Source of the DNA: a virus
Taxonomy: Duplodnaviria; Heunggongvirae; Uroviricota; Caudoviricetes
Virus record (IMG/VR): IMGVR_UViG_2925891887_000001
DNA length: 64,000 nt
Direction: 5' to 3' (one strand)
The notes beneath the pieces were generated by a model. That model searched no databases. It worked only from the letters and a program-made list of their open reading frames with translations, and had not been told where the DNA came from. The position numbers were made by a program, and so were the translations under genes. Position 1 is the stretch's first letter. Every line of letters starts with the position of its first letter. This document shows, in pieces, positions 1-64,000 of the stretch.

Positions 1-983
1 GTAATTTTAAGACCAAAGCAGAAGAGGTTGGTACTAAAGTGGGATCACCATGCTCTACTTGTGGCAAAGCCTACTGCGAAGAAGATCTATCAACGGTGAA
101 GGAGAATTTCATTGAACAAGCACGTCAGGAAATTGGTCAGGCGAAGACACTTGCAGAGGCAATGGCTAAACACAAAACGAATCTTGAGAAAGCGTTAAGC
201 ATTGAGTCTGCCCTTGTTAAAACGACACCTGATGTAACGGCTATCATTGCCCGGATTGAAGAGCTTACGAAACAACTCTCATCTTTGCGTCATCGTGAGA
301 AGGAGGTTGTCGCTATTGAGTCTCTTGTGACTCGTGCTCGTACTGAGGTCGATCGTATATCAAAAGAGATAAATCCGTTTATTGCTCTTATCGCCAGACA
401 CGAAGATAACCTGGTATCCAGTAAGTCTACCTTCAAGTCCTTAAAAGATGAGTTGAAGGCTATTCAGGAACAAACGTTGCTATTGGAAAAAGCTCGTCAG
501 GTCTACTCTCCTGCCGGGGTGCGTTCTCATATTTTGACGTCTGTTACGCCTTTCCTGAATACACGCACTGCCGAGTATCTCAATACGTTGTCTGACGGGA
601 ATATTACTGCTGAGTGGTCGACGATGGATGTCACTAAAAAAGGTGAGTATCGCGACAAATTCAACATTAGTGTGCAGAAGAAAGGTTCAAGTAAGTCGTT
701 CCAGACCCTCTCTGGTGGTGAGAAGCGGAAGGTTCGCATTGCGTGTTCTTTGGCATTGCAGGATCTGGTTAGTAACCGGGCGAGTAAAAACATCGATTTG
801 TTTATCGGCGACGAAATTGACGATGCACTCGATACAGCCGGTCTTGAACGCCTCATGGGTATTCTGGAGTCCAAAGCTCGCGAGCGAGGTACTGTGCTGA
901 TTATCTCCCATAAAGAGATGAAGTCATGGTTCCGGGAAACTATTACGCTGGAAGTTAAAGAGGGGCGCAGCTATGTCGTTTAA
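1..983 (+). CDS. SbcC/Rad50-like recombination ATPase, C-terminal portion (5' end upstream of window)
   Basis: Frame open to position 1; zinc-hook CxxC (CSTCGKAYC), long coiled coil, ABC signature LSGGEKRKV, Walker B/D-loop LFIGDEIDDALD, H-loop ISH. Confidence 0.75.
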   Translation, partial: NFKTKAEEVGTKVGSPCSTCGKAYCEEDLSTVKENFIEQARQEIGQAKTLAEAMAKHKTNLEKALSIESALVKTTPDVTAIIARIEELTKQLSSLRHREKEVVAIESLVTRARTEVDRISKEINPFIALIARHEDNLVSSKSTFKSLKDELKAIQEQTLLLEKARQVYSPAGVRSHILTSVTPFLNTRTAEYLNTLSDGNITAEWSTMDVTKKGEYRDKFNISVQKKGSSKSFQTLSGGEKRKVRIACSLALQDLVSNRASKNIDLFIGDEIDDALDTAGLERLMGILESKARERGTVLIISHKEMKSWFRETITLEVKEGRSYVV

Positions 984-1731
984 ATTAAGCCGCTCGCAGT
1001 TTTTGCAGGTATTTGCAGTGATGCAGTCGATAAAACTGATCAATGGGCATACTTCCAATGGTGCGGCTCCACGTATTCTGTGGGGCAGCAACAATATTGA
1101 CGGAGTACAATTTGCCGCGTTGCTTGGTCTAATATCCGAGACGCCATTGATGCAAAGTTTGAAATCACTACCACCTGGATGTATTGCGCCGATCCTGATT
1201 AATCCTTTTGTTGAGGGGGGATATCTTCCCAACGTCGGGCCTGGGTTTATTGCATCCCATGAAACTGAAGATCTTAACATTAATAGCGAAGGGTTCTTTG
1301 GGGGAATGGGTGCGCATCACTGTATGGCTTTCACGAACCTTATTCGACTTGCCAATAAGCGGGTGGATAGTTTGGCATCGCCAGGTGATGCTTTTACTGG
1401 TTTCCTTATCCAAAGGAGAGATAAAAAGTACAGTGCGGACAAACTACAGTTTGTTGGTAAGTATGGAGAAATGGTAGAAATCGAACTTCAGCTCCCTCAT
1501 GTTTTAGCAAACGATAGTGCAGACAGTCGGAGGCTGTTGGGCATCATGCGTCATTTCATAGCAAGTGGTGTTAAACATGCCGCAGATAAACATGCCGCAG
1601 ATAAACGTGTCACGCAGGAAAATGAGTATTCAGACTTTGCAAACTCTCCCCAACCAACGTTGCAAACGGCAATAGTAACCAATTCGTTGGAGGCGAGATT
1701 ATTGGAAAACCCTATATGGGGAACATGGTAA
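973..1731 (+). CDS. hypothetical protein (252 aa)
   Basis: ORF start overlaps end of upstream gene; no motif recognised. Confidence 0.45.
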   Translation: MSFKLSRSQFLQVFAVMQSIKLINGHTSNGAAPRILWGSNNIDGVQFAALLGLISETPLMQSLKSLPPGCIAPILINPFVEGGYLPNVGPGFIASHETEDLNINSEGFFGGMGAHHCMAFTNLIRLANKRVDSLASPGDAFTGFLIQRRDKKYSADKLQFVGKYGEMVEIELQLPHVLANDSADSRRLLGIMRHFIASGVKHAADKHAADKRVTQENEYSDFANSPQPTLQTAIVTNSLEARLLENPIWGTW

Positions 1732-1740
1732 GGAGACTAT

Positions 1741-2310
1741 ATGAGTAAAAAAATCAGCGTAGTTGGTGTTGATCCCTCTATGAGCAACTTTGGGCTTGCT
1801 GTGGGCACTTTAGACCTTGAAACGGACGAACTTGAGATTCACGGCCTTACTCTTGTTGAGACTAAGGCGGGGAGTGACAAAAAGACCGTTCGTGTGAACA
1901 GTGACGATCTGCGTCGTGCCAGTGAAATATGGCGTGTTGCGAAGCCAATCATTGATAAGGCAAATATGGTTTTTTGTGAGCTACCGGTTGGGAGCCAAAG
2001 CTCTCGTTCGCAGACGTCTTACGGTATTTGTATCGGTGTACTTGCGTGTGTGGATAAGCCATTGATCCAGGTTACTCCAAACGAAATTAAGCATTTTGTC
2101 GGCAATAAACTTACTACATCGAAAGAAGAGATTATCCAGTGGGCTACGAAAAAACACCCTAAAGCACCGTGGCTGCGTCGTAAGCAATCTGGACAGGATG
2201 TTCTCGTGAACAAAAACGAACATTTGGCTGATGCGGTGGCTGCCATCCATACCGGTATGCAAACAGATCAGTTCCGCCAGGTGCGCGATGTTCTTAAGTC
2301 TCTCATTTGA
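1741..2310 (+). CDS. putative RuvC-like Holliday junction resolvase
   Basis: SD AAGGAG upstream; N-terminal VVGVDPS acidic motif, later CELPV and DAVAAIH, resembling RuvC/A22-type resolvases. Confidence 0.45.
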   Translation: MSKKISVVGVDPSMSNFGLAVGTLDLETDELEIHGLTLVETKAGSDKKTVRVNSDDLRRASEIWRVAKPIIDKANMVFCELPVGSQSSRSQTSYGICIGVLACVDKPLIQVTPNEIKHFVGNKLTTSKEEIIQWATKKHPKAPWLRRKQSGQDVLVNKNEHLADAVAAIHTGMQTDQFRQVRDVLKSLI

Positions 2311-2344
2311 TTTCATTGATAGGTAAGTACTTATCTATTAACAT

Positions 2345-2377
2345 GGGCCACTATATTTAGTGGCCCTCTTTATTTGG
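2345..2377 (+). terminator. intrinsic terminator-like hairpin
   Basis: gggccactatatttagtggccc stem-loop followed by tctttattt. Confidence 0.5.
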
Positions 2378-2383
2378 TGATAC

Positions 2384-4699
2384 ATGATAAGCATCGTAAA
2401 ACGTAACGGCCAAACAGAGCCGTTATCCGAAGAAAAATACAACCGCGTCGTAATGTATGGCGTAGAAGGCATTCGTGGTGTAAGCGCATCCGCTGTAGCA
2501 ATGGGAGCTGCGGCCAGCATTTTTGATGGGATGACCACCAGCCAGTTGCATGAGGCTTTGGTTAAATCTGCCGCTGATTTGATCTCACCAGAAGCACCAA
2601 ATTACTCACAGGTGGCTGCCCGCCTGAACATTTTTAAAATCCGCAAAGATGCCTTCGGTCGTTACGACTATCCGAACTTCTACCAACACATTGTCAAGAA
2701 CGTTAACAAGGGCGTTTATGACAAGGATTTGCTGACACATTATTCGTTTGAAGAGATCGAAGAACTCGGCAATTACATTAAGCCTAAACGTGACGATCTT
2801 TTTGGCTATGCAGCTACGGTGCAGTTGCAAAGCAAATACCTCGTTCAAAACCGTGTTACTGGTGAGATTCATGAGGGGCCGCAACATATCTATATGCTGG
2901 TAGGCATGTGTCTGTTCCAGAATTGGGAAGACGACTGCGCTGGCAAAACACGTATGGAGATGGTCAAAGGTTTCTATGACGTTACAAGTACGTTCAAACT
3001 GTCTCTGCCCACACCAATCATGGCCGGCGTCCGTACTCCAACCCGTCAGTTCTCCAGTTGTGTGCTGATTGAGTCTGGCGATAGTCTGAAAGGGATTAGT
3101 GCAGCTTCAGCCGCAATTATCGACTACGTTTCACGTCGTGCTGGAATTGGTATTGGTTTTGGCCGTATCCGTGCGCTGGGCAGCGAGATCCGCAATGGTG
3201 AAGCCACCCATACCGGAGTTATTCCATTCCTGAAGCATTTCCAGACGGCTGTTAAATCTTGTTCGCAAGGTGGTGTTCGTGGTGGCGCAGCAACAGCGTT
3301 TTACCCGATCTGGCATCTTGAAGTTGAAAGTCTGCTGGTGGTGAAAAATAACCGTGGTATTGATGAAAACCGCGTTCGCCATCTTGATTACGGCGTCATG
3401 AGTAACCGTCTAATGTACCGTCGACTCGTCAGAAGCGAGAACATCACTCTGTTCAGCCCGCATGATGTGCCTGATATGTACGAAGCCTTCTTCACAGACC
3501 AGGAGCTGTTTGAAAAGCTGTACCATAAATACGAAGCCGATGATTCAATTCGCAAGAAGTCAGTACCTGCCATTGAGCTGTTCTCATCTCTGATGCAGGA
3601 ACGAGCGTCCACGGGCCGAATTTATATTGCGAACGTCGATCATATTAATGAGCATGGCGCTTTCATTCCTGCTCTTGCACCTGTCCGCCAGTCAAACCTG
3701 TGTATGGAGATCACCCTACCCACCCGTCCACTGGCATTTACCGACGACCCGAACGGTGAGATCGCGCTATGCACTTTATCCGCTTTTAACCTCGGAGCCA
3801 TCCGTTCACTGGAGTCTCTTAAAGAGGTGGCGTTCTATGCCGTTGCTGCACTGGATTCGTTACTGGATTATCAAGACTATCCGATGGAGGCAGCCGAAGT
3901 GCCTGCCAAAGCTCGTCGTAGCTTGGGAATTGGTGTAACCAACTTTGCTTATTACCTGGCAAAGAATGGCGTTCGTTATTCTGATACCGCTGGCAATAAA
4001 CTGGTGCATGAAACATTCGAAGCTATCCAGTATTACCTTCTTGATGCCAGCTGCCGACTTGCTGAAGCAAAAGGTGAGTGTGACTGGTTTGAGCAGACCA
4101 AGTACGCAATTGGTCAGTTGCCGATCGACCATTACCGTTCTTCATTAGACGAAAGTGGCGAAACCAACTTTGAGTTAAAGATGCCGTGGGAAGAACTGCG
4201 TGAACGTATTGCAAAATACGGCCTTCGCAACTCCACACTGACGGCACAAATGCCATGCGAGACTTCCAGCCAGATCACTAATTCCACCAACGGCATCGAA
4301 CCGCCTCGTGGCCCGGTGTCGGTGAAATCTTCTAAGGACGGCATCGTTAAGATGGTCGTGCCTGAGTTTGAAAAACTGAAGGAACAGTATGAATACCTGT
4401 GGGATATGCCGGACAACCGCGGCTATCTGACAAAGGTGGCGATCATCCAGAAGTTCTTTGACCAGGCTATTTCAGCCAATACCAACTATGACCCTTCTCG
4501 CTTTGAAGGCGATAAAGTCCCAATGATGACGCTACTGTCAGATTTGCTTCTCGCCTACAAGATGGGAGTTAAAACGCTTTACTACCACAACACCAGAGAT
4601 GGGGCAGGAAAGCGTGATGACGACGAACCGCAAAATCCACTGACGCAAGCTGTAGCCGTCGAGCCAGAAGATGAGTGCGACGGAGCCTGCAAAATCTGA
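2384..4699 (+). CDS. nrdA: ribonucleoside-diphosphate reductase alpha subunit (class Ia, with ATP-cone)
   Basis: 771 aa; near-colinear with E. coli NrdA as I recall it (PTPIMAGVRTPTRQFSSCVLIE, NLCMEI, C-terminal CDGACKI). Confidence 0.93.
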   Translation: MISIVKRNGQTEPLSEEKYNRVVMYGVEGIRGVSASAVAMGAAASIFDGMTTSQLHEALVKSAADLISPEAPNYSQVAARLNIFKIRKDAFGRYDYPNFYQHIVKNVNKGVYDKDLLTHYSFEEIEELGNYIKPKRDDLFGYAATVQLQSKYLVQNRVTGEIHEGPQHIYMLVGMCLFQNWEDDCAGKTRMEMVKGFYDVTSTFKLSLPTPIMAGVRTPTRQFSSCVLIESGDSLKGISAASAAIIDYVSRRAGIGIGFGRIRALGSEIRNGEATHTGVIPFLKHFQTAVKSCSQGGVRGGAATAFYPIWHLEVESLLVVKNNRGIDENRVRHLDYGVMSNRLMYRRLVRSENITLFSPHDVPDMYEAFFTDQELFEKLYHKYEADDSIRKKSVPAIELFSSLMQERASTGRIYIANVDHINEHGAFIPALAPVRQSNLCMEITLPTRPLAFTDDPNGEIALCTLSAFNLGAIRSLESLKEVAFYAVAALDSLLDYQDYPMEAAEVPAKARRSLGIGVTNFAYYLAKNGVRYSDTAGNKLVHETFEAIQYYLLDASCRLAEAKGECDWFEQTKYAIGQLPIDHYRSSLDESGETNFELKMPWEELRERIAKYGLRNSTLTAQMPCETSSQITNSTNGIEPPRGPVSVKSSKDGIVKMVVPEFEKLKEQYEYLWDMPDNRGYLTKVAIIQKFFDQAISANTNYDPSRFEGDKVPMMTLLSDLLLAYKMGVKTLYYHNTRDGAGKRDDDEPQNPLTQAVAVEPEDECDGACKI

Positions 4700-4804
4700 C
4701 ATATGGTGGGGTGTATCCCCACCTTCTCTTTGATTTGTAAGCCTTGTTTAAACAAATAAGATAACAACTTGTTTAAACACATCAAAAAGCAAAAGGAAAA
4801 ACAC

Positions 4805-5947
4805 ATGTCATATTCAACGTTCCGTTTGGGTGCTAATGATGCAACCAAAGAGCCTATGTTCCTCGGACAATCTGTCAACGTGGCACGTTACGATCAGCAA
4901 AAATACCGTGATTTTGAAAAGTTGATTGAACGTCAATTGTCTTTCTTCTGGCGGCCGGAAGAAGTTGATATTTCGAGCGATCGTATCGACTTCAACACGA
5001 AGCTGCGGGACCACGAACGTCACATTTTTCTGAGCAATCTCCGTTATCAAACGTTACTCGATTCAGTTCAGGGACGTAGCCCAAATGCAACGCTGCTGCC
5101 GCTTATCTCTATTCCTGAACTGGAAACGTGGGTTGAAACATGGTCTTTCTCTGAGACTATCCATAGCCGCAGCTACACCCACATTATTCGTGGCATGGTG
5201 GACGATCCGAGCATTGTTTTTGACGGTATTGTTACGGATGAAGAAATCATCAACCGAGCGATCAGTATCTCTGCTGAATATGACAGGCTTTATGGGATGA
5301 CCTGCGAGCGCCAGTCGTTAGGTGAGAAAGAGTTTGAACGTCTGTACGTAAATGAATATGGCTGGGAGCCATACCCTTTGCATCGTCAGCTTTTCCGCAC
5401 GTTGGTGTCCATTAATGCGCTTGAGGCGATCCGTTTCTACGTAAGTTTTGCATGTACGTTTGCCTTTGGTGAACGGAAGTTGCTTGAGGGTAACACCAAA
5501 ATTATGCGCTTTATTGCCCGTGATGAAGCTCTGCATTGCGAAGGAACTGAACGCATGATCCGCTTCATGCGTACCGGTCGCGAAGGTTTATTGTGGAAAG
5601 AGATTGCTGCTGATGAAGAAAACGTCATTTACGACACCATGAAATCAGTCGCCGAACAAGAAATGAACTGGGCAGACTATCTCTTCAAAGACGGTTCGAT
5701 GATTGGTTTAAACGCGGATATTCTCAAAACCTATGTAAAATACCGCACCAATCTGGCTATGAATCGTCTTGGCCTGAAGGCTTTATTTCCAGAAGTTACC
5801 ACTGATCCGCTGGTCTGGATGAACAAGTGGTTGTTAACCGACACACTGCAAATTGCACCACAAGAGGCAGAGCAAAGCACATATCTGGTAGGTCAGATAG
5901 ATTCTACCGTGGATAAGGCTTCTCTAAGCCAGTTTGCAGACCTGTAA
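4805..5947 (+). CDS. nrdB: ribonucleoside-diphosphate reductase beta subunit
   Basis: Start moved to internal ATG (MSYSTF...) preceded by AAAAGGAAAAACAC leader; colinear with E. coli NrdB ([29 protein letters not shown], di-iron ligands). Confidence 0.93.
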
Positions 5948-6024
5948 ACCGATACAAAGCATTATGTGGCCTGGCAACGCTGGGCCACAATGGATCACAA
6001 GAATTAAGAAGGAACAAAACTAGC

Positions 6025-6894
6025 ATGAACTTTACCAAACTGACTGACCACCTGAAACTTGCCACCGATCGACTCATTGGATTTAAGCCAGAACCATATG
6101 AGTTGCATGAAGGCCATGGTGTAGCCACTGAAAGTATTTACAAGATGGTCGATCAGTTTCATGAACTCTTCCAGCATCCGAGACGCGTTATGCCGACACC
6201 AGCGCTGCTTCGTCTCCGTGCAAGCCTGATTCATGAAGAAGCTGTAGTGGAAGGTATTCCAGCCGCAATGAATGGGGATATTGAGCAACTGCTGGATGCA
6301 ATGGCCGACTTTTTATACGTTGGTGTTGGTACGATGGTCGCCATCAAAGGTGGTATTTCTACCGGCATGACCTATTACACGCAGGAACAGAGCATTGATC
6401 GCTTTATGCAGACAATTTTTGTGCCTGGTAACACTGTTTTCGATGATATGGCAATGCCATTTCAGGAAGCTCGTGAGGCGTCATGTATGCTCGAAGAGCT
6501 GGCAGATAAACTTGAGAACAAGACTGTTAAGGATTCTGAGCTGATTCAGGAACTGCGCCGTGTAATGAACAAAATCTATGTGGCGTGCATGATGACCTAT
6601 CGACTGGCTGATTTCCTCGGTATCAATGTTGTCGAGCTGGTTGGCGAAATTCATCGGTCCAACATGACAAAATTATGGCCTGCAGATGCCGAAGAGCGTC
6701 GCCATGCTGTGGCCAACTGCAAATACGACTCTTCTGACCTGGGATTTCGCCATGCTGATGGCACCGATAAGATGATCGGTTTTCGAATTTCCGATGGAAA
6801 GATTCTGAAGTCTCCAACCTATAGTGATGTCGATTTATCCTCCTTTGTTGAGCAAGCTAAAGCCTCAGCAATGTACGGAATGATCAAAAAATAA
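6025..6894 (+). CDS. putative MazG-like nucleoside triphosphate pyrophosphohydrolase (tandem domains)
   Basis: SD AAGGAAC; two acidic helical segments resembling MazG/HisE EExxE motifs; tentative. Confidence 0.35.
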   Translation: MNFTKLTDHLKLATDRLIGFKPEPYELHEGHGVATESIYKMVDQFHELFQHPRRVMPTPALLRLRASLIHEEAVVEGIPAAMNGDIEQLLDAMADFLYVGVGTMVAIKGGISTGMTYYTQEQSIDRFMQTIFVPGNTVFDDMAMPFQEAREASCMLEELADKLENKTVKDSELIQELRRVMNKIYVACMMTYRLADFLGINVVELVGEIHRSNMTKLWPADAEERRHAVANCKYDSSDLGFRHADGTDKMIGFRISDGKILKSPTYSDVDLSSFVEQAKASAMYGMIKK

Positions 6895-7065
6895 TTGTAG
6901 GTAGTTATCTATCTGTGTATATTGCATTTGCGCGTTAAATTTCTGAAACAACTATTCGTTTTTGGTGGCCTATGGCCACCATTTTTTTATCTATCTGGTC
7001 TTGTTCTCTCAATAAATGTAAACTCACACAATGAATAAGTGGTTACTTATCTTTGTGAGGTTTTT

Positions 7066-8169
7066 GTGTCACTCCTTTTGAATCGTGAGCATACGAACGG
7101 TCAGGTAACAAACGCATCGTATGCAAAAGTTATTGAGACGGTGCTTAAAAGCGGCGTGCAGGCTGATGATCGCACAGGCACTGGTACTTTAAGCACCTGC
7201 TACGTTCCCTCTTACTACATGCTTACTGGTGGGACTGTGCCGCTTATTTCTGGAAAGGCGGTAAATCTTAAGCCACTACTTGTCGAACTTGAGTGGTATC
7301 TGAAAGGCACGGGCAACATCCAATTTCTCAAGGATAACGGCGTTAAGATTTGGGATGCATGGGCCGATGAGAATGGCGATTTGGGGCCGGTTTACGGTAA
7401 GCAGTGGCGTCGATGGGAAGATACCCGCATCGTGAGCCATAGTGAATATCTGAGCAAGATCGATACTTTCCGTGAACGCGGGTACAAAGTCGAGGGATAC
7501 CTGGGTATCAGTGAAGATCGCGTAGTGCTGTCCCGTGAAATCGATCAGCTACAGCGTATTGTCGATACACTGCGCACGAATCCTACCGATCGTCGCATCA
7601 TGCTTAACGCATGGAACGTAGGCGAGCTTGAGGATATGAAACTGCCACCTTGCCACTTTGTCTTCTCTTTGTGGAGTCGTGAGCTTGATTTTGAAACCCG
7701 TTTAACGATGGCAACTGACATTGGTCTTCAACACAGTCGCCTCGGTTATGAGTCTATCTACACCAAGATGCTATACGATCTGGAGATGGACGGCAGTGTT
7801 ACTGAAACTGAACTGGATGAACTTGGAATCCCCAAACGCATCCTCAACTCCTGCCTCGTACAGCGTAGCGTAGACACTTTTGTTGGTATGCCATTCAATA
7901 TTGCTGGCTATGGCATTCTCACTCATTTTCTCGCGAAGATTACGGGTCACATGGCCGGTGCATTTGTGCATTTTGGCTTTGACGTGCATTTGTACAACAA
8001 CCACATGGAAGGTGTGTGTGAGCTAATGCAACGACAGGCTCCAGAGCATTCAGATCCGGTCGTTATATTCCCTAATGAATGGTCTGAGCTGGATGATTTC
8101 AAATGGGACGAGATTCTTATTCTTGGCTATGCCCCTCTACCGTGGATCAAGGTTCCAGTGGCGGTGTGA
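7066..8169 (+). CDS. thyA: thymidylate synthase (with lineage-specific insertion)
   Basis: DRTGTGT, GDLGPVYGKQWR, catalytic LPPCH, QRSVD, MPFNIAGYG; GTG start with GAGG 6 nt upstream chosen (ORF track opens at 7039). Confidence 0.85.
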   Translation: MSLLLNREHTNGQVTNASYAKVIETVLKSGVQADDRTGTGTLSTCYVPSYYMLTGGTVPLISGKAVNLKPLLVELEWYLKGTGNIQFLKDNGVKIWDAWADENGDLGPVYGKQWRRWEDTRIVSHSEYLSKIDTFRERGYKVEGYLGISEDRVVLSREIDQLQRIVDTLRTNPTDRRIMLNAWNVGELEDMKLPPCHFVFSLWSRELDFETRLTMATDIGLQHSRLGYESIYTKMLYDLEMDGSVTETELDELGIPKRILNSCLVQRSVDTFVGMPFNIAGYGILTHFLAKITGHMAGAFVHFGFDVHLYNNHMEGVCELMQRQAPEHSDPVVIFPNEWSELDDFKWDEILILGYAPLPWIKVPVAV

Positions 8170-8170
8170 T

Positions 8171-8584
8171 ATGGCAAGAGGTATGTATGTCTTATGCGAA
8201 ATTGAAGGTGTGCTGGCAAATACCAGCCATCGTAAATCTGTATCTGACTCGGATGCAGGCCAATTCATTGCCGGTGATGAACTCATTTTCCCCACCAGCC
8301 GTATGTTGCGTGGTTTTGCTCGCTCAGGGGCTGAAGTGGTGCTTATCAGTAGCCGCTCTGAAACTCTTGAAGCGCCCACTAAACGATGGCTGAAAGATTT
8401 TGGTGTTGATTACGACTGGCTTCACCTCGTACCGAATAGCACTAGTTATGAGAAGCATATTAAGCGCACATTAGCGGAGCATAAAGGCGATCTGCTTATC
8501 GCTGCGCTGGTGCACGATCCTCGACTCCGTGCCGCTTTAGCTGACTCTCATCATAGACCGGTCATCTATGAGGTGAGCAAATGA
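8171..8584 (+). CDS. hypothetical protein, possibly HAD-like hydrolase fold
   Basis: ATG overlapping thyA stop; hhhCEIEGVL (HAD motif I-like with Glu for Asp), VVLISS, GDLLIAALVHD; weak. Confidence 0.3.
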   Translation: MARGMYVLCEIEGVLANTSHRKSVSDSDAGQFIAGDELIFPTSRMLRGFARSGAEVVLISSRSETLEAPTKRWLKDFGVDYDWLHLVPNSTSYEKHIKRTLAEHKGDLLIAALVHDPRLRAALADSHHRPVIYEVSK

Positions 8585-9057
8585 AGATGATAGCTGCTGT
8601 TGGCCGTAACTATGAGATCGGCATAGCGAACGAACTGCCCTGGCGTTGTTCTACCGATCTGAAGCTATTTAAGAGACTCACCAAAAACGCCACTGTCGTT
8701 ATGGGGCGTAAAACGATGGAAAGTCTCAAACGCCCTCTTCCAGAGCGTCATAACCTCGTTTTGACGCGCTCTCATGGCTTTGTACCAAATGGATTCTACC
8801 CTGCTGGTGTGGATGATGTGTTGCGATTACCAGAGCCAGTGTGGGTGATTGGCGGGGAACAAATTTACTCGCTATTCATGCCGCATGTTGAAGAGATTTG
8901 GCTCTCCCACATCGGCGTTGATGTGCCAAACGCCGATGCATTCTTCCCGGCAAGCATGATGCGTAATTTAGGCTTTGTGCCTGTTGAAACAGCTTATACC
9001 CAACGAGCCAGCGAGGAAGAGCCTGGCTTTTCGCAGATCGTATACAGAAGGTCGTAA
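8581..9057 (+). CDS. folA: dihydrofolate reductase
   Basis: 158 aa; MIAAVGRNxxIG, LPW, VVMGRKTxESLxRPLPxR, VIGGxQIY motifs as in E. coli FolA. Confidence 0.85.
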   Translation: MKMIAAVGRNYEIGIANELPWRCSTDLKLFKRLTKNATVVMGRKTMESLKRPLPERHNLVLTRSHGFVPNGFYPAGVDDVLRLPEPVWVIGGEQIYSLFMPHVEEIWLSHIGVDVPNADAFFPASMMRNLGFVPVETAYTQRASEEEPGFSQIVYRRS

Positions 9058-9701
9058 TGGATTACCGGATTGGGATCACTGGTGCTCAGGGCAGTGGGAA
9101 AACAACCCTGGCTAAATATATCGACAAACATTACGGAATCCCTTACGTGGATGCTGGTGTCGGAAGTTTGATGAGCCGCCTCGGTGTTCGAGTAGGTGAT
9201 TCTATGCCTCTATATGAGCGGCTTCAGATTCAAATGGAAATAGCAAAGCATATAGAGCTACTTACACGTGGTGTTGAAGGCTTTGTTATCGATCGCACAC
9301 CTGCTGATGTTATGGCCTACACGTTGGATTTGGTCGGCCATACCAATGAAGATCGGTGTATTGAGTTAGCCCTCGATATCGAAAAGTTTTGCCACAAAAC
9401 TGCTATTTCAAACTTTAACGCCATTGCTGGCTTACGCCCGGGAGTCGCTCTCTCAGAGCGAGATTACTTGCGATCACAACGAGCATCATTAGACCGTCTG
9501 TATGTCGCTCGTATTGATGCGTTGATGTGCGGGGAACTGACAAAAATTCACCTGCATCCGCAAAGGGGAGATCTGCAAACCTTCGTCGTTTCCAACCGGT
9601 ATCGCACAGTTGAAGCAAGAGCCAGATCAGTGATGAGAATGCTAGATAACGCTGTAGAAAAGATAGAAAACCGGTTCTGTGGCCGAGTGACCGTTCATTA
9701 G
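9057..9701 (+). CDS. P-loop NTPase (putative nucleotide kinase)
   Basis: Walker A GAQGSGKTT near N-terminus; start overlaps folA stop (TAATG). Confidence 0.45.
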   Translation: MDYRIGITGAQGSGKTTLAKYIDKHYGIPYVDAGVGSLMSRLGVRVGDSMPLYERLQIQMEIAKHIELLTRGVEGFVIDRTPADVMAYTLDLVGHTNEDRCIELALDIEKFCHKTAISNFNAIAGLRPGVALSERDYLRSQRASLDRLYVARIDALMCGELTKIHLHPQRGDLQTFVVSNRYRTVEARARSVMRMLDNAVEKIENRFCGRVTVH

Positions 9702-9762
9702 AAATTGTTCGCCTCTTCGACATTGCGACAATAAAACTCTCAAAATGGGTTAAGGATAAAAA

Positions 9763-10182
9763 ATGTTTAGTGAAATGTTGCTTGAAGATGAACTGGATCG
9801 GAAAACAACAGAGGCTTTGATTCGTGTAGCGGACGAACATTCCCGGTCGCTTATGAGCGATCGAGAGGCTCGTCTGGCTATTCGTGCCATATTCGAAACT
9901 GCGCAGGGGCTTGTTGGTACACAAGTGGGTGAAGCCATTAACATCGCCATGTCTCAGTTCAGTGAAGGCAGTAAAAAGCCTCTGTTTCCTATGCATTTGA
10001 TGCTGGCTGGTGGCACGGTGCTTTATATCTCTGTTTGTCTGGATAGCAACCAAATCAATATTCTCAACACTGTGTCAGGTAAGTGGAAAGATCCGATTGT
10101 CTGTGAAACCAGTGAAGAAACTTTGAAAAAAGCGGCTCAATTTGTACGTAGCGCACTACTTAAGGGCGCTAAGAAGTTGTAA
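9763..10182 (+). CDS. hypothetical protein (139 aa)
   Basis: SD TAAGGA upstream of ATG. Confidence 0.45.
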   Translation: MFSEMLLEDELDRKTTEALIRVADEHSRSLMSDREARLAIRAIFETAQGLVGTQVGEAINIAMSQFSEGSKKPLFPMHLMLAGGTVLYISVCLDSNQINILNTVSGKWKDPIVCETSEETLKKAAQFVRSALLKGAKKL

Positions 10183-10191
10183 GGAGTTCTG

Positions 10192-10749
10192 ATGACAACG
10201 ATTGTTGCAGGCATCGATATCGAGTCTACGGGACTGGATTTCCTTGCTGGTCATAAAATTATTGAAATCGCAATTACCCGCTATGAACTGGAGACACAGA
10301 GACATATTGATAGTCTGGAGATGCGTTTTAACCCTCGCAGAAACATAGATCCGAAAGCTCAAGCCGTTCATGGCATTTCATTGGAACAGCTCGCAGCTGA
10401 ACCTTTGTTGTCAAATCATGCCAGCGAAATTGGCGCTTATATGGGGGCATGTAGTGTGTGGGTTGCTCATAACGGCGAAGCATTTGATATACCATTTATT
10501 CGACACGAGTTTTCAGGGTATGGAGTAAGACTGCCAGAAGTTCCTGTTATAGATACTATGTTATCGGGATTTTGGGCCACAGAAGACGGAAAACGTCCCC
10601 GCCTTGAAGAGTTGGCCTTCTCTCTTGGCTTTATATACGATCATGCCAAAGCACATAGTGCCTTATATGACACAAACTTAATGATGCAATGCTTCTTTAA
10701 GGCACGTAATAAGTACGGATTTTTTAAATTACCCTCTGAAATTGTGTAA
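10192..10749 (+). CDS. DnaQ-like (DEDDh) 3'-5' exonuclease
   Basis: Exo I GIDIESTGLD, Exo II HNGEAFDIPF, Exo III HSALYDT. Confidence 0.7.
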   Translation: MTTIVAGIDIESTGLDFLAGHKIIEIAITRYELETQRHIDSLEMRFNPRRNIDPKAQAVHGISLEQLAAEPLLSNHASEIGAYMGACSVWVAHNGEAFDIPFIRHEFSGYGVRLPEVPVIDTMLSGFWATEDGKRPRLEELAFSLGFIYDHAKAHSALYDTNLMMQCFFKARNKYGFFKLPSEIV

Positions 10750-10907
10750 AACAAAAGCCTACTTTAAAAAGTTTAAAGTAGGCTTTCTTTTAAAGAACAG
10801 TCGCCTTTCAATCATTTCCTGCCTGTATTTAATACTTTTCCGCCTGATAGGTTTAGTCAAAATGCAGCCATCGAAATGCAAATGTAACCAAACAGAAGGA
10901 GACTTAC

Positions 10908-11717
10908 ATGAGTTCGGTTGAAAATGTAATGACAAATGATGATCTGGACGAGCTGACAGCCATGTTGCAATCACTTGATGAACCGGTAAAAAAAGCTGCA
11001 CAGGTTGAAAATACTGATGATATTGACGATCTGTTGCTCGGCCTAGATGCTGGCGTAGCCATGAGTTCTGATGATGTTGCCGAAGAACTGTTCAATGAAG
11101 AAAAAGCAGGTGATTTCAGCTCTGCTTTAAATGAGTTGGAGTTAGCGCATGAGCCTATAAACGTAATTAACGCTGAAAGTGTTGAAGCTGCCGAAAACGA
11201 GCCAGAACAATTGGGATTTATTGAGGTTGAAGAGTGTGTTGAGGCTAATGATGAATTAAAAGTTCAACAGTCAAATGATAGCAATACAAATAAAAAAGCG
11301 CGTACTGCAAGAGGTCCTCGTTTTACTTTAAGTGATAAAGATGATTCGTTTTTCAATAAAGCGGGCTTAGAAAAAGATATTTTCTTAGACGCTTACGATA
11401 ACGCGCCTGTCAAAGCAAAGGATAAGATATTAAACCTTCTTAATTGGTTTAGCGGAGGTCCAGATATTAGTGTTTACACGGTAATTTCCATGAGACACCT
11501 TCTCACAGAAAAGAAGGCAACAAGTAATAGTATTAAGATTGCTTTAATGAGCAATCCAGAAAAACCGTATCCGCTTAATACTGCGTCAACTCAGGCTGGG
11601 CAAATGATGGCTGTATTTCCAGCGACAGGAATTGCCGTTAGAGACGGTGGAAATCTAACATTGAACGAAGAATCACCGATCGTTAAGAAGTTTGTCGCGG
11701 AGTACACTATTGGATGA
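10908..11717 (+). CDS. hypothetical acidic protein (269 aa)
   Basis: SD AAGGAG; strongly acidic N-terminal half. Confidence 0.45.
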   Translation: MSSVENVMTNDDLDELTAMLQSLDEPVKKAAQVENTDDIDDLLLGLDAGVAMSSDDVAEELFNEEKAGDFSSALNELELAHEPINVINAESVEAAENEPEQLGFIEVEECVEANDELKVQQSNDSNTNKKARTARGPRFTLSDKDDSFFNKAGLEKDIFLDAYDNAPVKAKDKILNLLNWFSGGPDISVYTVISMRHLLTEKKATSNSIKIALMSNPEKPYPLNTASTQAGQMMAVFPATGIAVRDGGNLTLNEESPIVKKFVAEYTIG

Positions 11718-11900
11718 CGTTCCCCTACTTAAAATAAAGCCCATAGAGAGCTTTATAGTACTGGGTAAGCCAATCACATACCCAGCACCACAAAAACGCG
11801 CCAGAGAGCTTCTCGTTTGCATTTCTGGCGTGTTTTATTTGATTGCCAGACATAAAATCAAATGCAAAAATAGGTATATACTTACCTATCGAGAAAGAAG

Positions 11901-12494
11901 ATGATTGCAGCCGAAAAAATCAAACAGCGAAAGCGCGACAACTCTCTTCGTGACCTCTGGAGAACACCTGACTGGCTGTTTTCTGCCATTCAACGTTATC
12001 TTGGAGTGACATTTGATGTTGACGTTGCCTGCAACAAGGACAATGCAAAGCTGCCTAATTTCATAGGCGTTGAGCGTGATGCTTTGAAATCTGAATGGGG
12101 ACAGCCAGGTACAATTGCCTTCCTCAATCCACCCTACTCCAAAATCTACCCCTGGATTGATGCGGCTATACGTGAGCAGGCTCGCGGAGTTACAACAGTG
12201 ATGCTAATTCCTCAATCCCTCGATACAAAGTGGTATGAGCGTGCAACAGAGTGTGCGAATGAGACGATTATTCTGTCTGGTGGCCGCGTAGCGTTTGTCG
12301 AGCCTGACGTAAATCTGGGTCAGGTAGAAGTAAACATCAACCCAGGTGGCAGTATGCTCGTTGTTTTTCGAGGATTCTGTCAGGACGCTGGGCACTCTAT
12401 AAGCAAGATCCCTTTGGACGTCATGAAAAGTCTGGGAGGGTATGATCCTGCGAATGTGATCAGGAAAAAAAGACCATCAAAGAAGGCTGCTTAG
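11901..12494 (+). CDS. dam: DNA N6-adenine methyltransferase (phage Dam-type)
   Basis: 197 aa with catalytic NPPYS motif and phage Dam-like layout. Confidence 0.7.
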   Translation: MIAAEKIKQRKRDNSLRDLWRTPDWLFSAIQRYLGVTFDVDVACNKDNAKLPNFIGVERDALKSEWGQPGTIAFLNPPYSKIYPWIDAAIREQARGVTTVMLIPQSLDTKWYERATECANETIILSGGRVAFVEPDVNLGQVEVNINPGGSMLVVFRGFCQDAGHSISKIPLDVMKSLGGYDPANVIRKKRPSKKAA

Positions 12495-12500
12495 TTTGTT

Positions 12501-12600
12501 CTGGTGTCTGTAATTAGCCTGCTTCTGTATATATAAATAACTACATATTAATTATTAATATACGGAAGAAGGCTGTTTTGTATCAGAGACTCCAGACCTG
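12501..12600. repeat. nested inverted-repeat element R1 (copy of R2 at 39057-39154)
   Basis: gcctgcttctgtatatat ... atatacggaagaaggc arms around an AT-rich loop, outer ctggtgtctg/ccagacctg; about 75% identical to R2. Confidence 0.6.
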
Positions 12601-12679
12601 AACATCACTACAGAATCCACTAGAACCCCTTCCCAGACGCTTTAAAATCGATTTTATGAACCACTTTAAGGAAACCAAC

Positions 12680-12910
12680 ATGTCATACCCGACTAATGTC
12701 GTTGCGCTCGTAGAGAGCGATTTTCTGGCCCAGGCTCGTGAAATGATGAAAGATCGTGAGCAGGCTTTCAACTTGTACGAATGGGCAATTAAGTGCTTGC
12801 ATCTTGGCGAGCATCGCGAACTTGTTGAACAGCTTTTAGGTGAGTTGATCAATGAGGTGTTTGCCTTGAATGTTCAACTACATGGTAGAGAAAATAATCA
12901 ACCACAATGA
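12680..12910 (+). CDS. hypothetical protein (76 aa)
   Basis: Internal ATG with SD AAGGAAACC. Confidence 0.4.
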   Translation: MSYPTNVVALVESDFLAQAREMMKDREQAFNLYEWAIKCLHLGEHRELVEQLLGELINEVFALNVQLHGRENNQPQ

Positions 12911-13492
12911 TAGATAAGTACAAACTATTCATAAAGTGAATTGTAAGTGCTAAGATCTGATAGTTTCCAGTCGTAGACTGGAGACTCGACCTGATGGGTG
13001 GGGGTAAGCGTCACTGGCGTCAGGTTTAAAAAAGCTCACTACCAGCGTAGAACTGGTGCCGTTTAGGTGTCGGGGAAGGGGGAACCAAAGTGAGCAGAGA
13101 CAAGGGTCACTTTATGATTGTCGAGTCTGGGGTGTTTCGAGAGGTTGAATCCAGTACTCCCCTTCATAAAGTGTGGGAAGATCTCGGTTCTGGGGTGCTG
13201 TCATCCATAACTTCCCAAGTCTAAGCTGGCAGTAGACTTAGACCATAACTTTTCAGGTTATGAAACGACCAGGTTGGTGAGAGATTTTTATACTCACCTC
13301 CCTGGGAGAGTATTACCTGAAAAGACAACCTCTCACTTCGTTCGAGGTGAACTTCACTCACTTCGTTCGTTCAGTTCAGGTTTATAAAAACCTGTTCTGG
13401 GAAGTAATTTGTTTATTTTAATAATTATTAACACGCACGCGTGTGCGCACGCGCGAAGAAAAATCGGCGCGGCGCTTGATTCAGGAGTTTAT

Positions 13493-14083
13493 ATGACGAC
13501 GAAGACACCAGCCCGATCGCAAGCAAAAACTCGCAAAAAAGCCAAAAACAAAAATTCCCCCCGCACCAATCCCACAACGCCTGTCGTAGAGTTCAATCCC
13601 CAGCTTAAAACCGTGAAAATCTTTAGTGATGGCTCTTGCCTTAAAAATCCGGGTGGCCCGGGCGGTTACGGTATCGTTCTCCAGTATCGTGGTGAGGAAC
13701 GCGAGTTCTCAGATGGTTTTCATAGCACCACCAATAACCGCATGGAGATGATGGGGGCACTTATCGGGCTGGAGCGTTTGAAATATCCATGCAACGTTAT
13801 TTTGCACTCTGATAGCCAGTATCTGAAAAACGGCATGACACAGTGGATGAAATGGTGGAAACGCAATGGATGGATGACTTCTGACAAAAAACCGGTAAAG
13901 AATGTTGATCTGTGGAAGCGTCTGGATGAGGCCGCAAGTCGACATAATGTTCGCTGGAAGTGGGTTAAAGGTCACGCCGGGCATCGTGAAAATGAAATAT
14001 GTGATCGACTCGCGAAGATCGCAGCTTTTTCAGCAGCAGATATGCCTCACAAGAAAGATATTGGTTTTGTTTATAATAAATAG
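13493..14083 (+). CDS. rnhA: ribonuclease HI with basic N-terminal extension
   Basis: [41 protein letters not shown], [12 protein letters not shown] colinear with E. coli RnhA; SD CAGGAG. Confidence 0.85.
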
Positions 14084-14231
14084 TAAGTAAGTGTTTACCT
14101 ATCATTTTAAATCATGTATCTTATCGGCGTCAGGATGACAATGTGTCGGTAAGACACAGTTCCAGGATGGAACGAGAAAGGCGGCTGGCAATCGCCAGCC
14201 GCAACTCTTTCTGACACTGGATGGAGTCCAC

Positions 14232-14726
14232 ATGGCACGTCAAACCTATTTCACTTCTGTAACTAAACGCCCTCGTTCTTTACGTCAAATTTTGGCCGAA
14301 TTATTTAGCGGTCGTGTTATGTCACGCCTTGAAGAACTAGAGACTACCGTTCGGTTGCTGAATGAACGTTTAGATAATCAAGCGTCAGTTGTTGCGAACG
14401 TGGGGGCGATTGTTGCCTCTGGCTCTTCACGCGAAGCGAAAAATGCACGGCCTTTAGTGAAGGAGAAAAACAACAAGGACAGTTCGAATGGAAAATTTTC
14501 AAAGAAAGAGGCTGAAACCAATGGCCTACGTTCTCATTATAGTTTCACTGGCGACGGTAGCCGTTCCAGCCGGTCAGAGCCTTTTGATGCCGGATTCATC
14601 CACCACCACACCTTCGTCGACGACAATTATCACCACTCCAGTGGAGCGTCCTGTCACTCTGGATGGGATGGCGGTGGATGCGATACCTCAAGTTCATCCA
14701 GTTACTCAGGATCATGCTGTGACTAA
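14232..14726 (+). CDS. hypothetical protein (N-terminal coiled coil; 3' half overlaps next ORF in another frame)
   Basis: ORF with GGAG upstream; C-terminal third is low-complexity and may be non-coding. Confidence 0.3.
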   Translation: MARQTYFTSVTKRPRSLRQILAELFSGRVMSRLEELETTVRLLNERLDNQASVVANVGAIVASGSSREAKNARPLVKEKNNKDSSNGKFSKKEAETNGLRSHYSFTGDGSRSSRSEPFDAGFIHHHTFVDDNYHHSSGASCHSGWDGGGCDTSSSSSYSGSCCD

Positions 14727-14739
14727 GGCGGTTGTATGA
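14521..14739 (+). CDS. small membrane-anchored Thr/Pro-rich protein (72 aa)
   Basis: SD AAGAGG 9 nt upstream; hydrophobic MAYVLIIVSLATVAVPA then TTTPSSTT; stop overlaps next start (ATGA). Confidence 0.4.
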   Translation: MAYVLIIVSLATVAVPAGQSLLMPDSSTTTPSSTTIITTPVERPVTLDGMAVDAIPQVHPVTQDHAVTKAVV

Positions 14740-14924
14740 ACTGGTTTTCAAATCACTTTGGAAAAATTTGGCTGGCAATTCTTGCCCTCATGGCCGCCGG
14801 TTGGGTATCGAACATTATAAAACTTGTTTGCTCTGGCGATCTCCAGTTTCAGGCTGGCATGACCTTGGCTCGTGTAGTTGGGATTTTTGTTTTTCCAGTT
14901 GGTTCGGTACTTGGTTATTTCTGA
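14736..14924 (+). CDS. small membrane protein (62 aa, two predicted TM helices)
   Basis: Translationally coupled ATGA overlap; hydrophobic segments. Confidence 0.4.
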   Translation: MNWFSNHFGKIWLAILALMAAGWVSNIIKLVCSGDLQFQAGMTLARVVGIFVFPVGSVLGYF

Positions 14925-14977
14925 CGGCTGTTAGTGCATATGCATTGACCATCTCTGCGTAAGCAATTTATGTAATT

Positions 14978-14994
14978 AGAAAACAACTTGTTTT
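14978..14994. promoter_or_regulatory. motif A palindrome AGAAAACAAcTTGTTTT (operator/promoter-like)
   Basis: Palindrome 24 nt upstream of ATG 15018, followed by conserved leader AAAGGAAAACACATG. Confidence 0.5.
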
Positions 14995-15017
14995 GACAAA
15001 TAATAAAAGGAAAACAC

Positions 15018-15443
15018 ATGTTAGGTTTCTTCAAAAAGAAAACTCGTAAAGCTGTTATCGAAGTCAAAAAAATGGAGAACCGTGATGCGGTTGAGGCCAC
15101 CGTGTGGGGCGCGTACATGATCTCCTATGCCGACGGCACATGTGACGCAAAAGAAATTGCCATTCTTGAGAAGACAATTGCAGCTCTGCCTGCGTTTTCT
15201 CCGTTTGCTGGTGAAATTGCCCAAATGAGCGCCAATATCCGTGCTCGTTACGAAGCGTCCCCTCGTTCTGCTAATGCACAGGCTATTCGTGAGCTGTCTG
15301 ATATTGCGGGTACTCCAGAGGCGGTCGATGTTCTGTGTCTGTGCCTTGATATTGCCGATCAGGACGGCATTGGTGAACAAGAAGAGCAGGCACTGAAAAA
15401 GATCGCCCAGGCGCTTCAGTTGTCACTGGATGCTTATCTCTAA
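15018..15443 (+). CDS. TerB-like domain protein
   Basis: Two helical ADG/ADQDG...E segments (YMISYADGTCDAKEIAILEK, LCLDIADQDGIGEQEEQAL) typical of TerB-family proteins. Confidence 0.45.
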   Translation: MLGFFKKKTRKAVIEVKKMENRDAVEATVWGAYMISYADGTCDAKEIAILEKTIAALPAFSPFAGEIAQMSANIRARYEASPRSANAQAIRELSDIAGTPEAVDVLCLCLDIADQDGIGEQEEQALKKIAQALQLSLDAYL

Positions 15444-15601
15444 TGCTTGAGAGATTCCGGCTTGTGATCGTCATTGCTCTTCTGGTGATGGCGGTGTTGG
15501 TGGATTTTACGGGAAAGATGATGTCTGTCATTTCTGATGGCGTCCTCATTGGTCTGGCGATCTACTTCGCTTATCCGCTAGTCCGTAAAGCAACGTGTTA
15601 A
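15443..15601 (+). CDS. small hydrophobic protein (about 52 aa)
   Basis: ATG overlapping TerB-like stop (TAATG); two hydrophobic stretches; below ORF-track size cutoff. Confidence 0.3.
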   Translation: MLERFRLVIVIALLVMAVLVDFTGKMMSVISDGVLIGLAIYFAYPLVRKATC

Positions 15602-15706
15602 TGACAAGGGCCAAATGGCCCTTGTGTTTCGTTGACCGAAATAGAGAGTTTGCACCTTTACGTTTAGCTTGCTCCCCTTTTATGCCACATCACAATAAAG
15701 CCAATA

Positions 15707-15722
15707 AGAAAACAACTTGTTT
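15707..15722. promoter_or_regulatory. motif A palindrome AGAAAACAAcTTGTTT
   Basis: 18 nt upstream of ATG 15741 with AGGAAAAACACATG leader. Confidence 0.5.
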
Positions 15723-15740
15723 AAGCATTAGGAAAAACAC

Positions 15741-16307
15741 ATGTGCAAGAAATGCAAAGCGATAGCTGATGAACAAAACGCCTTATTCGAAGAAATGGAT
15801 GCTAATGAACTGGTCAAAATGTTAGCCATTCTTCGAGGAATAGAAGACGTTTCCATATTTGAGAGAGTGGTTACAGCACTTAATTTTGAGTCCACCTTTG
15901 AAGAGCCAACTCAGGTTGTAGCTTTAGCACATCATTTCGGTGTTCATTATCTTGCTGAAAAAGAGAGAGCTGATAAGTTGCAAGCGACTTTGGATATGGT
16001 GAGCGAGACTCCAGGACCTCATGACGGTAACAAAAGTGAGACGATTATTGCCAGCAAAGATCGTGAAATTGCCGGGCTTAAATCCTCTCTAACGATGTTG
16101 ATGTCTGCAATTAACCTTATGTCTTCTAAAGCAGGTTATAAAATGCCATCACTAAACAGCGACGATCCGATGGCCGTTCGCCAGCTTTTAGGTGCAATGG
16201 CCGACCAGCTCGAAGACACAAAGAGTCGCCTTGAAGACATGATGCGGGAGCTCACGCATCGCCATGACTTGAATAAGCAGCCGCACAAAACGCAATACGC
16301 ACTCTAA
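15741..16307 (+). CDS. hypothetical protein (188 aa)
   Basis: Conserved leader and ATG. Confidence 0.45.
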   Translation: MCKKCKAIADEQNALFEEMDANELVKMLAILRGIEDVSIFERVVTALNFESTFEEPTQVVALAHHFGVHYLAEKERADKLQATLDMVSETPGPHDGNKSETIIASKDREIAGLKSSLTMLMSAINLMSSKAGYKMPSLNSDDPMAVRQLLGAMADQLEDTKSRLEDMMRELTHRHDLNKQPHKTQYAL

Positions 16308-16448
16308 TACAGCACCAGTCGACAGGGGGCGACAGCCCCCATTTTTACGCCTTAAATCTGCTGTAACGCCTATGAATGCAGCTTTTATGCCTTTTCAAGT
16401 TTGCGATAATTACACCAATCAGAAAACAAATTATTTAATGGTGTAATT

Positions 16449-18134
16449 ATGAATACAGCCCTTTCCATCATCGACGATGCCAGCTCAAACACGGCTATCG
16501 ACTATCGTCAGGAAATGAATGTCATCCACGAAATCGTGGCCGAGTGCGAGAAAGAGATCGCCTTCATGTATCAGGTACACGACTTCGTTTATGGCGACGA
16601 ACGCCACAACATGATTAATCGCCTGCTGAGACTAAACCATCGACCAGATGAAGATCGCTCGCGTTTAAATCGAGGTTGGTTGGATAAAGTCGATCTGGAA
16701 TGGGTGAAACAGAATATTTGGGCCGAGTACTGGAGGAAGGTCACGGACATGACTAACGTTTTGCTGATCATGCCAGCTTCCCGTCGAGATGAGTGGCGCG
16801 AGCAGTTTATAGAGGGCAAACAGGAAGTCATCAAAACTGACAGAACCGGCTACCAGATGAAGGTTAAAGAGTTCGTTGGTGTACCGGAGTTCAAAGCAGA
16901 AACGGTCATACCCACGATGCTTAATTTGCTGAATGACAGGCACAAATATCTCTCTGAGCGCGTGTATGGCTTGTTTAAGGCGCTGAGTCCTGCGCACAAG
17001 ACAAATAAGACAAACGGTTTCAGCGAGCGGCTGATAATCGCTGACTGCATTTCTGATTTCTGGCGGGACAGCGTTAGCGTGAACTATCGCAAAGAGGACT
17101 ACATCGACGATCTGCGTGTCTTGCTTCATTTCTTCGCGCACAAAGAATTTATTACCATCAATCGCACTGCTGAGGTGCTATCAGCTGCGTATCGGGCAAA
17201 CGACTGCCAGACCGGTGACTGGATGAACGTCGATGGAAATCTGATGCGCGTGAAGATGTTCAAGAACGGCAACGTTCACTTTGAAATACATCCTGACGTG
17301 GCCTGGAAGTTGAATGAGGTGCTGGCTTACAGTATGCCTGCTGCAATCCCCGCGCCATGTCGCACCGCGCCAAAAACACGGGCACCAAAGCAGTTCGGGT
17401 TAATCCAGAAGACGATCTCCGTGCCGGTTCGCACTGCGCTTCGTGACGGGCGATTGAGCAAAGACAAAGGCGTATGGTACTTCTCTGATTCAGCTCTCCA
17501 GAAGTCGCAGGTGGAAGAGCTTGAGCGCACACTGAGCTTCATTGGCGGCGTGCAGGAGAAAAAACACTGGCAGTTCCCGTATGAGATCGGCCATACGCTA
17601 AATACGATTGTGGCTACCGGATTAATACCGGATACAAAATCACACCAGTTCTACCCTACCCCACGCTTGATTGCTGAGTACGTTGCCAGAGCCACTGAAT
17701 TGAAGTCTGGTGAGAAGCTGCTGGAGCCTCAAGCCGGACGTGGGGATCTTCTGGCCTATATCAACGCCGATCTGGAAGATGTTACCTGCATAGAAATCGC
17801 ACCTCTCTTCGCTGATATCCTGCGCGGAAAAGGGTATACGAACACGATTTGCTGCGACTTCATAAAGTGGTCTGAGGACAACGTAGGTTATCAGTTCGAC
17901 AAAATCGTTATGAACCCGCCGTACTCGCTTGGTCGTCATAGAGAGCACACGCTGGCTGCGCTGGGGCATCTGAAAGTCGGCGGGCGTCTTGTAGCAGTAT
18001 TGCCGGGCACTGCGCCAATACTGGACTGGATGACGATGGATAATTACGTTTATGCCAGAGGGAAGTCGTTTACCAACGAGTTTGAAGACACAGGGATCAC
18101 AGTCAGCGTATACGTTTTCAAACGCGTTAAATGA
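16449..18134 (+). CDS. DNA N6-adenine methyltransferase with large N-terminal domain of unknown function
   Basis: C-terminal about 170 aa carry gamma-class motifs: QFYPTP (X), EPQAGRGDL (I, SAM-binding), NPPYS (IV); N-terminal about 390 aa unassigned. Confidence 0.7.
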   Translation: MNTALSIIDDASSNTAIDYRQEMNVIHEIVAECEKEIAFMYQVHDFVYGDERHNMINRLLRLNHRPDEDRSRLNRGWLDKVDLEWVKQNIWAEYWRKVTDMTNVLLIMPASRRDEWREQFIEGKQEVIKTDRTGYQMKVKEFVGVPEFKAETVIPTMLNLLNDRHKYLSERVYGLFKALSPAHKTNKTNGFSERLIIADCISDFWRDSVSVNYRKEDYIDDLRVLLHFFAHKEFITINRTAEVLSAAYRANDCQTGDWMNVDGNLMRVKMFKNGNVHFEIHPDVAWKLNEVLAYSMPAAIPAPCRTAPKTRAPKQFGLIQKTISVPVRTALRDGRLSKDKGVWYFSDSALQKSQVEELERTLSFIGGVQEKKHWQFPYEIGHTLNTIVATGLIPDTKSHQFYPTPRLIAEYVARATELKSGEKLLEPQAGRGDLLAYINADLEDVTCIEIAPLFADILRGKGYTNTICCDFIKWSEDNVGYQFDKIVMNPPYSLGRHREHTLAALGHLKVGGRLVAVLPGTAPILDWMTMDNYVYARGKSFTNEFEDTGITVSVYVFKRVK

Positions 18135-18150
18135 TAGGTAAATACTTACT
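18133..18150. promoter_or_regulatory. motif B palindrome GATAGGTAAATACTTACT
   Basis: Overlaps stop codon of methyltransferase gene. Confidence 0.45.
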
Positions 18151-18194
18151 TAGTTTATGTAAGAATGTAGTAACTAAACGATAAGAGAAAACAC

Positions 18195-18899
18195 ATGAGC
18201 AACCTCCAGTTAGAGCATTTTAACGTCACAGGCCATTCCGATTTTCCTTTCAAGTTTACATTGAAAGGTTATGCAGAGGATGCGGTAGGCCAGATCATTA
18301 TTGATAAAGACATCGTTAAGTTTGAGGGGAATTTTGATGAATCCGCGAAAACATTCATAGACTTCGTTGCCAAACGTTGGAGCGAGCAATGGAAAAACCT
18401 GGAAAAGCGCGCCAATGAGTTTGATCGGTTCATGGATGCAATGGATACAGCAAAAGAGGCTCTTGATGCCGGGACTCCGTTAGATCTGGAGTCACTTTTC
18501 AACGGCGAAGTGGCCTCTGCGATGTTCGCCACCATGTTCGCGGGTGAGTTCGTCCGCAGCGGTGCCAAAAACTACCTTGAGCTGGATTACAACGTCCCTG
18601 CAATTGGCGATTTCGTCGTTACCATCCAACGCAAAGAAGGTAAGACGCCAGGTGAACGCGTCGCAGAGCTTGAGGCCGTTGTGGATCAGCGTAACGGAGA
18701 GTGTGACCGTTTGATCAACGAGCTTCATGCACTTCGGGAAGAAAGAATATGTGCGGGTAGCAATACACGTAATGCAGCGGATATCTACTTCCAGTTAGTT
18801 GAGGAATGCCAGATTCCACCAGGTGGCTCTCTTGTCGATTACGTCAGACATTTAATGGCGGAAGTTAACTCCAGCCATAAAGATGGTGAGGTGCGCTGA
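18195..18899 (+). CDS. hypothetical protein (234 aa)
   Basis: Conserved leader AGAGAAAACACATG. Confidence 0.45.
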   Translation: MSNLQLEHFNVTGHSDFPFKFTLKGYAEDAVGQIIIDKDIVKFEGNFDESAKTFIDFVAKRWSEQWKNLEKRANEFDRFMDAMDTAKEALDAGTPLDLESLFNGEVASAMFATMFAGEFVRSGAKNYLELDYNVPAIGDFVVTIQRKEGKTPGERVAELEAVVDQRNGECDRLINELHALREERICAGSNTRNAADIYFQLVEECQIPPGGSLVDYVRHLMAEVNSSHKDGEVR

Positions 18900-19279
18900 T
18901 GTTTGGCATTGACGCACAGCGTATAGCCGCTTTTGCAAAAAGCCCTCTTGATAATCCCTTGTCTCGTAGTGAGCAAATGGAGCTGGCAAGGCTTTTTATT
19001 CACATTCAAAAACAGGCAGACGTTTTCAATAACATGCCTAATCAACCTATTCTGGATGGTCACATCCAGATGGTCATTAACAGTCATGAGAAAGGCTGGG
19101 CTGCAATCGTCCCCTGCACAATTACATACAGGTTGGCGAAAGAGGTTCAAGAGTTTCGAAAAGCCAGTGTCGAATCGGAGTCTACCAAAGCCGCAATAAA
19201 CACTCTTATTCGCATGGGGTTCACATGGACCGGTGGAGCCTACTGGCAAGCACCTCACCCCATTTTATCCGGCAATTAG
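18899..19279 (+). CDS. hypothetical protein (126 aa)
   Basis: ATG overlaps upstream stop. Confidence 0.4.
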   Translation: MFGIDAQRIAAFAKSPLDNPLSRSEQMELARLFIHIQKQADVFNNMPNQPILDGHIQMVINSHEKGWAAIVPCTITYRLAKEVQEFRKASVESESTKAAINTLIRMGFTWTGGAYWQAPHPILSGN

Positions 19280-19441
19280 ACGCTACAAATCCTTCGGCAT
19301 GAATAAATAAAGGCCATAAGTTGTGGCCTTAAATAAATTGTTTTCTACCTTTTCTTATTTGTGAAAATAACCACAACTAGAAAACAACGGAGTTAAGAAT
19401 GTCTAGTATTTCCGAAGCTCATATGTTCGCCGCTGGCGCTC

Positions 19442-19568
19442 GGTGATGCTGCCAACTTACTGATTTAGTGTATGATGGTGTTTTTGAGGTGCTCCAGTGG
19501 CTTCTGTTTCTATCAGCTGTCCCTCCTGTTCAGCTACTGACGGGGTGGTGCGTAACGGCAAAAGCACC
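19442..19568 (+). mobile_element. IS1 fragment (left terminal inverted repeat through insA codon 24 only)
   Basis: Identical to IS1 positions 1-127 and to the reverse complement of the complete IS1 at 54445-55212; identity stops abruptly inside insA. Confidence 0.9.
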
Positions 19569-19577
19569 ACCTTTTTA

Positions 19578-20678
19578 TCACACTGCGCGGAATGCGATTT
19601 CGCCAGGTATTACTTCACCTTGCCAATACATTTGGGCAGCAACGCGATCTGCGAGGTCACGATAAATAGCCGTAAATTCACTATCTGGACGACTAATAAC
19701 GGTTGGTGTTCCGTTATCCAGATCTTCACGAAGAGAGATATGAAGTGGCATTTGGCCTAACAACTGCGTGTTGTATTTCTCGGCCAGTTTCTGTGCGCCA
19801 CCGGTGCCAAAAATTGGCTCGTGATGACCGCAGTTACTGCAAATATGCACACTCATGTTTTCAACGATACCCAGTACCGGCACTTCGACTTTTTCGAACA
19901 TCACAATGCCTTTCTTCGCATCGATCAGCGCGATGTCTTGCGGCGTAGTTACCACAACCGCACCAGTTACAGGAATGTTCTGCGCCAGCGTCAATTGAAT
20001 ATCACCAGTGCCCGGTGGCATATCGAGAACGAGATAGTCCAGATCAGGCCACAGTGTTTCCTGCAACATCTGCATCAGCGCCTTGCTGGCCATCGGTCCA
20101 CGCCACACCATTGCATTGTCGTCGGTGACCAGATAACCAATAGAGTTGGTTGCCAGGCCATGAGACATGATAGGTGCCATGTGAGTACCGTCCGGTGAGG
20201 TTGGACGTTGGTTTTCCGCGCCCAGCATGGTTGGAATTGATGGACCATAGATATCGGCATCCAAAATACCAACTTTCGCACCTTCAGCAGCCAACGCCAG
20301 TGCCAGGTTTACCGCCGTGGAGGATTTACCCACGCCGCCCTTGCCCGAGCTGACGGCGATAATGTTCTTAACGCCATTAATGCCTGGTTGGTTTTTGACG
20401 CGCTTAAGCGTGGCAATGTTGTACGACAGCTTCCAGTCAATAGCCTTTGCGCCAGTGATACGGAGCAGATCACCACTACATTGCTCTTTCAGGTCTTCAA
20501 AAGGCTTATTCCACACGAAAGGCATGATTAGTTCGACATGCAGTGTGTCATCCATCAACGCAACATGGTGTAACGCTTTAAGCGTAGTCAGGTTGTGTTT
20601 CAGGGTTGGGTGCTGAAAATTAGCCAGCGTACCGGCTACCATTGCTCTCAGGGCATCCGGCGATTTGGACTCGCTCAT
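19578..20678 (-). CDS. apbC: Fe-S cluster carrier ATPase Mrp/ApbC (E. coli chromosomal gene)
   Basis: 366-aa ORF with deviant Walker [12 protein letters not shown], CxxC pair (ICSNCGHH) and near-identity to E. coli Mrp as I recall it. Confidence 0.9.
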
Positions 20679-20835
20679 CCCGTCTCCTTTATTTTAATTT
20701 GCGCAATTGTCGCCTTGTAGTGTACTCCAGCTACGACATTTAATCATTTATGAGAAATGCTGTTATCACATGGCAGACATAAGGCCATTTTGTTACTATC
20801 AAGCCCCTTTTCACTACAAAGAAGTAATGCCTACT

Positions 20836-22869
20836 ATGACCCAAGTCGCGAAGAAAATTCTGGTGACGTGCGCGCTGCCGTACGCTAACGGCTCAATCCA
20901 CCTCGGCCATATGCTGGAGCACATCCAGGCTGATGTCTGGGTTCGTTACCAGCGAATGCGCGGCCACGAGGTTAATTTCATCTGTGCCGACGATGCCCAC
21001 GGTACGCCGATCATGCTGAAAGCACAGCAGCTTGGTATCACACCGGAGCAGATGATTGGCGAAATGAGTCAGGAACACCAGACTGATTTCGCAGGCTTTA
21101 ACATCAGCTATGACAACTATCACTCGACGCACAGCGAAGAGAACCGTCAGTTGTCTGAGCTTATCTATACTCGCCTGAAAGAGAACGGTTTTATTAAAAA
21201 CCGTACTATCTCTCAGTTGTACGACCCGGAAAAAGGCATGTTCCTGCCGGATCGTTTTGTGAAAGGCACCTGCCCGAAATGTAAATCCCCGGATCAATAC
21301 GGCGATAACTGCGAAGTCTGCGGCGCGACCTACAGCCCGACTGAATTGATCGAGCCGAAATCGGTGGTTTCTGGTGCTACCCCGGTAATGCGTGATTCTG
21401 AACACTTCTTCTTTGATCTGCCCTCTTTCAGCGAAATGTTGCAGGCATGGACCCGCAGCGGTGCGTTGCAGGAGCAGGTGGCAAATAAAATGCAGGAGTG
21501 GTTTGAATCCGGCCTGCAACAGTGGGATATCTCCCGCGACGCGCCATACTTTGGTTTTGAAATTCCGAACGCGCCGGGCAAATATTTCTACGTCTGGCTG
21601 GACGCACCGATTGGCTACATGGGTTCTTTCAAGAATCTGTGCGACAAGCGCGGCGACAGCGTAAGCTTCGATGAATACTGGAAGAAAGACTCCACCGCCG
21701 AGCTGTACCACTTCATCGGTAAAGATATCGTTTACTTCCACAGCCTGTTCTGGCCTGCCATGCTGGAAGGCAGCAACTTCCGCAAGCCGACCAACCTGTT
21801 TGTTCATGGCTATGTGACGGTGAACGGCGCGAAGATGTCCAAGTCTCGCGGCACCTTTATTAAAGCCAGCACCTGGCTGAATCATTTTGACGCTGACAGC
21901 CTGCGTTACTACTACACTGCGAAACTCTCTTCGCGCATTGATGATATCGATCTCAACCTGGAGGATTTCGTTCAGCGCGTGAATGCCGATATCGTGAACA
22001 AAGTGGTTAACCTGGCGTCCCGTAACGCTGGCTTTATCAATAAGCGTTTTGACGGTGTGCTGGCAAGCGAGCTGGCTGACCCGCAGTTGTACAAAACCTT
22101 CACTGATGCCGCTGAAGTGATTGGTGAAGCGTGGGAAAGCCGCGAATTTGGTAAAGCTATCCGTGAAATCATGGCACTGGCTGACCTGGCTAACCGCTAT
22201 GTCGACGAGCAGGCTCCTTGGGTAGTCGCAAAACAGGAAGGTCGCGATGCTGACCTGCAGGCGATTTGCTCAATGGGCATCAACCTGTTCCGCGTGCTGA
22301 TGACTTACCTGAAACCGGTACTGCCGAAACTGACAGAACGTGCGGAAGCATTCCTGAATACGGAACTGACCTGGGATGGCATCCAGCAACCGCTGCTGGG
22401 CCATAAAGTGAATCCGTTCAAAGCACTGTATAACCGTATCGACATGAAACAGGTGGAAGCATTGGTGGAAGCGTCTAAAGAAGAAGTGAAAGCTACTGCC
22501 GCGCCAGTTACTGGCCCGCTGGCAGACGACCCGATTCAGGAAACCATCACCTTTGACGACTTTGCCAAAGTTGACCTGCGCGTGGCACTGATCGAAAACG
22601 CAGAGTTTGTTGAAGGTTCTGACAAACTGCTGCGCCTGACGCTGGATCTCGGCGGTGAAAAACGCAATGTCTTCTCAGGCATCCGTTCTGCTTATCCAGA
22701 CCCACAGGCACTGATTGGTCGTCACACCATTATGGTGGCTAACCTGGCTCCGCGTAAGATGCGCTTCGGCATCTCCGAAGGTATGGTGATGGCTGCTGGC
22801 CCCGGCGGGAAAGATATCTTCCTGTTAAGCCCGGATGCTGGTGCTAAACCTGGCCACCAGGTTAAGTAA
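20836..22869 (+). CDS. metG: methionyl-tRNA synthetase (E. coli chromosomal gene)
   Basis: 677 aa from [26 protein letters not shown]; HIGH-type motif, KMSKS, zinc knuckle CPKC...CEVCG; essentially identical to E. coli MetG. Confidence 0.95.
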
Positions 22870-22889
22870 TTAAGCAACCTCTGTTCGCA

Positions 22890-22918
22890 ATGCCCGGCAA
22901 CACGCTGGGCATTTTCAT
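22890..22918 (+). terminator. terminator-like hairpin downstream of metG
   Basis: atgcccggcaacacgctgggcat followed by tttcat. Confidence 0.4.
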
Positions 22919-22952
22919 ATAGACACAATCCCTCCTGATTTACACAAGCCTT

Positions 22953-22967
22953 AAAACAATTTGTTTT
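22953..22967. promoter_or_regulatory. motif A palindrome AAAACAATTTGTTTT (second copy at 23002-23017)
   Basis: First phage-type element to the right of the host segment. Confidence 0.5.
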
Positions 22968-23030
22968 CTACCTTTTGTTGATTGAGATAATAAGCCACAT
23001 AAGAAAACAAATTGTTTCGGAGTGGTTGAA

Positions 23031-23330
23031 ATGTTGAACATTACCCAAGCCTACCAGGTGGCATTGATCAGTTCATCTCATACATCAGAGGAAGATGCTC
23101 GCCGATTCATGATCGCAAGCAATGAGCTGGATTGGGTTTCACAAATTGATGGCGGTTGTATTGTCCACGCCGGGTTACAGGATGATGTCTGGAAAGACGA
23201 CTTGCGTCGATATGGTATATCCGAAGGCGCGATTGCTAACATTCAGAAAGTACTTGATGTAGGCTTTGACTCTGTACATTTTGATTGTGGTGCGCCGATC
23301 GTTGAAGGGCTTGAGTGCTGGTGTTGGTAG
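23031..23330 (+). CDS. hypothetical protein (99 aa)
   Basis: Internal ATG after SD GGAGTGG. Confidence 0.4.
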   Translation: MLNITQAYQVALISSSHTSEEDARRFMIASNELDWVSQIDGGCIVHAGLQDDVWKDDLRRYGISEGAIANIQKVLDVGFDSVHFDCGAPIVEGLECWCW

Positions 23331-23500
23331 AGTGTATAAGCGGATCAATGAGTTACGGAAACAGTTAATAATGAGGAGCTTGTAATAAGCTGTATACCCT
23401 AGAAAAGCTAGACTAGGGAATAAAATGACGTGAAACTGGGCGAGACAGTAAATAATTCCGAATGATAATTGAACAAATAACCCCTTGCTCGGAGCTTGGA

Positions 23501-24691
23501 ATGACTGATACCGCTTTTTCAAAATCGTTACAAAAAGAAGTCGATCCTGAGCAGTACTTGGCGCTAAAGAATTTAGATGACAGCTCGGTTCATGCTATTG
23601 CCCGTGACGATATCATCTGCCCCATTTGCAAAGTTGGAGGTGGTTCGTTCGTTAGAGCCACTAGGAATGGTGGCTATCACAAGAAGGCGCATTTCAGATT
23701 TACCGGTGAAGATGGTCAAGGCCATCATCCATCATGTGATTTCTATGGAGATAGACTAACATCTGAGGTGAAGCAGCACCTTGTCTCATTCACAAAAGAT
23801 CGAACAAAGTATTCGCAGGTAATACGAAAGCTGGTCTGTGCCGGCATACAGGAAGGGATATTTACTCAAGAAAAAATGTGGCAGATGAGGGAATGGTTCT
23901 TCAATAAGCGAAAGGATTCCACATTTGAAATATGGTTAGAAAGCGAGCATTTAGACTGGCTTTATTATATTAGTGGGTTACGTGATGCATATCTAGCATG
24001 GACAACTCCTGATATTCTACCTTTCGCGCCCATTCAGGTTACTGTGCCTGGTTTTTCTTGGAAGCGTGCGATTGACAAAGAGGTGCTAAGAGTTCACATC
24101 AAGACTCTCCAGCAATTGCGTGAAATTTCAGTCTCACATAGAGACATTGCTGTAATCTTAGAACACATAAACAATAATCGTGACCGCACAATTCTCGATC
24201 CATCGCATTTGGAGGACGAGATAAGTAAGACCTGTAAGCTTACTAGTTTTGTGATGGGCAATTACATTGAGTTTCAGACAAAAACGGTTAGCGACAGAGC
24301 ATACGGGGAAGCTAAGTTTCTGGCATTTGCAGCACTTTTGTTGTTCGTGTCAGATTGGGACCTCAACATTGCTATTGGTAAGTTTTCTAAGATTGCCAGA
24401 GTGAAGGAGGTTGATGACATGCTGGCTGGTAATTTCATTGGTCTTAATCCTTACTTCCGATACGACCTGGCTAATGCAGTGAAGAGATTGCAGGATAACT
24501 GGCCGATTGAATACCAAGAGTTGGAGCATTGGAATGTTGAGAAATCCATGCGTGACGCATATGAAAAGTGGCGTGCGACAGAGCCTGAATTCGCTCCACC
24601 CCTATTGCCAGACTTGTATATTGCCAAACATGAGAAAGAAGTCGCACAAGACGAGCAAGTCAGGCAGTGGATTAAGAACGGGGATGTTTGA
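23501..24691 (+). CDS. hypothetical protein with N-terminal zinc-ribbon-like motif (396 aa)
   Basis: SD GGAG; CPICKVGGGS ... HHPSCDFYG cysteine/histidine cluster; no family recognised. Confidence 0.45.
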   Translation: MTDTAFSKSLQKEVDPEQYLALKNLDDSSVHAIARDDIICPICKVGGGSFVRATRNGGYHKKAHFRFTGEDGQGHHPSCDFYGDRLTSEVKQHLVSFTKDRTKYSQVIRKLVCAGIQEGIFTQEKMWQMREWFFNKRKDSTFEIWLESEHLDWLYYISGLRDAYLAWTTPDILPFAPIQVTVPGFSWKRAIDKEVLRVHIKTLQQLREISVSHRDIAVILEHINNNRDRTILDPSHLEDEISKTCKLTSFVMGNYIEFQTKTVSDRAYGEAKFLAFAALLLFVSDWDLNIAIGKFSKIARVKEVDDMLAGNFIGLNPYFRYDLANAVKRLQDNWPIEYQELEHWNVEKSMRDAYEKWRATEPEFAPPLLPDLYIAKHEKEVAQDEQVRQWIKNGDV

Positions 24692-24829
24692 GTGTAATTA
24701 GCTTAATCAATCAGTTGATAATGGCGGTCACAATTTGATTCTTTTCTATAAGAATCCGTTGATCGCCACTACTCTTCTTCCATACCTGCAATCACACCTT
24801 TAAATATCAATAGGTTAACGTTGTTTATA

Positions 24830-25675
24830 CCAATAAGAAAACAACTAAATAACAGATCAACGAAACATCAACGCTTTCACCCGATTTGGTCTAAAAAATT
24901 GACGTTTTCACACATCACTTCTTATACCCGTAATTCTACGCAGCAGATAGCGCTACAGCGTCCAAATTTCACCACAGACGACTCAACACACTACCAACAA
25001 AAACACACGCTCAAAATCGCTCCCGTTGCGTTACACAACCATATAAACAACTTATTTTCAGGTATAACAAAACAACTAAATAACACACATGCCATTACCC
25101 AAAACAACCAACCTCTTTATGGCAGGCTACCGAAAAGACCCACCTCTTCTCCCCAGGCTACCGGACAACCAACCTAACTTTCACAGGCAATCCGAAAACA
25201 TTCATACGCGCGATACCCACGACACGCCATTACCCAAACAGCGAAGAAACACCAGAATCACTGAAAACCCAACGAAGCCTGTTACCGCAAGGATTCTCTC
25301 AATCCCAAAAGACACGAAACAGAACAATCACGGGAAACGCCATTACCCAATACACGAATAACTACAAAAGCCTTTCACACACTCCAGACAAACAACTCAA
25401 ACACAATAACGAAAGGAATCGCCCACCTGCCATTACTCCATACACGGAGAAGAACAATCACCAAAACGACGAGAACACCCCATAGAAGAACCACCGCAAA
25501 ACGAACGAAACCACATACACCGACAGAGAGAACAACACACCCAATTCACCAACAGAAATAGTCGCCGTATAGAACGTTCTGGAAGGAGTGAGCATTAACG
25601 CCTATAGAGAGGTTGAGACAGATAAAACACAACATGTATAGCGAAGAAGCCAGGTATGTATAAGTGGGGAGGGAA
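24830..25675 (+). ncRNA. candidate long G-depleted (A/C-rich) non-coding transcript
   Basis: About 12% G over about 730 bp; begins at a half motif-A promoter-like element; four spaced GCCATTACCC copies; ends at terminator 25676-25697; only low-complexity chance ORFs. Confidence 0.3.
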
Positions 25676-25697
25676 GGAGGGGTGTCGCCTCCTTTTT
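25676..25697 (+). terminator. intrinsic terminator
   Basis: ggagg...cctcc stem followed by TTTTT. Confidence 0.5.
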
Positions 25698-25744
25698 CGT
25701 ATTTATTCAACTCCTGATTTTATCCCCCGTAACACCCCTACGGT

Positions 25745-25900
25745 CAGCCTTCGGTCCATACAGGGAAAAGGTTGCATCCCGCTACAGAAACGGCTGGGTT
25801 GCCTTCGGGGAACGGCTGGAGGTTTTCAGGGAAACGGTCGAGTTGCCTGTGTGGATTTCGGGAAAAGGCTCGATGCCGGTTCAGGAACGGTGGCGTACCG
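25745..25900. repeat. array of at least 6 degenerate 22-24-bp repeats with core (C/T)AGGGAAAcGG
   Basis: cagggaaaaggttgc, cagaaacggctggg, cggggaacggctgg, cagggaaacggtcg, cgggaaaaggctcg, caggaacggtggcg. Confidence 0.6.
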
Positions 25901-26271
25901 GTATAGCGAGAGGGAGAGTTGCGGCTACCCACCTGTAATGTGCGGGAAGAAGAGAGGCGCTCACGTAGGCGGACTTGCTTACCGCTGGATTCCCTCTGAA
26001 TGCCCAGCTACAGCGTAATTGTGCCAGACAGCCAGCGGGTCACAATCGATTTCAGTAGGTTTTTGGGGAGAGGATTACTCTGCCACCAGCCACTTTCGGC
26101 CACTAAATCAGAATAATGTAAAAAGTGCACTCGGTACTGAACCTGAAAACTCACTGCCAAAACCACATTCACCGGAATAAAATCCTTTTTCGCCTGTGCG
26201 TTATTGCGATAATAACACCAACAAGTAAACAACATGTTTAGACGTTATATAAACGAAGTGAGGATGAAGAG

Positions 26272-26490
26272 ATGATTAAGATGCCTGTGACGGTTGAGGT
26301 GTGGGGCGTGGATTCCCTGGCTGAGTGTCTGGATGCAGTGGGGCCGGAGTTGTACCGCAAGTTGTGGTCGTTCGTCCCGGCAGAAGGGGAACCGCCCAAG
26401 GGGAAGGATATCTGGCACCTGCTGAGTGAAGATGAAAAGCGGGAGCTGGTGGACGCGGTACACAGCGAGTTCCCGGGCGACGAAGATTAA
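26272..26490 (+). CDS. hypothetical small acidic protein (72 aa)
   Basis: SD GAGGATGAAGAG then ATG; terminator immediately downstream. Confidence 0.45.
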   Translation: MIKMPVTVEVWGVDSLAECLDAVGPELYRKLWSFVPAEGEPPKGKDIWHLLSEDEKRELVDAVHSEFPGDED

Positions 26491-26497
26491 GAGTGAG

Positions 26498-26520
26498 GCC
26501 ACCAGCACGGTGGCTTTTGT
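26498..26520 (+). terminator. intrinsic terminator
   Basis: gccaccagcacggtggc followed by TTTTGT. Confidence 0.55.
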
Positions 26521-26628
26521 CGCTATTAACCTCCGGGCAGCGCAACACCGTAACGATATACTTTGTGGCCGTTTTCTTACTGGTATTGTTTACGCAATTT
26601 AGAAAACAACATGTTTAAGGATTGCTTT

Positions 26629-26958
26629 ATGTTTACAAATATCGACATCAACCAAATCAAGAAATTAACTCAAAAAGAGTTTGATCAGTTTTATGAGTTA
26701 GAAGGTTGGTCTTCCACTCTGATCAATTCAAGATGGGTGCTGGAGCTGATGACTCGTGATGACGCACCTGCTTTGATGATTTGCGACATGGGTGAAGATG
26801 CTGACTTTATGGATATGAGCGAATTTTGTGTGGACACATACAACCGCAGCCAGAAGTACTACTTCACATGCGATAGCGAAAATGACGTGATTTCTAAGGT
26901 CTATCTTCACCTCGTCCAGCATTGGGACGTTCAGGAGTTTCTTGAAGTATTCGAGTAA
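26629..26958 (+). CDS. hypothetical protein (about 109 aa)
   Basis: ATG with AAGGA 9 nt upstream; alternative start 26611. Confidence 0.45.
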   Translation: MFTNIDINQIKKLTQKEFDQFYELEGWSSTLINSRWVLELMTRDDAPALMICDMGEDADFMDMSEFCVDTYNRSQKYYFTCDSENDVISKVYLHLVQHWDVQEFLEVFE

Positions 26959-27111
26959 CCCCAACCAAAGCCAGCATTGCTGGCTTAATTTCTCTATAGA
27001 CGCAGGGAAGAACCTGCATATCGCTCATGCGCCTGATCAATATGCTTTGTAGCCGTTTTCTTACTGGTATTATTTACGCCATTGAGAAAACAAGTTGTTT
27101 ACGGAGTTGTA

Positions 27112-27423
27112 ATGAAAAAATCATTGGTTCTTGGTCTGGACAAAGACCAGAAGAGAAAAGAGAAGCCTGCGCTGGTTGCTCAATTAACTTTGCTGGACAT
27201 CGTTGCCAATGGGACCTCTATTCGTCTGTTCCGTGAAACAGCGGTGTCTTTCGATAAAAACACCTTTACTCGTTATGTAATGAATGTTCGTCGCCAGCGT
27301 GGAAAAGGCTGGGTGGCATTTCAAAGAATGTGGCCGGAACATCAGCTCGAACTGGCTTTGATGGAAGTTAACCGCGTGGCCCAGCAAGAGATTCAGAGAG
27401 CATCAGTGATGGCAATAGCCTGA
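27112..27423 (+). CDS. hypothetical protein (103 aa)
   Basis: SD ACGGAG; motif A at 27085-27100. Confidence 0.45.
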   Translation: MKKSLVLGLDKDQKRKEKPALVAQLTLLDIVANGTSIRLFRETAVSFDKNTFTRYVMNVRRQRGKGWVAFQRMWPEHQLELALMEVNRVAQQEIQRASVMAIA

Positions 27424-27458
27424 TAATGTGCAAGTGGCAATTAGTCGACAGTACGACA

Positions 27459-27486
27459 GCCCCGCCATCCTTACGGGGCTTTTTTG
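27459..27486 (+). terminator. intrinsic terminator
   Basis: gccccgccatccttacggggc followed by TTTTTTG. Confidence 0.6.
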
Positions 27487-27490
27487 TATT

Positions 27491-27506
27491 GTAAGTACAT
27501 ACTTAC
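27491..27506. promoter_or_regulatory. motif B palindrome GTAAGTACATACTTAC
   Basis: Perfect inverted repeat between terminator and gene 27550. Confidence 0.5.
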
Positions 27507-27549
27507 GATCATAGAATAGAAAAATAACCAATACACTACGGAGAGTGAA

Positions 27550-27945
27550 ATGACCGTTAAACGCGAAAAACTGACAGTTGATGTTTACTATGCCTCTGAA
27601 ACCGCCGAAGGTAAGAATGTGGCAAAAATCACCGTTGTTACGTACAACACCGAAACTGGTGCCGAAGTACAGGCCAGTACGATCGTGCGTAAAGGTGATG
27701 CCTCCGGCGGCGAGTACGCGACTCAATACCAGTCCATTCTCGATGCAACTGACCCGCTGCTGCTGAAAATCGAGAACTACTTCCGCCAGGTTGATGAAGA
27801 GGTGTTTGAAACCATGATGAATATGGTTAACACCGTATTCGCCTCCAGCCTGAATACCAACACTACCTGGATTGGTCAGTACGGCCTGCGCATTACCTCT
27901 GGCATTCCTGCCGACACCTTAATCCCTGAAAGCGTATTCGCTTAA
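27550..27945 (+). CDS. hypothetical protein (131 aa)
   Basis: SD CGGAGAG then ATG. Confidence 0.5.
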   Translation: MTVKREKLTVDVYYASETAEGKNVAKITVVTYNTETGAEVQASTIVRKGDASGGEYATQYQSILDATDPLLLKIENYFRQVDEEVFETMMNMVNTVFASSLNTNTTWIGQYGLRITSGIPADTLIPESVFA

Positions 27946-27953
27946 TCCTCTTT

Positions 27954-27982
27954 AAATGGCGCGTAAACCGCGCCATTTTATT
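27954..27982 (+). terminator. intrinsic terminator
   Basis: aatggcgcgtaaaccgcgccatt followed by TTATT. Confidence 0.55.
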
Positions 27983-28062
27983 AAGCCCGATAACAATTTG
28001 TTTTCTGCCTTATCTGATTTGTGAAAATGATTTCACTGAAGCAAGTTAATAAGGAAACCATC

Positions 28063-28437
28063 ATGGGACTTGATATCTATATCGAGACACAGCCTAAAAA
28101 CGATCTGAATAACGAGGCATCCAGAAAGCAGGTTGCTTACTTCCGTAAGTTCAATGCGCTCGTTGGGTGGATGGAGCGCAACGTAGGTGAAGTCGAAAAT
28201 TGTGAGCTTTTAGAATTAACGATGAATGACATTTGTTTTCTGAAGGCTCATTTGATGCACATAAACGAAAGTAATTGCGAAGAGTACTTGCCTACCCGGG
28301 AAGGTTTTTTCTTCGGCAGTCAGGAGTACGATGAAGGTTACTGGCATGATGTGGGGCAGTTGAAAGAGCTTGTGGAAGATCTGATTAAGAACCACGACTT
28401 TCACAATAACAGACTGACCTTCTGCGCCTGGTGGTAA
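28063..28437 (+). CDS. hypothetical protein (124 aa)
   Basis: ATG after SD AAGGAAACC; motif A at 27990-28004. Confidence 0.45.
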   Translation: MGLDIYIETQPKNDLNNEASRKQVAYFRKFNALVGWMERNVGEVENCELLELTMNDICFLKAHLMHINESNCEEYLPTREGFFFGSQEYDEGYWHDVGQLKELVEDLIKNHDFHNNRLTFCAWW

Positions 28438-28439
28438 AT

Positions 28440-28583
28440 ATGGGCGATTTCAAGAAACGCCTGAAGGAAAGAGCCGAGATGGTCAGAAAGCAAAACGCCT
28501 CTTCTGTCATCAGATACGCAAGGCAGTTTAGTCGCAACAACAAATCAGTTGAGGAAAAGATCCTTAGCGTAATCGTGCGATAA
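28440..28583 (+). CDS. small basic protein (about 47 aa)
   Basis: ATG 3 nt after upstream stop; below ORF-track cutoff. Confidence 0.25.
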   Translation: MGDFKKRLKERAEMVRKQNASSVIRYARQFSRNNKSVEEKILSVIVR

Positions 28584-28609
28584 TTATTAAGGCCATCAGC
28601 ATTGGTGGC

Positions 28610-28725
28610 CTTAAATGACCATCTTGTTTCCCGCAGGCTAAAAACACCAACCTCTTACCTCCAGGCAACCGACAAACCCACCTGTTCCCGTCCGGCTACC
28701 GCAACTTTCCACTTTGACGCCTTAT
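28610..28725. repeat. second A/C-rich G-poor segment (related to 24830-25560)
   Basis: caggctaaaaacaccaacctcttacctccaggcaaccgacaaacccacctgttcccgtccggctaccg parallels caggctaccgaaaagacccacctcttctccccaggctaccggacaacc near 25.12 kb. Confidence 0.5.
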
Positions 28726-28751
28726 TCGTACAACGATAATTAACACCAACA

Positions 28752-28766
28752 AGAAAACAATTTGTT
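28752..28766. promoter_or_regulatory. motif A palindrome AGAAAACAATTTGTT
   Basis: 21 nt upstream of ATG 28788. Confidence 0.5.
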
Positions 28767-28787
28767 ATTTACGATAAGGAATTAATC

Positions 28788-29270
28788 ATGAATTTTATCG
28801 CTACTGTAAACGCACCCGCACATGGCAATATCGCTGTAACGTTCTCTGACATTGAAAAACGAGTACTTGGTGCATGGCGCGACAATGAGACGGTAGAACT
28901 GTCAGCACAAGAAAAATGCATTATTGCACGCGACATCATTGGCAATCGTCGTTACTCGCGGGTATTTGAGAAAGCGTATGTGGTAAATTCTGGATTCGGA
29001 ACGTTCGTCTTTCCGGTGCGCTCCGGGCGATTCTGCCAGTCCAAGCTGATTGAGTTCGCTACGCAGATTTCTTTCTGGATTAAAACTCAATCGTCGTTCA
29101 AATTTTCCGACGATGAAGCAGTATCGCAGGGGATGCGGATCGCCAACAATGCAATTAAATGCAAAAACATTACGTATACCGCTGGCGTTGATACATGGAA
29201 ACTGTTTTGCGCTAACTTTATGCTGAATGTATACGCAAGCAACCGCATCCACATCCTTGATGGCGTGTAA
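28788..29270 (+). CDS. hypothetical protein (160 aa)
   Basis: SD TAAGGA upstream of ATG. Confidence 0.45.
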   Translation: MNFIATVNAPAHGNIAVTFSDIEKRVLGAWRDNETVELSAQEKCIIARDIIGNRRYSRVFEKAYVVNSGFGTFVFPVRSGRFCQSKLIEFATQISFWIKTQSSFKFSDDEAVSQGMRIANNAIKCKNITYTAGVDTWKLFCANFMLNVYASNRIHILDGV

Positions 29271-29318
29271 CTGAGAAGAGGGCCAGAAACGGCCCTTTCT
29301 CTATAGCCACCAGCTGCC

Positions 29319-29479
29319 GCAGGGAAATTTTCAGAAACGGCGAGGAACGTATTCATGAGCCGACGGGGAACGGCCAGGATTTTTTCGGGAAACGGCTGCA
29401 TTTGCCTTTGTGTAGAAAAAACATCGGGAAGCTGGTGGAATCCAACCAGCGGTTGTCGGACAGGTGAGCGGGGAAAATT
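29319..29479. repeat. second array of degenerate GGGAAAcGG-core repeats
   Basis: cagggaaattttcagaaacgg, cgacggggaacggccagg, tttcgggaaacggctgc, catcgggaagctggtgg, gcggggaaaatt. Confidence 0.55.
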
Positions 29480-29805
29480 ATGATGACTTTCGTCACCTGA
29501 GACATCCAGATTTCTTTCGTAGCATAATCACATACGTGATTAAGTGGTGTGATTATGTGAAAAATCACGCGCACATAATACGCGAGCGGATACGGAACAA
29601 AACAAAATGCCGATCCGCGCCGACAAATAAACGCGGATCATAAAGCAAGACTAAAAGCCAATGATTAACTATGCGCTATAACGCGTTTTAAGCGCGTTAA
29701 TGTGTTAAGTAATGGGTATGTACTGGCAAGGATATAAAAGCGCGTCTATGGCGTTATTTTGGCGCTTATTTTTATGTTGTTGGAGTGAGTTAAAGACAAT
29801 AAAAA

Positions 29806-29876
29806 ACGCGCCATCAATGGCGCGTTATTGTGGAAGTATTGGAAACGAAAAAAGCGCCCATAGTGGGCGCTCGATT
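29806..29876. terminator. pair of bidirectional terminator hairpins at convergence of rightward and leftward transcription
   Basis: aacgcgccatcaatggcgcgtt and agcgcccatagtgggcgct, each flanked by A/T runs on both strands. Confidence 0.55.
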
Positions 29877-30107
29877 TTATTTGTGTAAACTGATTTTAAA
29901 TCCCATTTCTACGAACGCTTTTAACATTAAAAATATATCAGCGTCGTTCACGTCTGCTTTTTTTCGCTCCTGGTCGCTCAATAAGTCAATTTTGCGCGTC
30001 GTTTCATCTATAAGCTCGACTACACGCCCAGCGTAACCAGCGATCCCAGCGATGCGATTAACATAATATTCATTATGGACGTTAACGCCAGCGATAAGAA
30101 CAAACAT
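29877..30107 (-). CDS. hypothetical protein (76 aa), AT-rich cassette
   Basis: Leftward ORF, last gene before convergent terminators. Confidence 0.4.
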   Translation of the reverse strand: MFVLIAGVNVHNEYYVNRIAGIAGYAGRVVELIDETTRKIDLLSDQERKKADVNDADIFLMLKAFVEMGFKISLHK

Positions 30108-30128
30108 GATTAAGCTCCTTAAAAAAAA

Positions 30129-30332
30129 TTAAATAGAATTTTGAAGTTTTCCGATTAATGCGCTTAAGCGTAAGTATTCACGTTTGCGCTTGCAATCTCG
30201 CTTGCTGTTAAGCAAATCAGAAAACGTAAAATTTAATTGGTCGCGTTGCGCGATCAAATCGTCGATTAATTCCAGTTTATAAGCGCGATAATTTGCGCGA
30301 TATTCTGCGCGGATCTTGTCATAGCTGACCAT
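30129..30332 (-). CDS. hypothetical small coiled-coil protein (67 aa), AT-rich cassette
   Basis: Start moved to internal Met with AAGGAG 8 nt upstream; hairpin agcgcccacaatgggcgct just upstream. Confidence 0.4.
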   Translation of the reverse strand: MVSYDKIRAEYRANYRAYKLELIDDLIAQRDQLNFTFSDLLNSKRDCKRKREYLRLSALIGKLQNSI

Positions 30333-30380
30333 CTTTAAAGCTCCTTTAAAGCGCCCATTGTGGGCGCTTGATTCCATTAA

Positions 30381-31031
30381 TTACGCTTTAAAAGCATCAG
30401 CTAAATAATTGTAGAAATCATTCTTGATAAAGCGATATTGCTGTGTACCAGCTTTGGCGCTCCCAGCTCCTTTGACTTTTTCAACAAGTCCGAGACGTTC
30501 GCAAAGATTGATCAACTGGTTGGCTTGAGTATAGCCAGCGTCCAATTTAATTTCACACGCTTTTTTAGCTTCATTCATTAAATCGAAAACAGCGCCATTG
30601 GTGAACGTGTCGATCTCGTCGTTAATCATATCGATTAAAGCGAATACACGAGATCCAGACATATCAGCGATGGAATAAACGCATTTACCAGATTTAATGG
30701 ATTTAACCAGATAAACCAGTTTTTCCAGTGAATAACTATTAGTCATTGCATCACGGAAAAATACTTCTGGCGCTTGTTTGCTTGCTTTAATCGCATAGTA
30801 GAAAACAGAGCATAATTTTTCGTCTTCTACTGCGTTTACGACGTTGTTGATGAAGTAAGCAAGTTTAGTGGTCGCAGCTTGCATATTTGCTTTGTCTGCT
30901 TTGGTGTGCGTACCATTTTTATAATGTTCGTTATATGTTTGAGTTGCCAGATCTGCTTTTTCGCGCAGCTCGTCGGATACAATAGATGCAGCTTCAATGA
31001 TGGACTTTTTAGAAATGATAATGTTAGCCAT
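30381..31031 (-). CDS. hypothetical protein (216 aa), AT-rich cassette
   Basis: Start at Met-4 of track ORF (SD AAGGA); C-terminal region resembles a winged-helix segment. Confidence 0.45.
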   Translation of the reverse strand: MANIIISKKSIIEAASIVSDELREKADLATQTYNEHYKNGTHTKADKANMQAATTKLAYFINNVVNAVEDEKLCSVFYYAIKASKQAPEVFFRDAMTNSYSLEKLVYLVKSIKSGKCVYSIADMSGSRVFALIDMINDEIDTFTNGAVFDLMNEAKKACEIKLDAGYTQANQLINLCERLGLVEKVKGAGSAKAGTQQYRFIKNDFYNYLADAFKA

Positions 31032-31283
31032 GATGGACATCCTTACGAAAAATTAAAATGAATTTATTTTTTACTGTCGTTAGCTAGCTCGCTTTCGACG
31101 AGTTCAATTATCGATACGTGAAAAAAGATTGCAAGTATTTTTTTTAAATTTTCTGCAGGGATGAAAGTCCTAGAAATAAAAGCGAGATCGTCGAAGGTGT
31201 TCCCTAAATAAATAATCAATTCGGGCCTTTAACCTTATATATTTATACGGAGTGGCATCGAAAGAGTTTTAAATGAATGGCAT

Positions 31284-31312
31284 GTAAAATAATAACCGGA
31301 CTTAGCCGGTTA
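31284..31312 (-). terminator. intrinsic terminator inside leftward cassette
   Basis: Minus-strand taaccggctaagtccggtta followed by TTATTTTAC. Confidence 0.5.
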
Positions 31313-31326
31313 TTACCCTTATAGAT

Positions 31327-31851
31327 TTAAAATGGAAGGATTCGTTCAACCCAATCGAAGAAAACAAGTATTTTTCTGCCGTCTTCTAACTTAAGAGTGA
31401 CCTGGCAAGCATCAACGCCTCTTGACACCCCTTCTATTTCACGACCGTCTGTCATGTAGACCCTTATAGATTGGTCGTTTTGATAAGCCTTGCGACATAT
31501 CGCAAAAAAGTCACGGCGTGATGGCTGATTGTCAACATAGTCTGGATGTATTGTTAGCCTACCTTTGAACTCGCGAGCAATGTCATCGATTACACCTGAT
31601 TCAATTGTGCTAATGCGCTCAAGTGGGAGTCTTATACGATTTTCTTTATCATATGGAATCGGGCATAAATCTAGCTTATTGCGTGAAGGCATTGTCCCCT
31701 GAACGTACATGCAAAACACCTGACCGTCTTCAAGCGTGACTCTTACAGGAATGTTGTTCTTCCGCCAGAACATAAGTATGTTCTCAGCATGTTCGTAGTC
31801 TCGCGGCCAGACTTCAGCCGGTATGCCGTAGGTGATGTCCAATGTTCTCAT
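31327..31851 (-). CDS. hypothetical protein (174 aa), AT-rich cassette
   Basis: 4-nt overlap with upstream gene (translational coupling). Confidence 0.45.
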   Translation of the reverse strand: MRTLDITYGIPAEVWPRDYEHAENILMFWRKNNIPVRVTLEDGQVFCMYVQGTMPSRNKLDLCPIPYDKENRIRLPLERISTIESGVIDDIAREFKGRLTIHPDYVDNQPSRRDFFAICRKAYQNDQSIRVYMTDGREIEGVSRGVDACQVTLKLEDGRKILVFFDWVERILPF

Positions 31852-32462
31852 TCTGATACTCTTAGAGGTGTTTTCAGCAATCCAAATTTAAATTCTTTAT
31901 TACCAACGACCAAGAAGGGGACTTCAACATAGATTTTTTTATCGACGGATTTAGAGTTCGCTGTTTTCTTGATGTCGCGAACGATACGTTTTGTTGTGTT
32001 TTCATCAATAAACAATACCTTCCCACTGGTATTCCCTTCAGTCTTAGCATAAGTGACAATAGGTTCTTCATTGCCAACTCTGATGTTCACTTGGCAACCC
32101 GTTGTAGCCATTTCATCACAATAGAGTGTACCGTCTTGAATTTCTAAAACAATTCCAGATGGCTTCATGGCCTCGTTAGAGCTTACATTAGCGTTTTCTG
32201 GTACTGCGGTCCCGTTAATTTGCAACCGTAATCTTTCTGTTCCTGCATGAAGTATTGTTTCTTCTGCGTTATCTGAGAATCTATACCAGACTGGTTGAAT
32301 CAGACCTCGTGATTTGTATTTTAGTACGTCTTCAGAAGTATACATGCTGTACGTTTTTTGCATGTCAGAGACGAAATCTGATAATGCGTTGGCGGAAAAC
32401 GCCGGGAGGCATATACAAGCAAGGAATAACGAAAGTTTCATTTTCATATCATGATAATCCAA
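31848..32462 (-). CDS. predicted exported protein with signal peptide (204 aa), AT-rich cassette
   Basis: N-terminal MKMKLSLFLACICLPAFSANA with AxA-type cleavage site. Confidence 0.45.
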   Translation of the reverse strand: MDYHDMKMKLSLFLACICLPAFSANALSDFVSDMQKTYSMYTSEDVLKYKSRGLIQPVWYRFSDNAEETILHAGTERLRLQINGTAVPENANVSSNEAMKPSGIVLEIQDGTLYCDEMATTGCQVNIRVGNEEPIVTYAKTEGNTSGKVLFIDENTTKRIVRDIKKTANSKSVDKKIYVEVPFLVVGNKEFKFGLLKTPLRVSE

Positions 32463-32951
32463 TTATTTAACATCACACTTTCTAATTTTTTCTATTTGTT
32501 CTAATTTTTCATGATCATCATTTAGATTTCCTTTGACTATCTCCGTTTCAAGTTTGCTGATTAGCATGTTAAGTGCGTTGTAGTTATTGCATTTTACTTT
32601 GTAGGCGTAGTATGACCTTGTCCCTGGTTTTTGTACACCCATATCATTAAAGTTAGAGCTTAAAGTATAACCTTCAAGTTCAACCCCTTTTATTGTTGGA
32701 AGAATTATATTTAATGGTTCTAATTTAAATGGGTAGATATAAATATGTGATATGAAGTACTCTTCTGAAGAGATTTTCTTCATGTCTTTTGTGATTGAAA
32801 CTGAATATTTACGGTCCCGAGCGATATAAAATTTTGTACATTTGTACGGCTCTAAGTTGAATAGATAATATCTGTCTTTAAAAAGAACATCTTTTCCATG
32901 TGATATTTTATGTCGTAAAGAGTTAATTATTTTGTTTATAGAAATACTCAT
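32463..32951 (-). CDS. hypothetical protein (162 aa), AT-rich cassette
   Basis: Directly abuts downstream gene; Lys/Tyr/Ile-rich. Confidence 0.45.
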   Translation of the reverse strand: MSISINKIINSLRHKISHGKDVLFKDRYYLFNLEPYKCTKFYIARDRKYSVSITKDMKKISSEEYFISHIYIYPFKLEPLNIILPTIKGVELEGYTLSSNFNDMGVQKPGTRSYYAYKVKCNNYNALNMLISKLETEIVKGNLNDDHEKLEQIEKIRKCDVK

Positions 32952-33096
32952 CTACAGTATCCGACCTTAGTTATCAATTGAAAAGCCTACAAATATCGTT
33001 CAGCCAATCAAGAAATTTTTTCAGCCGGAGGTATGTACTTCAAAAAATGTGATGAATGTCACATGCAGGTGCTCTCATACACCTGCATGTAGACTA

Positions 33097-33663
33097 TTAA
33101 TCATTCAATAATCTATATTTTCTTTTGATTAAATCTTCACCTTTTTTGGTGAACACAAAACCAAATTGCGATTTTTTGTTCAGCCTAAGGACTCTGTTAT
33201 CCAACGCATCGGTTGATGGAATCAATGTTTGATCATCTATCCAATTAAGTAGCGTAAGAAAGTTCAGCAGCCTCAACGTTGTTGTGCGAAGCTCTTTCGA
33301 TATATTTTCAATGCTGGCAATTCGTCTTTCTTTTTTCTCAGGTGGTACAGATAATTGTTCTTGAGGTTTCGTGGGTAGATAATCAATTTCGTTTGCTGAA
33401 TCGAATGATATGTGTGGCGTAATTTTGCTAAAAAAGCCTTTCGCTGACTCACTTGATAATAAACCAGACCTATTCATATCGTTTGTTATTCTGTACAGGA
33501 GTGGACTGTGTTTCATTTCAGGATAACGTTGATAAAAGTTAAGCAATTCAAAAGCAGCATTAGCACCAACAAGAAAATCAGAAGGATCGCTGACTTTCCA
33601 GAAAGAATGATTTTTCTTAGCGCCAGTGGTGTCAACAAATGATAATTCTTTTAACCAACTCAT
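33097..33663 (-). CDS. hypothetical protein (188 aa), AT-rich cassette
   Basis: Start at internal Met (MSWLKEL) with AAGGAG 7 nt upstream. Confidence 0.45.
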   Translation of the reverse strand: MSWLKELSFVDTTGAKKNHSFWKVSDPSDFLVGANAAFELLNFYQRYPEMKHSPLLYRITNDMNRSGLLSSESAKGFFSKITPHISFDSANEIDYLPTKPQEQLSVPPEKKERRIASIENISKELRTTTLRLLNFLTLLNWIDDQTLIPSTDALDNRVLRLNKKSQFGFVFTKKGEDLIKRKYRLLND

Positions 33664-33728
33664 GATGTGCTCCTTTCTAACAAGTGAGCACATCATAGAA
33701 TTAGTAGATAGGGGGTAAATATGAAATG

Positions 33729-34007
33729 TTACGGCAACCTGCTCAGTATTTCCTCTAGATCTTTTTTTGTCATATTGGAGTTCTCATAGATGCGCATGAT
33801 TTTCTCACGCGTCTTAGCGGAAACCCCAACGGCAGATGTGACTTTGTCAAATTCAGCCATAGTCATCGTCTCCAGAATGGCATTGATAACTTCAGCCTTA
33901 GACATCTTGATTTTTTTCTCTTTGAGTTTTATTTGAAATTTTCCAAGTTTTTCATTGGCCTTATCAGACAATGCCACTTGGCAATAAGTTGTTTTCTTTT
34001 CGCTCAT
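33729..34007 (-). CDS. hypothetical small protein (92 aa), possible DNA-binding
   Basis: Lys-rich helical protein immediately downstream of helicase gene. Confidence 0.4.
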   Translation of the reverse strand: MSEKKTTYCQVALSDKANEKLGKFQIKLKEKKIKMSKAEVINAILETMTMAEFDKVTSAVGVSAKTREKIMRIYENSNMTKKDLEEILSRLP

Positions 34008-34009
34008 AA

Positions 34010-35569
34010 CTAATCTCGTTTCAGAACTCCAAAATCGAATGCGCCATCAACAGGCAATACACCTTCTGCAAAGCCAGGTGTGGTGTCGATGATGTGTTTT
34101 CGCTCATAAGAGTGAGACAACAGGTATTTGTTGCTAATGTCAATGAAATCAGTGATAAAACACACGTTTGCCTGATTCTTCTTGGCTCGTAAGCCACGAC
34201 CGACACGTTGTCTCATTTCAACTTCTGCTTTCCCACCACCAGCAAGAATGACCGCACCAACGCTTGGCACATCAACACCGACATCCAGAATAGTCGAGCC
34301 TATTAAAACATCTATGTCGCCAGACGCTAAACTGTTCAGCTTTGCTTGCCTTGTCGACTGGTTCGATTCCCCATAAATGAAGTCAACTCTAAGGCCGGAC
34401 TCTTTCATCATTTCCATCAGGATTTGCCCGTGGCGTTTAAGACGAACCAGAGTCATACAATTGAGAGAATGTTGCTTATAGAGCAATGCTTCGCGAACAA
34501 TGGCCTCATTACGTCCCAAATTATACACGATCCCCAACTGATAAGCCTTTTGGTAGGCAGTGCTCATACCTACTCTAAAATTGAGGTGTTTGTTGGCAAG
34601 TTCTGCCTTGATTCTGGCCTCGTCCGGCTTGTAGGCAACTTTATGATAAAGGAAGTATGGCTTTGCCAGAATGCCTCTATCAATCAGGTACTTTTCCGTG
34701 ACTTTTATTTCAATTCGCCCGGCCACTGCCATCAGACGCATGTTGGCTTCCGTAGAATCCTTCATGAACGGCGTTGCCGTAAGCGCCAGGCGATAGTCTG
34801 CGTTCGCACATAATCTGGCAATGTCATAGAAATTAGAGCCTGAAGACTCATGCGCCTCTTCCAGAATAAGAAGAGAGACACTTGAAAGGAAGCGTTTCAC
34901 CAAGTCCCGACGTTTGAGGTGGTAGCTCTTCTTATCTGGAGTTGCATCGCGTGGTGGTTCTTCAAGGAAACTTGCCAGAGTTTGAACTGTAGCGACGTTG
35001 ATATGTCGTGATACCTGGAACTCACCCGAGCCAATGACTCCAACCTTTTGGTCTTTTAACCACGGTTCGCCATTTTCGGCGCGGTAGTCGATGGATCTCT
35101 GGAAGTTTTCGGCCATCTGAAACATCAGAACAGAGCGGGTTGTTAAAAATAATGTCATTCGACCGATACGTGCAGCTGCTTTGCAGGCAACATTAGATTT
35201 CCCGCCACCAGTAGCGATCTGCGCAATCATCATTCCCTCTCGAACCAGTGTTTCCACAGTCTGATCCTGATATGCATAATCAGGATTGTATGGGAATGGG
35301 TTGACCGCCGGATTTGGCTTTCCAAGCGCCGGAGCTTTGTCTTTGCGGATATGAACACATTTGATGCCCGCCTTGTTCAAGTTCGCCGCTACAGGCTTGG
35401 CAAAGCCAGCAGGGAACGAGTTTTTACTCCAGTTGAACATCGTGCTTGTGCCCTTCCAGTCGCCAGTCTCGACTTCGTAGCTCAACATCTGTTGCACCAG
35501 TTGCTTTACCTTGTCATCTGCGCCAGAAATAAGTGCATTTACTGCGTTAGATACAATCCGAACAGTCAT
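34010..35569 (-). CDS. SF2 (DExH-type) helicase
   Basis: Walker A TGGGKS, motif II LEEAH, motif III LTATP, motif VI RQRVGRGLR; SD AAGAGG. Confidence 0.8.
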   Translation of the reverse strand: MTVRIVSNAVNALISGADDKVKQLVQQMLSYEVETGDWKGTSTMFNWSKNSFPAGFAKPVAANLNKAGIKCVHIRKDKAPALGKPNPAVNPFPYNPDYAYQDQTVETLVREGMMIAQIATGGGKSNVACKAAARIGRMTLFLTTRSVLMFQMAENFQRSIDYRAENGEPWLKDQKVGVIGSGEFQVSRHINVATVQTLASFLEEPPRDATPDKKSYHLKRRDLVKRFLSSVSLLILEEAHESSGSNFYDIARLCANADYRLALTATPFMKDSTEANMRLMAVAGRIEIKVTEKYLIDRGILAKPYFLYHKVAYKPDEARIKAELANKHLNFRVGMSTAYQKAYQLGIVYNLGRNEAIVREALLYKQHSLNCMTLVRLKRHGQILMEMMKESGLRVDFIYGESNQSTRQAKLNSLASGDIDVLIGSTILDVGVDVPSVGAVILAGGGKAEVEMRQRVGRGLRAKKNQANVCFITDFIDISNKYLLSHSYERKHIIDTTPGFAEGVLPVDGAFDFGVLKRD

Positions 35570-35633
35570 AAACCTCTTTCCTTAGTGCCTTTTGTATGTT
35601 ATTTGGCTATTATAATAAGTAAGTGATTACTTA

Positions 35634-36332
35634 ATGGATTGTAGCAATAAAATGGATGTAAAAATCACGATTTTGCAGGTTGATGTTGCCAACCTTCGCC
35701 CGAATACCTGGAACACCAATTCGGTTGGTGCGCAGAATTTCGAAAAACTGAAAGGTTCTATCGAAAAATTGGGCTTTTTTAAGCCAATTTTGGCTCGTGA
35801 ACTTGAAGATGGATTTTTTGAAATCCTCGGCGGCGAACATCGCTGGCGTGCCGCTATTGAGCAAGGAATTTCAACGGTTCCGGTGCTTTCTGTGGGCAAA
35901 ATTAGCGATGTCGTAGCTAAACAGATGTCACTGGTGGACAACGAGCGATACGGTGAAGACGACCAAATCGCATTGCAACGCTTCATTGAAGAAATTCAGT
36001 CAGAGCTTGACTATCAACTGTCTGAAATCGCCCCGTATGACGACGAAATCTCGATGGTTTTAGCAAAAGAGGCGGCAATCGACCTTGAAGCACTGGAGGC
36101 GTTGTCTCGTGGTAGTGATGAGCCTGTCGATACCGACAAACGAGAGAAAACCGAACGTGTGGGTGCGGAACATCAGACCATGCGCTTCAAAGTAACTTTC
36201 GATGCGTCAGATCGTGTTGCAGAAACCATAAAAAACATCATTAAAGAGCAGGCTATTAACACCGGTAATGAAATGGAGAACGCTGGTGAGGCTCTGGTGT
36301 GGCTGGTCGACTACTACAAGGAGCGTATGTAA
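35634..36332 (+). CDS. ParB/Srx-like nuclease-domain protein
   Basis: N-terminal ParB-type domain with box II-like GGEHRWRAA; acidic C-terminal half. Confidence 0.55.
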   Translation: MDCSNKMDVKITILQVDVANLRPNTWNTNSVGAQNFEKLKGSIEKLGFFKPILARELEDGFFEILGGEHRWRAAIEQGISTVPVLSVGKISDVVAKQMSLVDNERYGEDDQIALQRFIEEIQSELDYQLSEIAPYDDEISMVLAKEAAIDLEALEALSRGSDEPVDTDKREKTERVGAEHQTMRFKVTFDASDRVAETIKNIIKEQAINTGNEMENAGEALVWLVDYYKERM

Positions 36333-37000
36333 TGACCAAAAAGTTTGAAATCGTATATCGCGACCCGGCAGATCTTATTCCCTATGAGATGAATGCCAAA
36401 AAGCATGATGAACAGCAGATCCGAGATCTGGCCGCAGCCATTAAAAAGCGCGGATTTGACCAGCCAATTACGGTCGATAAGAACGACGTAATTATTACTG
36501 GCCACGGCCGCCGTGAGGCTGCAATTTTTGCTGGACTTGAGCGCGTACCGGTTATTGTTCGCGATGATCTCAGTGATGACGAGGTTCGTGCGAAGCGCCT
36601 TGAAGATAACCGACTTGCCAGCATTGATTACGATGCAATTAAGCTACAGAAAGAGCTTGAGTCGCTTGTTCTGGACGATATCGAGGTTTTCGGCTTTGAA
36701 GAGCGTGAGTTGAATGTTCTCGTTGGCAGTATGACAGAAGAAATGGACACCGACTCGCTAGTTATCGATCTTGGCGAAGAAACTAAACGACAGAAGGATG
36801 AACACACCGTGATCAGTCGTGAAGTTGCAGCGGAAGAAGTACGTGTTGTCGACGTATTGGGCTTTAAAACGCTCCCTGCTGGCTCTGCCATTGTTGTTGG
36901 TGATTTGCTTGCCCACATGGAAGAAATGACGGGAGAAAGCGGGGTAGACGCATTTGTGGCATATGCGGAGAAGATCTCTTCCGGGGAGATGGCTGCATGA
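36332..37000 (+). CDS. ParB/Srx-like domain protein (second copy)
   Basis: ITGHGRREAA motif; start overlaps upstream stop. Confidence 0.5.
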   Translation: MTKKFEIVYRDPADLIPYEMNAKKHDEQQIRDLAAAIKKRGFDQPITVDKNDVIITGHGRREAAIFAGLERVPVIVRDDLSDDEVRAKRLEDNRLASIDYDAIKLQKELESLVLDDIEVFGFEERELNVLVGSMTEEMDTDSLVIDLGEETKRQKDEHTVISREVAAEEVRVVDVLGFKTLPAGSAIVVGDLLAHMEEMTGESGVDAFVAYAEKISSGEMAA

Positions 37001-37635
37001 GCAAATACATCATCAACGTATCGTTTCAGACACGCGTAAATAAAACCACGCGCACGTTGGAAATCGCTGAGTCGTTCGGGCTTGGCCTGGACGAAAAAGA
37101 GTGGACGCTTTACGACAATCTGGAGCTGGAAGTGAAGCAGGGCGATGTGGTGTACATTACCGGCCAATCCGGTTCCGGCAAATCCGTTGTGCTGCGCGAG
37201 CTGCAACACCAGATGAAGGATGAAGGGCTATCTGTGGCCTCCATCGATGATTTTACCTTCGATAATGAGGTTAACGTCATTGACCAACTGGGCAAAACTA
37301 CCAGTGATGCGCTTGGGTTGTTATCTATGGCTGGTCTGAACGATGCATATCTGTTTGTTCGCAAGCCTTCTGAAATGTCAGACGGTCAGAAATATCGTCT
37401 CAAGATTGCCAAACTGATTGAGTCAGGCGCTAAAGTGTGGGCTGCTGACGAGTTCGGCGCTGTTCTCGACCGTGTAACCGCTCAGGTTGTGGCATCTAAC
37501 CTCCAGCGTGCCGCTCGAAAGGTTGGTGCGACGGTAATGGTGGCGACGACTCACGAAGACCTGAAGAACGCGCTGCGCCCGGATATGCAGATCACCAAGC
37601 ACTACAAAGAACGCGTGAAGGTGGAATATGCCTGA
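36997..37635 (+). CDS. ABC-type ATPase (single nucleotide-binding domain)
   Basis: Walker A GQSGSGKS, signature-like SDGQKYRL, Walker B/D-loop VWAADEFGAVLD, H-loop TTHED. Confidence 0.6.
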   Translation: MSKYIINVSFQTRVNKTTRTLEIAESFGLGLDEKEWTLYDNLELEVKQGDVVYITGQSGSGKSVVLRELQHQMKDEGLSVASIDDFTFDNEVNVIDQLGKTTSDALGLLSMAGLNDAYLFVRKPSEMSDGQKYRLKIAKLIESGAKVWAADEFGAVLDRVTAQVVASNLQRAARKVGATVMVATTHEDLKNALRPDMQITKHYKERVKVEYA

Positions 37636-37882
37636 TTTGAAGATCGTAGAGCTGAAGCCATCGAAAGAGACTGATAACAACAACGTGGAAGTCATCCGCC
37701 TGCTGGAAGAAGCACTTCAGCACGCCAGAGAAGGAAAAAGCCAGAGCCTGGCGCTGTTGATGATCAACAACGACGGCAGTGTTCTTGATTGCTGGCATAA
37801 CGGCGGGCGCCCGTATGTCATGGTAGGGGCGATGGAGTCTCTTCGCCTGGATTTCATCAATGCCAATATCGAGCGCAGGTGA
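37628..37882 (+). CDS. hypothetical protein (84 aa)
   Basis: Overlapping start/stop with neighbours. Confidence 0.4.
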   Translation: MPDLKIVELKPSKETDNNNVEVIRLLEEALQHAREGKSQSLALLMINNDGSVLDCWHNGGRPYVMVGAMESLRLDFINANIERR

Positions 37883-37887
37883 TCGAG

Positions 37888-38778
37888 ATGGCAGATATCA
37901 TCATCAAACGCTACCGCCCTGAAGAGTTTCCGCGTCATCTGGACTTTCTGGAGCGAATGACTGTCACAAAGGGAACTGTAGAGGACTGGCACGCTCTTAA
38001 GTCGCTTCACTACAAAACAGACGGCAAACCTTTCGCGCCAACTTACTATCGCTGCGAACTTGATGACCGTCTGGTGGGCGTCGTGGTTATGGCTTACCCG
38101 AAACTACTGCTGGCACCTCGCCACCGCATGTTTCCTAAGTTGAAACCAACCACTAATACCACCGTGGCTAACCAGTACTGGGGTCGGTACGTGAATAACA
38201 ACTTTGCGGTGATCAGTCGCTCAGTTGTGGATACTCAGTATCGTGGCGTAGGCGTCTCTTATCGAATGATTAACCTGGTTAGCAGGATGCATGACCGGCC
38301 AATCATTGAGATCCAGTCCTCGATGAGCAAATACAATCCCTTCGCCATGAAAGCAGGGTTTAAGTTCATCCGCCCTGAGCGACCGAAGAGCTATGAAAGT
38401 GCACTGCGTGTATTCCAGCGCCATTTCCGTTCCGACCCGGGTGATAACGAGGCGATCGTCAAAGAGTTGTTCGCAATGAGCGAGTCTCGTCGTCGCCGTG
38501 CACTGCGTGATCTGGTGGCGGACTACCACAAGAACAGTTCCCTGGCAAAAGCTGGGCGGAATCGTGGCACGACGATTCAGGACATTGCCGACAGTCTGGT
38601 GGACGAGGCCAGCATTGTGAAGCTGCTCAAGGACATTCACAACCTGAGCTTTACGTCTCCGTTGTATGGTGTGTACCGAAACCCTGACTTTGGCCGTCGA
38701 CTGCCTGACACGCTGCCACTGCTGGCATTCGACAAACAACCTTTGGATAAACCGTTAGAAATTGCTTTACCGGCATAA
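37888..38778 (+). CDS. hypothetical protein with GNAT-like acetyltransferase motif
   Basis: Motif A-like QYRGVGVS after a beta-strand segment; weak. Confidence 0.35.
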   Translation: MADIIIKRYRPEEFPRHLDFLERMTVTKGTVEDWHALKSLHYKTDGKPFAPTYYRCELDDRLVGVVVMAYPKLLLAPRHRMFPKLKPTTNTTVANQYWGRYVNNNFAVISRSVVDTQYRGVGVSYRMINLVSRMHDRPIIEIQSSMSKYNPFAMKAGFKFIRPERPKSYESALRVFQRHFRSDPGDNEAIVKELFAMSESRRRRALRDLVADYHKNSSLAKAGRNRGTTIQDIADSLVDEASIVKLLKDIHNLSFTSPLYGVYRNPDFGRRLPDTLPLLAFDKQPLDKPLEIALPA

Positions 38779-38787
38779 GGATTTGCC

Positions 38788-39054
38788 ATGACGTTAACCG
38801 ATAAACAAAAGGACATCATCAAAACGCTCAATCTCGGTTATGAGCGAGGTCATCTACTTGACCTGGACGAATTGCTTGAAGTTTTGCCGTACAAGACAAC
38901 CAAGCAAAGTATCCAGTTCTCAATTCGCGCTCTGATAAAAAAGGGGCTGGTGGAGAAAGGGCATACGCGCCAACGCAGTGACAATCGCTATCACCGCCGA
39001 ACTCTTGGGTTAACTACTTTAGGTCGAGCCAAAGCGAAGTTACTGGTGATGTAA
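38788..39054 (+). CDS. small putative winged-helix DNA-binding protein (88 aa)
   Basis: Basic helical protein; pattern only. Confidence 0.35.
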   Translation: MTLTDKQKDIIKTLNLGYERGHLLDLDELLEVLPYKTTKQSIQFSIRALIKKGLVEKGHTRQRSDNRYHRRTLGLTTLGRAKAKLLVM

Positions 39055-39056
39055 TC

Positions 39057-39154
39057 GGTCTGGGAGCTTATTTAAAGACCTGCTTCTGTATATATAAATA
39101 ATAAGTAACTTATTAAATATATACGGAAGCAGGCTTCGTAAGACATGCCAGACC
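39057..39154. repeat. nested inverted-repeat element R2, 95 bp upstream of terS
   Basis: gacctgcttctgtatatat ... atatatacggaagcaggc inside ggtctggg ... ccagacc. Confidence 0.6.
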
Positions 39155-39249
39155 TAATTAAACACCCCAGAAAACAAGTTGGTTAGCAGATGCAGTAAAC
39201 AAGTTGTTTTAGAGCGCATGGACGCGCTCTGTGTGTTTTAGAGGGATCT

Positions 39250-39882
39250 ATGACGGTCGAAAAAGACGAGGTAAAAACTCGCCTGACACCAGCGGAGTGG
39301 GCCGAAGCTGAAGCCAAATGGACGTCAGGCGAATATACACTCTCAAAGCTGGAGGAAGAGTACGGCATTCGTCGTGAAACACTCTCCAGACATTTCAAAA
39401 AGCGAGGATTAGAGAAAGGCGCGGACTCTGTTGGGAAGATGGTTCGTGAGTCTCTTAAATCTGACGCAGAGCTTCGCGCTAAAGCCCGTGCGGAAAAGAT
39501 AGAAGAACGTCGTACACGTTATGACGGCTGGGCGTATGCGTTGGGGCAGATGGTGATGGTCGAAGTCACTACGGCCAAACGTGAGGGTAAGCCTTTAGGG
39601 GCGATTGAGGATTCTCTCAAGAGCTTACAGAGAGCCAGTAATACCCTTGCAAAATGCTTTGAAGTTTCGTCCAAAGCATTGGGCATGGATCATGCGGAAA
39701 ATGACGAGGAAGAAATTCCGAACCTGGTATTTGGTGAGCTTACGCCTTCCCAGGTGGCGAAATTACGTCAGGAAGACGACGAGCCTGAAATCATCGATGA
39801 CGAATTGCTTGAGACGTTGGAAGAAGAAGCTCTAAGCGAATTTGATGCGACAGATGATGGAAGTGAAGGGGAGGACGAATAA
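39250..39882 (+). CDS. terminase small subunit (putative)
   Basis: Position immediately upstream of terL; N-terminal HTH-like region, very acidic C-terminus. Confidence 0.55.
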   Translation: MTVEKDEVKTRLTPAEWAEAEAKWTSGEYTLSKLEEEYGIRRETLSRHFKKRGLEKGADSVGKMVRESLKSDAELRAKARAEKIEERRTRYDGWAYALGQMVMVEVTTAKREGKPLGAIEDSLKSLQRASNTLAKCFEVSSKALGMDHAENDEEEIPNLVFGELTPSQVAKLRQEDDEPEIIDDELLETLEEEALSEFDATDDGSEGEDE

Positions 39883-41138
39883 TGGCAATCCCGTCCTCGC
39901 TCAGTCTTGTGCAACTGCATTCTGGACAGATGAAAGTCTTCCAGTCTCCGCATCGATTTAAAGTTGTTTGTGCTGGTCGACGCTGGGGAAAATCCCGGTT
40001 GTCGATCTCCACTATTATTCGTGCGGCGGCAAAGGAAAAAAAGCAAAGGGTCTGGTATGTCGCTCCTACTTACCAGATGGCTCGCCAGATTTTGTGGGAC
40101 GATCTACAGGAAGTTCTGCCTCGTAAGTGGGTTAGGAAAAAGAACGACACCACGATGACAATCGTGTTGAAGAACGGTTCGGAGATCGCCCTCAAAGGTG
40201 CTGATAAGCCTGACACTCTGCGCGGCGTAGCGTTGCATTTTGTAGTGCTTGATGAATTTCAGGATATGAAGGCTGACACCTGGTACAAGGTGTTACGACC
40301 TACTCTTTCATCGACACGCGGCGGTGCACTGATCATTGGTACGCCAAAAGGCTTCTCGGAATTTCACAAACTGTGGACTATAGGCCAGAACGTAGAGCTG
40401 CAAAGAAAGGGACAGTGGAAGAGCTGGCAGTTTGTAACTGCCGATTCTCCGTTTGTGCCTACGGCGGAAATTGAAGCTGCTAAGAACGATATGGACCCCA
40501 AATCGTTCGCTCAGGAGTACCTGGCCAGCTTTGAGAACATGTCCGGGCGCGTTTACTACCCGTTCGATCGTAACGTGCATGTAAAACCGCTTCAGTTCAA
40601 CCCTCGGTTGCCTATATGGGTAGGGCAGGACTTCAACATTGACCCGATGTCTTCAGTAATTTTGCAACCTCAGCCAAATGGTGAGCTATGGGCAATTGAT
40701 GAATTGGTGCTCTTTTCCTCTAACACGGCAGAAGTTTGTGATGAGCTTGAGAGACGCTTCTGGCGCTGGAAATCACAGGTAACGGTATTTCCAGATCCGG
40801 CAGGTGCTTATCGCCAACATGCTCGTGGGGAGTCTGACGTAGACATATTCAAAGAGAAGGGATTCTTACGTGTCGATTATTCGAAAAAGCACCCGCCAAT
40901 TGCGGATCGTGTTAATGCTGTTAACCGAATGCTGATGTCCGCATCTGGAGATATCCGGCTGTATATCGATCCGAAGTGCAAGCATTTGATTGATTCACTG
41001 GAAAAAGTCATCTACAAGCCTGGAACACGAGATATGGATAAGACAGGTGGCATTGAGCATAGTGCAGACGCATTGGGCTATCCAGTACATCGTAGGTATC
41101 CAGTCAAAAACCGTGTTATTCTTGGTGGTTCTCGATAG
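39882..41138 (+). CDS. terminase large subunit
   Basis: Walker A CAGRRWGKS, Walker B VVLDEF, C-terminal nuclease-type acidic residues (VGQDFN). Confidence 0.85.
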   Translation: MAIPSSLSLVQLHSGQMKVFQSPHRFKVVCAGRRWGKSRLSISTIIRAAAKEKKQRVWYVAPTYQMARQILWDDLQEVLPRKWVRKKNDTTMTIVLKNGSEIALKGADKPDTLRGVALHFVVLDEFQDMKADTWYKVLRPTLSSTRGGALIIGTPKGFSEFHKLWTIGQNVELQRKGQWKSWQFVTADSPFVPTAEIEAAKNDMDPKSFAQEYLASFENMSGRVYYPFDRNVHVKPLQFNPRLPIWVGQDFNIDPMSSVILQPQPNGELWAIDELVLFSSNTAEVCDELERRFWRWKSQVTVFPDPAGAYRQHARGESDVDIFKEKGFLRVDYSKKHPPIADRVNAVNRMLMSASGDIRLYIDPKCKHLIDSLEKVIYKPGTRDMDKTGGIEHSADALGYPVHRRYPVKNRVILGGSR

Positions 41139-41153
41139 GTAAGTAATTATCTA
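41134..41153. promoter_or_regulatory. motif B palindrome GATAGGTAAGTAATTATCTA
   Basis: Overlaps terL stop codon, 11 nt upstream of portal ATG. Confidence 0.5.
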
Positions 41154-41164
41154 AGGTTATTCAA

Positions 41165-42739
41165 ATGGAATTGAACGACAAACAAATTAAGGATCTGGTG
41201 GCGCGACGCCACCCGGAATACGAAAAGAAAAAAGAACATTGGGACTTCCTCGCCAGCACTTACGCTGGCGGGCGTGGTTGGTTTACAGACAATATCTTTC
41301 GTTACTTTAAAGAGGGAGATCAGGAGTTTAAGGAGCGAGTTGAACGTGCTTATCGCTTCAACCACACTCGTGAGGTGGTAAACCTCATCAACAAATATCT
41401 CTTTAAAGAAGACATTCATAGAAATATCGAAGAGGCACCAGAGCAGATCCGCAATTTCTGGAAACGTGCGACTCGCCAGAATGCCTCTATTGACTCATTT
41501 ATGGCCGCTATTGATTTGCAGTCGTCTATTTACGGTCGCATATGGGTTGTTGTCGATAGCACGATGAGTGGTGATGTTGAGTCAGTAGCTGACGAGAAAA
41601 AGAAAGATGCTCGCGCCTACGCCTACTGGATTTCACCTCAGCAAATGCTGGATGTGGCATGGGACGACGACGGGAATATGTTGTGGGCGTTAATTGTGGA
41701 AGTCGCTCGTGATGACGCAGATCCTTTTACTTCTACAGGTCAGGAATACCAACGTTATCGTCTGTGGACACAAAACGAGTGGTATCTGTTCCGTGAGGAA
41801 GTGAAGAAGGGCGCTGGTGGAGCAGGTCGCCGTCAGGCAAAAGTTATTTTAGAGGATAGCGGTGAGCATAATCTCGGCGTAGTTCCTGTGTTTCCTGTTG
41901 ATTGTATTGGAGAAAGTGAATCACCGTATTTCAGCCCATCGTTGATCGATGATATCGCTTATCTTGATCGTGCGGTTGCAAACTATCTGTCAAACCTTGA
42001 TGCCATTATTCAGGATCAGACATTTAGCCAGTTGGCTATACCGGTACAGTCGCTTTTACCTGGTGATGAAAACCACACTAAAGTGCTTGAAATGGGCACA
42101 AAGCGAGTCTTCACCTACGATTCTGAAGGTGGAAACCAGCCGTTTTATCTGTCACCAGACCCGAAACAAGCTCAGATGATCATCACTACGATTAAGACGG
42201 TGATTAACGAAATCTACCATTCAGTTGGTGTAGCTGGTGAGCGAACGAAGCAGGACAACGCACAGGGAATCGATAATTCATCTGGTGCCGCAAAAATGTA
42301 TGACTTCCAGCGTGTAAATAGCTTGCTTGTCACAAAAGCAGAGCGTCTGGAAAGGGCTGAACGCCAAATCATGCTACTGGTTGCGAAATGGATGGGGGCA
42401 GATCTGGACGAAGACCACTCTTTAATTGCGTATCCAGAAAGTTTCGATATTCGTGGCCTTACTGATGAATTTTCTGTTGCCGAGAAACTGTCATTACTTC
42501 AGGCACCGGACTCTGTACGTCGTCACCAGATGGAAATGCTTATTGAGAAGATTTTCCCGAACATTACTGAGGCGATGAAAAAGGAATTTGATAAAGATCT
42601 CTTGAATTTTCCTCCAAAAAATGATCTAAATACCCTTGAAAATAAGTCAGTACTTACTTATGATCGTGGTGCAGCCCAAGAAAGCGGGCAAGATCAACCC
42701 CGAGGGAATGGGGACTCATCTACTCAAGAGAACGAGTGA
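41165..42739 (+). CDS. portal protein
   Basis: 524-aa ORF directly after terL; size and position. Confidence 0.7.
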   Translation: MELNDKQIKDLVARRHPEYEKKKEHWDFLASTYAGGRGWFTDNIFRYFKEGDQEFKERVERAYRFNHTREVVNLINKYLFKEDIHRNIEEAPEQIRNFWKRATRQNASIDSFMAAIDLQSSIYGRIWVVVDSTMSGDVESVADEKKKDARAYAYWISPQQMLDVAWDDDGNMLWALIVEVARDDADPFTSTGQEYQRYRLWTQNEWYLFREEVKKGAGGAGRRQAKVILEDSGEHNLGVVPVFPVDCIGESESPYFSPSLIDDIAYLDRAVANYLSNLDAIIQDQTFSQLAIPVQSLLPGDENHTKVLEMGTKRVFTYDSEGGNQPFYLSPDPKQAQMIITTIKTVINEIYHSVGVAGERTKQDNAQGIDNSSGAAKMYDFQRVNSLLVTKAERLERAERQIMLLVAKWMGADLDEDHSLIAYPESFDIRGLTDEFSVAEKLSLLQAPDSVRRHQMEMLIEKIFPNITEAMKKEFDKDLLNFPPKNDLNTLENKSVLTYDRGAAQESGQDQPRGNGDSSTQENE

Positions 42740-42760
42740 TAAGTAACAAAAGGAATTTTT

Positions 42761-43648
42761 ATGAATCTGTGGCAAATGCTTTTGGCCCGTCGTGGTCTGA
42801 TGGATGTCGCTGAAGCGCATGAGCGTGGAGGCGCTGGCGGTGTAGCTGCTGATAATGAGCAGAGCACACAAGATCCTGACAAACAGGGTGAACAAAAAGA
42901 GCAGCCGAAGGGCGATGACGAATACGCTGGCATGACTCAGGAAGAGTTACTGGCCGAACTTCGTAAAACCAAGAAAGCTGGTGCTGAACTGCTGAAGGAG
43001 AACATGAAGCGCAAAGAGAAAGAGCGCACATTGGCCGATCAGCTTGCTCAGTACGGTGATATCGACCCGGCGCGTGCTCGCCAGCTTTTAGAAGCTGAAC
43101 AGGCCGCAGAAAATGCACGTCGTGAGGCGGAGCAAGCTGAACTGGAGCGTCGTGGTGAGTTCGATGCTGTTAAAAAACAGATGATCGAAGCACACCAGGC
43201 AGAGCTGGCACAGCGTGACGAACGTTATACAGCACTGGAAAGTGAAAACGCATCACTGAAATCTCAATTAGTCGAGATGACCGTGGGCGCTTCCTTCAGT
43301 AACTCTCTCTTCCTACGTGACAAAGTTCTGATGACCCCGGCAAAAGCCCGCGTGATCTACGGTTCTCATTTTGAAGTGGGTGAAGACGGTAGCGTAGTGG
43401 GTTATGACAAACCGGCAGGTCATAAAGAACGAGCTGTTCTGGTTGACGGTGAAGGTAAGCCGTTGCCGTTTGAATCCGCGATTGAACGCATTGTGCGGGC
43501 AGATCCGGAAGCTGACGCATTGATGCGTAGCGAAGCCAAGCAGGGTGTAGGCTCACATTCCAAATCGACCTACACAATATCCCAACCGAAGAACAAGTCG
43601 ACTATGGATAAGTTGGCCTCCGGTCTGGGGAAAATTGGACTTAAGTAA
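42761..43648 (+). CDS. scaffolding protein (putative)
   Basis: Charged coiled-coil-rich protein between portal and capsid genes. Confidence 0.5.
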   Translation: MNLWQMLLARRGLMDVAEAHERGGAGGVAADNEQSTQDPDKQGEQKEQPKGDDEYAGMTQEELLAELRKTKKAGAELLKENMKRKEKERTLADQLAQYGDIDPARARQLLEAEQAAENARREAEQAELERRGEFDAVKKQMIEAHQAELAQRDERYTALESENASLKSQLVEMTVGASFSNSLFLRDKVLMTPAKARVIYGSHFEVGEDGSVVGYDKPAGHKERAVLVDGEGKPLPFESAIERIVRADPEADALMRSEAKQGVGSHSKSTYTISQPKNKSTMDKLASGLGKIGLK

Positions 43649-43673
43649 CATCTAAATCAAAGGGAATTGATAG

Positions 43674-44549
43674 ATGCCATTACTGCGTGAAGAAGCTGAA
43701 AAGCTGTCTAACAACGAACTTGAACAGGGTGTGATCGAAACTATCATCGATCGCGATGACCTGTTTGCCATCCTGCCTTTTATGAAAATTAATTCAAAGG
43801 CATATCTGTACAACCGTGAAAAAACGCTGAGCGAAGCTACTTTCATTGATGTGAACGACACCATCACCGAAGGTGCAGCAACCTTCGAAGAGAAAGTTGC
43901 GAAGCTGCGCATTCTGGCTGGCGACGTTGACGTCGACAAATTCCTGGCTACCACTATGGCTGATACCAACAACCAGCTGGCTATCCAGGTTCGTCAGAAA
44001 GTCAAAGGTCTGGCTCGTGCCTTCCGTCGCAATCTGATTGTTGGCGACTCCACCACTAACAACAAGGCGTTTGACGGCATTCCACGCCTGATGCACGCAG
44101 ATCAGAAGATCGATATCGCCGGTGCATCTATGACTTTCTCCATGTTCGACGAACTGGTCGATGCGGTGAAAGATCTTGGTGCTGACTGCATCATGATGCG
44201 TTCAGAGCACCTGCGTGCTTACCGTGCGCTGCTGCGTACAGTAAACGTAGGTCCGTCTGAAATCATGATGGAGAACTTCGGTCGTCCGATGCTGTGCCAT
44301 AACGACGTTCCGTTTATCGTAAACGACTTCATTCCGACCGATGCTGGCAAAGCAAGCATCTACTGCCTGCATCTGTCAGAAGAGAACGGCGTTACTGGTC
44401 TGTATGGCGGCGACAACGCAGGTATCGTTGTTGAAAACATTGGTACTGTACAGAACAAAGACGCAGTACGTACCCGTGTGAAGTGGTACTGCTCTCTGGC
44501 GAATAAGCACGATAAGGCTATCGCTGCACTGACCAATGTAAAAATTTAA
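43674..44549 (+). CDS. major capsid protein (putative)
   Basis: Position after scaffold, followed by strong terminator. Confidence 0.55.
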   Translation: MPLLREEAEKLSNNELEQGVIETIIDRDDLFAILPFMKINSKAYLYNREKTLSEATFIDVNDTITEGAATFEEKVAKLRILAGDVDVDKFLATTMADTNNQLAIQVRQKVKGLARAFRRNLIVGDSTTNNKAFDGIPRLMHADQKIDIAGASMTFSMFDELVDAVKDLGADCIMMRSEHLRAYRALLRTVNVGPSEIMMENFGRPMLCHNDVPFIVNDFIPTDAGKASIYCLHLSEENGVTGLYGGDNAGIVVENIGTVQNKDAVRTRVKWYCSLANKHDKAIAALTNVKI

Positions 44550-44558
44550 TCAGTGTTG

Positions 44559-44576
44559 TAGATAAGTAATTATCTA
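44559..44576. promoter_or_regulatory. motif B palindrome TAGATAAGTAATTATCTA
   Basis: Perfect inverted repeat 10 nt after capsid stop. Confidence 0.5.
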
Positions 44577-44583
44577 TGTTTAA

Positions 44584-44610
44584 GGGTGGGCTATACGCCC
44601 ACCCTTTTTG
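44584..44610 (+). terminator. intrinsic terminator
   Basis: gggtgggctatacgcccaccc followed by TTTTTG. Confidence 0.65.
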
Positions 44611-44622
44611 TAGGAGCAAGAA

Positions 44623-45543
44623 ATGCCAGAACAAAAGATGAAGATTACGGAAGAGGCATTTTCGGATTTTACGGGGCATATGTGCCGCGCCGGATTTACC
44701 AATTCTATCTCCGATGAACCTTTAACCGAGCGGCAACAAAGTCAGCTATCTGCTTGTTTGCAGGCGGTTCCCTTCTCCCAATCCGTAAACATAACTCCGG
44801 CTTCACCATCAGTTTTGGTTGGGAAAACTGTTCAACTTAGTGCAGGTATTAGTATGGGTAAGAGTGCCAGTTCATTTACCTGGAAGTCAGCCAATGATCA
44901 AATTGCAACCGTTAACGGCACTGGATTAGTAACTGGCGTAGCCCCAGGCAAAGTGAAAATTACCGCAACTGATCAGGAAACCCAGCTTTCCGCGTCAGTG
45001 GAAGTCACCGTAAATCCGGTAGCCGTTAAATCCGTAACGGTAACGCCAGACTCAACCTCTGTTGAGAAAGGGAAATCAGTCAGTCTGAAAGCGAATGTTC
45101 AGCCGTCAAATGCGACGAATAAGGCAGTTACCTGGTCTTCCAAAAATGAAGACAAGGCAACGGTAGACCAGAGCGGGAACGTTACTGGTGTAGAAGTTGG
45201 CACTGCGACGATTGAGATCGTTTCCCAAGATGGCAGCAAAAAGGCAACTGCAACGGTGGAAGTAACTGCGCCTGTTGTGGCTGTTACCGGCGTCGAAATC
45301 GACCCAAATAGCACAACCGTTGAGGCAAACAAAACTGTTCAGCTGACCGCAAATGTCGAGCCGGCAGGAGCCACAAATAAAACCGTTACTTGGGAATCCA
45401 AAAATACCGAGTTTGCAACGGTGGACAGCGAAACCGGTGTTGTAACTGGTGTTGCGGCTGGTACTGCCACAATCGAGGTTACTACCCAAGATGGTAGCCA
45501 CAAAGCGACAGCGACCGTAGAGGTCACTGCCGCACAGGAATAA
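44623..45543 (+). CDS. Ig-like (Big_2-type) domain protein, probable virion decoration protein
   Basis: Three tandem about 80-aa repeats of the form VTP.S..V..G..V.L.A.V.P..ATNK.VTW.S....ATVD..G.VTGV..G.A. Confidence 0.55.
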   Translation: MPEQKMKITEEAFSDFTGHMCRAGFTNSISDEPLTERQQSQLSACLQAVPFSQSVNITPASPSVLVGKTVQLSAGISMGKSASSFTWKSANDQIATVNGTGLVTGVAPGKVKITATDQETQLSASVEVTVNPVAVKSVTVTPDSTSVEKGKSVSLKANVQPSNATNKAVTWSSKNEDKATVDQSGNVTGVEVGTATIEIVSQDGSKKATATVEVTAPVVAVTGVEIDPNSTTVEANKTVQLTANVEPAGATNKTVTWESKNTEFATVDSETGVVTGVAAGTATIEVTTQDGSHKATATVEVTAAQE

Positions 45544-45587
45544 CCGATATTGGGCGGCGAAAGCCGCCCAAGAGGAGAGAAAGCGTT

Positions 45588-46022
45588 ATGAAACCAGCAA
45601 AAATTGTTTTATTAGAACCGCAATTTTCCGGTTATTCGGGAATGCTGTGTGGCGTTCAGTTCGAGAACGGGGTATCCGTAGCGGAGTTGCCTTTTATCGA
45701 TCAGCAAAGGATTTGTGCCTCAATGCGAGCATCAACAGTCGAGGGCAAAAATGTTTCTCCGTCTGCCGCATACAGTGATCGTGGCGAGTTGACCGCAGAC
45801 CTGATTACCGAGCCAGCAGCACCTGGCATTGTGCCAATGAAACGTGGGACACCAGATGAACCGGCCAAACAGATCCAGACTTTCACACGAGAAGAGTTGG
45901 AGTCAATTGCAGACAATGAAGGCATTGCCGGTCTACGTGTGATTGGTAATCAGGTTGGTGTCAAAGCGAAAGGAATTGTCGAGATGATTGAAGGCATCCT
46001 GAAAGCACAAGGCGGTGAGTAA
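45588..46022 (+). CDS. hypothetical structural protein (144 aa)
   Basis: Position in head-tail joining region. Confidence 0.4.
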   Translation: MKPAKIVLLEPQFSGYSGMLCGVQFENGVSVAELPFIDQQRICASMRASTVEGKNVSPSAAYSDRGELTADLITEPAAPGIVPMKRGTPDEPAKQIQTFTREELESIADNEGIAGLRVIGNQVGVKAKGIVEMIEGILKAQGGE

Positions 46023-46855
46023 TGGCGCAGATCGACTCGTATCGTAGCGGTGAAGCTGTTTCCCTTTCATTTGCCTTCAACGTGCTGGATATCGAATCTG
46101 CTACCTACACAGTAAAGGACAGCACCGGGGCTATTCTCGTTGATGGCGAGCCGCTAGAAATTACCAGCGGTCAAATGTCGATTCCGGTTGTCGTGTCGGC
46201 TGAATATAACCAGCTCTCTGAGAAAGAGCGAGATCTGCGGTACGTCATTGTGAAGGCTGTTGCATCGGGTCTGACGCATGAAGAGCGGCAAATGTATGTT
46301 CTGCTGAATAGTTTTGAACTGTCGATACCAGAACAGTCGTTTGCAACTGTCGCTGATGCTCAAATGCAGGCGATCGATATGCTGAATGGGGACACTTTGC
46401 TGTCGGATGGTGAAGGCTTAATGCGCAAGCGTCTCATTGAGGCTACCAGACGAATTAAAACTTTACCGTTCTCAATCCGCAAAATTCTACGTATCGACTT
46501 TGACCGATACGATCGCCCTCAAAATATGCTGAATGTGTATGACATTCCGTGGGGAGCAGATGGAGCGTACCGGCATGATTTAGTCGATTGGGAAAAGATG
46601 ACGCAGGAGAAGTTTGAAGAGTTCCCTGACTACTTCAAAGAAGCGTTGATGCTTGCCGTTGTCAACGAAGCGTGTGAGATCGCAAATGGCAATGATGTAG
46701 CCGCAGCACGAGAGGATGGCATTTTGTCAGAGTCCATCGGTGAAACAACCAACATGTACCGTACCGGTAAAGCTGCAAACGTGCATGTGGCTCGTAGTAC
46801 CTGGCGCTTGCTGGTCAGTTACATCAACAACCGTATGATTGTTCGCCGTGCGTAA
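46022..46855 (+). CDS. hypothetical structural protein (277 aa)
   Basis: Start overlaps upstream stop. Confidence 0.4.
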   Translation: MAQIDSYRSGEAVSLSFAFNVLDIESATYTVKDSTGAILVDGEPLEITSGQMSIPVVVSAEYNQLSEKERDLRYVIVKAVASGLTHEERQMYVLLNSFELSIPEQSFATVADAQMQAIDMLNGDTLLSDGEGLMRKRLIEATRRIKTLPFSIRKILRIDFDRYDRPQNMLNVYDIPWGADGAYRHDLVDWEKMTQEKFEEFPDYFKEALMLAVVNEACEIANGNDVAAAREDGILSESIGETTNMYRTGKAANVHVARSTWRLLVSYINNRMIVRRA

Positions 46856-46934
46856 CGCCAGTCGCATTATTTACTTTTGGTCGAAAGGGTTTTTGGCCAG
46901 TAATGAGAGCGACCGACAACAACAGGGAGAGAGC

Positions 46935-47279
46935 ATGAATATTTCATGGCAAACAGAAATTGCGATCTACCGCTTTGGCGCAAAGAACGTTTACGGTGAG
47001 GCGCAATTACAATTCGTCAGGAAGACGAATGTCGGCGTGGTTAAGTTCGAACAGAGTAATGAGAAATCGTCAGTTCGTGCTGATAGCTCTGGTAGTCGTG
47101 GTAAGGCGAGTCTGGAGCTGTTTGATGCTGTGTTAGTAGTCCCTTTAGAAGCGGCTGTACAACTTGATGATGTACTGATCCTTGAAGGTCAAAAATTAAA
47201 GGTGTCCAGTGTTCATCGCCGCTGGGGGCTACGAGGAAGACCTGGGCATCTTGAAGTAGGGGCGAATATATGGGTCTGA
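46935..47279 (+). CDS. hypothetical head-tail connector-region protein (114 aa)
   Basis: ATG after SD CAGGGAGAGAG. Confidence 0.4.
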   Translation: MNISWQTEIAIYRFGAKNVYGEAQLQFVRKTNVGVVKFEQSNEKSSVRADSSGSRGKASLELFDAVLVVPLEAAVQLDDVLILEGQKLKVSSVHRRWGLRGRPGHLEVGANIWV

Positions 47280-47743
47280 AATACGATGCGCATCAGTTCA
47301 AACGTGCGGGGAATAGACTCAACAACAGCCAGAAAGCATTTAAGCGATATCTTATTCGGGACATGGAAAAGCTGGCGCGTTTGGTTGAGCGCCTCAGCCG
47401 TGCAATGGCCCCGCTGGAAACCGGATCTCTGGAGACAGCCATCTTTGCCAGGGTGATTAAAGAAGGTTATTCAGGGCTGCGCATTGAGCTTTCTGTGTCT
47501 GGAGCAAAACCACGTCAGGGGCATCCGGGCGTAGAAGTCGGTGACTATGCTAAGTACATGGAGCTGGGTAAATACCGACTCGGTTATCTTTCTCGAATGA
47601 AGAACGTGACAAACCCACCAATTGCCGGTGTTAAACCCCGTGTTGGGCCACACTTTCTGGAAAGAGCGGTGGAAATTAGCGAGAAGCAGTTCTCAGAAGC
47701 GATTCTTGAGGCTGCCAGAAAAGCCGGATTTACGAGAGGTTAA
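47270..47743 (+). CDS. hypothetical head-tail joining protein (157 aa)
   Basis: Overlapping start/stop with neighbours. Confidence 0.4.
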   Translation: MGLKYDAHQFKRAGNRLNNSQKAFKRYLIRDMEKLARLVERLSRAMAPLETGSLETAIFARVIKEGYSGLRIELSVSGAKPRQGHPGVEVGDYAKYMELGKYRLGYLSRMKNVTNPPIAGVKPRVGPHFLERAVEISEKQFSEAILEAARKAGFTRG

Positions 47744-47744
47744 T

Positions 47745-48128
47745 GTGTTTATTGAAGCGTTTGCAAGTTTGATGCAGAAGGCAAAGATTGGCACGGTCGG
47801 GACTGACATTTTCTGTCACTACTTGCCTGCCAATGTGAAATCTGGCGTCCTGCTTATTAACCCAAATACCGGTATCAGCATCGATCATGAGCTACAGGGC
47901 TTTTACCACGAATCATTCACAATAATTGTGCGTGGTTCGTCAATTACTACGACGGTTGAGAAAGCCAATAAAATCATTGAGATGTTTCCAGTAGAGGAAA
48001 CGGAATCTGGTGGTGTTTATTTTCGACTGGTACGACCGATGGCGATGCCAATCATTTATCCCAAAAATGATGGGGCATTAATAGAAGCAGGCATTCCTAT
48101 TGAATTTGCTGGCTATTTATTGAATTAA
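47745..48128 (+). CDS. putative tail completion protein (127 aa)
   Basis: GTG after SD GAGAGG; position just before major tail gene. Confidence 0.35.
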   Translation: MFIEAFASLMQKAKIGTVGTDIFCHYLPANVKSGVLLINPNTGISIDHELQGFYHESFTIIVRGSSITTTVEKANKIIEMFPVEETESGGVYFRLVRPMAMPIIYPKNDGALIEAGIPIEFAGYLLN

Positions 48129-48135
48129 CTCAATT

Positions 48136-48153
48136 GGTAAGTATATACTTACT
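48136..48153. promoter_or_regulatory. motif B palindrome GGTAAGTATATACTTACT
   Basis: 7 nt after upstream stop, 50 nt before major tail ATG. Confidence 0.5.
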
Positions 48154-48202
48154 ATTAGCGCAATGAATGCGTAGAATTAACGGAAAAAGGAGTTTTCCAT
48201 CA

Positions 48203-48949
48203 ATGTCTAATACCCATGTAAAAAACATCAAACTTGGTGCCTGTAAGGTGTCGTTTGGTGGTGTGGATTTGGGTTACACCAAAGGTGGTGTTCAGGTTGA
48301 AATCGCAACCGAAACGCTGAAAGTGACCGTAGACCAGCTGGGCCAGACCACGATCTCCGAGCTGATCCAGGGCCGCAACATCACCATTACTGCGCCGCTG
48401 GCTGAATCCGTGTTGAAAAACATGGTCGATCTGATGCCAGGTTCCACGCTGAGTTCTGGCGAAGATACCGTAACCATCACGTCTGCGCAGGGAGTGAACC
48501 TGATCGACGTTGCGAAAGAGTTGGTGCTGACCCCGCAGGATGCGACGGATTATGTTCTGACCATCCCTAAAGCAGCAACCGCGGGTAACTTCACCATGAC
48601 CTACCAGTCTGACGACGTTCGCGTGTTCTCAGTTGAGTTTTCCGCTTACCCGGACGACGCTGGCGTGTTGGGGAAAATGAGCCTCCCAAAGCCGGTTGAG
48701 AGCGTCACGCTGACCCCGTCTTCACCGACCGTAAAAGTGGGCACTAAAGTTCAATTGAGCGCAACCTTCACCCCGGCCGATGCAACCAATAAGACTGGCG
48801 TGTGGAGCTCTGATGCGACTGATAAAGCGACCGTAGATCAGAACGGACTGGTAACTGGTAAAGCTGTCGGTTCAGCCAATATCACCTTCACAACTAATGA
48901 CGGTGCCAAGAAGGCGACCAAAGCCGTCTCTGTAACTGCCGCAAGCTAA
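48203..48949 (+). CDS. major tail protein with C-terminal Ig-like domain
   Basis: SD AAAAAGGAG; C-terminal Big_2-like repeat as in lambda gpV-type tail tube proteins; position before G/T and tape measure. Confidence 0.75.
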   Translation: MSNTHVKNIKLGACKVSFGGVDLGYTKGGVQVEIATETLKVTVDQLGQTTISELIQGRNITITAPLAESVLKNMVDLMPGSTLSSGEDTVTITSAQGVNLIDVAKELVLTPQDATDYVLTIPKAATAGNFTMTYQSDDVRVFSVEFSAYPDDAGVLGKMSLPKPVESVTLTPSSPTVKVGTKVQLSATFTPADATNKTGVWSSDATDKATVDQNGLVTGKAVGSANITFTTNDGAKKATKAVSVTAAS

Positions 48950-49011
48950 ATTGTGATAACCCAAGAGGCCCATGGATGGGCCTCTGTATGAGTTTAAAAG
49001 GATTTTAACCA

Positions 49012-49329
49012 ATGACCAAATTACTCGATCTCGATTCCATTCTGCCTCCGAAGAAAAGCATCAAATTTGGCGGTCAGGAATATCCCATCGTTGAAATGAC
49101 GGTAGGTCTGTTCGTTTCCATCAAGCAGATGGAAGGCAAAGATCTCATGAACATGTCTCCTGTTGAGCAAGTGACAGCTTATGCAGATCTGGTTCGTAAG
49201 GTTATCCCTTCAGTACCTGACGAAGTTCTTGAAAAACTGACTGTTCCGCAACTCCAGCAGATCTTCACCTTCGCTATGGAAGTGATTGATGAAGAAAACG
49301 AAAAAGCGGCTGGCGAAGGGGCAAAGTAA
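49012..49329 (+). CDS. tail assembly chaperone (gpG-like)
   Basis: Small acidic ORF between tail tube and tape-measure genes. Confidence 0.55.
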   Translation: MTKLLDLDSILPPKKSIKFGGQEYPIVEMTVGLFVSIKQMEGKDLMNMSPVEQVTAYADLVRKVIPSVPDEVLEKLTVPQLQQIFTFAMEVIDEENEKAAGEGAK

Positions 49330-49409
49330 TTTCCCGCGATGAATCCGGGACAAGGACCGTCTCAATAGATCTCGGATTCTATTTCAGTCGTGTAGTTGCT
49401 CACTACGCC

Positions 49410-49679
49410 GTGTCGCCATTAGAGCTACTGAACGTTCCTCTCACGATGTTCTGGATGCTCAGTCGCAATATAGACCGTCTGCGTGCGGAAGAGGATGTCC
49501 GCAACTTACAAGTCGCTCGTGCGTCCCAGGCGGATGGCGAGGCTGTGAAGGCGTTCATGGAGGGTTTGCAACTCAGGATTGGAAGACCAGTCGTAACAGA
49601 TAAAGTCTACGATCCAAGCCAGGATAAGGCAGACCCTGACGCCAAAGAGCAACTGATGCAAATATTTGGCAGAGGATGA
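49410..49679 (+). CDS. gpT-like segment, probably the -1 frameshift extension of the G-like chaperone
   Basis: ORF in -1 frame relative to G; both frames open over 49293-49329, which contains an A-run (cgaaaaag). Confidence 0.4.
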   Translation: MSPLELLNVPLTMFWMLSRNIDRLRAEEDVRNLQVARASQADGEAVKAFMEGLQLRIGRPVVTDKVYDPSQDKADPDAKEQLMQIFGRG

Positions 49680-49686
49680 CAAGGGA

Positions 49687-52600
49687 ATGTCACAAAACGT
49701 AGAGTTTATCCTGTCGCTGGAAGACAAACAGTTTACAGCGTCAATCGATCGTGCGGGGAAACTGCTTACTCGATTTGGTGAGCAGGTAACAAAGCCTGCT
49801 CAAAAAATCCAAACCTTTGAACGCTCTTTGGGTTCGGTCGCCCGTATCATTGGCGTTCTGGAAAGCAAGCTCGATTCTACGGCAGATAAACTACAGGATG
49901 TAGCTGCCGGTTTTGAGCTTGCTTCAGATGCTACGCGTAAAATGCGTGGCAACATCACCAGCCTCAATTCTGGTCTTAAAGCCCTGATTGAGCGCGTCGA
50001 TACGACAACTTCTTCAGTAGATAAACTCACCGCGTCATTACGTAAAGTGCAATCAGAGCTAAATGATTTCTCTGATTGGGCGACCTATGCAAGCAAAAGC
50101 GCAAGCCGCTTTGGTACGGAGGTCAAAGAAGCCTCTGCGTCCGTGAGTGGCATGAATACGCGCCTTAATACCACGACGAAGCGACTCAGTAATTGGGGTG
50201 TCTCAACGAGTCAGGCTGCCGAGGGACTGAAAAAGGTTCGTGAGCAGATGGACGAAGTTATCGGACGTCAGCAACTGATTAGCAAGCCGGTACGCGTTCG
50301 TACATCTGGAGGTAGCGATGGTGGCAGCGGGCGGCGTAGCGGCTCTGGCCATAGCGGTAAAAGTAACGAAGGAGGTATGTTCTCTGGCCTTCGTGGCAAC
50401 ATTTTCCTGCTTGGCGAGATCGGAGATGCAGCCAGAACGGTTACTGACATCATGTTTGGGTGGCAGAAGCCTATTGTTGAAGCTGCGGCCGAAATGGAAC
50501 GTATGCGGGTGATGCTTCGAGGGTTGAATAAGGAGAAGTCCAACCCGGGCCAGGCTGCCGCTGATGATATGAAGTACATCGTAGACATGGCTCAAAATGC
50601 GCCGTTCGCGATGCAGGCGTTAACAGACTCCTTCGTGAAGTTTCGTTCTGCTGGCTTAGATCCAACCGATGGTTCTCTGAAGGCGCTGGTGGACTCCGTT
50701 GCTCGTTTTGGTGGTGATAGTGAGCTGTTGAAACGTGCGGCTGTGGCCGTTCAGCAGATGTCCGGTAAGGGCGTTGTGTCAATGGAAGAGCTACGTCAGC
50801 AATTAGGTGAAGCCGTTCCTAACGCGATGCAGGCAATGGCAGACGCCGCAGGCATCACTATGGGGGAACTGACTAAAGCCGTTGCCAGCGGTACGGTTGA
50901 GGCAAAACAGGCGTTGTCTCTGATGTTTGTTGGTCTGCGTGCGGAGAATGAGAACGCAGCGAAAGACATGATGCAAACCTACACAGGTGCGCTGGCGCAA
51001 CTTCAGACGTCATTCACGTTATTTGCTGATCGGGTTGGTCAGGCCGGATATCTGGATTCTCTATCGAAGGGGATGAAAGAACTGGCTTCAATCATGAATA
51101 GCGCCGAAGGGATTTCGTTTGCCAATTCTTTAGGTTCGGGGTTAACAACGGCAATCGATGGGTTGCGTCAGCTTGCTCAATGGTTAGCAAAGAACCAAGA
51201 GCTGGTAATTAATCTCGGTAAGGTCGTGGCCGCGATGGTTGCGTTCAAACTGATGCGAGCAGGGATCATGGGGGTAGTTGGCGCTGGGAGCCAGATGGTT
51301 AGCACCTTTGCCACGATGGCGACCGCCATACAGACTCCATTTAACCTCGGCGCTACAGCAGTAACTCGATTCAATCGTGCGGCACGTATGGGGCTGGCTC
51401 CGATCCCCTCTCTTATTTTCGCCATCCGTGGGGCGATTACGGGGCTTAAAGGCGCTTTTGCTGGATTAACGGCGTTCATTGCAGCAAACCCTATAGGGGC
51501 AGCATTTACAGTTGCCACAGTAGCTGTTGCTGGCCTAATCACGTACATGACCATGCTCCGCAGCGAAACTTCAAAGGTCGTTGACGAGATTAGGAAAATA
51601 CCAGAGGCGATGACGGCGGCCAAACGTGCACAGATGGCGGAGTATAAAGCGCGTCTTGAGCAACAAATCACGCAAAAGGAACAAGAGTTAAAATCTGGCG
51701 AAAAGGTGGTTTATGGGCCGGGTATGGCCGGAACTACAGTAAAGATTAATCAGGATGAACGTAAGCGTATAGAAAATGAGCTAAATGACCTTCGTGAGAA
51801 ACGCGATAAAACTACTGGGGCAATTGAACGCGGAGACACTGCTGTAGCCAAACGTCTTGCAAAAGATGCGGCAGAATCACAGATAGAGAAAATACGGGAA
51901 GAGAATAGAGACTTTGCGGCAACATTCGCTAAAGCTCGTCAAGAGGCTCTGGATAAGATCCAGAAAATCAATGATGACGGTTCACTTTCAGATGACGAAA
52001 AGAACAAGCTATTGGCACCGTTACGTGAAACGGTAAACAAAAGCTATCTGGAGCCTGCGCAAAAACTGGTTGATTCACTTTCTTCTCGTAAGAATGCGAC
52101 CGAGAAGCAAATTGCGACTCTTAATGATCAGCTTGAAAAAGCCAAAAAGGATGGAAATACCGAGCAGATCCAGAAACTGCAAGGCAGTATTCGTGGTTAT
52201 CAGGAGCATTTGGAAGCCGTTGCTCAGGAGCTGACTCAGGCAGAGTTCGAGAGAGATAACGCGGCCAAAACTGGTAAGGGCGTAATGTCAAACCAGGGGA
52301 CTGTTCTTGGGTTAGGTACAACTGATAAAGCTGCTCAGAAGGCGCTGGCGCAATATATGCGAAACCAGATGGATTCTGCGACTTATCAGCGTACTTTGCC
52401 TGACGGCACTCCGATGATGGACTTCGAAGGTAAGCCGATTATTGGGCCTAAACAACTCAAGACGCAGCTTAATTTGCAGAAAGCATCCAGCGCCAGCTCT
52501 CTGGAGAAAATGAGCGATGAAGAGCGTGCCGCAGCCATTGCTGCACTGACTAAAGCTCGTGAACAGGATGCCGCAGCCGCCGAGAAAGCAGCCCAACGAT

Positions 52601-54261
52601 CAGCTAACGCCTCGCAGCGTGCGGCCAAGAAGGAACAGGCAGCGCAACAGAAACTGGCAGCCGGATACCAGAAGGCTCTGGACAAAGCCGATCAGCTTAT
52701 GGGGCAAATGGGTGAAAGCTCTAAGGCTACGGTATCGTTTGATCAGTCTCTTCGCGATACAACGAAATCGCTGACAGATTTGGCTAATGCGGTTCCTAAC
52801 GAGTTCATCACTCAAGAGATGATCGACAAGGCGAAAAAACGTCTTGAAGACCTCAAAAATGCGACACCTGAATATCGCGAGATGTTTAATCGCCGCAATG
52901 TTGAGCAGATGATCTCCACCTGGGCACCGGAGGCGGATTCCATTATTAGTGCTGGCTATACGCCGTCTCGCGAAGAGAAAGTTGCTGATTTCGAAGACAC
53001 CTACAACCGCAATCTCAAAGCGTTGATAGAACTTCGTGATAAGGCGTCTGATCCTAAAGTTGTGGCGCTTTATACAAAGAAAATCAATCAACTGATTGCT
53101 GCTGGCAATACCGCGCTTATTAAAGAGACGGGGACTGCGACGCAGAAGTTGGCACTGGAATACGAAAACCTGGCAGAGCAGATCGAAAGCACCTGGACTG
53201 ATTTGTTTAGTGGCTTAACTGATGTCCTGACTGATTTCGTTATTAACGGGAAGATGAGCTTCTCCAGCCTATCTCAGTCCATTTTGAAAGATATCACCAA
53301 TATGGTCGTGAAGTCGCAAATCACGCTGCCTCTAATGAACATGTTGGGGATGGGAACCACCGCAGCTGGTAGTTCACAGAGTGGCAATTTGCTCACTGGA
53401 GTTGCTTCTGCCGTTGCCAATCAAGGTGTACGAATGGGCAACACTGTTAATGGCGACAAGTCGGTAGGAGAAGCCACGAAGGAGACGTCCAGTTCGGTAA
53501 CTGGATTGGGGCAAACAACACAGCAGACCACCAGCGCAATTGGCACAGCAACAAATGCGATTGGTAGCTGGGTATCGGGGCTATTTGATAGCACCGAAGC
53601 CAAAGATGCTGAGACAAAAGCAGTGAAGGACTCCATCTTCTCGATGCAGAACCTCAGCTCTGTTACCGGCGCTCTGTCTGCCGCGTTTGCAATGCTTGGA
53701 GCTAATGCTTCCGGCTCTGGTAATAAGTGGTTGAATTTCGGCGCGACAGTTGCATCTGGTTTGGTTTCAGTATGGGCTGGTGGTGGATTCGATGGATTGA
53801 TGTCCGGTTCTTCTGGCTCAACTTCCGGGTTCAACAATCTGACCAGTTCTGCTGCCGATGGCACGAATGGTATTCCTGCAATTCCGAAGTTTGCAAATGG
53901 TGGCATATTCGGAAAAGACGGCGTGATCCCGCTCCGGGCATACCAGAAAGGCGGTATCGCCAACTCACCTCAATTGGCGTTGTTTGGGGAAGGCGATATG
54001 AATGAGGCGTATGTTCCATTGCCTGATGGCCGAACAATCCCTGTAACGCTCAGTACCGATGGTATGAGTGGAGGCGGAAATGTTCTTTCTCCTGTATCAA
54101 TTGAGATCAACGTCCATAGTGACGGTAGCACGACAGAATCCGGCGATACAGAAAGCATATGGAACAATGCCGCTCAACGGATGAAAGCAATCGCGCTTGA
54201 GACTATCGCTCAAGAGAAACGCCCTGGCGGATCACTCAACCCAAACACTCAACGTAACTAA
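49687..54261 (+). CDS. tail tape measure protein
   Basis: About 1525 aa, coiled-coil rich with hydrophobic segments; canonical position. Confidence 0.9.
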   Translation: MSQNVEFILSLEDKQFTASIDRAGKLLTRFGEQVTKPAQKIQTFERSLGSVARIIGVLESKLDSTADKLQDVAAGFELASDATRKMRGNITSLNSGLKALIERVDTTTSSVDKLTASLRKVQSELNDFSDWATYASKSASRFGTEVKEASASVSGMNTRLNTTTKRLSNWGVSTSQAAEGLKKVREQMDEVIGRQQLISKPVRVRTSGGSDGGSGRRSGSGHSGKSNEGGMFSGLRGNIFLLGEIGDAARTVTDIMFGWQKPIVEAAAEMERMRVMLRGLNKEKSNPGQAAADDMKYIVDMAQNAPFAMQALTDSFVKFRSAGLDPTDGSLKALVDSVARFGGDSELLKRAAVAVQQMSGKGVVSMEELRQQLGEAVPNAMQAMADAAGITMGELTKAVASGTVEAKQALSLMFVGLRAENENAAKDMMQTYTGALAQLQTSFTLFADRVGQAGYLDSLSKGMKELASIMNSAEGISFANSLGSGLTTAIDGLRQLAQWLAKNQELVINLGKVVAAMVAFKLMRAGIMGVVGAGSQMVSTFATMATAIQTPFNLGATAVTRFNRAARMGLAPIPSLIFAIRGAITGLKGAFAGLTAFIAANPIGAAFTVATVAVAGLITYMTMLRSETSKVVDEIRKIPEAMTAAKRAQMAEYKARLEQQITQKEQELKSGEKVVYGPGMAGTTVKINQDERKRIENELNDLREKRDKTTGAIERGDTAVAKRLAKDAAESQIEKIREENRDFAATFAKARQEALDKIQKINDDGSLSDDEKNKLLAPLRETVNKSYLEPAQKLVDSLSSRKNATEKQIATLNDQLEKAKKDGNTEQIQKLQGSIRGYQEHLEAVAQELTQAEFERDNAAKTGKGVMSNQGTVLGLGTTDKAAQKALAQYMRNQMDSATYQRTLPDGTPMMDFEGKPIIGPKQLKTQLNLQKASSASSLEKMSDEERAAAIAALTKAREQDAAAAEKAAQRSANASQRAAKKEQAAQQKLAAGYQKALDKADQLMGQMGESSKATVSFDQSLRDTTKSLTDLANAVPNEFITQEMIDKAKKRLEDLKNATPEYREMFNRRNVEQMISTWAPEADSIISAGYTPSREEKVADFEDTYNRNLKALIELRDKASDPKVVALYTKKINQLIAAGNTALIKETGTATQKLALEYENLAEQIESTWTDLFSGLTDVLTDFVINGKMSFSSLSQSILKDITNMVVKSQITLPLMNMLGMGTTAAGSSQSGNLLTGVASAVANQGVRMGNTVNGDKSVGEATKETSSSVTGLGQTTQQTTSAIGTATNAIGSWVSGLFDSTEAKDAETKAVKDSIFSMQNLSSVTGALSAAFAMLGANASGSGNKWLNFGATVASGLVSVWAGGGFDGLMSGSSGSTSGFNNLTSSAADGTNGIPAIPKFANGGIFGKDGVIPLRAYQKGGIANSPQLALFGEGDMNEAYVPLPDGRTIPVTLSTDGMSGGGNVLSPVSIEINVHSDGSTTESGDTESIWNNAAQRMKAIALETIAQEKRPGGSLNPNTQRN

Positions 54262-54459
54262 CTATCGACTGCCCCGACCGGGGCAGTCTCACAAGGATGT
54301 GAGATGGAAAGACAAACGTTTAATTGGTATCCAGATTACGAATCTGAAAAGAGCGTAAAACCGAATGTAACGGTACTTAATTTTGGTGATGACTACGAGC
54401 AGCGACAGGCTCAAGGTCTTAATCGTATTAAAGAAGAATGGTCGGGTAATGACTCCAAC

Positions 54460-54963
54460 TTATTGATAGTGTTTTATGTTCAGATAATGCCCGATGACTT
54501 TGTCATGCAGCTCCACCGATTTTGAGAACGACAGCGACTTCCGTCCCAGCCGTGCCAGGTGCTGCCTCAGATTCAGGTTATGCCGCTCAATTCGCTGCGT
54601 ATATCGCTTGCTGATTACGTGCAGCTTTCCCTTCAGGCGGGATTCATACAGCGGCCAGCCATCCGTCATCCATATCACCACGTCAAAGGGTGACAGCAGG
54701 CTCATAAGACGCCCCAGCGTCGCCATAGTGCGTTCACCGAATACGTGCGCAACAACCGTCTTCCGGAGCCTGTCATACGCGTAAAACAGCCAGCGCTGGC
54801 GCGATTTAGCCCCGACATAGCCCCACTGTTCGTCCATTTCCGCGCAGACGATGACGTCACTGCCCGGCTGTATGCGCGAGGTTACCGACTGCGGCCTGAG
54901 TTTTTTAAGTGACGTAAAATCGTGTTGAGGCCAACGCCCATAATGCGGGCAGTTGCCCGGCAT
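54460..54963 (-). CDS. insB: IS1 InsB reading frame (transposase made as InsAB' by frameshift)
   Basis: ORF in -1 frame overlapping insA 3' end; matches IS1 insB. Confidence 0.85.
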
Positions 54964-55157
54964 CCAACGCCATTCATGGCCATATCAATGATTTTCTGGT
55001 GCGTACCGGGTTGAGAAGCGGTGTAAGTGAACTGCAGTTGCCATGTTTTACGGCAGTGAGAGCAGAGATAGCGCTGATGTCCGGCGGTGCTTTTGCCGTT
55101 ACGCACCACCCCGTCAGTAGCTGAACAGGAGGGACAGCTGATAGAAACAGAAGCCAC
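54882..55157 (-). CDS. insA: IS1 InsA
   Basis: [43 protein letters not shown]... matches IS1 InsA. Confidence 0.9.
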
Positions 55158-55498
55158 TGGAGCACCTCAAAAACACCATCATACACTAAATCAGTAAGTT
55201 GGCAGCATCACCGAATGGTCGTTAACCTTTACCAGATCATACAACGAAATTAATGCAATCGATGACTTCCTGACTGAGCGAGCAGGCGTTGAGTCGTTCT
55301 ATTGGGTTAATCCAAGAGGAAAACGGATTGTAGTTGTATGTGACAGTCATACGGTCAAGCGATATCAGGGGTACTGTGTCTTAACTGCTACATTCAGACA
55401 AGTATTTGAGGCTTAAGTATCTGGATAAGTAAGTACTAATTTACTATCATTGTGGCGCTGACAGGATGTTAGCGCCTACTTATTTCAAGGATGAAACA

Positions 55499-56197
55499 AT
55501 GGGAATTAAAGCTGATATTCAGAGCTTATCTCCCTCTGCACTCATTGAGTTGTTCGTACTGGATATGTCGAACACAACTTCAGGGGGGAAGTTATTCTTC
55601 CACGCCGGAACAAACGAACTGATGCAACCTGTCGTCTGGCAAGGAGTGACATACGAGCCGTGGCCAATCAAAGCATCAGGCTTTGACAAAACTGGCCAGG
55701 GAACGTTGCCACGTCCAAAAATTCAGGTATCGAACTTTGCCGGAACCGTCTCTGCGGAAGTTCAGGCGAACGACGATCTTGTTGGCTGCCGCATTATTCG
55801 CAAGATGACGCTGGCTCGCTTCCTCGATGCCGTTAATTTTAAAGACGGCAACCCAACAGCAGATCCAAACCAACATTTCCCGGATGAAATGTGGTTTATC
55901 GAACAGAAAACGCTCGAAACTCATCAGGTTGTCGAGTTTGAGTTGTCCAGTGTGTTCGATTTGATGGGGGTGCAACTGCCGTATCGTCAGATCATTAAAA
56001 ACACCTGCCCGTGGAAATACCGAGGGCCAGAATGCGGCTATACCGGTCCATATTTCGACAAAAATAACCAGCAGACGTCTATGTCTGGTGCTGATTACTG
56101 CACAAAACGTTATGACGCCTGTAATGCGCGTCGGAATTATTTTGCCAACGGAGTGATCCATTTTGGCGGGTTTATTGGAGCTACGCGATATGGGTAA
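55499..56197 (+). CDS. minor tail protein gpL-like
   Basis: WQGVTYEPWPIKASGFD, ARFLDAVNF, C-terminal cysteine cluster (CPWKYRGPECGY, CTKRYDAC) as in lambda L; SD AAGGA. Confidence 0.8.
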   Translation: MGIKADIQSLSPSALIELFVLDMSNTTSGGKLFFHAGTNELMQPVVWQGVTYEPWPIKASGFDKTGQGTLPRPKIQVSNFAGTVSAEVQANDDLVGCRIIRKMTLARFLDAVNFKDGNPTADPNQHFPDEMWFIEQKTLETHQVVEFELSSVFDLMGVQLPYRQIIKNTCPWKYRGPECGYTGPYFDKNNQQTSMSGADYCTKRYDACNARRNYFANGVIHFGGFIGATRYG

Positions 56198-56987
56198 TAA
56201 AGCAATCCCTGAGCTTGGCTCTGATGTTATGCAGCAAATCTATCTCTGCGCCATAAATCGCTACCCTAATGAAGCGTGTGGCTTTCTGGTGAGAACTAAT
56301 GGCGACAAATATCGCTTTATGGAAGCGCGAAATGTTTCGGAGAACCCGCAGAACACTTTTGTAATGCACGTTGACGACATTATAGCGGCAGAGGATGCAG
56401 GTGACGTAATCGCAATCTGGCATTCACATACTGATGAATCAGCAGAAGCATCTGATGCCGATCGTGCAGGCTGTGAAGCGACGGAAGTTCCGTGGATGAT
56501 TCTGGCTATTCGCAAGAATGTTGAGGGAGATGCCCCTTTCCATTTTAGCGAGATGAATGTGATCACACCTGATGGTTTCGAAATGCCATACCTGGGTAGA
56601 CCGTATGTATTTGGCGTATTCGATTGCTGGATGTTGTGTCGGGACTATTTGAAGCGTGAGTTTAACGTCGAGCTTAACCCGAACGCACACCTGCATATTC
56701 CATCGTGGTACACCGGCGATAACGACATTCTCGACCAGAACTACCGAAACGAAGGGTTGGTACGGCTTGCGCCTGGAACAGAGCCTCAACGTGGGGACGT
56801 CTTCTTTATTCAATACGGGAAAATGCCAGATCACTGCGCGGTTTATATCGGCGATGGAATGATTCTTCATCACCAGATCGACCGTCTTAGTTGTCGTGCT
56901 TATTACGGCGGAATGTATCAGAAACATACGACGCATCACTTGCGTCACAGAGACTTGCTCAAGGGAGATGAGACGTGTCTGAGTTAG
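56190..56987 (+). CDS. tail tip protein gpK-like (MPN/JAMM plus NlpC/P60 domains)
   Basis: JAMM-like IWHSHTD...D motif and NlpC/P60-like Cys/His (FDCWMLCRDY ... HH). Confidence 0.7.
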   Translation: MGNKAIPELGSDVMQQIYLCAINRYPNEACGFLVRTNGDKYRFMEARNVSENPQNTFVMHVDDIIAAEDAGDVIAIWHSHTDESAEASDADRAGCEATEVPWMILAIRKNVEGDAPFHFSEMNVITPDGFEMPYLGRPYVFGVFDCWMLCRDYLKREFNVELNPNAHLHIPSWYTGDNDILDQNYRNEGLVRLAPGTEPQRGDVFFIQYGKMPDHCAVYIGDGMILHHQIDRLSCRAYYGGMYQKHTTHHLRHRDLLKGDETCLS

Positions 56988-57568
56988 TTCATGTGCAGCT
57001 TGGCGGACCTATGGCTAAACATTTTGGTCGCCACTGGCATCTAAAGGTGCGCAATACAAAACAGGCTCTGGATTTAATTGAAGCCAACAAGCCTGGGTTT
57101 AAAGCATGGATGAAGCGCAATATCAAAACCTATGACAGTTACCACATCCAGATCACCAATAAACAGGGCCACAAGTGGTCTGTTGACGAAAGTGAATATC
57201 AGATGATGGGGCAGTCTGACAACATTGCCAAAATCCGCATTACACCTGTTCCGCGAGGAAGCGGTGGATCTGCTTTTGGGTGGTTTCAGACGGTAGTAGG
57301 GGCCGCTTTGTTGGTTGTATCGGCGGTAGTGATGCCTGCTTTAGCACCTCTCGGTTTGTCACTGATGATGGGCGGCATATCACAAATCATATCGCCGCAA
57401 GCCACTAACGAAAGTGTGAGACAGGCAGATAACTCGAACTCTTATTATTTCGACGGCCCTCAAAATACAGAAAACCAGGGCAACCCAGTACAACTTATCT
57501 ATGGCGAGGAAATTCTGGTTGGCTCACAGGTTGTGAGTTCTTCAATCACGATTGACCAGCTAATGTAA
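56975..57568 (+). CDS. tail assembly protein gpI-like
   Basis: GTG start; hydrophobic central segment and C-terminal LIYGEEILVGSQVV typical of lambda I-type proteins. Confidence 0.65.
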   Translation: MSELVHVQLGGPMAKHFGRHWHLKVRNTKQALDLIEANKPGFKAWMKRNIKTYDSYHIQITNKQGHKWSVDESEYQMMGQSDNIAKIRITPVPRGSGGSAFGWFQTVVGAALLVVSAVVMPALAPLGLSLMMGGISQIISPQATNESVRQADNSNSYYFDGPQNTENQGNPVQLIYGEEILVGSQVVSSSITIDQLM

Positions 57569-57585
57569 ACAAGGATTTTTTGAAC

Positions 57586-60500
57586 ATGGAACAGTTCAAG
57601 AAGAAAAAGCTACCGCTGTTTATTGCCGGTGCGGGTGGTAAAAAAAGCAGCAAAAGCTCTAGTCGTACACCGGTTGAAGCCGACGATACCGTAAATTCTC
57701 GTGCAATGGCCGCTATCCTCGATCTTCTTGGGGAAGGGGTAATTGGCGGCTTAGTAAATGGCGCAAGATCTATTTTTATCGACGATCTGCCGATTGTAAA
57801 TGAAGACGGTTCCTCCAACTTCAGCGGAATCACATGGGATTTTCGCGACGGTTCACAAGACCAGACTCCAATGTCTGGCTTTGATTTCGTTGAAACGCCT
57901 AAATCCGTCAATATCCAGTTAAAAAAAACACATTATGTAACGGTTTCAATCGATAACGATGAAGCTGATCGGGTTCGTGTCATCATGAAGTTTCCTTCTT
58001 TGCGAAGCATAGATAAAAAAACTGGTGACACGAACGGTACGACTGTTGAGTACAAGTTCCAGATAGCAAATGGCGACTCAACATTTGTAGATGTGGTCGC
58101 GGAAGGTGAAAAAAGCGTTGGCATTAAGCTAACAGCAAAGAAGACCGGCGTTTATTACCGTAGCTACGAGCTGAAGCTGCCTAAGCCTGGACGCGCATAC
58201 AAGGTTCGTGTAGTCCGTATTACCGATGATAACAGTAGCCAGTATCTCTATAACGATACATGGGTGGATTCAATCGGGGAAATTGTCGATACACCGATGA
58301 ACTATCCAAACTCTGTTTTGGTTGGATTGAAGGTAAACTCTGAGCAATTCGGCAGCACCATGCCATCTCGCTCTTATCTGGTGCGTGGCCTAAAAATTCG
58401 AGTACCTTCAAACTATAACGAGTCCAGTAACACTTACGCTGGGGTATGGGATGGCACTTTTAAGCTGTTGTCTTCTTCGAACCCCGCGTGGATTCTCTTT
58501 GATTTGCTGACCAATGCTCGATATGGCCTTGGTCAGTATGTGTCGGAATCTATGATTGACCTTGGCCAGTTGTACCAGATTGGTCGATATTGTGACGAAG
58601 AGGTCGATGATGGCTTTGGTGGCAAAGAGAAACGCTTTGCAATCAATACGCAGATCACCAGTCGACAGGACGCATACCGGCTAATTCAGGATATTGCCGG
58701 AGCATTCCGCGGCATGGTGTTTTGGGCTGGTGGGATGGTTAACATCATGCAGGATAGCCCATCAGATCCGGTAATGATGTTTACCAACTCTAACGTCAAA
58801 GATGGATTGTTTACCTATAAAGGTTCTGCGCGTAAAGATCGCCCATCCGTTGCGCTCGTAACCTACAACAACAAGGAGGACGGTTATAAGCAAAACATCG
58901 AGTACGTCGAAGATCAGGACGCAATGCGCCGTTATGGTGAGCGTAAAACAGAAGTCGTAGCATTTGGCTGTACAAGCCGAGGGCAGGCTCACCGAGTTGG
59001 TTTGTGGCTTTTATATACCGCCAGAATGGAGTCGGATGTAATTACATTTACTGCCGGCTTAGACGCGTCATTTCTGATGCCTGGTGAAACCGTTCTGATT
59101 CAGAACAAATATCGCGCAGGCAAACGTAACTCAGGTCGAATTGTGGCGTTTACCAAAAACAGCGTCACACTCGATGCGCCTGTGTCGTTAGCCAAAGGCG
59201 GCTGCTTTATTCGAATACTGAATCAGGAAGGCAAAATCGTTGAACGCGATGTTCTTGAAACTGGCGAAAATATAACAAAAGTTACGTTTTCAAAAGCCCT
59301 GTCTTCGGCTGAAACGCCTGTTTTGAACGGCGTCTGGACTATTACAGAACCAGACCTCGAACCTATGCGCGTTCGCATCGTTAACATCGCGCAGGGGGAA
59401 ACGCCGGGTAGCTTTGACATCACCGCTGTTGAGAACAATCCGTCTAAATATGAGGCAATCGACAATGGTGCAACGCTGATCCCACAGAATACGACGGTAT
59501 TGGACCCAACTTACTCCAAGCCATCTAATCTGCAAATCACTGAAGGGACTTATCTCTCAAGCCCGGGCAACCTGTCAGTAAAACTGACTGCAACATGGGA
59601 AGGGAAATCTCCAGAGTATTGGATCAGTTGGCGACGTTCTGATGAAAACAATGTATCGAACTGGCAATCGGCGCGTGTAACCGAAGAGCAATACGAAATC
59701 GTTAATGTCGCGGAGAATGGACGCTACGACTTCCAGCTGTATGCGGTTTCATTCAACGGTAAAAAAACAGAGATTATCAGTACCGTTTATCAGGTGTTGG
59801 GCACAATGACACCGCCGGATGCCCCAACGTCATTAACGGCCGTTGGAGACTATCGTAATGTGATACTGAATTGGGTTAATCCAGATTCGGTAGACCTTGA
59901 TCACATTAATGTTTACGCATCCCAGACCAACAATCTGGATACGGCGAAACTGATCGCAGAGTCTGCAAGCACCACCTTTACACATGCTGGTCTTGGGGAT
60001 AGCGAAACGTGGTATTACTGGGTTCGAGCATCGAACAAGCGAGGTATGTTAAGTCCTCCGAACTCAAACTTGGGTACAGAGGCGACAACTCGCGATGTAC
60101 TGTCGTTCCTGACTGGCAAAATTACATCTTCCGAGCTTGGTCAGGCTCTGCTTGAGGACATCAACAGCAAAGCCTCTCAAGAAGCAGTTGACGAGTTAAA
60201 TGAGCATATCAACCAGAGCGTCGAATCTTTGGAGGGGGCGGTAAACGACGTTAAGGAAGATATAGCTGAATTAGATAAGCAGTTCAGCGATAACCTCGCG
60301 GATTTTGAAATAAAATTCAACGAGCGTAGCGATGCTTTGGAGAACGCACAAACCGAGCTTAAAGGTGAGGTTTCGGCAACGATCGACAAGGTCAATGAAG
60401 CGTTTGAAAAAATTGATGCTACTGATGCTGCAATTGTTGAAATCGAAAACACCGTATCTGAACACGATAAAGCTCTCGCTAATACAGTCGAGGCAATAAA

Positions 60501-62313
60501 GGCTGCAAGAGATGAAGCGGCGGCTCTTATTGCTAAGGAAAGCGAGGCTCGTGTTGAAGGCGATGCTGCAAACGCTAAACAACTGGAAGTGTTGCAGTCA
60601 ACGGTAGAGGAAAGCTCCGCTGCCGTTGAAGAAATGAAAAAGACGGTTGCAGAGGTCGATCGTGCCAGTGCAGAACTGACTACGAACATTGAAGCGTTAG
60701 CTAAAACAAATATTGACCTGGCTCTTCGTCAAGATGAAGACCAGCACAAGCAGATGGTCAATAACGCGAAGATCGCAACAACACAGAAAACCTTTGCTGA
60801 TGATATGTCCGCAATGGCCACGAAGGTTGAGGAAATTCGCGTAGAAATTGGCGAAGACATTAAGGCCAGTATTCTGGAAGAGTCCACCGCTCGTGCCGAT
60901 GGCGATGAAGCGTTGGCAAAGCGTGTCACTCAGCTGCAATCTAAGTTTGAAGGAGATATCAGCGCGGCGATTAGTACAGAGCAGGAGGCTCGTACATCTG
61001 CCGATGAAGCTCTGACGACACAAATCACTCAGCTTGAGTCGAAAGTAAGCAACGATATCGTCGCAGCTATTAAGGAAGAGCAAGAAGCCCGAGCAACGGA
61101 AGATTCGGCTCTGGCAAGCCAGATCACCCAACTTCAGGCAAAAGTTGATGATGATATTTCTGCTGCAATACGCAGTGAGCAGGAGGCCCGAGCAAGCGGG
61201 GACTCTGCGTTAGCCAAACAAATAAACCAGCTTCAGTCAAAGGTTGACGGTGATATATCCGCTGCCATCACTCAGGAGCAGGAGGCCAGAGCAAGTGCTG
61301 ACCAGGCGCTCTCACGAGAAATTAACAGCCTGCGAGCACAAACCGGAACTGATATTGCCGCAGCGGTTGCTGTAGAGACAAAAGCAAGGACTGATGCCGA
61401 TAGTGCATTGTCTACCCAGATTACGTCTCTTACAGCAAAAGCTAATGATCTCAAGGCGTCTCTTGCCAGAGAAACAACGGCTCGTGCAGATGGTGATACC
61501 GCTTTAACAAAAGAGGTTTCAAGTTTAAAAGCACAGACAGCGAAAGATATTAGTGCGGCCGTTGCAGTTGAAACGCAGGCTCGAACTGATGCTGACTCGG
61601 CGTTGTCGTCTCAGATCACCAAGCTGACCTCTCAATACAAAGAGGATATTAAAGCGGCTGTAGCAACCGAAACGAAAACGCGTACAGAGCAAGATGCTGC
61701 ATTGGCGACTCAAATCACAAACTTAGAGTCTCAAACGGCAGCCAACATTTCCGCGGCGGTCACAACTGAAACGAAAGCGAGAACGCAGGCAGATAATGCT
61801 CTGAGTGGGCGAATCGATACTCTGAAAGCAGAGGTGAATGGAAATACCGCGACAATTCAACAGCAGGCAACAGCTATTGCTGATACCAACAAAAAAGTGT
61901 CAACCGCGTGGACGTTGAAAATGGAGACTTCAACGAGCGGAGGGCAGAAGTATGTTGCCGGTATTGCGCTTGGTATTGACACCACTGGGCTATCTCAGTT
62001 TTTGGTTCAGGCGGACAGGTTTGGTTTGGTCAACTCTGTTAACGGGAAGATCACAACGCCATTTGTTATCGAAAACAGTATCGCCTATATGAATGGAGCG
62101 TATATCAAGGATGGCACAATCACCAATGCAAAAGTAGGCGATCTGCAATCTACCAATTTTGTTAGCGGTAGATCTGGATGGCGGTTCGGCAAAAATGGAA
62201 CGCTTGAGATCAACGGTAATAGCGGCGGCAATGGGCGATTGGTTATAAATGGTCAGCGGATTGACGTTTATGACGATAACAACGTCCTACGAGTAAGAAT
62301 TGGCCGTCTGTGA
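57586..62313 (+). CDS. central tail fibre / host specificity protein gpJ-like
   Basis: About 1575 aa; colinear with lambda J over the N-terminal about 700 aa (NYPNSVLVGLKVNSEQFGS, GVWDGTFK, DAFGCTSRGQAHRVGLWLL); long internal repeat region. Confidence 0.85.
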   Translation: MEQFKKKKLPLFIAGAGGKKSSKSSSRTPVEADDTVNSRAMAAILDLLGEGVIGGLVNGARSIFIDDLPIVNEDGSSNFSGITWDFRDGSQDQTPMSGFDFVETPKSVNIQLKKTHYVTVSIDNDEADRVRVIMKFPSLRSIDKKTGDTNGTTVEYKFQIANGDSTFVDVVAEGEKSVGIKLTAKKTGVYYRSYELKLPKPGRAYKVRVVRITDDNSSQYLYNDTWVDSIGEIVDTPMNYPNSVLVGLKVNSEQFGSTMPSRSYLVRGLKIRVPSNYNESSNTYAGVWDGTFKLLSSSNPAWILFDLLTNARYGLGQYVSESMIDLGQLYQIGRYCDEEVDDGFGGKEKRFAINTQITSRQDAYRLIQDIAGAFRGMVFWAGGMVNIMQDSPSDPVMMFTNSNVKDGLFTYKGSARKDRPSVALVTYNNKEDGYKQNIEYVEDQDAMRRYGERKTEVVAFGCTSRGQAHRVGLWLLYTARMESDVITFTAGLDASFLMPGETVLIQNKYRAGKRNSGRIVAFTKNSVTLDAPVSLAKGGCFIRILNQEGKIVERDVLETGENITKVTFSKALSSAETPVLNGVWTITEPDLEPMRVRIVNIAQGETPGSFDITAVENNPSKYEAIDNGATLIPQNTTVLDPTYSKPSNLQITEGTYLSSPGNLSVKLTATWEGKSPEYWISWRRSDENNVSNWQSARVTEEQYEIVNVAENGRYDFQLYAVSFNGKKTEIISTVYQVLGTMTPPDAPTSLTAVGDYRNVILNWVNPDSVDLDHINVYASQTNNLDTAKLIAESASTTFTHAGLGDSETWYYWVRASNKRGMLSPPNSNLGTEATTRDVLSFLTGKITSSELGQALLEDINSKASQEAVDELNEHINQSVESLEGAVNDVKEDIAELDKQFSDNLADFEIKFNERSDALENAQTELKGEVSATIDKVNEAFEKIDATDAAIVEIENTVSEHDKALANTVEAIKAARDEAAALIAKESEARVEGDAANAKQLEVLQSTVEESSAAVEEMKKTVAEVDRASAELTTNIEALAKTNIDLALRQDEDQHKQMVNNAKIATTQKTFADDMSAMATKVEEIRVEIGEDIKASILEESTARADGDEALAKRVTQLQSKFEGDISAAISTEQEARTSADEALTTQITQLESKVSNDIVAAIKEEQEARATEDSALASQITQLQAKVDDDISAAIRSEQEARASGDSALAKQINQLQSKVDGDISAAITQEQEARASADQALSREINSLRAQTGTDIAAAVAVETKARTDADSALSTQITSLTAKANDLKASLARETTARADGDTALTKEVSSLKAQTAKDISAAVAVETQARTDADSALSSQITKLTSQYKEDIKAAVATETKTRTEQDAALATQITNLESQTAANISAAVTTETKARTQADNALSGRIDTLKAEVNGNTATIQQQATAIADTNKKVSTAWTLKMETSTSGGQKYVAGIALGIDTTGLSQFLVQADRFGLVNSVNGKITTPFVIENSIAYMNGAYIKDGTITNAKVGDLQSTNFVSGRSGWRFGKNGTLEINGNSGGNGRLVINGQRIDVYDDNNVLRVRIGRL
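60880..61840 (+). repeat. about 10 tandem about 99-bp (33-aa) repeats within J-like gene
   Basis: Units of form E(Q/T)(E/K)AR(A/T)xADxALxxQITxLxxKVxxDISAAIxx. Confidence 0.65.
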
Positions 62314-62343
62314 TGGTGGAAAAAAAATTTTATATCGGTAAAA

Positions 62344-62366
62344 ATAGGTAGGTATATACTTAATGG
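62344..62366. promoter_or_regulatory. motif B element ATAGGTAGGTATATACTTAATGG
   Basis: Between J stop and side-fibre start. Confidence 0.4.
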
Positions 62367-62406
62367 CGGGCAAGGATAGCCCGCCAAATCAAGGAGCATA
62401 TTCAAC

Positions 62407-64000
62407 ATGTGGTACAGGGAAGGTACTATCACATTTACACAGGGCAGCAATACTCTGGTTGGGGCAGGGACAGCCTGGAACGTAACAGCTAATGGTGTGT
62501 TGCCGGGGATGATCGTCATTGGCCCCGACAATAAGCTGTATGAGATCAAGCGCGTAACCAGTGATACGAACATTGTTCTCTCAGAACCTTATACCGGCGA
62601 AACTCAGTCTGAAGTTCCGTGCCGAATCATTACGACCTATGAAGGCGACTTAACACAGTTTAGCGCGCGCTTTACTGCGCTAATGTCGCGTATGTCGGCT
62701 GATTCCAAGTCCATACGCAGTTGGTTGACTGCGCTGGATGAGGTGACAATCGAGCGTGAAGACGGTACAGAAGTGACCGTTAAGCCGCTAATGCAGATCG
62801 TCAACGAGCACAACGAAAACGTTGAGTGGTATAAAAATAACACTGACGCGATTGATGCTGCTGGCGACAAAGCTCGTGAGGCGGCGGCCAGTGCTGCCGC
62901 AGCAGCAAAAAGCGCCAATGCCGCTGGAGAAAAAGCCTCTCAAGCGTCTCAAAGTGCATCCGCTGCGGCATCCTCACAAAGTGCCGCAAGTGCGAGTGCA
63001 ACTGCTGCGAAAAAATCTGAAACGAATGCTGCAGCGTCACAAAAATCTGCAGCCACTTCTGCATCCACCGCGACCACGAAGGCGTCAGAAGCTGCCACCT
63101 CAGCCCGGGATGCGGCGGCCTCAAAAGAGGCAGCGAAATCATCAGAAACGAGCGCAGCCTCGAGCGCCAGTAATGCCGCTTCCTCGGCAACGGCGGCAGG
63201 AAATTCCGCGAAGGCGGCAAAAACGTCCGAGACGAACGCCAGGTCTTCTGAAACGGCAGCGGGACAGAGCGCCTCGGCTGCGGCAGGCTCAAAAACAGCG
63301 GCTGCGTCGTCTGCCAGTGCCGCGTCAACAAGTGCCGGGCAGGCCTCAGCCAGTGCCACCGCCGCCGGAAAATCGGCAGAAAGTGCCGCATCGTCTGCTT
63401 CAACTGCCACAACGAAGGCTGGCCAAGCCACTGAACAGGCCAGCGCAGCAGCGAGGTCTGCTTCCGCAGCGAAGACATCCGAAACGAACGCGAAAGCGTC
63501 GGAAACCCGTGCAGAATCCTCAAAAACGGCAGCCGCATCGTCCGCCAGTTCGGCGGCGTCATCGGCATCATCGGCGTCTGCTTCAAAAGATGAGGCGACC
63601 AGACAGGCGTCAGCAGCGAAGGGCAGCGCCACGACGGCATCCACGAAAGCAACAGAGGCGGCAGGCAGTGCGACGGCAGCATCTCAGAGCAAAACTGCTG
63701 CTGAATCCGCTGCGACCCGTGCGGAAGCTGCTGCTGATCGTGCTGAAGAGATTGCCGGTGCAGTTGCGATGGAAGACGCAAGCCTTACAACTAAAGGTGT
63801 TGTGAAACTTAGCAGTGCTGTCGACAGCACCAGTGAATCGCTGGCCGCAACGCCAAAAGCAGTTAAAGCAGCCAATGACAATGCGAATAGCAGGGTGCCA
63901 TCTAACCGAAAAGTTAACGGTAAAGCACTGACTGCGGATATCAAATTAACGCCGAAAGATATTGGTACTTTAAATTCAGTAACGATGTCTTTCTCTGGCG
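62407..64000 (+). CDS. side tail fibre protein, lambda Stf-like (3' end beyond window)
   Basis: SD AGGAG; long Ala/Ser/Thr-rich collagen-like segment nearly colinear with lambda Stf as I recall it (KTSETNARSSETAA..., ATPKAVK); frame open to window end. Confidence 0.85.
   Translation, partial: MWYREGTITFTQGSNTLVGAGTAWNVTANGVLPGMIVIGPDNKLYEIKRVTSDTNIVLSEPYTGETQSEVPCRIITTYEGDLTQFSARFTALMSRMSADSKSIRSWLTALDEVTIEREDGTEVTVKPLMQIVNEHNENVEWYKNNTDAIDAAGDKAREAAASAAAAAKSANAAGEKASQASQSASAAASSQSAASASATAAKKSETNAAASQKSAATSASTATTKASEAATSARDAAASKEAAKSSETSAASSASNAASSATAAGNSAKAAKTSETNARSSETAAGQSASAAAGSKTAAASSASAASTSAGQASASATAAGKSAESAASSASTATTKAGQATEQASAAARSASAAKTSETNAKASETRAESSKTAAASSASSAASSASSASASKDEATRQASAAKGSATTASTKATEAAGSATAASQSKTAAESAATRAEAAADRAEEIAGAVAMEDASLTTKGVVKLSSAVDSTSESLAATPKAVKAANDNANSRVPSNRKVNGKALTADIKLTPKDIGTLNSVTMSFSG

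Follow-up and report, generated by a model that had tools for sequence, protein, structure and literature searches.

The analysed DNA stretch of 64 kb (hereafter the window) derives from a phage-plasmid of the SSU5/pHCM2 type. It contains a gap free of coding sequences at 24692-26271 (1.58 kb), which encloses an A/C-rich stretch and is shared with phage SSU5 and 837 PLSDB plasmids. Its right end is marked by a bona fide early promoter with its operator on the plus strand (26186-26239; GATAAT at 26208-26213, AAACAACATGTTT at 26227-26239), which drives the gene 26272-26490, a match to phrog_6757 at 2e-43. The gene immediately 5′ of the gap is co-oriented in all nine annotated phage-plasmid relatives (L003-L008, L010-L012), and is often non-homologous among them. 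Phage-plasmids of the SSU5/pHCM2 type are common in clinical Enterobacteriaceae, and accessory cargo adjoins the A/C-rich stretch. The locus is a conserved non-coding module of 1.6 kb, described by no annotation, at the border between variable cargo and repressed early-lytic genes.

The A/C-rich stretch at 24830-25560 (hereafter the tract) consists of 40.8 % A, 31.5 % C, 15.7 % T and 12.0 % G on the plus strand. This agrees with the G content of about 12 % given in an earlier note on this DNA, and the enrichment in A+C described there was also found, at 72 % instead of about 75 %. The tract is the strongest compositional outlier of the 64 kb, and no other part comes close. In 300-nt windows, A+C peaks at 0.76 compared to 0.498 ± 0.041 for the 64-kb window, and G decreases to 0.10 compared to 0.248 ± 0.036. 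The trinucleotides AAC, ACA, and CAC occur at three to four times the window average. A scan of both strands for C>G bubbles, using a 78-nt window and the definition and thresholds of PMC6144790, revealed an uninterrupted bubble of 845 nt on the plus strand (24731-25575; area 15,045 %xbp), ranking first out of 1,453, with the next largest area being 5,700. By this criterion, the boundaries proposed previously (24830-25697) shift to 24731-25575, within the larger gap. The bubble is A/C-rich and G/T-poor, and its RNA is predicted to be unstructured: the minimum free energy is -5.1 kcal/mol per 80 nt, compared to -16.8 ± 5.2 kcal/mol, and only 2.7 % of the samples from the window fold more weakly. 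A stable RNA structure was rejected for the whole A/C tract (z -0.78 against shuffles), and long-range pairing of the 31-nt repeats described below with the purine-rich 3′ zone was no better than in shuffles (z -1.9 to +1.6, 21 lineages). Downstream of the tract lies a G-rich zone (25759-25900, plus strand) with 35-39 % G and about five copies of TTC(A/G)GGGAAA(A/C)GG, in which the minus strand is C>G. This zone folds worse than shuffles (z +1.94). Its positions are poorly conserved, yet the motif recurs.

Two open reading frames are present on the plus strand of the tract, 24821-25177 (118 aa) and 25089-25361 (90 aa). They had been considered chance ORFs, and in agreement with this neither matches Pfam or PHROG, and 20 relatives do not retain their start codons, reading frames or stops. 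ORFs of at most 54 aa also exist on the minus strand across the tract, where none had been reported. Some annotations (CYRAN_103; PhiR41_1 XSB42477) predict a low-complexity protein from one of the plus-strand ORFs, and two phage records carry the entry 'hypothetical protein'. We find such a protein hardly credible. In most of the 20 relatives the start codon is absent, the length is not a multiple of three and one to five in-frame stops occur; a premature stop is found even in a relative with 96-97 % identity, and PGAP gives no call at the tract in ten out of ten plasmid loci. Indels among relatives (1, 2, 8, 13, 19, and 31 nt) are frame-breaking. Since T-poor sequence is depleted of stop codons, chance ORFs are expected in the tract. 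Protein coding was ruled out by the unconserved ORFs and the absence of Pfam and PHROG matches, and the tract is regarded as non-coding. Judging from the sequence, its RNA would be free of translating ribosomes.

The tract harbours several repeats, with all 12 copies on one strand. Four dispersed copies of GCCATTAC(C/T)C (25091-25438, plus strand) start at 25091, 25226, 25339, and 25429. These are the positions previously given for four copies of GCCATTACCC, which is exact in the first three, while the fourth reads GCCATTACTC. The relatives possess six copies of GCCATTAC(C/T)C, several of them extended to GCCATTACyCMATACACGGAGAAGAAC. The spacing is irregular, with 135, 113, and 90 nt here and 142, 90, 45, 41, and 52 nt in SSU5. 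Three tandem 31-nt units (25099-25190, plus strand) follow the consensus ACCCACCTCTT(N5)CAGGCTACCGA(N3), and contain the two exact CAGGCTACCG units noticed before, at 25123 and 25154. The unit pattern has four matches in the 64-kb window compared to 0.08 expected, and the number of units differs by one more or less among relatives. In E. coli, the 31-nt repeat was found on plasmids only and never on chromosomes, in 235 out of 5,426 complete genomes. Conservation across genera was seen for the motifs GCCATTAC, CAGGCTACCGA, ACCCACCTCTT, and ACGGAGAAGAAC, and extends to their G residues.

An element similar to the leaders of early genes, CCAATAAGAAAACAACTAAATAACA, is located at 24830-24854 (plus strand), with a second copy at 25064-25085. 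Exact copies of CCAATAAGAAAACAAC are present at 24830 and 15701, and 14 copies with up to three mismatches were found compared to 0.88 expected. The likeness to the early leader at 15701 noted earlier is therefore exact, while the one assigned to 28743 is detected only when up to three mismatches are allowed, at 28746. CCAATAAGAAAACAAC is the leader/operator part of early promoters, and in the copy at 24830 the palindrome is missing its downstream half, TTGTTT, so that 24830-24854 is a half-operator. Within the element, AAGAAAACAA.TAAATAACA is invariant in relatives. A sigma-70 early promoter of this phage-plasmid was taken to require a -35, a GATAAT-type -10 placed 4-5 nt before CCAAnAAG, and further downstream a complete AAACAAnTTGTTT operator. 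Position 24830 does not belong to this class, with GTTTATA upstream and TAAATAACA downstream, and the sigma-70 scan called no promoter within 24700-25700; the promoter-like start proposed at 24830 was thus not confirmed.

Further downstream, an inverted repeat (G/A)TCAAC...(G/A)TTGAC (24866-24906, plus strand) has about 26 nt between its arms. It is conserved in 18 distinct sequences with one two-sided pair change (C-G to T-A, in L011 and L060), and would suit a palindrome in DNA as well as a stem in RNA. Its right arm overlaps the TTGACG of a putative promoter-like element, TTGACG-N18-TATACC (24899-24928, plus strand), which has a weak -10 without the final T. In this element, TTGACGTTT and TCTTATA are invariant in the alignment of relatives (A1). 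The element was not called by the sigma-70 scan, and no RNA was found downstream of it in lysogen RNA-seq. The operator palindrome of the early region, AAACAAnTTGTTT, is present in the tract as AAACAACTTATTT (25045-25057, plus strand) and conserved as TAAACAAnTTGTTTTCAGG in relatives. Fifteen copies of AAACAAnTTGTTT were detected in the 64-kb window compared to 0.42 expected, and the fourteen outside the tract are all intergenic. Twelve out of the fourteen are in early promoter or leader contexts (4.7-28.8 kb), and the other two are at 39.2 kb, just upstream of packaging genes.

A near-invariant nested imperfect palindrome or hairpin without U-tract, named block (a), is found at 24709-24772 (plus strand), with the outer stem GGCGGTCA/TGATCGCC and the inner stem GATTCTT/AAGAATC. 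The predicted RNA fold has -19.3 kcal/mol (z -4.75), and none of 200 shuffles was as good. In annotated relatives, block (a) starts mostly 15-30 nt past the stop codon of the upstream gene, whichever gene this is, and it is 79-100 % identical across clades that share only about 60-70 % elsewhere. The pattern TGGCGGTCAC..TTGA..TTTCTATAAGA of this block finds 63 IMG/VR contigs and four genome contigs. On the other side of the tract, the hairpin followed by T5 that had been reported near 25676-25697 was found at 25671-25697 (plus strand), with a purine arm and a pyrimidine arm. It is terminator-like in the E. coli clade alone; outside this clade the U-run is missing, and the nine consensus pairs show no compensatory changes across 15 distinct sequences. 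This hairpin folds only marginally better than shuffles (z -1.7). A second, smaller design of hairpin plus repeats is located at 28587-28705 (plus strand), and on the same strand in relatives. It comprises a hairpin without U-tract (28587-28614; -17.5 kcal/mol, z -3.9) and three 30-nt units of the 31-nt repeat family of the tract (28615-28705), followed by a promoter at 28716. The C-G skew of 28611-28760 is at or above the 99th percentile.

The tract is carried by the plaque-forming phage SSU5 and by 837 plasmids, from at least seven genera. Compared to distant clades, the identity of the tract is 59-73 %, and that of the adjacent gene 27112-27423 is 61-65 %, with 37-46 % at its third codon positions, well below the tract. 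The tract is conserved to about the same degree as this neighbouring gene. Its base composition is retained in 21 non-redundant relatives; the C>G bias is seen in every clade, and is kept in variable alignment columns (C 33 %, G 20 %). This strand asymmetry points to a property of the plus-strand transcript. The tract of one plasmid carries an IS3 insertion, and large Klebsiella plasmids hold truncated copies. In Y. pestis pFra, the replicon including repA is kept and the tract region is lost.

Published RNA-seq data were available for the relative Cyrano in LF82, in ten samples from lysogenic and macrophage conditions. CYRAN_103, which corresponds to 24821-25177 of the window, has 0-14 fpkm in ten out of ten samples, with 45-587 fpkm for the upstream CYRAN_102 and up to about 220 fpkm for the downstream CYRAN_105. 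From CYRAN_102 to CYRAN_103 the RNA falls 8-fold to more than 100-fold in each of the ten samples, and the drop is complete within about 110 nt past the upstream stop codon; the upstream gene of Cyrano differs from that of the window. A discrete ncRNA is therefore not supported for lysogens, within these lysogenic and macrophage samples. The earlier note had proposed a discrete transcript bracketed by promoter and terminator and had named its absence as evidence against the proposal. Under lysogenic and macrophage conditions this absence is what the Cyrano stretch shows. The part of the proposal that holds is an A/C-rich, strand-asymmetric, conserved and functional-looking non-coding stretch.

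Tentatively, and with somewhat less than even confidence, we propose that the tract forms the core of a Rho-dependent insulator, a conserved and untranslated barrier to transcription within the early region of phage-plasmids of the SSU5/pHCM2 type. Its features resemble those of a stable long ncRNA less than those of a very long Rho-dependent barrier that separates blocks of genes. Rightward transcripts from variable, partly lysogen-expressed accessory genes would extend beyond the stop codon through some 850 nt of C>G RNA that is unstructured and free of ribosomes, the putative Rho-loading (rut) zone, where Rho would load and terminate transcription. The unstructured tail would then be trimmed back to the hairpin of block (a), as the 3′ end of the upstream message. 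With termination and trimming, the repressed early-lytic genes (from 26272) would be read from their own operator-controlled promoters only. For leftward transcripts, the G-rich zone with its C>G minus strand may have an equivalent role.

Rho-dependent termination was reported for all tested templates with a bubble, calculated in a 78-nt window, of more than 78 bp or an area of more than 700 %xbp, and the criterion is a C>G bubble that continues without interruption for at least about 80 nt on the non-template strand (PMC6144790); that of the tract has 845 nt. Similar to Rho-dependent terminators, the tract is weakly structured, apparently untranslated and contains at least one [(YC)N9-13]4, with six starts of chains of at least four and one chain of six in the bubble. 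Loss of the transcript in vivo was found at the homologous site in Cyrano. The Rho primary site favours A and C, in poorly structured C>G regions (PMC12360218). Trimming of Rho-dependent 3′ ends has been described (Dar and Sorek 2018, as cited in PMC12360218; also PMC12350095), which fits a strong hairpin without U-tract followed by C-rich RNA, as in block (a) with the tract and again at 28587-28705. Silencing of prophage genes by Rho is established (Cardinale 2008, Menouni 2013, both as cited in PMC12360218). On these grounds we infer Rho as the agent and insulation as the selected function.

Nonetheless, 850 nt in a size-limited phage genome far exceeds what a terminator needs, given that rut sites need 60-90 nt (PMC12360218). 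The YC dimers are suitably spaced but not enriched, with 7.1 [(YC)N9-13]4 per kb in the bubble and 6.6 per kb on the plus strand of the window. The in vivo support comes from Cyrano with its different upstream gene, and there the drop precedes much of the rut RNA, so that a Rho-dependent insulator fits only on the assumption of trimming; an effect of block (a) that does not involve Rho would account for the drop equally well. Furthermore, the conservation of GCCATTAC, CAGGCTACCGA, ACCCACCTCTT, and ACGGAGAAGAAC across genera is more than Rho, which has no need of a specific sequence, would demand. A phage factor may bind to the sequence-specific repeats (GCCATTAC and the 31-nt units) and thereby modulate the barrier. 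As the insulator leaves the conserved motifs unexplained, there is room for a protein-binding RNA or a DNA-level array.

Irregular conserved repeats in unstructured RNA are a known protein-sponge design, as in CsrB and CrcZ, and the tract could accordingly encode a discrete, trans-acting, unstructured A/C-rich RNA, made only in the lytic cycle, with repeats that titrate an RNA-binding factor. Its start would be an internal, repressor-controlled promoter close to 24899-24928 or 25045-25085, and its end the hairpin at 25697; the titrated factor could be Rho (as a decoy causing general antitermination), the phage's own FljA-family protein, or another host factor. The presence of all 12 repeat copies on one strand and the conserved TTGACG-N18-TATACC with operator-like sites close by are in agreement with such an RNA. 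So is a conserved protein of the FljA family (PF03614, 3e-80), which also gave a weak Sm/Hfq-like match, is encoded at 31327-31851 and is present in 830 plasmids; FljA is a post-transcriptional repressor of fliC (PMC2652032), and the Rho primary site prefers A/C-rich RNA (PMC12360218). We consider this RNA decidedly unlikely, because the stretch stays at 0-14 fpkm in all ten LF82 samples even when the flanking early genes reach about 200-590 fpkm, no sigma-70 promoter was called and the U-run of the terminator-like hairpin is confined to the E. coli clade. Hfq, Crc or CsrA sponges were rejected, as their motifs are not enriched ((ARN)x4 0 vs 1.4, AANAANAA 2 vs 2.9, GGA 5 vs 4.0). Rfam 15 gave nothing at gathering score in the 64-kb window, and the sole match in 24600-26300 (E = 2) is far below threshold. 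With no known sponge motif enriched and no Rfam match, the sequestration of an RNA-binding factor suggested in the earlier note was not corroborated. Because of the FljA-like gene, the tract was also compared with the fliC leader of E. coli K-12; the best local alignment is a 9-mer, ACCCAATAC, and 54 % of shuffles score as high, which is at chance. A gated barrier or decoy is likewise doubtful. Here, lytic A/C-rich RNA would be made or read through, and either GCCAUUAC and the 31-nt repeats would bind a phage protein, for example the conserved FljA-family, Sm-like protein, or Rho would be soaked up, so that Rho termination is switched off locally or globally.

At the DNA level, the 31-bp units (three helical turns) and GCCATTAC could be sites for a phage DNA-binding protein, in a lytic origin or enhancer, possibly with the G-rich zone as R-loop primer, or in a regulatory array that forms a pair with the second one, at a distance of 3.5 kb. 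This is possible but on the whole unlikely. Direct-repeat arrays with a period of 30-31 bp are present at two loci, the second directly ahead of a promoter; the region is transcriptionally quiet and includes palindromes of the repressor type, and a lytic origin must exist somewhere given that the phage-plasmid has genes of its own for RNase H, DnaE, helicase, and primase. However, double-stranded sites do not explain an A/C bias of one strand over 850 bp in variable spacer columns, the spacing of GCCATTAC is not helically phased, the region contains no DnaA box, and the Rep iterons (ACCGCTGACAGCATAC, 15 copies) and par genes are located elsewhere. Since pFra keeps its replicon without the region, it would be at most a lytic-only origin. 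Finally, the tract might have no present function and consist of decaying duplicates of A/C-rich early-promoter leaders and operators (e.g. ACACCAACAAGAAAACAAC), hitch-hiking between recombining modules. Leader-like fragments recur in the tract, the repeat copy number varies, and the IS3 insertion and the truncated Klebsiella copies are tolerated. We regard this as very unlikely in view of the almost invariant block (a), a tract identity that equals or exceeds that of gene 27112-27423 and lies well above its third codon positions, and the occurrence in a plaque-forming phage and hundreds of plasmids from several genera.

Among known systems, the lambda tR1 rut sites and the terminator of the rac immunity region (Menouni et al. 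2013, as cited in PMC12360218) also consist of untranslated, poorly structured C>G RNA downstream of a co-oriented expressed gene. As proposed for the tract, prophage-silencing Rho terminators protect repressed prophage genes from read-through, with an upstream stem-loop as the apparent 3′ end. The tract, for which Rho is a candidate, differs from a rut site in being about ten times longer, in its sequence conservation across genera, and in its embedded repeat families and operator-like sites. CsrB, CsrC and RsmZ (CsrA), and CrcZ (Hfq/Crc), are similar to the tract in that a short conserved motif is multiplied along a non-coding stretch of several hundred nt. Unlike in these sponges, their motifs are not enriched in the tract, no motifs are presented in hairpins, there is no Rfam match and no RNA was detected in lysogens. 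To our knowledge, no binder of GCCAUUAC(C/U)C has been described. In the leader of Salmonella mgtCBR, RARE is a single-stranded RNA element acting through Rho (PMC12360218); its likeness to the tract is conceptual only, as RARE is a short leader element regulated by uORF translation. Iteron arrays (P1 oriR/incA; P4 ori plus crr) share direct repeats at two loci and a tandem period near whole helical turns, whereas the tract has no adjacent initiator gene, no DnaA box and a strong single-strand base bias. Type III toxin-antitoxin ToxI-like repeats and phage pseudo-ToxI are similar in their tandem repeats of about 31 nt, A-rich junctions and variable copy number. However, no toxN-like gene is adjacent to the tract, and in E. 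coli the repeat is found on these phage-plasmids only.

If the tract is a Rho-dependent insulator, it would explain how lysogens express cargo without leak into lytic genes, and Rho inhibitors would be predicted to destabilise these lysogens. Such a natural terminator would also be exceptional in its length and conservation, and a useful subject for asking what Rho reads. Should the repeats bind a specific factor instead, they would point to a regulatory layer not yet described. A gated barrier, if true, would be either an RNA-based analogue of Psu, the P4 protein, or a novel antitermination system of RNA and protein, common to phage-plasmids in about 4 % of complete E. coli genomes and in many Klebsiella, Salmonella, and Enterobacter isolates.

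Other candidate identities were rejected. No Rfam family matches the tract, and no tRNA or tmRNA was found. A pseudo-antitoxin of a chromosomal type III toxin-antitoxin system is at odds with a repeat that is never on the E. coli chromosome. The likeness of block (a) and the CGCTC block to RfaH ops or lambda boxA, compared by eye, fails at key positions, and for a GcvB sponge, the stretches that seem complementary to its GU-rich seed fall in poorly conserved columns. A plasmid iteron or inc locus was dismissed because the replicon iterons differ in sequence and flank repA, about 31 kb away in pSTEC409_1, which is 98 % identical. A partition site was also discarded, as the parA/parB-like pair is located about 45 kb away; TCGCCA and ATTTCAC may resemble P1 parS boxes.

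The G-depletion reported in the earlier note was borne out, the stretch 24830-25560 consisting of A 40.8, C 31.5, T 15.7 and G 12.0 %. Among all 300-nt windows (A+C 0.498 ± 0.041), the A+C maximum of 0.76 and the G minimum of the window fall in this tract. The CCAATAAGAAAACAAC element, the GCCATTACCC copies, the two CAGGCTACCG units and the hairpin plus T5 were all located at the positions first assigned to them, and both CAGGCTACCG units belong to three 31-nt tandem repeats (25099-25190). The CDS-free gap, 24692-26271, exceeds the region first delimited, and is flanked on the left by a 409-aa gene (phrog_12525, 1.5e-209) and on the right by a 72-aa gene (phrog_6757, 2e-43).

On sequence grounds, the tract is non-coding. 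Its three longest plus-strand ORFs gave no match in Pfam or PHROG searches, and PGAP predicts no CDS in the tract at 10/10 plasmid loci. Twenty-one homologues, pairwise <96 % identical and drawn from plasmids and from IMG/VR and genome contigs, were aligned; in them the ORFs show lost start codons, length differences that are not multiples of three, and in-frame stops; such disruption is seen even in a relative 96-97 % identical. Indels among the homologues measure 1, 2, 8, 13, 19 and 31 nt. Since the tract is T-poor it is also stop-poor, and the ORFs annotated here in the phages Cyrano and PhiR41_1 were rejected, being best seen as artefacts of T-poor sequence.

A megablast search with 24600-26300 matched, among phages, only those of SSU5 type: Escherichia phages CMS-2020a, PhiR41_1 and Cyrano were 92-97 % identical, and Salmonella phage SSU5 matched partially. 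The same segment had 367 plasmid matches, the top one being E. coli pSTEC409_1 (98 %). These phage and plasmid matches identify the window as an SSU5/pHCM2-like phage-plasmid. More sensitive blastn with 24700-25720 recovered 837 PLSDB plasmids, mostly at 60-80 % identity, including Klebsiella (430), Escherichia (223), Enterobacter (90), Salmonella (49, including pHCM2), Citrobacter (25), Cronobacter (9) and Shigella (7). None of the annotations and accessible papers describes the element. According to the annotation of pSTEC409_1, the tract falls within a plus-strand run leading from nucleotide metabolism through variable accessory genes to small early genes, beyond which lie a minus-strand regulatory block and the packaging genes.

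The complete element is present in the plaque-forming phage SSU5. Yersinia pestis pFra keeps the replicon and downstream genes, and the whole element segment is gone, so plasmid maintenance does not require the element. At pFra 62379-63037, IS1541 stands in place of the nucleotide-metabolism, accessory and early genes and the A/C-rich element, and genes are retained from the 282-nt early gene onward, together with the FljA-like gene. In one E. coli phage-plasmid (NZ_CP019002.1, 58901-61816; match H25) an IS3 lies inside the element, which indicates that the plasmid state tolerates its disruption. Large non-phage Klebsiella plasmids (a 263-kb K. pneumoniae plasmid, L009, at 3001-3466, and matches H97-H103) carry only the first ~460 nt, from the left-edge hairpin to the 31-nt repeats; this partial element adjoins a type I restriction-modification system and a DUF262 gene, and is followed by ~3 kb without a listed gene.

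The gap opens with block (a), a nearly invariant nested hairpin without a U-tract (24709-24772; -19.3 kcal/mol, z -4.75), which usually starts 15-30 nt past the stop codon of the upstream gene, itself variable among relatives. A leader-like half-operator follows at 24830-24854, with a second copy at 25064-25085. Next is an inverted repeat, GTCAAC/GTTGAC; its right arm shares bases with a conserved TTGACG-N18-TATACC (24899-24928). Further to the right are the single tract copy of the palindrome AAACAAnTTGTTT (25045), the three 31-nt units, and GCCATTAC(C/T)C, of which the window has four copies and most relatives six. GAAC repeats mark a conserved, purine-richer stretch (~25440-25545); after it and the hairpin at 25671-25697 comes a G-rich zone (25759-25900, 35-39 % G). 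This zone holds about five TTC(A/G)GGGAAA(A/C)GG motifs, which recur in relatives at shifted positions, and two CUUCGG tetraloop-like sites; its RNA fold is worse than that of shuffles (z +1.94). The next true early promoter and operator lie at 26186-26239. In the right part of the gap, CCACCAGC (26083-26090) is the complement of the Chi sequence GCTGGTGG; it is kept in several, not all, clades, and as a lone 8-mer could be due to chance.

Every homologue has a tract of A 34-41, C 29-34, G 12-18 and T 13-17 %, with the G-rich zone next to it. Between distant clades and the window, the tract is 59-73 % and the 60-nt block (a) 79-93 % identical; for the same pairs, the neighbouring conserved gene 27112-27423 is 61-65 % identical, and its third codon positions 37-46 %. 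Columns variable among eight deep lineages still contain 33 % C and 20 % G, so the C>G bias is maintained independently of the conserved motifs. This bias argues for selection on one strand, as transcript or single-stranded DNA, and not on double-stranded binding sites alone.

The earlier note had read 24830-25697 as a candidate long ncRNA. Its observation of the region itself stands; the long-ncRNA interpretation is supported only in part, and the evidence is against a discrete transcript, at least in lysogens. The promoter-like start proposed at 24830 lacks the operator's second half as well as the canonical -10 and -35 that the early promoters have, and a sigma-70 promoter scan of 24700-25700 called none. 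In the terminal hairpin there are no compensatory pairs, and beyond the E. coli clade the U-run is lost. Strand-resolved RNA-seq published for E. coli LF82 (PMC9928086; values as log2(fpkm+5)) covers its phage-plasmid Cyrano, 96 % identical here. CYRAN_103 in the A/C-rich part (window 24821-25177) gave log2 2.32-4.27 (0-14 fpkm) across ten samples in five conditions, and CYRAN_104 in the G-rich part 2.6-4.66 (1-20 fpkm). The upstream gene CYRAN_102 reached 5.6-9.2 (45-587 fpkm) and the downstream early gene CYRAN_105 up to 7.8 (~220 fpkm). In these samples the region is therefore a transcriptional desert separating two active units.

The best-supported mechanism, which we put forward tentatively, is that the tract forms a very long, conserved, predicted Rho-dependent transcription barrier or insulator. 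Such terminators follow uninterrupted C>G bubbles, as measured in a 78-nt window; of 104 templates, each one whose bubble exceeded 78 bp or whose area exceeded 700 %xbp showed termination by Rho in vitro. Further descriptors that discriminated were high %C, %CA, %AAC, %ACA and %CAC, and weak structure (PMC6144790). The primary binding site of Rho favours A and C, with a rut length of 60-90 nt (PMC12360218). With a length of 845 nt (24731-25575) and an area of 15,045 %xbp, the tract is a single bubble that ranks first among the 1,453 of the two strands and is 2.6 times as large as the runner-up. In 80-nt windows its folding energy is -5.1 vs -16.8 ± 5.2 kcal/mol, and AAC, ACA and CAC occur at 3-4 times the window average. 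PMC12360218 (citing Dar and Sorek 2018) and PMC12350095 describe the trimming of Rho-terminated RNAs to upstream stem-loops, which fits the U-less hairpin just ahead of the tract and the sharp fall in RNA-seq signal; the former also treats silencing of prophage genes by Rho as established. Genes including lysogen-expressed cargo lie to the left, and operator-controlled early genes to the right. The Rho reading is favoured because the tract has these terminator properties, is untranslated, and is placed where a barrier makes biological sense. The G-rich zone may perform the same service for leftward transcripts; a minus-strand gene abuts it in the pHCM2, Enterobacter, Citrobacter and SSU5 versions.

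However, a terminator needs neither 850 nt nor motifs conserved across genera, and YC dimers with the proper spacing occur, though without enrichment. The RNA fall is complete within ~110 nt of the upstream stop, so trimming must be assumed, or else block (a) has a direct, Rho-independent role. The repeats therefore probably bind some factor. These unexplained repeat families leave room for a more novel, if improbable, reading. An array acting at the DNA level, for instance as a lytic origin or regulator platform, is rather unlikely and would leave the strand bias unexplained; an RNA made in the lytic phase and binding either Rho or a specific protein is improbable. Plasmid iterons were rejected, as the iteron sequence differs and lies at repA: the pSTEC409_1 replicon (18240-19992) has 15 iterons ACCGCTGACAGCATAC flanking a RepB-family initiator gene, in a P1-like oriR plus incA arrangement. 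The tract region has no DnaA boxes, the tract shows no enrichment of Hfq, Crc or CsrA motifs, and long-range RNA pairing was no better than in shuffles. A fliC-leader mimic (similarity at chance level) and a chromosomal type III antitoxin (no chromosomal copies in E. coli) were also rejected.

An obvious candidate binder is the FljA-family protein encoded at 31327-31851 (minus strand, 174 aa; PF03614, repressor of phase-1 flagellin, 3e-80), since Salmonella FljA acts on fliC post-transcriptionally (PMC2652032); nothing in this analysis ties it to the tract. The protein, named 'transcriptional regulator' by PGAP, has a weak Hfq/Sm match at residues 123-165, is ~35 % identical to true flagellin repressors, and has no solved structure. 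Its gene is a core gene found in 830 plasmids, including 62 Yersinia records (among them pFra), and LF82 lysogens express it (CYRAN_114, up to log2 8.1). The protein may silence host flagellin or regulate phage mRNAs.

The palindrome AAACAAnTTGTTT (13 bp) occurs in 15 copies in the window, all on the plus strand, vs 0.42 expected (4762, 14981, 15710, 16424, 19331, 22954, 23005, 25045, 26227, 26604, 27088, 27991, 28755, 39172 and 39197). Outside the tract the copies are intergenic: twelve, between 4.7 and 28.8 kb, are in early promoter or leader contexts, and the two at 39.2 kb precede the packaging genes. Copies either follow a GATAAT -10 and CCAAnAAG leader, ~20-30 nt ahead of the start codons of early genes, or overlap the -35 region. 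AAACAAnTTGTTT is presumably a repressor operator, and looks like the dispersed operator of one putative repressor governing a dozen early promoters, similar to P1 C1.

A smaller copy of the tract design is present at 28587-28705: a strong hairpin lacking a U-tract (z -3.9), then three 30-nt units, then a promoter. The units, of the form ACCCACCTnTT..GGCTACCG, are the tract's repeat within a C>G segment, and 14 nt separate the array from the -35 of the 28716 promoter. This second array is conserved on the same strand in relatives, ~3.3-4 kb downstream of the main one. A possible unannotated plus-strand ORF of 47 aa (MGDFKKRLKERAEMVRKQNAS..., 28440-28583) lies in the interval that separates this hairpin (from 28587) from the preceding gene, which ends at 28437.

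What the first reader, a model, noticed from the sequence alone, without database searches (positions are those of the whole stretch)
25745..25900. Array of degenerate GGGAAAcGG-core repeats (iteron-like or RNA-binding-protein sites)
Immediately after the G-poor region and its terminator lie at least six imperfect repeats spaced 20-25 bp with core (C/T)AGGGAAA(A/C)GG. The chance ORFs over it (25656-26018 plus, 25744-25932 minus) owe their length to the repeats. Regularly spaced protein-size repeats resemble replication-origin iterons or operator arrays; if transcribed, the repeated GGA-containing units would resemble multi-site RNAs that titrate GGA-binding proteins such as CsrA. Both readings are speculative.
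Basis: partly seen in the sequence, partly recalled or inferred. Interest (0 to 1): 0.7.

Follow-up and report, generated by a model that had tools for sequence, protein, structure and literature searches.

The report
Paired repeat arrays bracketing phage-plasmid early operon
The six GGGAAAcGG repeats are real and strongly conserved, and with a second copy 3.5 kb away they bracket a block of small early genes in SSU5/pHCM2-type phage-plasmids; they look like docking sites on DNA for an unidentified protein, not like the plasmid's own replication repeats or a CsrA-titrating RNA.

Summary
The window is an E. coli SSU5/pHCM2-like phage-plasmid.

**Observation: confirmed and sharpened**
- Six same-strand units, consensus yrGGGAAAmGGCTGG, lie at 25761-25905. 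Core spacing is 22/22/22/31/22 bp.
- In about 50 distinct relatives the cores are 86% identical and the spacers 53%. Spacing is kept almost without indels.
- The overlapping ORFs are composition artefacts.

**New**
- A paralogous array lies at 29320-29437, just after the hairpin that ends the six-gene early operon (26272-29270). The operon is therefore bracketed by two same-orientation arrays.
- This layout, and the GGGAAACGG core, persist in a distant Klebsiella relative whose neighbouring protein is only 33% identical. Yersinia pestis pMT1 keeps array 2.

**What it is not**
- Not plasmid RepA iterons. Those sit beside repA, outside the window, and read CTCTCTATAGTGGAT.
- Not a known RNA family or a stably folded RNA.
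- Not an abundant RNA in LF82 lysogens.

**Best reading**
- Phased DNA sites for a conserved, unidentified protein, acting in lytic replication or early-operon control. The closest analogues are the T4 oriE iteron cluster and the P1 incC/incA bracket.
- The binding protein and the function are inferred, not shown.
- The CsrA-sponge idea is unsupported but not excluded for the lytic cycle.

The parts
25761..25905 (+). Array 1: six 22-bp units. The 9-nt cores are GGGAAAAGG (25763), CAGAAACGG (25785), GGGGAACGG (25807), GGGAAACGG (25829), GGGAAAAGG (25860) and CAGGAACGG (25882).
   Evidence: Conserved in 50 distinct loci. Cores 86% vs spacers 53% identity, with almost no indels.
29320..29437 (+). 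Array 2, a paralogue of units 1-4 of array 1: CAGGGAAAT (29320), CAGAAACGG (29332), GGGGAACGG (29365), GGGAAACGG (29387) and a degenerate CGGGAAGCTGG (29425).
   Evidence: PWM scan, sequence, conservation in E. coli, Enterobacter, Klebsiella and Yersinia lineages, alignment to array 1.
29280..29302 (+). GC-rich hairpin GGGCC-AGAAAC-GGCCC followed by TTTCTCT, 10 nt after the stop codon of the last early gene. Its loop and 3' arm carry one more core (GAAACGG at 29286).
   Evidence: Read from the sequence. Conserved as GGGGC-TGGAAAC-GCCCC in other lineages. The consensus terminator scan did not list it.
26057..26073 (+). Orphan unit AGGTTTTTGGGGAGAGG, about 135 bp upstream of the early promoter -10.
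   Evidence: Direct repeat D15 with 25820-25832. Conserved as CAGTAGGTTTTCGGGRAGA in the non-SSU5 lineages.
25650..25740 (+). Conserved block immediately left of array 1. It comprises TATAAGTGGG, a purine/G-rich tract, a terminator-like hairpin (25671-25697), CGTAnnnAnTCAAG and ATCCCCCGTAAC.
   Evidence: Phylogenetic footprint, hairpin. CGTAGAAATTCAAGC is kept even in the distant relative L216.
24700..25560 (+). A/C-rich, G/T-poor untranslated region with four GCCATTACYC motifs (25091, 25226, 25339, 25429).
   Evidence: Composition, motif count above all shuffles. Both composition and motif are conserved in all lineages, including L216.
24899..24928 (+). Conserved promoter-like element: A-tract, TTGACG, 18 bp, TATACC. 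It points into the A/C-rich region.
   Evidence: Sequence. Nearly identical in E. coli, Enterobacter, SSU5 and pSTM_Phi lineages. The consensus scan did not list it. Promoter activity is inferred.
26201..26245 (+). Near-invariant early-operon promoter region: palindromic TTATTGCGATAATAA with an extended -10 TGCGATAAT (26205-26213), and the leader.
   Evidence: Conserved in all 7 aligned lineages and in L216. A 20-nt exact match was found in 55 viral contigs. Promoter assignment is by reading; the scan listed a different weak site.
26272..29270 (+). Bracketed early operon of six small genes (72, 109, 103, 131, 124 and 160 aa), all of unknown function.
   Evidence: ORFs, PHROG hits all 'unknown function', no Pfam or NCBIfam family. 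Expression rises in LF82 macrophage samples while the array ORF does not.

Best explanation
Arrays 1 and 2 are clusters of phased recognition sites on double-stranded DNA for one conserved sequence-specific protein. That protein is either encoded by the phage-plasmid or is an Enterobacterales host factor.

**Proposed mechanism**
- Protein bound cooperatively to the tandem 22-bp units builds a nucleoprotein complex at each end of the six-gene early operon.
- I think the complexes most likely serve the lytic cycle, as an iteron-type control or initiation region. It would combine upstream transcription (promoter-like element at 24899, A/C-rich untranslated RNA, G-rich tract) with iterons and small early genes.
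- This resembles T4 oriE, and it resembles the P1 and SSU5 RepA arrangement, in which two iteron sets flank the controlling gene.

**Shown:** the arrays, their phasing, the core/spacer conservation pattern, the bracket arrangement, and their distinctness from the RepA iterons.

**Inferred:** that the target is DNA rather than RNA, that a single protein binds both arrays, and that the role is replication rather than purely transcriptional control.

The confidence of 0.45 is for the statement as a whole. The DNA-binding-array part alone I put at about 0.6, and the replication-specific role at about 0.3.
For: - **Form.** Six tandem same-strand units at 22/22/22/31/22 bp.
- **Conservation.** Cores are 86% and spacers 53% identical across lineages.
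- **Spacing.** Four divergent lineages show zero indels in 145 nt of array, against 2-3 in the 61-nt left flank and 3-5 in the 79-nt right flank. Spacing itself is therefore constrained, as expected for a rigid duplex carrying a cooperative protein array. Across 50 loci, 167 of 211 spacings are exactly 22.
- **Unit-wise change.** PhiR41_1 lacks one 22-nt unit.
- **Bracket.** Array 2 is paralogous, in the same orientation, and sits on the far side of the operon in every lineage examined. No other cluster was found in the ~102 kb of Cyrano fetched or in most of an E. fergusonii relative.
- **Depth of conservation.** The core is unchanged in a Klebsiella relative whose neighbouring protein is 33% identical, and in Y. 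pestis pMT1.
- **No RNA signal.** No RNA structure, no Rfam family, and no transcript accumulation over array 1 in five LF82 conditions.
- **Dispensable for plasmid carriage.** IS insertions removed array 1 in L031, L059 and L189, and pMT1 lost it. This fits a phage-phase function.
- **Gene content.** The element encodes T4-like replication and recombination proteins: UvsW, UvsY, gp32-like SSB, RecA, SbcCD and RNase HI.
- **Precedent.** T4 oriE has evenly spaced iterons, depends on an early promoter, and lies beside small early genes (PMC3016281). SSU5-type RepA is itself flanked by two iteron sets.
Against: - No binding protein was identified.
- None of the bracketed proteins has a recognisable DNA-binding family.
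- The two proteins that were modelled (103 aa and 160 aa, pLDDT 79 and 83) have no significant PDB fold match.
- No DnaA box lies beside array 1 (the nearest consensus match, 29556, is ~120 bp past array 2), and there is only a weak AT-rich patch.
- Within one array only about 9-13 of 22 bp are shared, which is less than in classical iterons.
- Spacings in array 2 (12/33/22) and in the distant relative (28/22/12 and 37) are not all multiples of a helical turn.
- All units lie on one strand and each array follows a hairpin, which would equally suit an RNA-level or co-transcriptional role.
- An invariant core across very divergent relatives is unusual for Rep-iteron pairs, which normally co-diverge.
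- The RNA-seq evidence is from lysogens only, counted over a mis-annotated CDS.
Confidence: 0.45

Rival explanations
1. The arrays are operator or insulator sites for transcription control. A regulator bound to both arrays, and to the orphan unit near the promoter, would loop or wall off the early operon. This would keep it silent in the lysogen and block read-through from the expressed upstream accessory gene. The analogy is to lambda OL-OR looping or to the P2 C repressor's 22-bp-spaced direct repeats (both from my own knowledge).
For: - The arrays bracket one operon and each follows a terminator-like hairpin.
- An orphan unit lies 135 bp upstream of the -10.
- The upstream gene (CYRAN_102) is expressed in lysogens while the operon is low in LB.
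Against: - Array 1 lies 320-440 bp from the promoter and does not overlap it.
- Six tandem sites are many for an operator.
- No regulator was identified.
- The operon can rise roughly 10-fold or more in macrophage samples, so any silencing is leaky.
Confidence: 0.25
2. The units act in RNA. Read-through or lytic-phase + strand transcripts would carry multiple single-stranded GGA-containing sites. These would bind CsrA, or another RNA-binding protein such as the element's own FljA-family/Sm-like protein. The effect would be to titrate that protein or to modulate termination or mRNA fate.
For: - All units, the orphan and the hairpin-loop copy are on the + strand, which is the direction of transcription.
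- Both arrays lie just after hairpins.
- Five of six units contain GGA, and unit 1 reads AUACAGGGA, matching the SELEX-type CsrA motif RUACARGGA (motif from my own knowledge).
- A 22-nt spacing is within the range a CsrA dimer can bridge (own knowledge).
- An invariant core across distant relatives fits an invariant host protein.
- A conserved promoter-like element lies upstream.
- The element encodes an FljA-family protein with a weak Hfq/LSM hit.
Against: - No match to CsrB, CsrC, Rsm or any other Rfam family.
- No excess folding and no conserved hairpins presenting GGA.
- The conserved core (GGGAAAmGGCTGG) is much longer than a CsrA site, and unit 2 lacks GGA in most E. coli copies.
- Exact spacing conservation is not needed for flexible RNA.
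- Reads over array 1 stay near the floor in five conditions.
- No UvrY box is present.
Confidence: 0.12
3. The arrays are a centromere or packaging recognition site, for the element's small ParA-type partition system or for small terminase.
For: - No repeat array was found next to parA in Cyrano, so the centromere is unassigned.
- In phage-plasmid N15 the centromere sites are dispersed (own knowledge).
- Chi sites cluster around the operon (5 of 16 within 3.4 kb, P about 0.001, post hoc). This could mark a nearby DNA end.
Against: - The arrays are far from parA (outside the window) and about 13 kb from terS (39250-39882).
- The units are degenerate rather than homogenised as in most centromeres.
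- Plasmids persist without array 1.
- No data on virion DNA ends were found.
Confidence: 0.08
4. The arrays are extra binding sites for the plasmid initiator RepA, giving copy-number control by titration or handcuffing.
For: The form is iteron-like. P1 and F use distal iteron sets (own knowledge).
Against: RepA iterons in the close relative Cyrano are CTCTCTATAGTGGAT at 21-bp spacing on both sides of repA, and share nothing with GGGAAAmGGCTGG. The arrays are about 34 kb from repA.
Confidence: 0.02
5. The arrays are a functionless relic of tandem duplication, or a chance pattern.
For: The units are degenerate, and some plasmids have lost array 1.
Against: Core-specific conservation, spacing retention and a conserved second array extend across Escherichia, Salmonella, Enterobacter, Klebsiella and Yersinia, and into a relative with 33% protein identity.
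Confidence: 0.03

Closest known systems
Bacteriophage T4 oriE iteron cluster (with small early genes repEA/repEB)
   Same: - An evenly spaced cluster of short direct repeats lies in a phage region next to small early genes and downstream of an early promoter.
- It is conserved in syntenic relatives.
- The phage uses UvsW/UvsX/UvsY/gp32-type replication-recombination proteins.
- The role of the repeats is still undefined (PMC3016281).
   Different: - The T4 repeats are 12 nt, whereas here the period is 22 bp with a 9-13 nt core.
- Here there are two arrays bracketing the operon, plus a 0.9-kb A/C-rich untranslated region.
- No sequence or protein homology to repEA/repEB was tested or seen.
- Origin activity is unknown here.
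Iteron origins and control loci of theta plasmids and phage-plasmids (R6K gamma 7 x 22 bp; P1 incC/incA flanking repA; the SSU5-type RepA region itself)
   Same: - Tandem direct repeats with a period of about two helical turns, with spacing conserved.
- Two sets flank a gene block. This is seen directly for the Cyrano RepA iterons. The R6K and P1 details are from my own knowledge.
   Different: - No Rep-family initiator lies between or beside the arrays.
- There is no DnaA box and no clear unwinding element.
- Only about half of each unit is conserved.
- The core is invariant across very divergent relatives instead of co-diverging with a Rep.
CsrB/CsrC/RsmX-Y-Z sponge RNAs
   Same: Many GGA-containing sites are spaced about 20 nt apart on one strand, and some match CA(R)GGA.
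   Different: - No covariance-model match.
- No hairpins presenting GGA and no folding signal.
- No abundant transcript in lysogens, and no UvrY box.
- The conserved core is longer than, and different from, a CsrA site.
Paired operator sets that loop DNA (lambda OL/OR); direct-repeat operators spaced 22 bp (P2 C repressor)
   Same: Multipartite sites lie on both sides of a gene block, and the repeat spacing is two helical turns (own knowledge).
   Different: - The sites are direct repeats, six in a row, and do not overlap the promoter.
- No repressor has been linked to them.

Membership tests
Iteron-type replication origin / control locus | Tandem direct repeats of about 17-22 bp, phased at about two helical turns | tested here: met
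   Six units at 22/22/22/31/22 bp. 167 of 211 spacings are exactly 22 across 50 loci. Array 2 and the distant relative are less regular.
Iteron-type replication origin / control locus | Adjacent gene for a Rep initiator that binds the repeats | tested here: not met
   No Rep family appears among the flanking or bracketed proteins in Pfam, PHROGs or NCBIfam. Two modelled proteins have no DNA-binding fold match. The element's RepA has different iterons elsewhere.
Iteron-type replication origin / control locus | Neighbouring DnaA boxes and an AT-rich unwinding element | tested here: not met
   No TTWTNCACA lies within 24.5-26.3 kb. The window has 4 hits against 7.6 expected. Only a 27-bp moderately AT-rich patch exists at 25699-25725.
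Iteron-type replication origin / control locus | Origin or incompatibility activity | not testable with these tools
   This needs replication profiling or cloning assays.
CsrB/Rsm-type CsrA sponge RNA | Match to a curated family model | tested here: not met
   No Rfam hit at gathering score over 64 kb, and none of these families at E<10 over 24500-26400.
CsrB/Rsm-type CsrA sponge RNA | Repeated GGA motifs presented in hairpin loops of a well-folded RNA | tested here: not met
   GGA is present in 5 of 6 units, but folding z-scores are 0.02 (+) and 0.57 (-). The consensus fold is weak on both strands.
CsrB/Rsm-type CsrA sponge RNA | Abundant transcript driven by a UvrY/GacA-dependent promoter | tested here: inconclusive
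   Reads over CYRAN_104 are near the floor in five lysogen conditions, and no UvrY box is nearby. The lytic cycle was not sampled.
CsrB/Rsm-type CsrA sponge RNA | Binding of CsrA | not testable with these tools
   This needs EMSA or CLIP.
T4 oriE-type iteron cluster | Evenly spaced direct repeats beside small early genes, downstream of an early promoter, in a phage with T4-type replication-recombination genes | tested here: met
   Arrays, promoter-like elements, small early genes, UvsW/UvsY/gp32/RecA/SbcCD/RNase HI annotations, and the T4 description. This is a resemblance of layout only.
T4 oriE-type iteron cluster | Homology of repeats or of RepEA/RepEB | not tested
   No T4 sequences were compared. 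The unit length differs (12 vs 22).
Type III toxin-antitoxin repeat RNA (ToxI-like) | Near-identical tandem repeats followed by a ToxN/AbiQ-type endoribonuclease gene | tested here: not met
   The units are degenerate, and no such family appears in the downstream genes.

The most novel reading that the evidence does not exclude
The whole 1.6-kb non-coding locus, together with the bracketed operon, is a second, lytic-phase replicon of SSU5/pHCM2/pMT1-type phage-plasmids.

- A promoter that is silent in lysogeny makes an unstructured A/C-rich RNA.
- That RNA ends at a purine/G-rich tract, where it primes or opens DNA. It is processed by the element's own RNase HI and controlled by its UvsW-like helicase.
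- The two GGGAAAmGG arrays bind a novel small initiator or control protein encoded between them.

This would be the first defined lytic origin for this very widespread family, and a working model for the unexplained T4 oriE iterons.
Probability: 0.25. Interest if true: 0.75.

Novelty: new variant of a known kind. Interest (0 to 1): 0.5.

Why it matters
SSU5/pHCM2-type phage-plasmids are very common. DNA similar to this locus occurs in 717 plasmid records, and 803 records carry the neighbouring 160-aa gene. They include pHCM2-like plasmids of Salmonella, pMT1 of Yersinia pestis, and many resistance-carrying Klebsiella and Enterobacter elements.

How they switch from plasmid maintenance to lytic replication is not known. 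I found no description of this non-coding locus in the papers I could search.

A conserved, precisely phased pair of repeat arrays around the early operon gives concrete targets for experiment. These include array deletions, DNA pull-downs and replication profiling. Such work could find the lytic origin or early-gene switch and identify a new DNA-binding protein. If the CsrA idea were right after all, it would reveal a phage-borne regulator of host physiology.

Tried and rejected
**RNA readings**
- Known RNA families: Rfam at gathering score over the whole window, and at E<10 over 24500-26400. The only hit was a chance DUF3800-VIII match at E = 2.2.
- Structured RNA: single-sequence folds of both strands are no better than shuffles. 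Consensus folding of 24 non-redundant relatives gave a weak structure on both strands.
- UvrY box: none nearby.

**Replication and partition**
- Plasmid RepA iterons: located in Cyrano and found to be unrelated in sequence.
- Rep beside the helicase: the 352-aa and 246-aa proteins next to the helicase/primase genes have no Pfam, NCBIfam or PDB sequence match.
- Centromere next to parA: no repeat array there.
- DnaA boxes: none next to array 1; the nearest consensus match (29556) is ~120 bp past array 2.

**Looking for the binding protein**
- The 103-aa protein looked like a helix-turn-helix by eye. Its model is a four-stranded sheet plus a helix, with no PDB match.
- The 160-aa protein model also has no match.

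**Other leads**
- The GCCATTACCCAATAC motif resembled the E. coli fliC leader, prompted by the FljA-family gene. The local alignment score was 18 against a shuffled mean of 18.8, so this was rejected.
- GCCATTACCC as the inverted form of the array core (GGGTAATGGC vs GGGAAAMGGC): only 8 of 10 positions match, and the extended consensus differs. This is left as a weak lead.
- A protein-based search for distant loci in viral contigs returned only close relatives.
- Papers on virion DNA ends of SSU5-like phages: none found. A 2026 preprint on RepA of a pHCM2-like element could not be opened.
- An elemental-pause consensus (GG-N8-YG) fits some units but not their orthologues, by reading the units listed, so it was dropped.
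- Coding potential of the overlapping ORFs was rejected.

Full report
**Identity of the window**

The stretch around the finding is 92-97% identical to Escherichia phage-plasmids CMS-2020a, Cyrano and PhiR41_1, and more distantly related to Salmonella phage SSU5. A more sensitive search found the 25560-26280 segment in 717 plasmid records. These come from Klebsiella, Escherichia, Enterobacter, Salmonella, Citrobacter and Cronobacter, almost all non-mobilizable and of the IncFIB (pHCM2) type.

In every annotated relative the finding lies inside a 1.5-2 kb stretch with no credible gene. The upstream boundary is a variable accessory gene. The downstream boundary is a conserved run of small + strand genes.

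- The sequence shows six units on the + strand. A simple core, G[GA]AA[AC]GG, hits at 25765, 25787, 25809, 25831, 25862 and 25884, giving spacings of 22/22/22/31/22. The - strand has no hit there. The whole 64-kb window has only 20 + strand hits.
- Stacked in register, the units share yrGGGAAAmGGCTGG, and the remaining ~9 nt of each unit differ.
- I collected relatives with the invariant 20-mer at the downstream promoter, which gave 55 viral contigs, and added annotated plasmids and phages. This gave 50 distinct versions of the array.
- 27 of the 50 have six recognisable cores and the others have four or five. 167 of 211 spacings are exactly 22 and 33 are 31.
- In the Klebsiella lineage the long spacer is 9 bp shorter, so that interval is also 22.
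- PhiR41_1, a phage whose recorded host is E. coli K-12 MG1655, lacks one 22-nt unit.
- Between lineages the cores are 86% identical and the spacers 53%. Four divergent lineages have no indel in the 145-nt array. The 61-nt left flank has 2-3 indels and the 79-nt right flank has 3-5.
All three + frames are open across the G-rich array, and relatives differ by 9- and 22-nt indels.

**A second array brackets the early operon**

- A weight matrix built from the units found one strong site outside the array, at 29383. Reading that region shows a second array at 29320-29437. It reads CAGGGAAAT, CAGAAACGG, GGGGAACGG and GGGAAACGG, followed by a degenerate unit.
- This array begins 17 nt after a GC-rich hairpin (29280-29302). 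The hairpin follows the stop codon of the last early gene, and its loop carries yet another core.
- Array 2 aligns with units 1-4 of array 1.
- It is present in E. coli, Enterobacter and Klebsiella lineages, including a contig whose array 1 was removed by an IS.
- No other cluster was found in the ~102 kb of Cyrano fetched, or in the ~104 of 110.5 kb of an E. fergusonii relative scanned.
- An orphan unit sits at 26057-26073, about 135 bp upstream of the early promoter.
- The six-gene operon 26272-29270 is therefore flanked by two same-orientation arrays about 3.5 kb apart, and each array lies just after a hairpin.

**Deep conservation**

I used the 160-aa protein that precedes array 2 to find distant relatives.

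- A Klebsiella ozaenae plasmid has only 33% identity in that protein but keeps the full layout: an A/C-rich region of about 0.9 kb with GCCATC.CCC motifs, the CGTAGAAATTCAAGC element, four or five CGGGAAACGG units, the TTATTGCGATAATAAC promoter, and two GGGAAACGG units after the operon's hairpin.
- Y. pestis pMT1 has lost most of the operon and array 1 to IS1541, but keeps the 160-aa gene and array 2.
- The core is therefore constant across the SSU5 supercommunity. This points to a binding partner whose specificity does not drift.

**What the arrays are not**

- *Not the plasmid origin.* Cyrano's RepA gene (60633-61688) is flanked on both sides by 21-bp-phased CTCTCTATAGTGGAT iterons, with DnaA boxes and GATC clusters. 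It lies about 34 kb from the array, and outside this window.
- *No sign of an RNA gene.*
  - Rfam gives nothing.
  - Folding energy equals that of shuffled sequence on both strands.
  - Consensus folding of 24 relatives is weak and similar on both strands.
- *Not an abundant RNA in lysogens.* In the LF82 RNA-seq table, the CDS wrongly laid over the array (CYRAN_104) stays at log2 2.6-4.7 in all five conditions. The adjacent early genes CYRAN_105, 107 and 111 reach 7.3-7.8 in macrophage samples (PMC9928086, S1 table). Array 1 is therefore not part of the early mRNA. These data do not cover lytic growth.
- *Not required for plasmid carriage.* IS insertions have removed array 1 in three natural plasmids or contigs.

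**Surroundings**

- Upstream lies a conserved A/C-rich, G/T-poor region (12% G over 24700-25560) with four GCCATTACYC motifs.
- It is preceded by a strongly conserved promoter-like element: an A-tract, TTGACG, 18 bp, then TATACC, at 24899-24928.
- Between that region and array 1 is a conserved block. It holds TATAAGTGGG, a purine/G-rich tract, a terminator-like hairpin and CGTAnnnAnTCAAG.
- TATAAG is probably not a -10 element, because the distant relative has TGTAAG at that position.
- The element encodes UvsW-, UvsY-, gp32-, RecA- and SbcCD-like proteins and RNase HI.

**Interpretation**

Several features fit best with sites on rigid duplex DNA that are bound cooperatively by one protein:
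- a fixed 22-bp period;
- conserved cores with free spacers;
- avoidance of indels;
- deletion in whole units;
- a second array across a gene block.

That is an iteron- or operator-type array.

For function I favour a lytic-phase replication or control role. The layout parallels T4 oriE, which has evenly spaced repeats of unknown role, depends on an early promoter and lies beside small early genes (PMC3016281). It also parallels the two-sided iteron arrangement around RepA in this same family. Loss in degenerate plasmids also fits a phage-phase function.

The main rival is transcriptional insulation or looping of the early operon.

An RNA-level role, including CsrA binding, keeps some weight. 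All units are on the transcribed strand and follow hairpins. Several match CA(R)GGA. An invariant core would suit an invariant host protein.

The weaknesses of the favoured reading are these:
- No binding protein was found.
- There is no DnaA box or clear unwinding element.
- Spacing is irregular in array 2 and in the distant relative.
- The transcript evidence comes from lysogens only.

**Verdict**

The 'iteron-like' reading is right in form but wrong if taken to mean the plasmid origin. The CsrA reading is unsupported. I found no published description of this locus in the searchable library. It is a new variant of the direct-repeat protein-binding array, of moderate interest. Its value lies in giving a defined handle on the unknown lytic switch or origin of a very widespread phage-plasmid family.

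Noticed in passing
window 29280-29437: A second, paralogous GGGAAAmGG array lies directly after the hairpin that ends the early operon. The operon is therefore bracketed by two same-orientation arrays. Array 2 is conserved in all lineages examined, including Y. pestis pMT1.
   Followed up: yes
window 24700-25560 and 24899-24928: An A/C-rich, G/T-poor untranslated region of about 0.9 kb carries 4-6 copies of GCCATTACYC. It is preceded by a strongly conserved promoter-like element (A-tract, TTGACG, 18 bp, TATACC). Composition and motif are conserved even in a relative with 33% protein identity. The function is unknown; a Rho loading zone, a primer RNA or a protein sponge are possibilities.
   Followed up: partly
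window 26083, 26445, 26499, 29307, 29431 (and 11 other sites): The Chi octamer GCTGGTGG occurs 16 times in the window against 1.7 expected. Five of these lie within the 3.4 kb around the bracketed operon (binomial P about 0.001, post hoc). CCACCAGC is conserved next to both arrays in most lineages.
   Followed up: partly
window 31327-31851 (- strand): A 174-aa protein of the FljA family (Pfam Flag1_repress, 3e-80) has a weak Hfq/LSM-like hit at residues 123-165. It may be a phage-plasmid regulator of host flagellin translation. Its Cyrano homologue (CYRAN_114) rises in macrophage samples. A suspected link to the GCCATTACCCAATAC motif through the fliC leader was tested and rejected.
   Followed up: partly
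window 26201-26215: A near-invariant palindrome, TTATTGCGATAATAA, overlaps an extended -10 (TGCGATAAT) at the early-operon promoter. Similar sequences lie at 9720 and 22979. From memory it resembles the phage P1 C1 operator ATTGCTCTAATAAATTT, so it may be the operator of the prophage repressor.
   Followed up: no
L067 10149-10631 and 11727-12253 (phage Cyrano, outside the window): The plasmid RepA gene is flanked on both sides by 21-bp-phased CTCTCTATAGTGGAT iterons, with TGTGGATAA DnaA boxes and GATC clusters. This is the true plasmid origin of this family.
   Followed up: yes
L031, L059, L189 (NZ_CP058829.1), L215 (pMT1): IS elements (IS26, IS1541 and other IS/transposase insertions) have repeatedly removed array 1 or cut the non-coding locus in plasmids that still persist. 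pMT1 keeps only the 160-aa gene plus array 2.
   Followed up: partly
window 29520-29570: Operator-like palindromes (TAATCACATACGTGATTA and a related GTGTGATTATGTGAAAAATCAC) and a run of bidirectional terminator hairpins lie between array 2 and the convergent - strand genes.
   Followed up: no
window 13409-14083, 34010-35569 (-), and Cyrano CYRAN_52-55: The element carries a T4-like replication-recombination set: RNase HI, UvsW-like helicase, UvsY, gp32-like SSB, RecA and SbcCD. This suggests R-loop- or recombination-dependent lytic replication.
   Followed up: no

What the first reader, a model, noticed from the sequence alone, without database searches (positions are those of the whole stretch)
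28610..29479. Second, shorter copy of the A/C-rich plus GGGAAAcGG-repeat composite element flanking gene 28788-29270
An A/C-rich stretch at 28610-28725 shares motifs with the 25.1-kb region, and a second repeat array at 29319-29479 shares units with the 25.8-kb array (tttcgggaaacggct occurs in both). The two composite elements bracket a block of seven small rightward genes (26272-29270). Duplication of a complex non-coding element at both ends of a gene block suggests a common regulator, recombination-mediated module exchange, or a bipartite origin.
Basis: seen in the sequence. Interest (0 to 1): 0.6.

Follow-up and report, generated by a model that had tools for sequence, protein, structure and literature searches.

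The report
Duplicated non-coding control module in phage-plasmids
Two related stretches of non-coding DNA, each an A/C-rich repeat block followed by an evenly spaced array of GGGAAACGG-like sites, are real, strongly conserved in hundreds of SSU5/pHCM2-type phage-plasmids of gut bacteria, and look like undescribed control sites of the phage's early or replication programme, though their function is not established.

Summary
The window is an SSU5/pHCM2-type phage-plasmid of E. coli.

- **The A/C-rich unit.** A 28-31-nt bipartite unit (ACCnACCTCTT-N5-CAGGCTACCG) occurs three times at 25101-25197 and three times at 28613-28705.
- **The G units.** Nine-nt SRGRAAMGG units form arrays at 25763-25890 and 29322-29478.
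- **Statistics.** Both similarities exceed all 500 shuffles (z 14 and 11.6). Neither motif occurs elsewhere in the 109-kb plasmid.
- **Conservation.** Both copies are present in about 60 related loci from six genera, including the infectious phage SSU5.
- **Array 1.** Unit spacing is fixed at 22, 22, 22, 31, 22 nt. By my count, spacers diverge about 46% and units about 10%, with no indels. That points to a protein-bound DNA array.
- **A/C-rich body (25.09-25.56 kb).** It has no conserved ORF, keeps its A/C bias at variable sites, would be exceptionally unstructured as a plus-strand RNA, and is silent in lysogens.
- **The block between the copies** varies in gene content.

My best guess (about 0.3) is a transcription-activated lytic replication origin with an auxiliary second site. 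Early-gene regulation, an early non-coding RNA, and recombination boundaries remain open. The elements match no known family, and no binding protein was found.

The parts
24704..24770 (+). Conserved left edge of the 1.58-kb non-coding region. It holds an IHF-consensus-like AATCAATCAGTTG, GGCGGTCAC, a 7-bp inverted repeat (GATTCTT..AAGAATC) and CGTTGATCGCC.
   Evidence: Nearly invariant across 12 diverse representatives. Conservation starts here even where the upstream gene has been replaced, as in Klebsiella locus L005. The IHF-like match is my reading of the sequence and was not tested.
24899..24928 (+). Promoter-like element P1: TTGACG, 18 nt, TATACC, pointing rightwards into the A/C-rich region.
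   Evidence: Both hexamers are invariant and the spacer varies across lineages. It is weak by consensus (no T at -7) and the scan tool did not call it. The region downstream has FPKM 0 in LF82 lysogens.
25025..25085 (+). Promoter/operator module P2, homologous to the small-gene promoters. It contains the palindrome AAACAACTTATTT (25045-25057) and a second copy of ATAAsAAAACAACTAAATAACA.
   Evidence: (families D2, D13).
25101..25197 (+). A/C unit array, copy 1: three bipartite units (ACCnACCTCTT-N5-CAGGCTACCG) with starts 31 and 30 nt apart.
   Evidence: (D1, D4). Conserved in all lineages. Unit number varies from 3 to 4 in some plasmids.
25091..25560 (+). A/C-rich body carrying GCCATTAC-type motifs at 25091, 25226, 25339 and 25429. 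It is non-coding and strongly strand-biased.
   Evidence: GC skew about -0.4 to -0.5 and AT skew up to +0.6. No conserved ORF. Variable alignment columns are still 67% A+C, with 52 A/C two-state columns against 6 G/T. The plus-strand RNA folds at -0.113 kcal/mol/nt, against -0.292 +/- 0.037 for tiles of the window. No CDS is annotated under the match in the listed rows of 837 PLSDB plasmids, with few exceptions.
25664..25700 (+). G-rich purine tract followed by a hairpin and a U-rich tail (terminator-like) that ends the A/C-rich unit.
   Evidence: Terminator scan. The alifold consensus hairpin relies on G-U pairs in other lineages, which only work on the plus strand.
25763..25890 (+). G-unit array, copy 1: six SRGRAAMGG units with starts at 25763, 25785, 25807, 25829, 25860 and 25882.
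   Evidence: Spacing 22, 22, 22, 31, 22 is identical in 9 of 12 diverse representatives and in phage SSU5. By my count from the sequences, units diverge about 10% and spacers about 46% between the E. coli and Salmonella lineages, with no indels. RNA folding z-score +1.3.
28589..28612 (+). Hairpin ending the preceding 47-aa gene. It is followed by TTAAAT, a weak U tract.
   Evidence: Read from the sequence. Conserved with compensatory changes. In many relatives the stem contains a Chi octamer.
28613..28705 (+). A/C unit array, copy 2: three units, of which the middle one is nearly invariant across genera.
   Evidence: Present at a fixed offset before the 160-aa gene in all about 76 loci.
28712..28767 (+). 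Promoter of the 160-aa gene (TTGACG 28714-28719, GATAAT 28735-28740) with operator palindrome AAACAATTTGTTA (28755-28767).
   Evidence: The -35 and -10 hexamers and the operator are invariant and the spacer varies. Operator statistics.
28788..29270 (+). 160-aa gene enclosed by copy 2; function unknown.
29280..29299 (+). Terminator of the 160-aa gene (GGGCC-AGAAAC-GGCCC-TTTC). Its loop and stem contain a CAGAAACGG unit.
   Evidence: Compensatory stem changes among lineages.
29307..29439 (.). 9-bp inverted repeat CCACCAGCT / AGCTGGTGG bracketing the core of array 2. Each arm contains a Chi octamer, in opposite orientations.
   Evidence: Both arms are retained in most lineages, although the distance between them varies.
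29322..29478 (+). G-unit array, copy 2: units starting at 29322, 29332, 29342, 29365, 29387, 29426 and 29470. Units 4-5 and the following spacer are collinear with units 3-4 of array 1.
   Evidence: The two central units (GGGAAACGG, 13 nt, GGGAAACGG) are nearly invariant in all lineages.

Best explanation
The two composites are paralogous, non-coding, cis-acting modules in the early/replication region of an SSU5/pHCM2-type phage-plasmid. Each has two working parts.

(i) A rightward, operator-controlled transcription unit. In copy 1 it is a non-coding stretch of about 0.6-0.75 kb almost free of G and U, with three 30-nt bipartite units and four GCCATTAC motifs. In copy 2 the three units sit just before the 160-aa gene. 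Both end at a hairpin.

(ii) Immediately after that hairpin, an array of 9-bp SRGRAAMGG sites whose spacing is held at roughly whole numbers of helical turns. This is what a duplex-DNA array bound by an oligomerising protein looks like.

The mechanism I commit to is a transcription-activated origin of lytic replication, with a second auxiliary site. In the plasmid-prophage state the repressor sits on the AAACAAnTTGTTT operators and the unit is silent. After induction, transcription runs through the unstructured A/C-rich DNA up to the array. There an unidentified initiator bound to the phased sites would open the DNA or load the phage's own DnaB-like helicase and primase. Copy 2 would act as a second origin or a cis-enhancer, in the manner of P4 ori/crr, SPP1 oriL/oriR or P1 incC/incA.

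Shown: the duplication, the conservation, the fixed spacing, the strand bias, the absence of coding, the silence in lysogeny, and dispensability for plasmid maintenance. Inferred: protein binding, transcription of the A/C body, and any role in replication.
For: Reality and paralogy of the repeats:
- z 14 and 11.6 against shuffles.
- The motifs occur only at these two loci in the whole 109-kb plasmid.

Selection on non-coding sequence:
- Both copies are conserved in E. coli, Salmonella (pHCM2, SSU5), Klebsiella, Enterobacter, Kluyvera and Buttiauxella. Yersinia pMT1 keeps copy 2 only. The enclosed protein is only 67-70% identical across these.

DNA-level array:
- Spacing 22, 22, 22, 31, 22 is unchanged between lineages whose spacers differ by about 46%, with no indel, while units differ by about 10%.
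- The arrays fold no better than shuffles as RNA (z +0.2 and +1.3).
- A 22-bp period and five to seven copies are typical of iteron origins (established knowledge of P1, F, R6K, RK2 and lambda ori).

Single-strand-level constraint on the A/C body:
- The bias persists at variable sites, and A/C exchanges outnumber G/T exchanges 52 to 6.
- Folding energy is -0.113 against -0.292 +/- 0.037 kcal/mol/nt.
- No conserved ORF.
- Conserved promoter-like elements upstream, and a hairpin that needs G-U pairs downstream.

Lytic rather than plasmid role:
- FPKM is 0 over the A/C part in LF82 lysogens.
- The RepA iterons (TATGCTGTCAGCGGT) are a different sequence and lie outside the window, next to repA.
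- pMT1 lacks copy 1 yet is a stable plasmid.
- A plasmid with ISEc12 inserted inside copy 1 exists.

Context:
- The element encodes a DnaB-like helicase, a primase, Pol III alpha, a ligase, RNase HI and a UvsW-like helicase, but no recognised lytic initiator or origin.
Against: - No clear AT-rich unwinding element or DnaA boxes lie next to the arrays; I read the sequence for these but ran no formal scan.
- Cumulative GC skew is monotonic around the whole plasmid, so it gives no origin signal.
- The A/C units are not tightly phased. Their spacing ranges from 26 to 33 nt among lineages.
- A 470-nt G/U-poor stretch is not a known feature of iteron origins.
- Transcription of the A/C body has not been observed. 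P1 is a poor sigma-70 match.
- Copy 2 is retained in pMT1, which is not known to grow lytically.
Confidence: 0.3

Rival explanations
1. Transcriptional control sites for the early gene block. A phage- or host-encoded regulator would bind the A/C units as upstream activator sites. It would bind the G arrays as post-terminator roadblock, insulator or looping sites. The two copies could pair by looping and so co-regulate the block of small early genes.
For: - In copy 2 the A/C boxes occupy about -115 to -49 relative to the inferred start of the 160-aa gene promoter.
- Both G arrays begin 20-65 nt after a terminator-like hairpin.
- Units are conserved with fixed spacing.
- Every gene in the block has its own operator-bearing promoter, so the region is densely regulated.
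Against: - In copy 1 the A/C units lie downstream of the promoters and no promoter follows them.
- The distance from the units to the -35 hexamer differs by 7 nt between lineages, which is unfavourable for a face-of-helix activator.
- This model does not explain the strand bias of 470 nt.
- No regulator was identified.
Confidence: 0.2
2. The functional molecule is RNA. An early, lytic-phase non-coding transcript of about 0.6-0.75 kb, almost free of G and U and therefore unstructured, would carry repeated protein-binding or base-pairing motifs. It could serve as a giant Rho-loading (rut) or attenuator region. Alternatively it could act as a decoy for a host RNA-binding factor or defence nuclease. 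The GGA-containing G units might act in read-through RNA, in the manner of CsrB.
For: - Compositional constraint at variable sites and extreme lack of predicted structure.
- Conserved promoters, and a hairpin that depends on G-U pairs.
- About 160 nt (25427-25585) are conserved as a continuous block rather than as islands, and even match SSU5 by megablast.
- C-rich, G-poor, untranslated RNA is the classical Rho substrate (established knowledge).
- Five of six units in array 1 contain GGA.
Against: - No transcript has been observed; FPKM is 0 in lysogens, so a constitutive sponge is excluded in LF82.
- The exact spacing of the G units despite 46% spacer divergence is not expected for a sponge RNA.
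- The invariant AA and GG positions lie outside the CsrA motif.
- No Rfam family matches.
- In copy 2 the A/C units lie upstream of the local promoter.
- The enclosed protein is not ToxN-like.
Confidence: 0.2
3. The elements are recombination boundaries. Conserved repeats and Chi sites flanking a hyper-variable cargo block would promote homologous exchange of small-gene cassettes between co-resident phage-plasmids. The repeats would have no function beyond that.
For: - The block between the copies has 54 distinct versions and 7 presence/absence patterns, even among near-identical E. coli plasmids.
- Five Chi octamers lie within 26.0-29.5 kb, two of them bracketing array 2 in opposite orientations.
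- A/C unit number changes by whole units.
Against: - Recombination anchors need only be similar to each other. They need not preserve 9-bp units, exact spacing and strand composition across genera.
- The two copies are direct repeats only about 60-75% alike over short stretches, which makes them poor substrates.
- The 55-66-nt promoter repeats at 88-89% identity are better candidates.
- Overall Chi density (16 per 64 kb) is close to the usual E. coli chromosomal density as I recall it, not tested here.
Confidence: 0.1
4. The arrays are plasmid centromeres. They would be bound by the small partner protein of the type Ib-like ParA encoded elsewhere on the plasmid, as with the dispersed centromeres of phage-plasmid N15.
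For: - Phased direct repeats are typical of parC/parH-type centromeres (established knowledge).
- A 222-aa ParA/MipZ-type ATPase followed by a 117-aa gene lies outside the window.
- Two separated sites recall the dispersed N15 centromeres (recalled from the literature, not checked here).
Against: - Type Ib centromeres normally abut their operon.
- pMT1, a stable plasmid, lacks copy 1. pMT1 has its own P1-type ParAB.
- This model does not explain the A/C part or the strand bias.
Confidence: 0.06

Closest known systems
Iteron-type replication origins with a second iteron cluster (P1 incC/incA flanking repA; lambda ori; F, R6K, RK2)
   Same: - Five to seven direct repeats with a period of about 22 bp.
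- A second, less regular cluster a few kb away on the other side of a gene.
- Control by transcription reaching the origin.
- Location in a replication and early-gene region.
   Different: - The conserved core is only 9-11 bp, against 17-22 bp for iterons.
- No adjacent initiator gene, DnaA boxes or evident AT-rich unwinding element.
- The plasmid's real RepA iterons are a different sequence located elsewhere.
- Known iteron origins have no 0.5-kb A/C-only flank.
Two-site phage origins: satellite phage P4 ori and crr, Bacillus phage SPP1 oriL and oriR
   Same: Two separated cis sites, a few kb apart or more, share the same short repeated protein-binding motifs (recalled from the literature, not checked here).
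   Different: - In P4 and SPP1 the binding protein (the alpha protein, G38P) is known and the repeats differ in sequence and length.
- Here nothing shows that either site is an origin.
R-loop or transcript-primed origins (T4 oriF/oriG, ColE1 RNA II)
   Same: - A promoter firing towards the site.
- A non-coding transcript of several hundred nt ending in a G-rich tract and hairpin.
- The element encodes RNase HI and a UvsW-like helicase, the enzymes that process such R-loops in T4 and ColE1 (established knowledge).
   Different: - The transcript body would be C-rich and G-poor, which disfavours R-loops.
- No structure comparable to RNA II is present.
- No experimental data exist.
Centromere repeat arrays (R1 parC, pB171 parC1/parC2, TP228 parH, dispersed N15 sopC sites)
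   Same: Short direct repeats on a lattice of about 11 bp, present as two clusters. Phage-plasmids can have centromeres far from the par genes.
   Different: - No par operon is adjacent.
- Copy 1 is dispensable for plasmid inheritance in pMT1.
- There is an additional A/C-rich part.
CsrB/RsmZ-type GGA-repeat sponge RNAs and ToxI-type repeat antitoxin RNAs
   Same: Tandem short repeats containing GGA in the G arrays. Tandem units of about 30 nt in front of a gene of about 160 aa in the A/C part.
   Different: - No Rfam match.
- GGA is not placed in hairpin loops and the fold is not better than shuffles.
- Spacing is rigid.
- A promoter lies between the A/C repeats and the gene.
- The protein has no ToxN-like fold or PADLOC match.

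Membership tests
Iteron-type replication origin | Several direct repeats of one sequence with a period of about two helical turns | tested here: met
   Six units at 22, 22, 22, 31, 22 nt, with the spacing conserved across lineages.
Iteron-type replication origin | A cognate initiator (Rep) gene, usually adjacent, whose product binds the repeats | tested here: not met
   No Rep-like domain in the neighbouring proteins. The 160-aa protein has no known fold. The plasmid's RepA sits outside the window with its own, different iterons. Binding itself cannot be tested here.
Iteron-type replication origin | An adjacent AT-rich unwinding element and host-factor sites (DnaA, IHF) | tested here: inconclusive
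   Only a patch of about 30 bp that is moderately AT-rich (25700-25730), and an IHF-consensus-like match about 1 kb upstream at 24704-24716. I noticed no DnaA box on reading. There was no formal scan and no statistics.
Iteron-type replication origin | Replication starts there | not testable with these tools
   GC skew is monotonic and uninformative. Marker-frequency or 2-D gel data are needed.
Plasmid centromere (parC/parS-type) | A repeat array next to, or demonstrably served by, a ParA and centromere-binding-protein pair | tested here: not met
   The nearest ParA-like gene, with a 117-aa partner, lies outside the window. The ApbC/Mrp-type ATPase at 19578-20678 is an Fe-S carrier homologue.
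Plasmid centromere (parC/parS-type) | Required for stable inheritance | tested here: inconclusive
   pMT1 lacks copy 1 but has its own ParAB. An IS-disrupted copy 1 exists in one plasmid. There is no stability assay.
CsrB/RsmZ-type sponge RNA | Match to the Rfam models; GGA motifs presented in hairpin loops | tested here: not met
   No Rfam hit in 23-31 kb apart from weak terminator look-alikes. Array folding z-scores are +0.2 and +1.3.
CsrB/RsmZ-type sponge RNA | Abundant transcript | tested here: not met
   About 6-12 FPKM over hairpin plus array 1, and 0 over the A/C part, in LF82 lysogens. The induced state is not available.
Type III toxin-antitoxin (ToxIN-like) | Promoter, then tandem RNA repeats, then terminator, then a ToxN-family endoribonuclease gene | tested here: not met
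Rho-dependent terminator (rut region) | Untranslated, C-rich, G-poor, unstructured RNA of at least about 80 nt | tested here: met
   GC skew about -0.4 to -0.5 across roughly 24.9-25.5 kb, no conserved ORF, and folding at -0.113 kcal/mol/nt. This applies only if the region is transcribed, which is not shown.
Rho-dependent terminator (rut region) | Rho-dependent 3' ends | not testable with these tools
   This needs transcript mapping with and without bicyclomycin.
Protein-coding gene (as annotated in the Cyrano and PhiR41_1 records) | An open reading frame conserved in frame, with a substitution pattern typical of proteins | tested here: not met
   The frames with the longest ORF differ between relatives. 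The one frame that is mostly open (minus strand, 25458-25595) has internal stops in two lineages, no conserved start and no ribosome-binding site. By my count from the translations it shows about 26% amino-acid change. PGAP annotates nothing there.

The most novel reading that the evidence does not exclude
On induction, SSU5-type phage-plasmids make a non-coding RNA of about 0.7 kb that is almost devoid of G and U and therefore cannot fold. Its repeated motifs (three 30-nt units and four to six GCCATTAC boxes) would capture a host factor such as Rho, Hfq or a defence nuclease. The phased G-unit DNA arrays behind each transcription unit would be the loading sites of a new, still unidentified origin-binding or chromatin-like protein. 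Together they would form a two-layer (RNA plus DNA) control module with no described counterpart.
Probability: 0.12. Interest if true: 0.8.

Novelty: new variant of a known kind. Interest (0 to 1): 0.55.

Why it matters
- **Prevalence.** SSU5/pHCM2-type phage-plasmids are common. This region is in 244 of 5426 complete E. coli genomes. Copy 1 is in 837 PLSDB plasmids of Klebsiella, Escherichia, Enterobacter, Salmonella and others.
- **Clinical relevance.** These elements carry resistance genes, here dfrA51.
- **Gap in knowledge.** In the papers I could search, I found no description of their lytic origin, their early regulatory circuit or this 1.5-kb non-coding region.
- **What this provides.** The two modules are among the best conserved non-coding sequences of the family, so they give concrete sites for experiments:
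  - deletion of the arrays;
  - marker-frequency mapping after induction;
  - pull-down of the binding protein.
- **Possible payoff.** These could identify the lytic origin or a master early regulator. If the A/C-rich segment is transcribed, it would be an unusual natural example of an RNA selected to be structure-free.

Tried and rejected
- **fliC-leader mimic for the FljA-family protein (31327-31851).** A 12-mer of array 2 (TGAGCCGACGGG) is identical to the E. coli fliC 5'UTR. However, whole-leader similarity to the window equals that of shuffles (26 against 25.1 +/- 2.2), and the 12-mer is absent from the Salmonella and Klebsiella lineages. Rejected as chance.
- **RepA iterons.** They are a different sequence at another locus.
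- **Hidden small protein on the minus strand of the A/C body.** Rejected.
- **Structured RNA in the arrays.** Rejected by folding z-scores. Only the terminal hairpins are supported.
- **Rfam.** Nothing relevant.
- **The 160-aa protein as the binder.** Its fold is confidently predicted but matches nothing.
- **The 103-aa core protein.** Marginal AP2/arm-binding-like similarity only; the viral structure library was uninformative.
- **Search for the 22-nt-spaced G-unit pattern in IMG/VR.** It returned only SSU5-type contigs plus unrelated tandem repeats of other phages.
- **Y. pestis sRNAs on pMT1 (sR082, sR083).** They map elsewhere.
- **GC-skew origin mapping.** Monotonic and uninformative.
- **Homology of the two G-rich hairpins.** Weak in pHCM2 and SSU5 (2 of 1000 and 22 of 1000 shuffles reach the score) and absent in the window.
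- **Literature searches.** No description of this region was found. Yamamoto & Kutsukake 2006 and the 2026 heteroresistance preprint could not be read.
Full report
**What the window is.** The 4.9-kb stretch around the finding is 100% identical to plasmid p22AR0322A of E. coli (NZ_CP195468.1, 109,442 bp). It is 94-98% identical to the phages Cyrano, PhiR41_1 and CMS-2020a. These are SSU5/pHCM2-type phage-plasmids. The same stretch is found, always on plasmids, in 244 of 5426 complete E. coli genomes. The plasmid replicon lies outside the window. It consists of repA flanked by TATGCTGTCAGCGGT iterons.

**Checking the observation.**
- The A/C-rich stretch at 28613-28705 consists of three tandem bipartite units (box ACCnACCTCTT, 5 variable nt, box CAGGCTACCG). 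They match three units at 25101-25197.
- The second array holds SRGRAAMGG units starting at 29322, 29332, 29342, 29365, 29387, 29426 and 29470. They match six units starting at 25763, 25785, 25807, 25829, 25860 and 25882.
- Against 500 dinucleotide-preserving shuffles, the local alignment scores are 32 against 11.0 +/- 1.5 for the A/C parts and 25 against 9.6 +/- 1.3 for the G parts. No shuffle reaches either value. Cross comparisons of an A/C part with a G part are at chance.
- The G alignment runs through two units and the following spacer. The arrays are therefore paralogous segments, not merely collections of the same word.
- Neither motif occurs elsewhere in the window or in the remaining 45 kb of the plasmid.

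Two details need correcting. Copy 2 is not at the end of the block; it encloses the last gene.

**Anatomy of copy 1.** The 1.58 kb between the 409-aa gene (ends 24691) and the first small gene (starts 26272) is non-coding. From left to right it contains:
- a conserved edge block (24704-24770);
- a promoter-like TTGACG-18-TATACC (24899-24928), whose hexamers are invariant while its spacer varies among lineages;
- a second promoter module with the palindrome AAACAACTTATTT (25045-25057), homologous to the promoters of the small genes;
- the three A/C units;
- an A/C-rich body with GCCATTAC-type motifs at 25091, 25226, 25339 and 25429;
- a purine-rich stretch with TATAG motifs;
- a G-rich tract with a hairpin and U-rich tail (25664-25700);
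- after 65 nt, the six G units.

**Anatomy of copy 2.** In order: the hairpin of the preceding gene (28589-28612), the three A/C units, a sigma-70-type promoter with the operator palindrome (28712-28767), the 160-aa gene, its terminator (29280-29299), and after about 20 nt the G units. A 9-bp inverted repeat, CCACCAGCT/AGCTGGTGG, brackets the core of that array.

**Conservation.**
- Searching with the 160-aa protein gave 70 loci. Further records were fetched directly.
- Both copies are present with the same layout in Salmonella pHCM2 and phage SSU5, Klebsiella, Enterobacter, Kluyvera and Buttiauxella.
- Copy 2 sits at a fixed offset around the gene in every locus.
- Copy 1 is found in 837 PLSDB plasmids, with no CDS annotated under the match in nearly all listed rows, and in no Yersinia record.
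- Y. pestis pMT1 keeps copy 2 but has other genes where copy 1 should be.

**The G arrays behave like DNA sites.**
- In 9 of 12 diverse representatives, and in SSU5, the start-to-start spacing of array 1 is exactly 22, 22, 22, 31, 22.
- Counting from the sequences, the E. coli and Salmonella lineages differ at about 34 of 74 spacer positions and about 5 of 54 unit positions. There is no insertion or deletion.
- Selection therefore acts on the 9-bp units and on the distances between them, not on the sequence in between.
- As RNA the arrays fold no better than shuffled sequence (z +0.2 and +1.3 on the plus strand).
- Distances of about two and three helical turns place the units on roughly one face of the duplex. 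That is the pattern of iterons, centromere repeats and other arrays bound by oligomerising proteins. It is an inference; binding was not tested.

**The A/C-rich body behaves like a single-stranded molecule.**
- It has no conserved reading frame.
- Its bias is not confined to conserved motifs. Columns that vary among lineages are still 67% A+C. Columns alternating between A and C number 52 against 6 for G and T. In the unbiased region to the right the figures are 15 and 20.
- The plus-strand RNA would fold at -0.113 kcal/mol per nt. Forty-three tiles of the window give -0.292 +/- 0.037, with none above -0.232. The minus strand is ordinary at -0.25.
- The hairpin at its end needs G-U pairs in other lineages, which work only on the plus strand.
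- Together with the conserved promoter-like elements, this suggests a rightward non-coding transcript of 0.6-0.75 kb. That remains unproven.
- In published RNA-seq of the Cyrano lysogen LF82, the spurious ORF covering the first part of this region (CYRAN_103) has log2(5+FPKM) = 2.32, which is zero reads, in LB. The one covering hairpin and array 1 (CYRAN_104) has about 6-12 FPKM (PMC9928086).
- The region is thus silent in the plasmid-prophage state. That fits the operator in front of it and argues for a role after induction.

**Not needed for plasmid life.** pMT1 lacks copy 1. One otherwise identical E. coli plasmid carries ISEc12 inserted at 25384-25388. The RepA replicon is elsewhere.

**Surroundings.**
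- All seven small genes between and inside the copies are of unknown function.
- Each has its own promoter followed by the palindrome AAACAAnTTGTTT. This occurs at 15 intergenic sites in the window, against 0.42 expected, and at 5 more in the rest of the plasmid. It is evidently the operator of one repressor.
- The block between the copies is variable. There are 54 distinct versions of 2.18-3.78 kb. Seven presence/absence patterns of the six window genes occur. Only the 103-aa and 131-aa genes, and the 160-aa gene, are universal.
- Chi octamers are locally dense.
- The plasmid encodes a DnaB-like helicase, a primase, Pol III alpha, a ligase, RNase HI and a UvsW-like helicase, but no recognised lytic initiator.

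**Candidate binding proteins.**
- A full-length FljA-family protein lies at 31327-31851. The idea that the repeats mimic the fliC leader was tested and rejected.

**Interpretation.**
- Firmly supported: the elements are real, paralogous, selected, non-coding, specific to this phage-plasmid family, silent in lysogeny and dispensable for plasmid maintenance.
- Reasonably inferred (about 0.65): the G arrays are protein-binding DNA sites, and the A/C body acts in a single-stranded form.
- Not established: which process they serve.

I rank a transcription-activated lytic origin with an auxiliary second site first, at about 0.3. The grounds are the iteron-like period, the repressor-controlled transcription directed at each array, the replication-gene context and the lack of any other candidate origin. 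The main arguments against are that there is no initiator, no unwinding element and no skew signal.

The other readings are:
- regulation of the early genes, about 0.2;
- an early unstructured RNA acting as a Rho-loading region or decoy, about 0.2;
- recombination boundaries of the variable block, about 0.1;
- a centromere, about 0.06.

**Comparison with known systems.** The arrays resemble iterons and centromere repeats in period and number. They fail the membership tests that could be run: no adjacent Rep or Par genes, a short core, and no host-factor sites. They are not CsrB-like or ToxI-like. I found no description of this region in the searchable literature. I therefore file it as a new variant of a known kind, namely phased cis-acting repeat arrays coupled to a non-coding early transcription unit. 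It is of moderate interest because of its very wide distribution and its unusual strand composition.

Noticed in passing
window 4762, 14981, 15710, 16424, 19331, 22954, 23005, 25045, 26227, 26604, 27088, 27991, 28755, 39172, 39197; also NZ_CP195468.1 3211, 11644, 17681, 31310, 35077: The 13-bp palindrome AAACAAnTTGTTT lies at 15 intergenic sites in the window, against 0.42 expected by chance, and at 5 more in the rest of the plasmid. It usually sits 10-15 nt after a -10-like hexamer, upstream of early and replication genes. It looks like the operator set of a single prophage repressor, analogous in logic to the dispersed C1 operators of P1.
   Followed up: partly
window 31327-31851 (-): A full-length member of the FljA family (Pfam Flag1_repress, E 3e-80, with a weak Hfq-like tail) is conserved in all relatives. 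FljA is a post-transcriptional repressor of flagellin fliC, so a phage-plasmid copy might switch off host flagellin.
   Followed up: partly
window 29355-29366: The 12-mer TGAGCCGACGGG inside array 2 is identical to part of the E. coli fliC 5' untranslated leader. It occurs only in the E. coli lineage, and whole-leader similarity is at chance, so it is probably coincidence.
   Followed up: yes
window 26083, 26445, 26499, 29307, 29431 (and 11 other sites): The window holds 16 Chi octamers, 5 of them within 26.0-29.5 kb. Pairs in opposite orientation form terminator stems or bracket array 2, and in relatives the hairpin before the A/C units also contains Chi.
   Followed up: partly
window 26272-28583; loci L001-L076: The block of small genes is a cassette region. 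Each gene has its own promoter, operator and terminator, and the promoter regions are 55-66-nt repeats at 88-89% identity. Gene content differs even among near-identical E. coli plasmids.
   Followed up: partly
window 25603, 25637, 25902 (+); complement at 26992 and 29299: A TATAG(A/C)G motif is confined to this region. It occurs three times near array 1, and its complement CTCTATAG follows two terminators directly. No explanation.
   Followed up: no
window 19578-22869, 13493-14083 and 8581-9057; rest of plasmid: The phage-plasmid carries full-length metG (methionyl-tRNA synthetase), apbC (Fe-S carrier), rnhA (RNase HI), dfrA51 (trimethoprim resistance), nrdAB and thyA. It also carries four tRNA genes and a type Ib-like ParA with a 117-aa gene. 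The rnhA and dfrA51 window coordinates are my own conversion from the record positions.
   Followed up: no
window 25384-25388: In plasmid pCR-0543_1 (E. coli strain 205), which is 100% identical over the 4.9-kb query, an ISEc12 element is inserted here with a 5-bp target duplication, inside the A/C-rich body.
   Followed up: yes
window 24821-25177 and 25656-26018: The Cyrano and PhiR41_1 GenBank records annotate hypothetical proteins inside the A/C-rich region and across array 1. These ORFs are not conserved and PGAP does not call them, so they are likely annotation artefacts.
   Followed up: yes
window 29480-29900: The convergent junction after array 2 is a conserved non-coding region of about 400 nt. 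It holds several bidirectional terminator hairpins and inverted repeats (CATAATCACAT / TGATTATGTG). Only weak sub-threshold Rfam hits to sRNA terminators were found.
   Followed up: no
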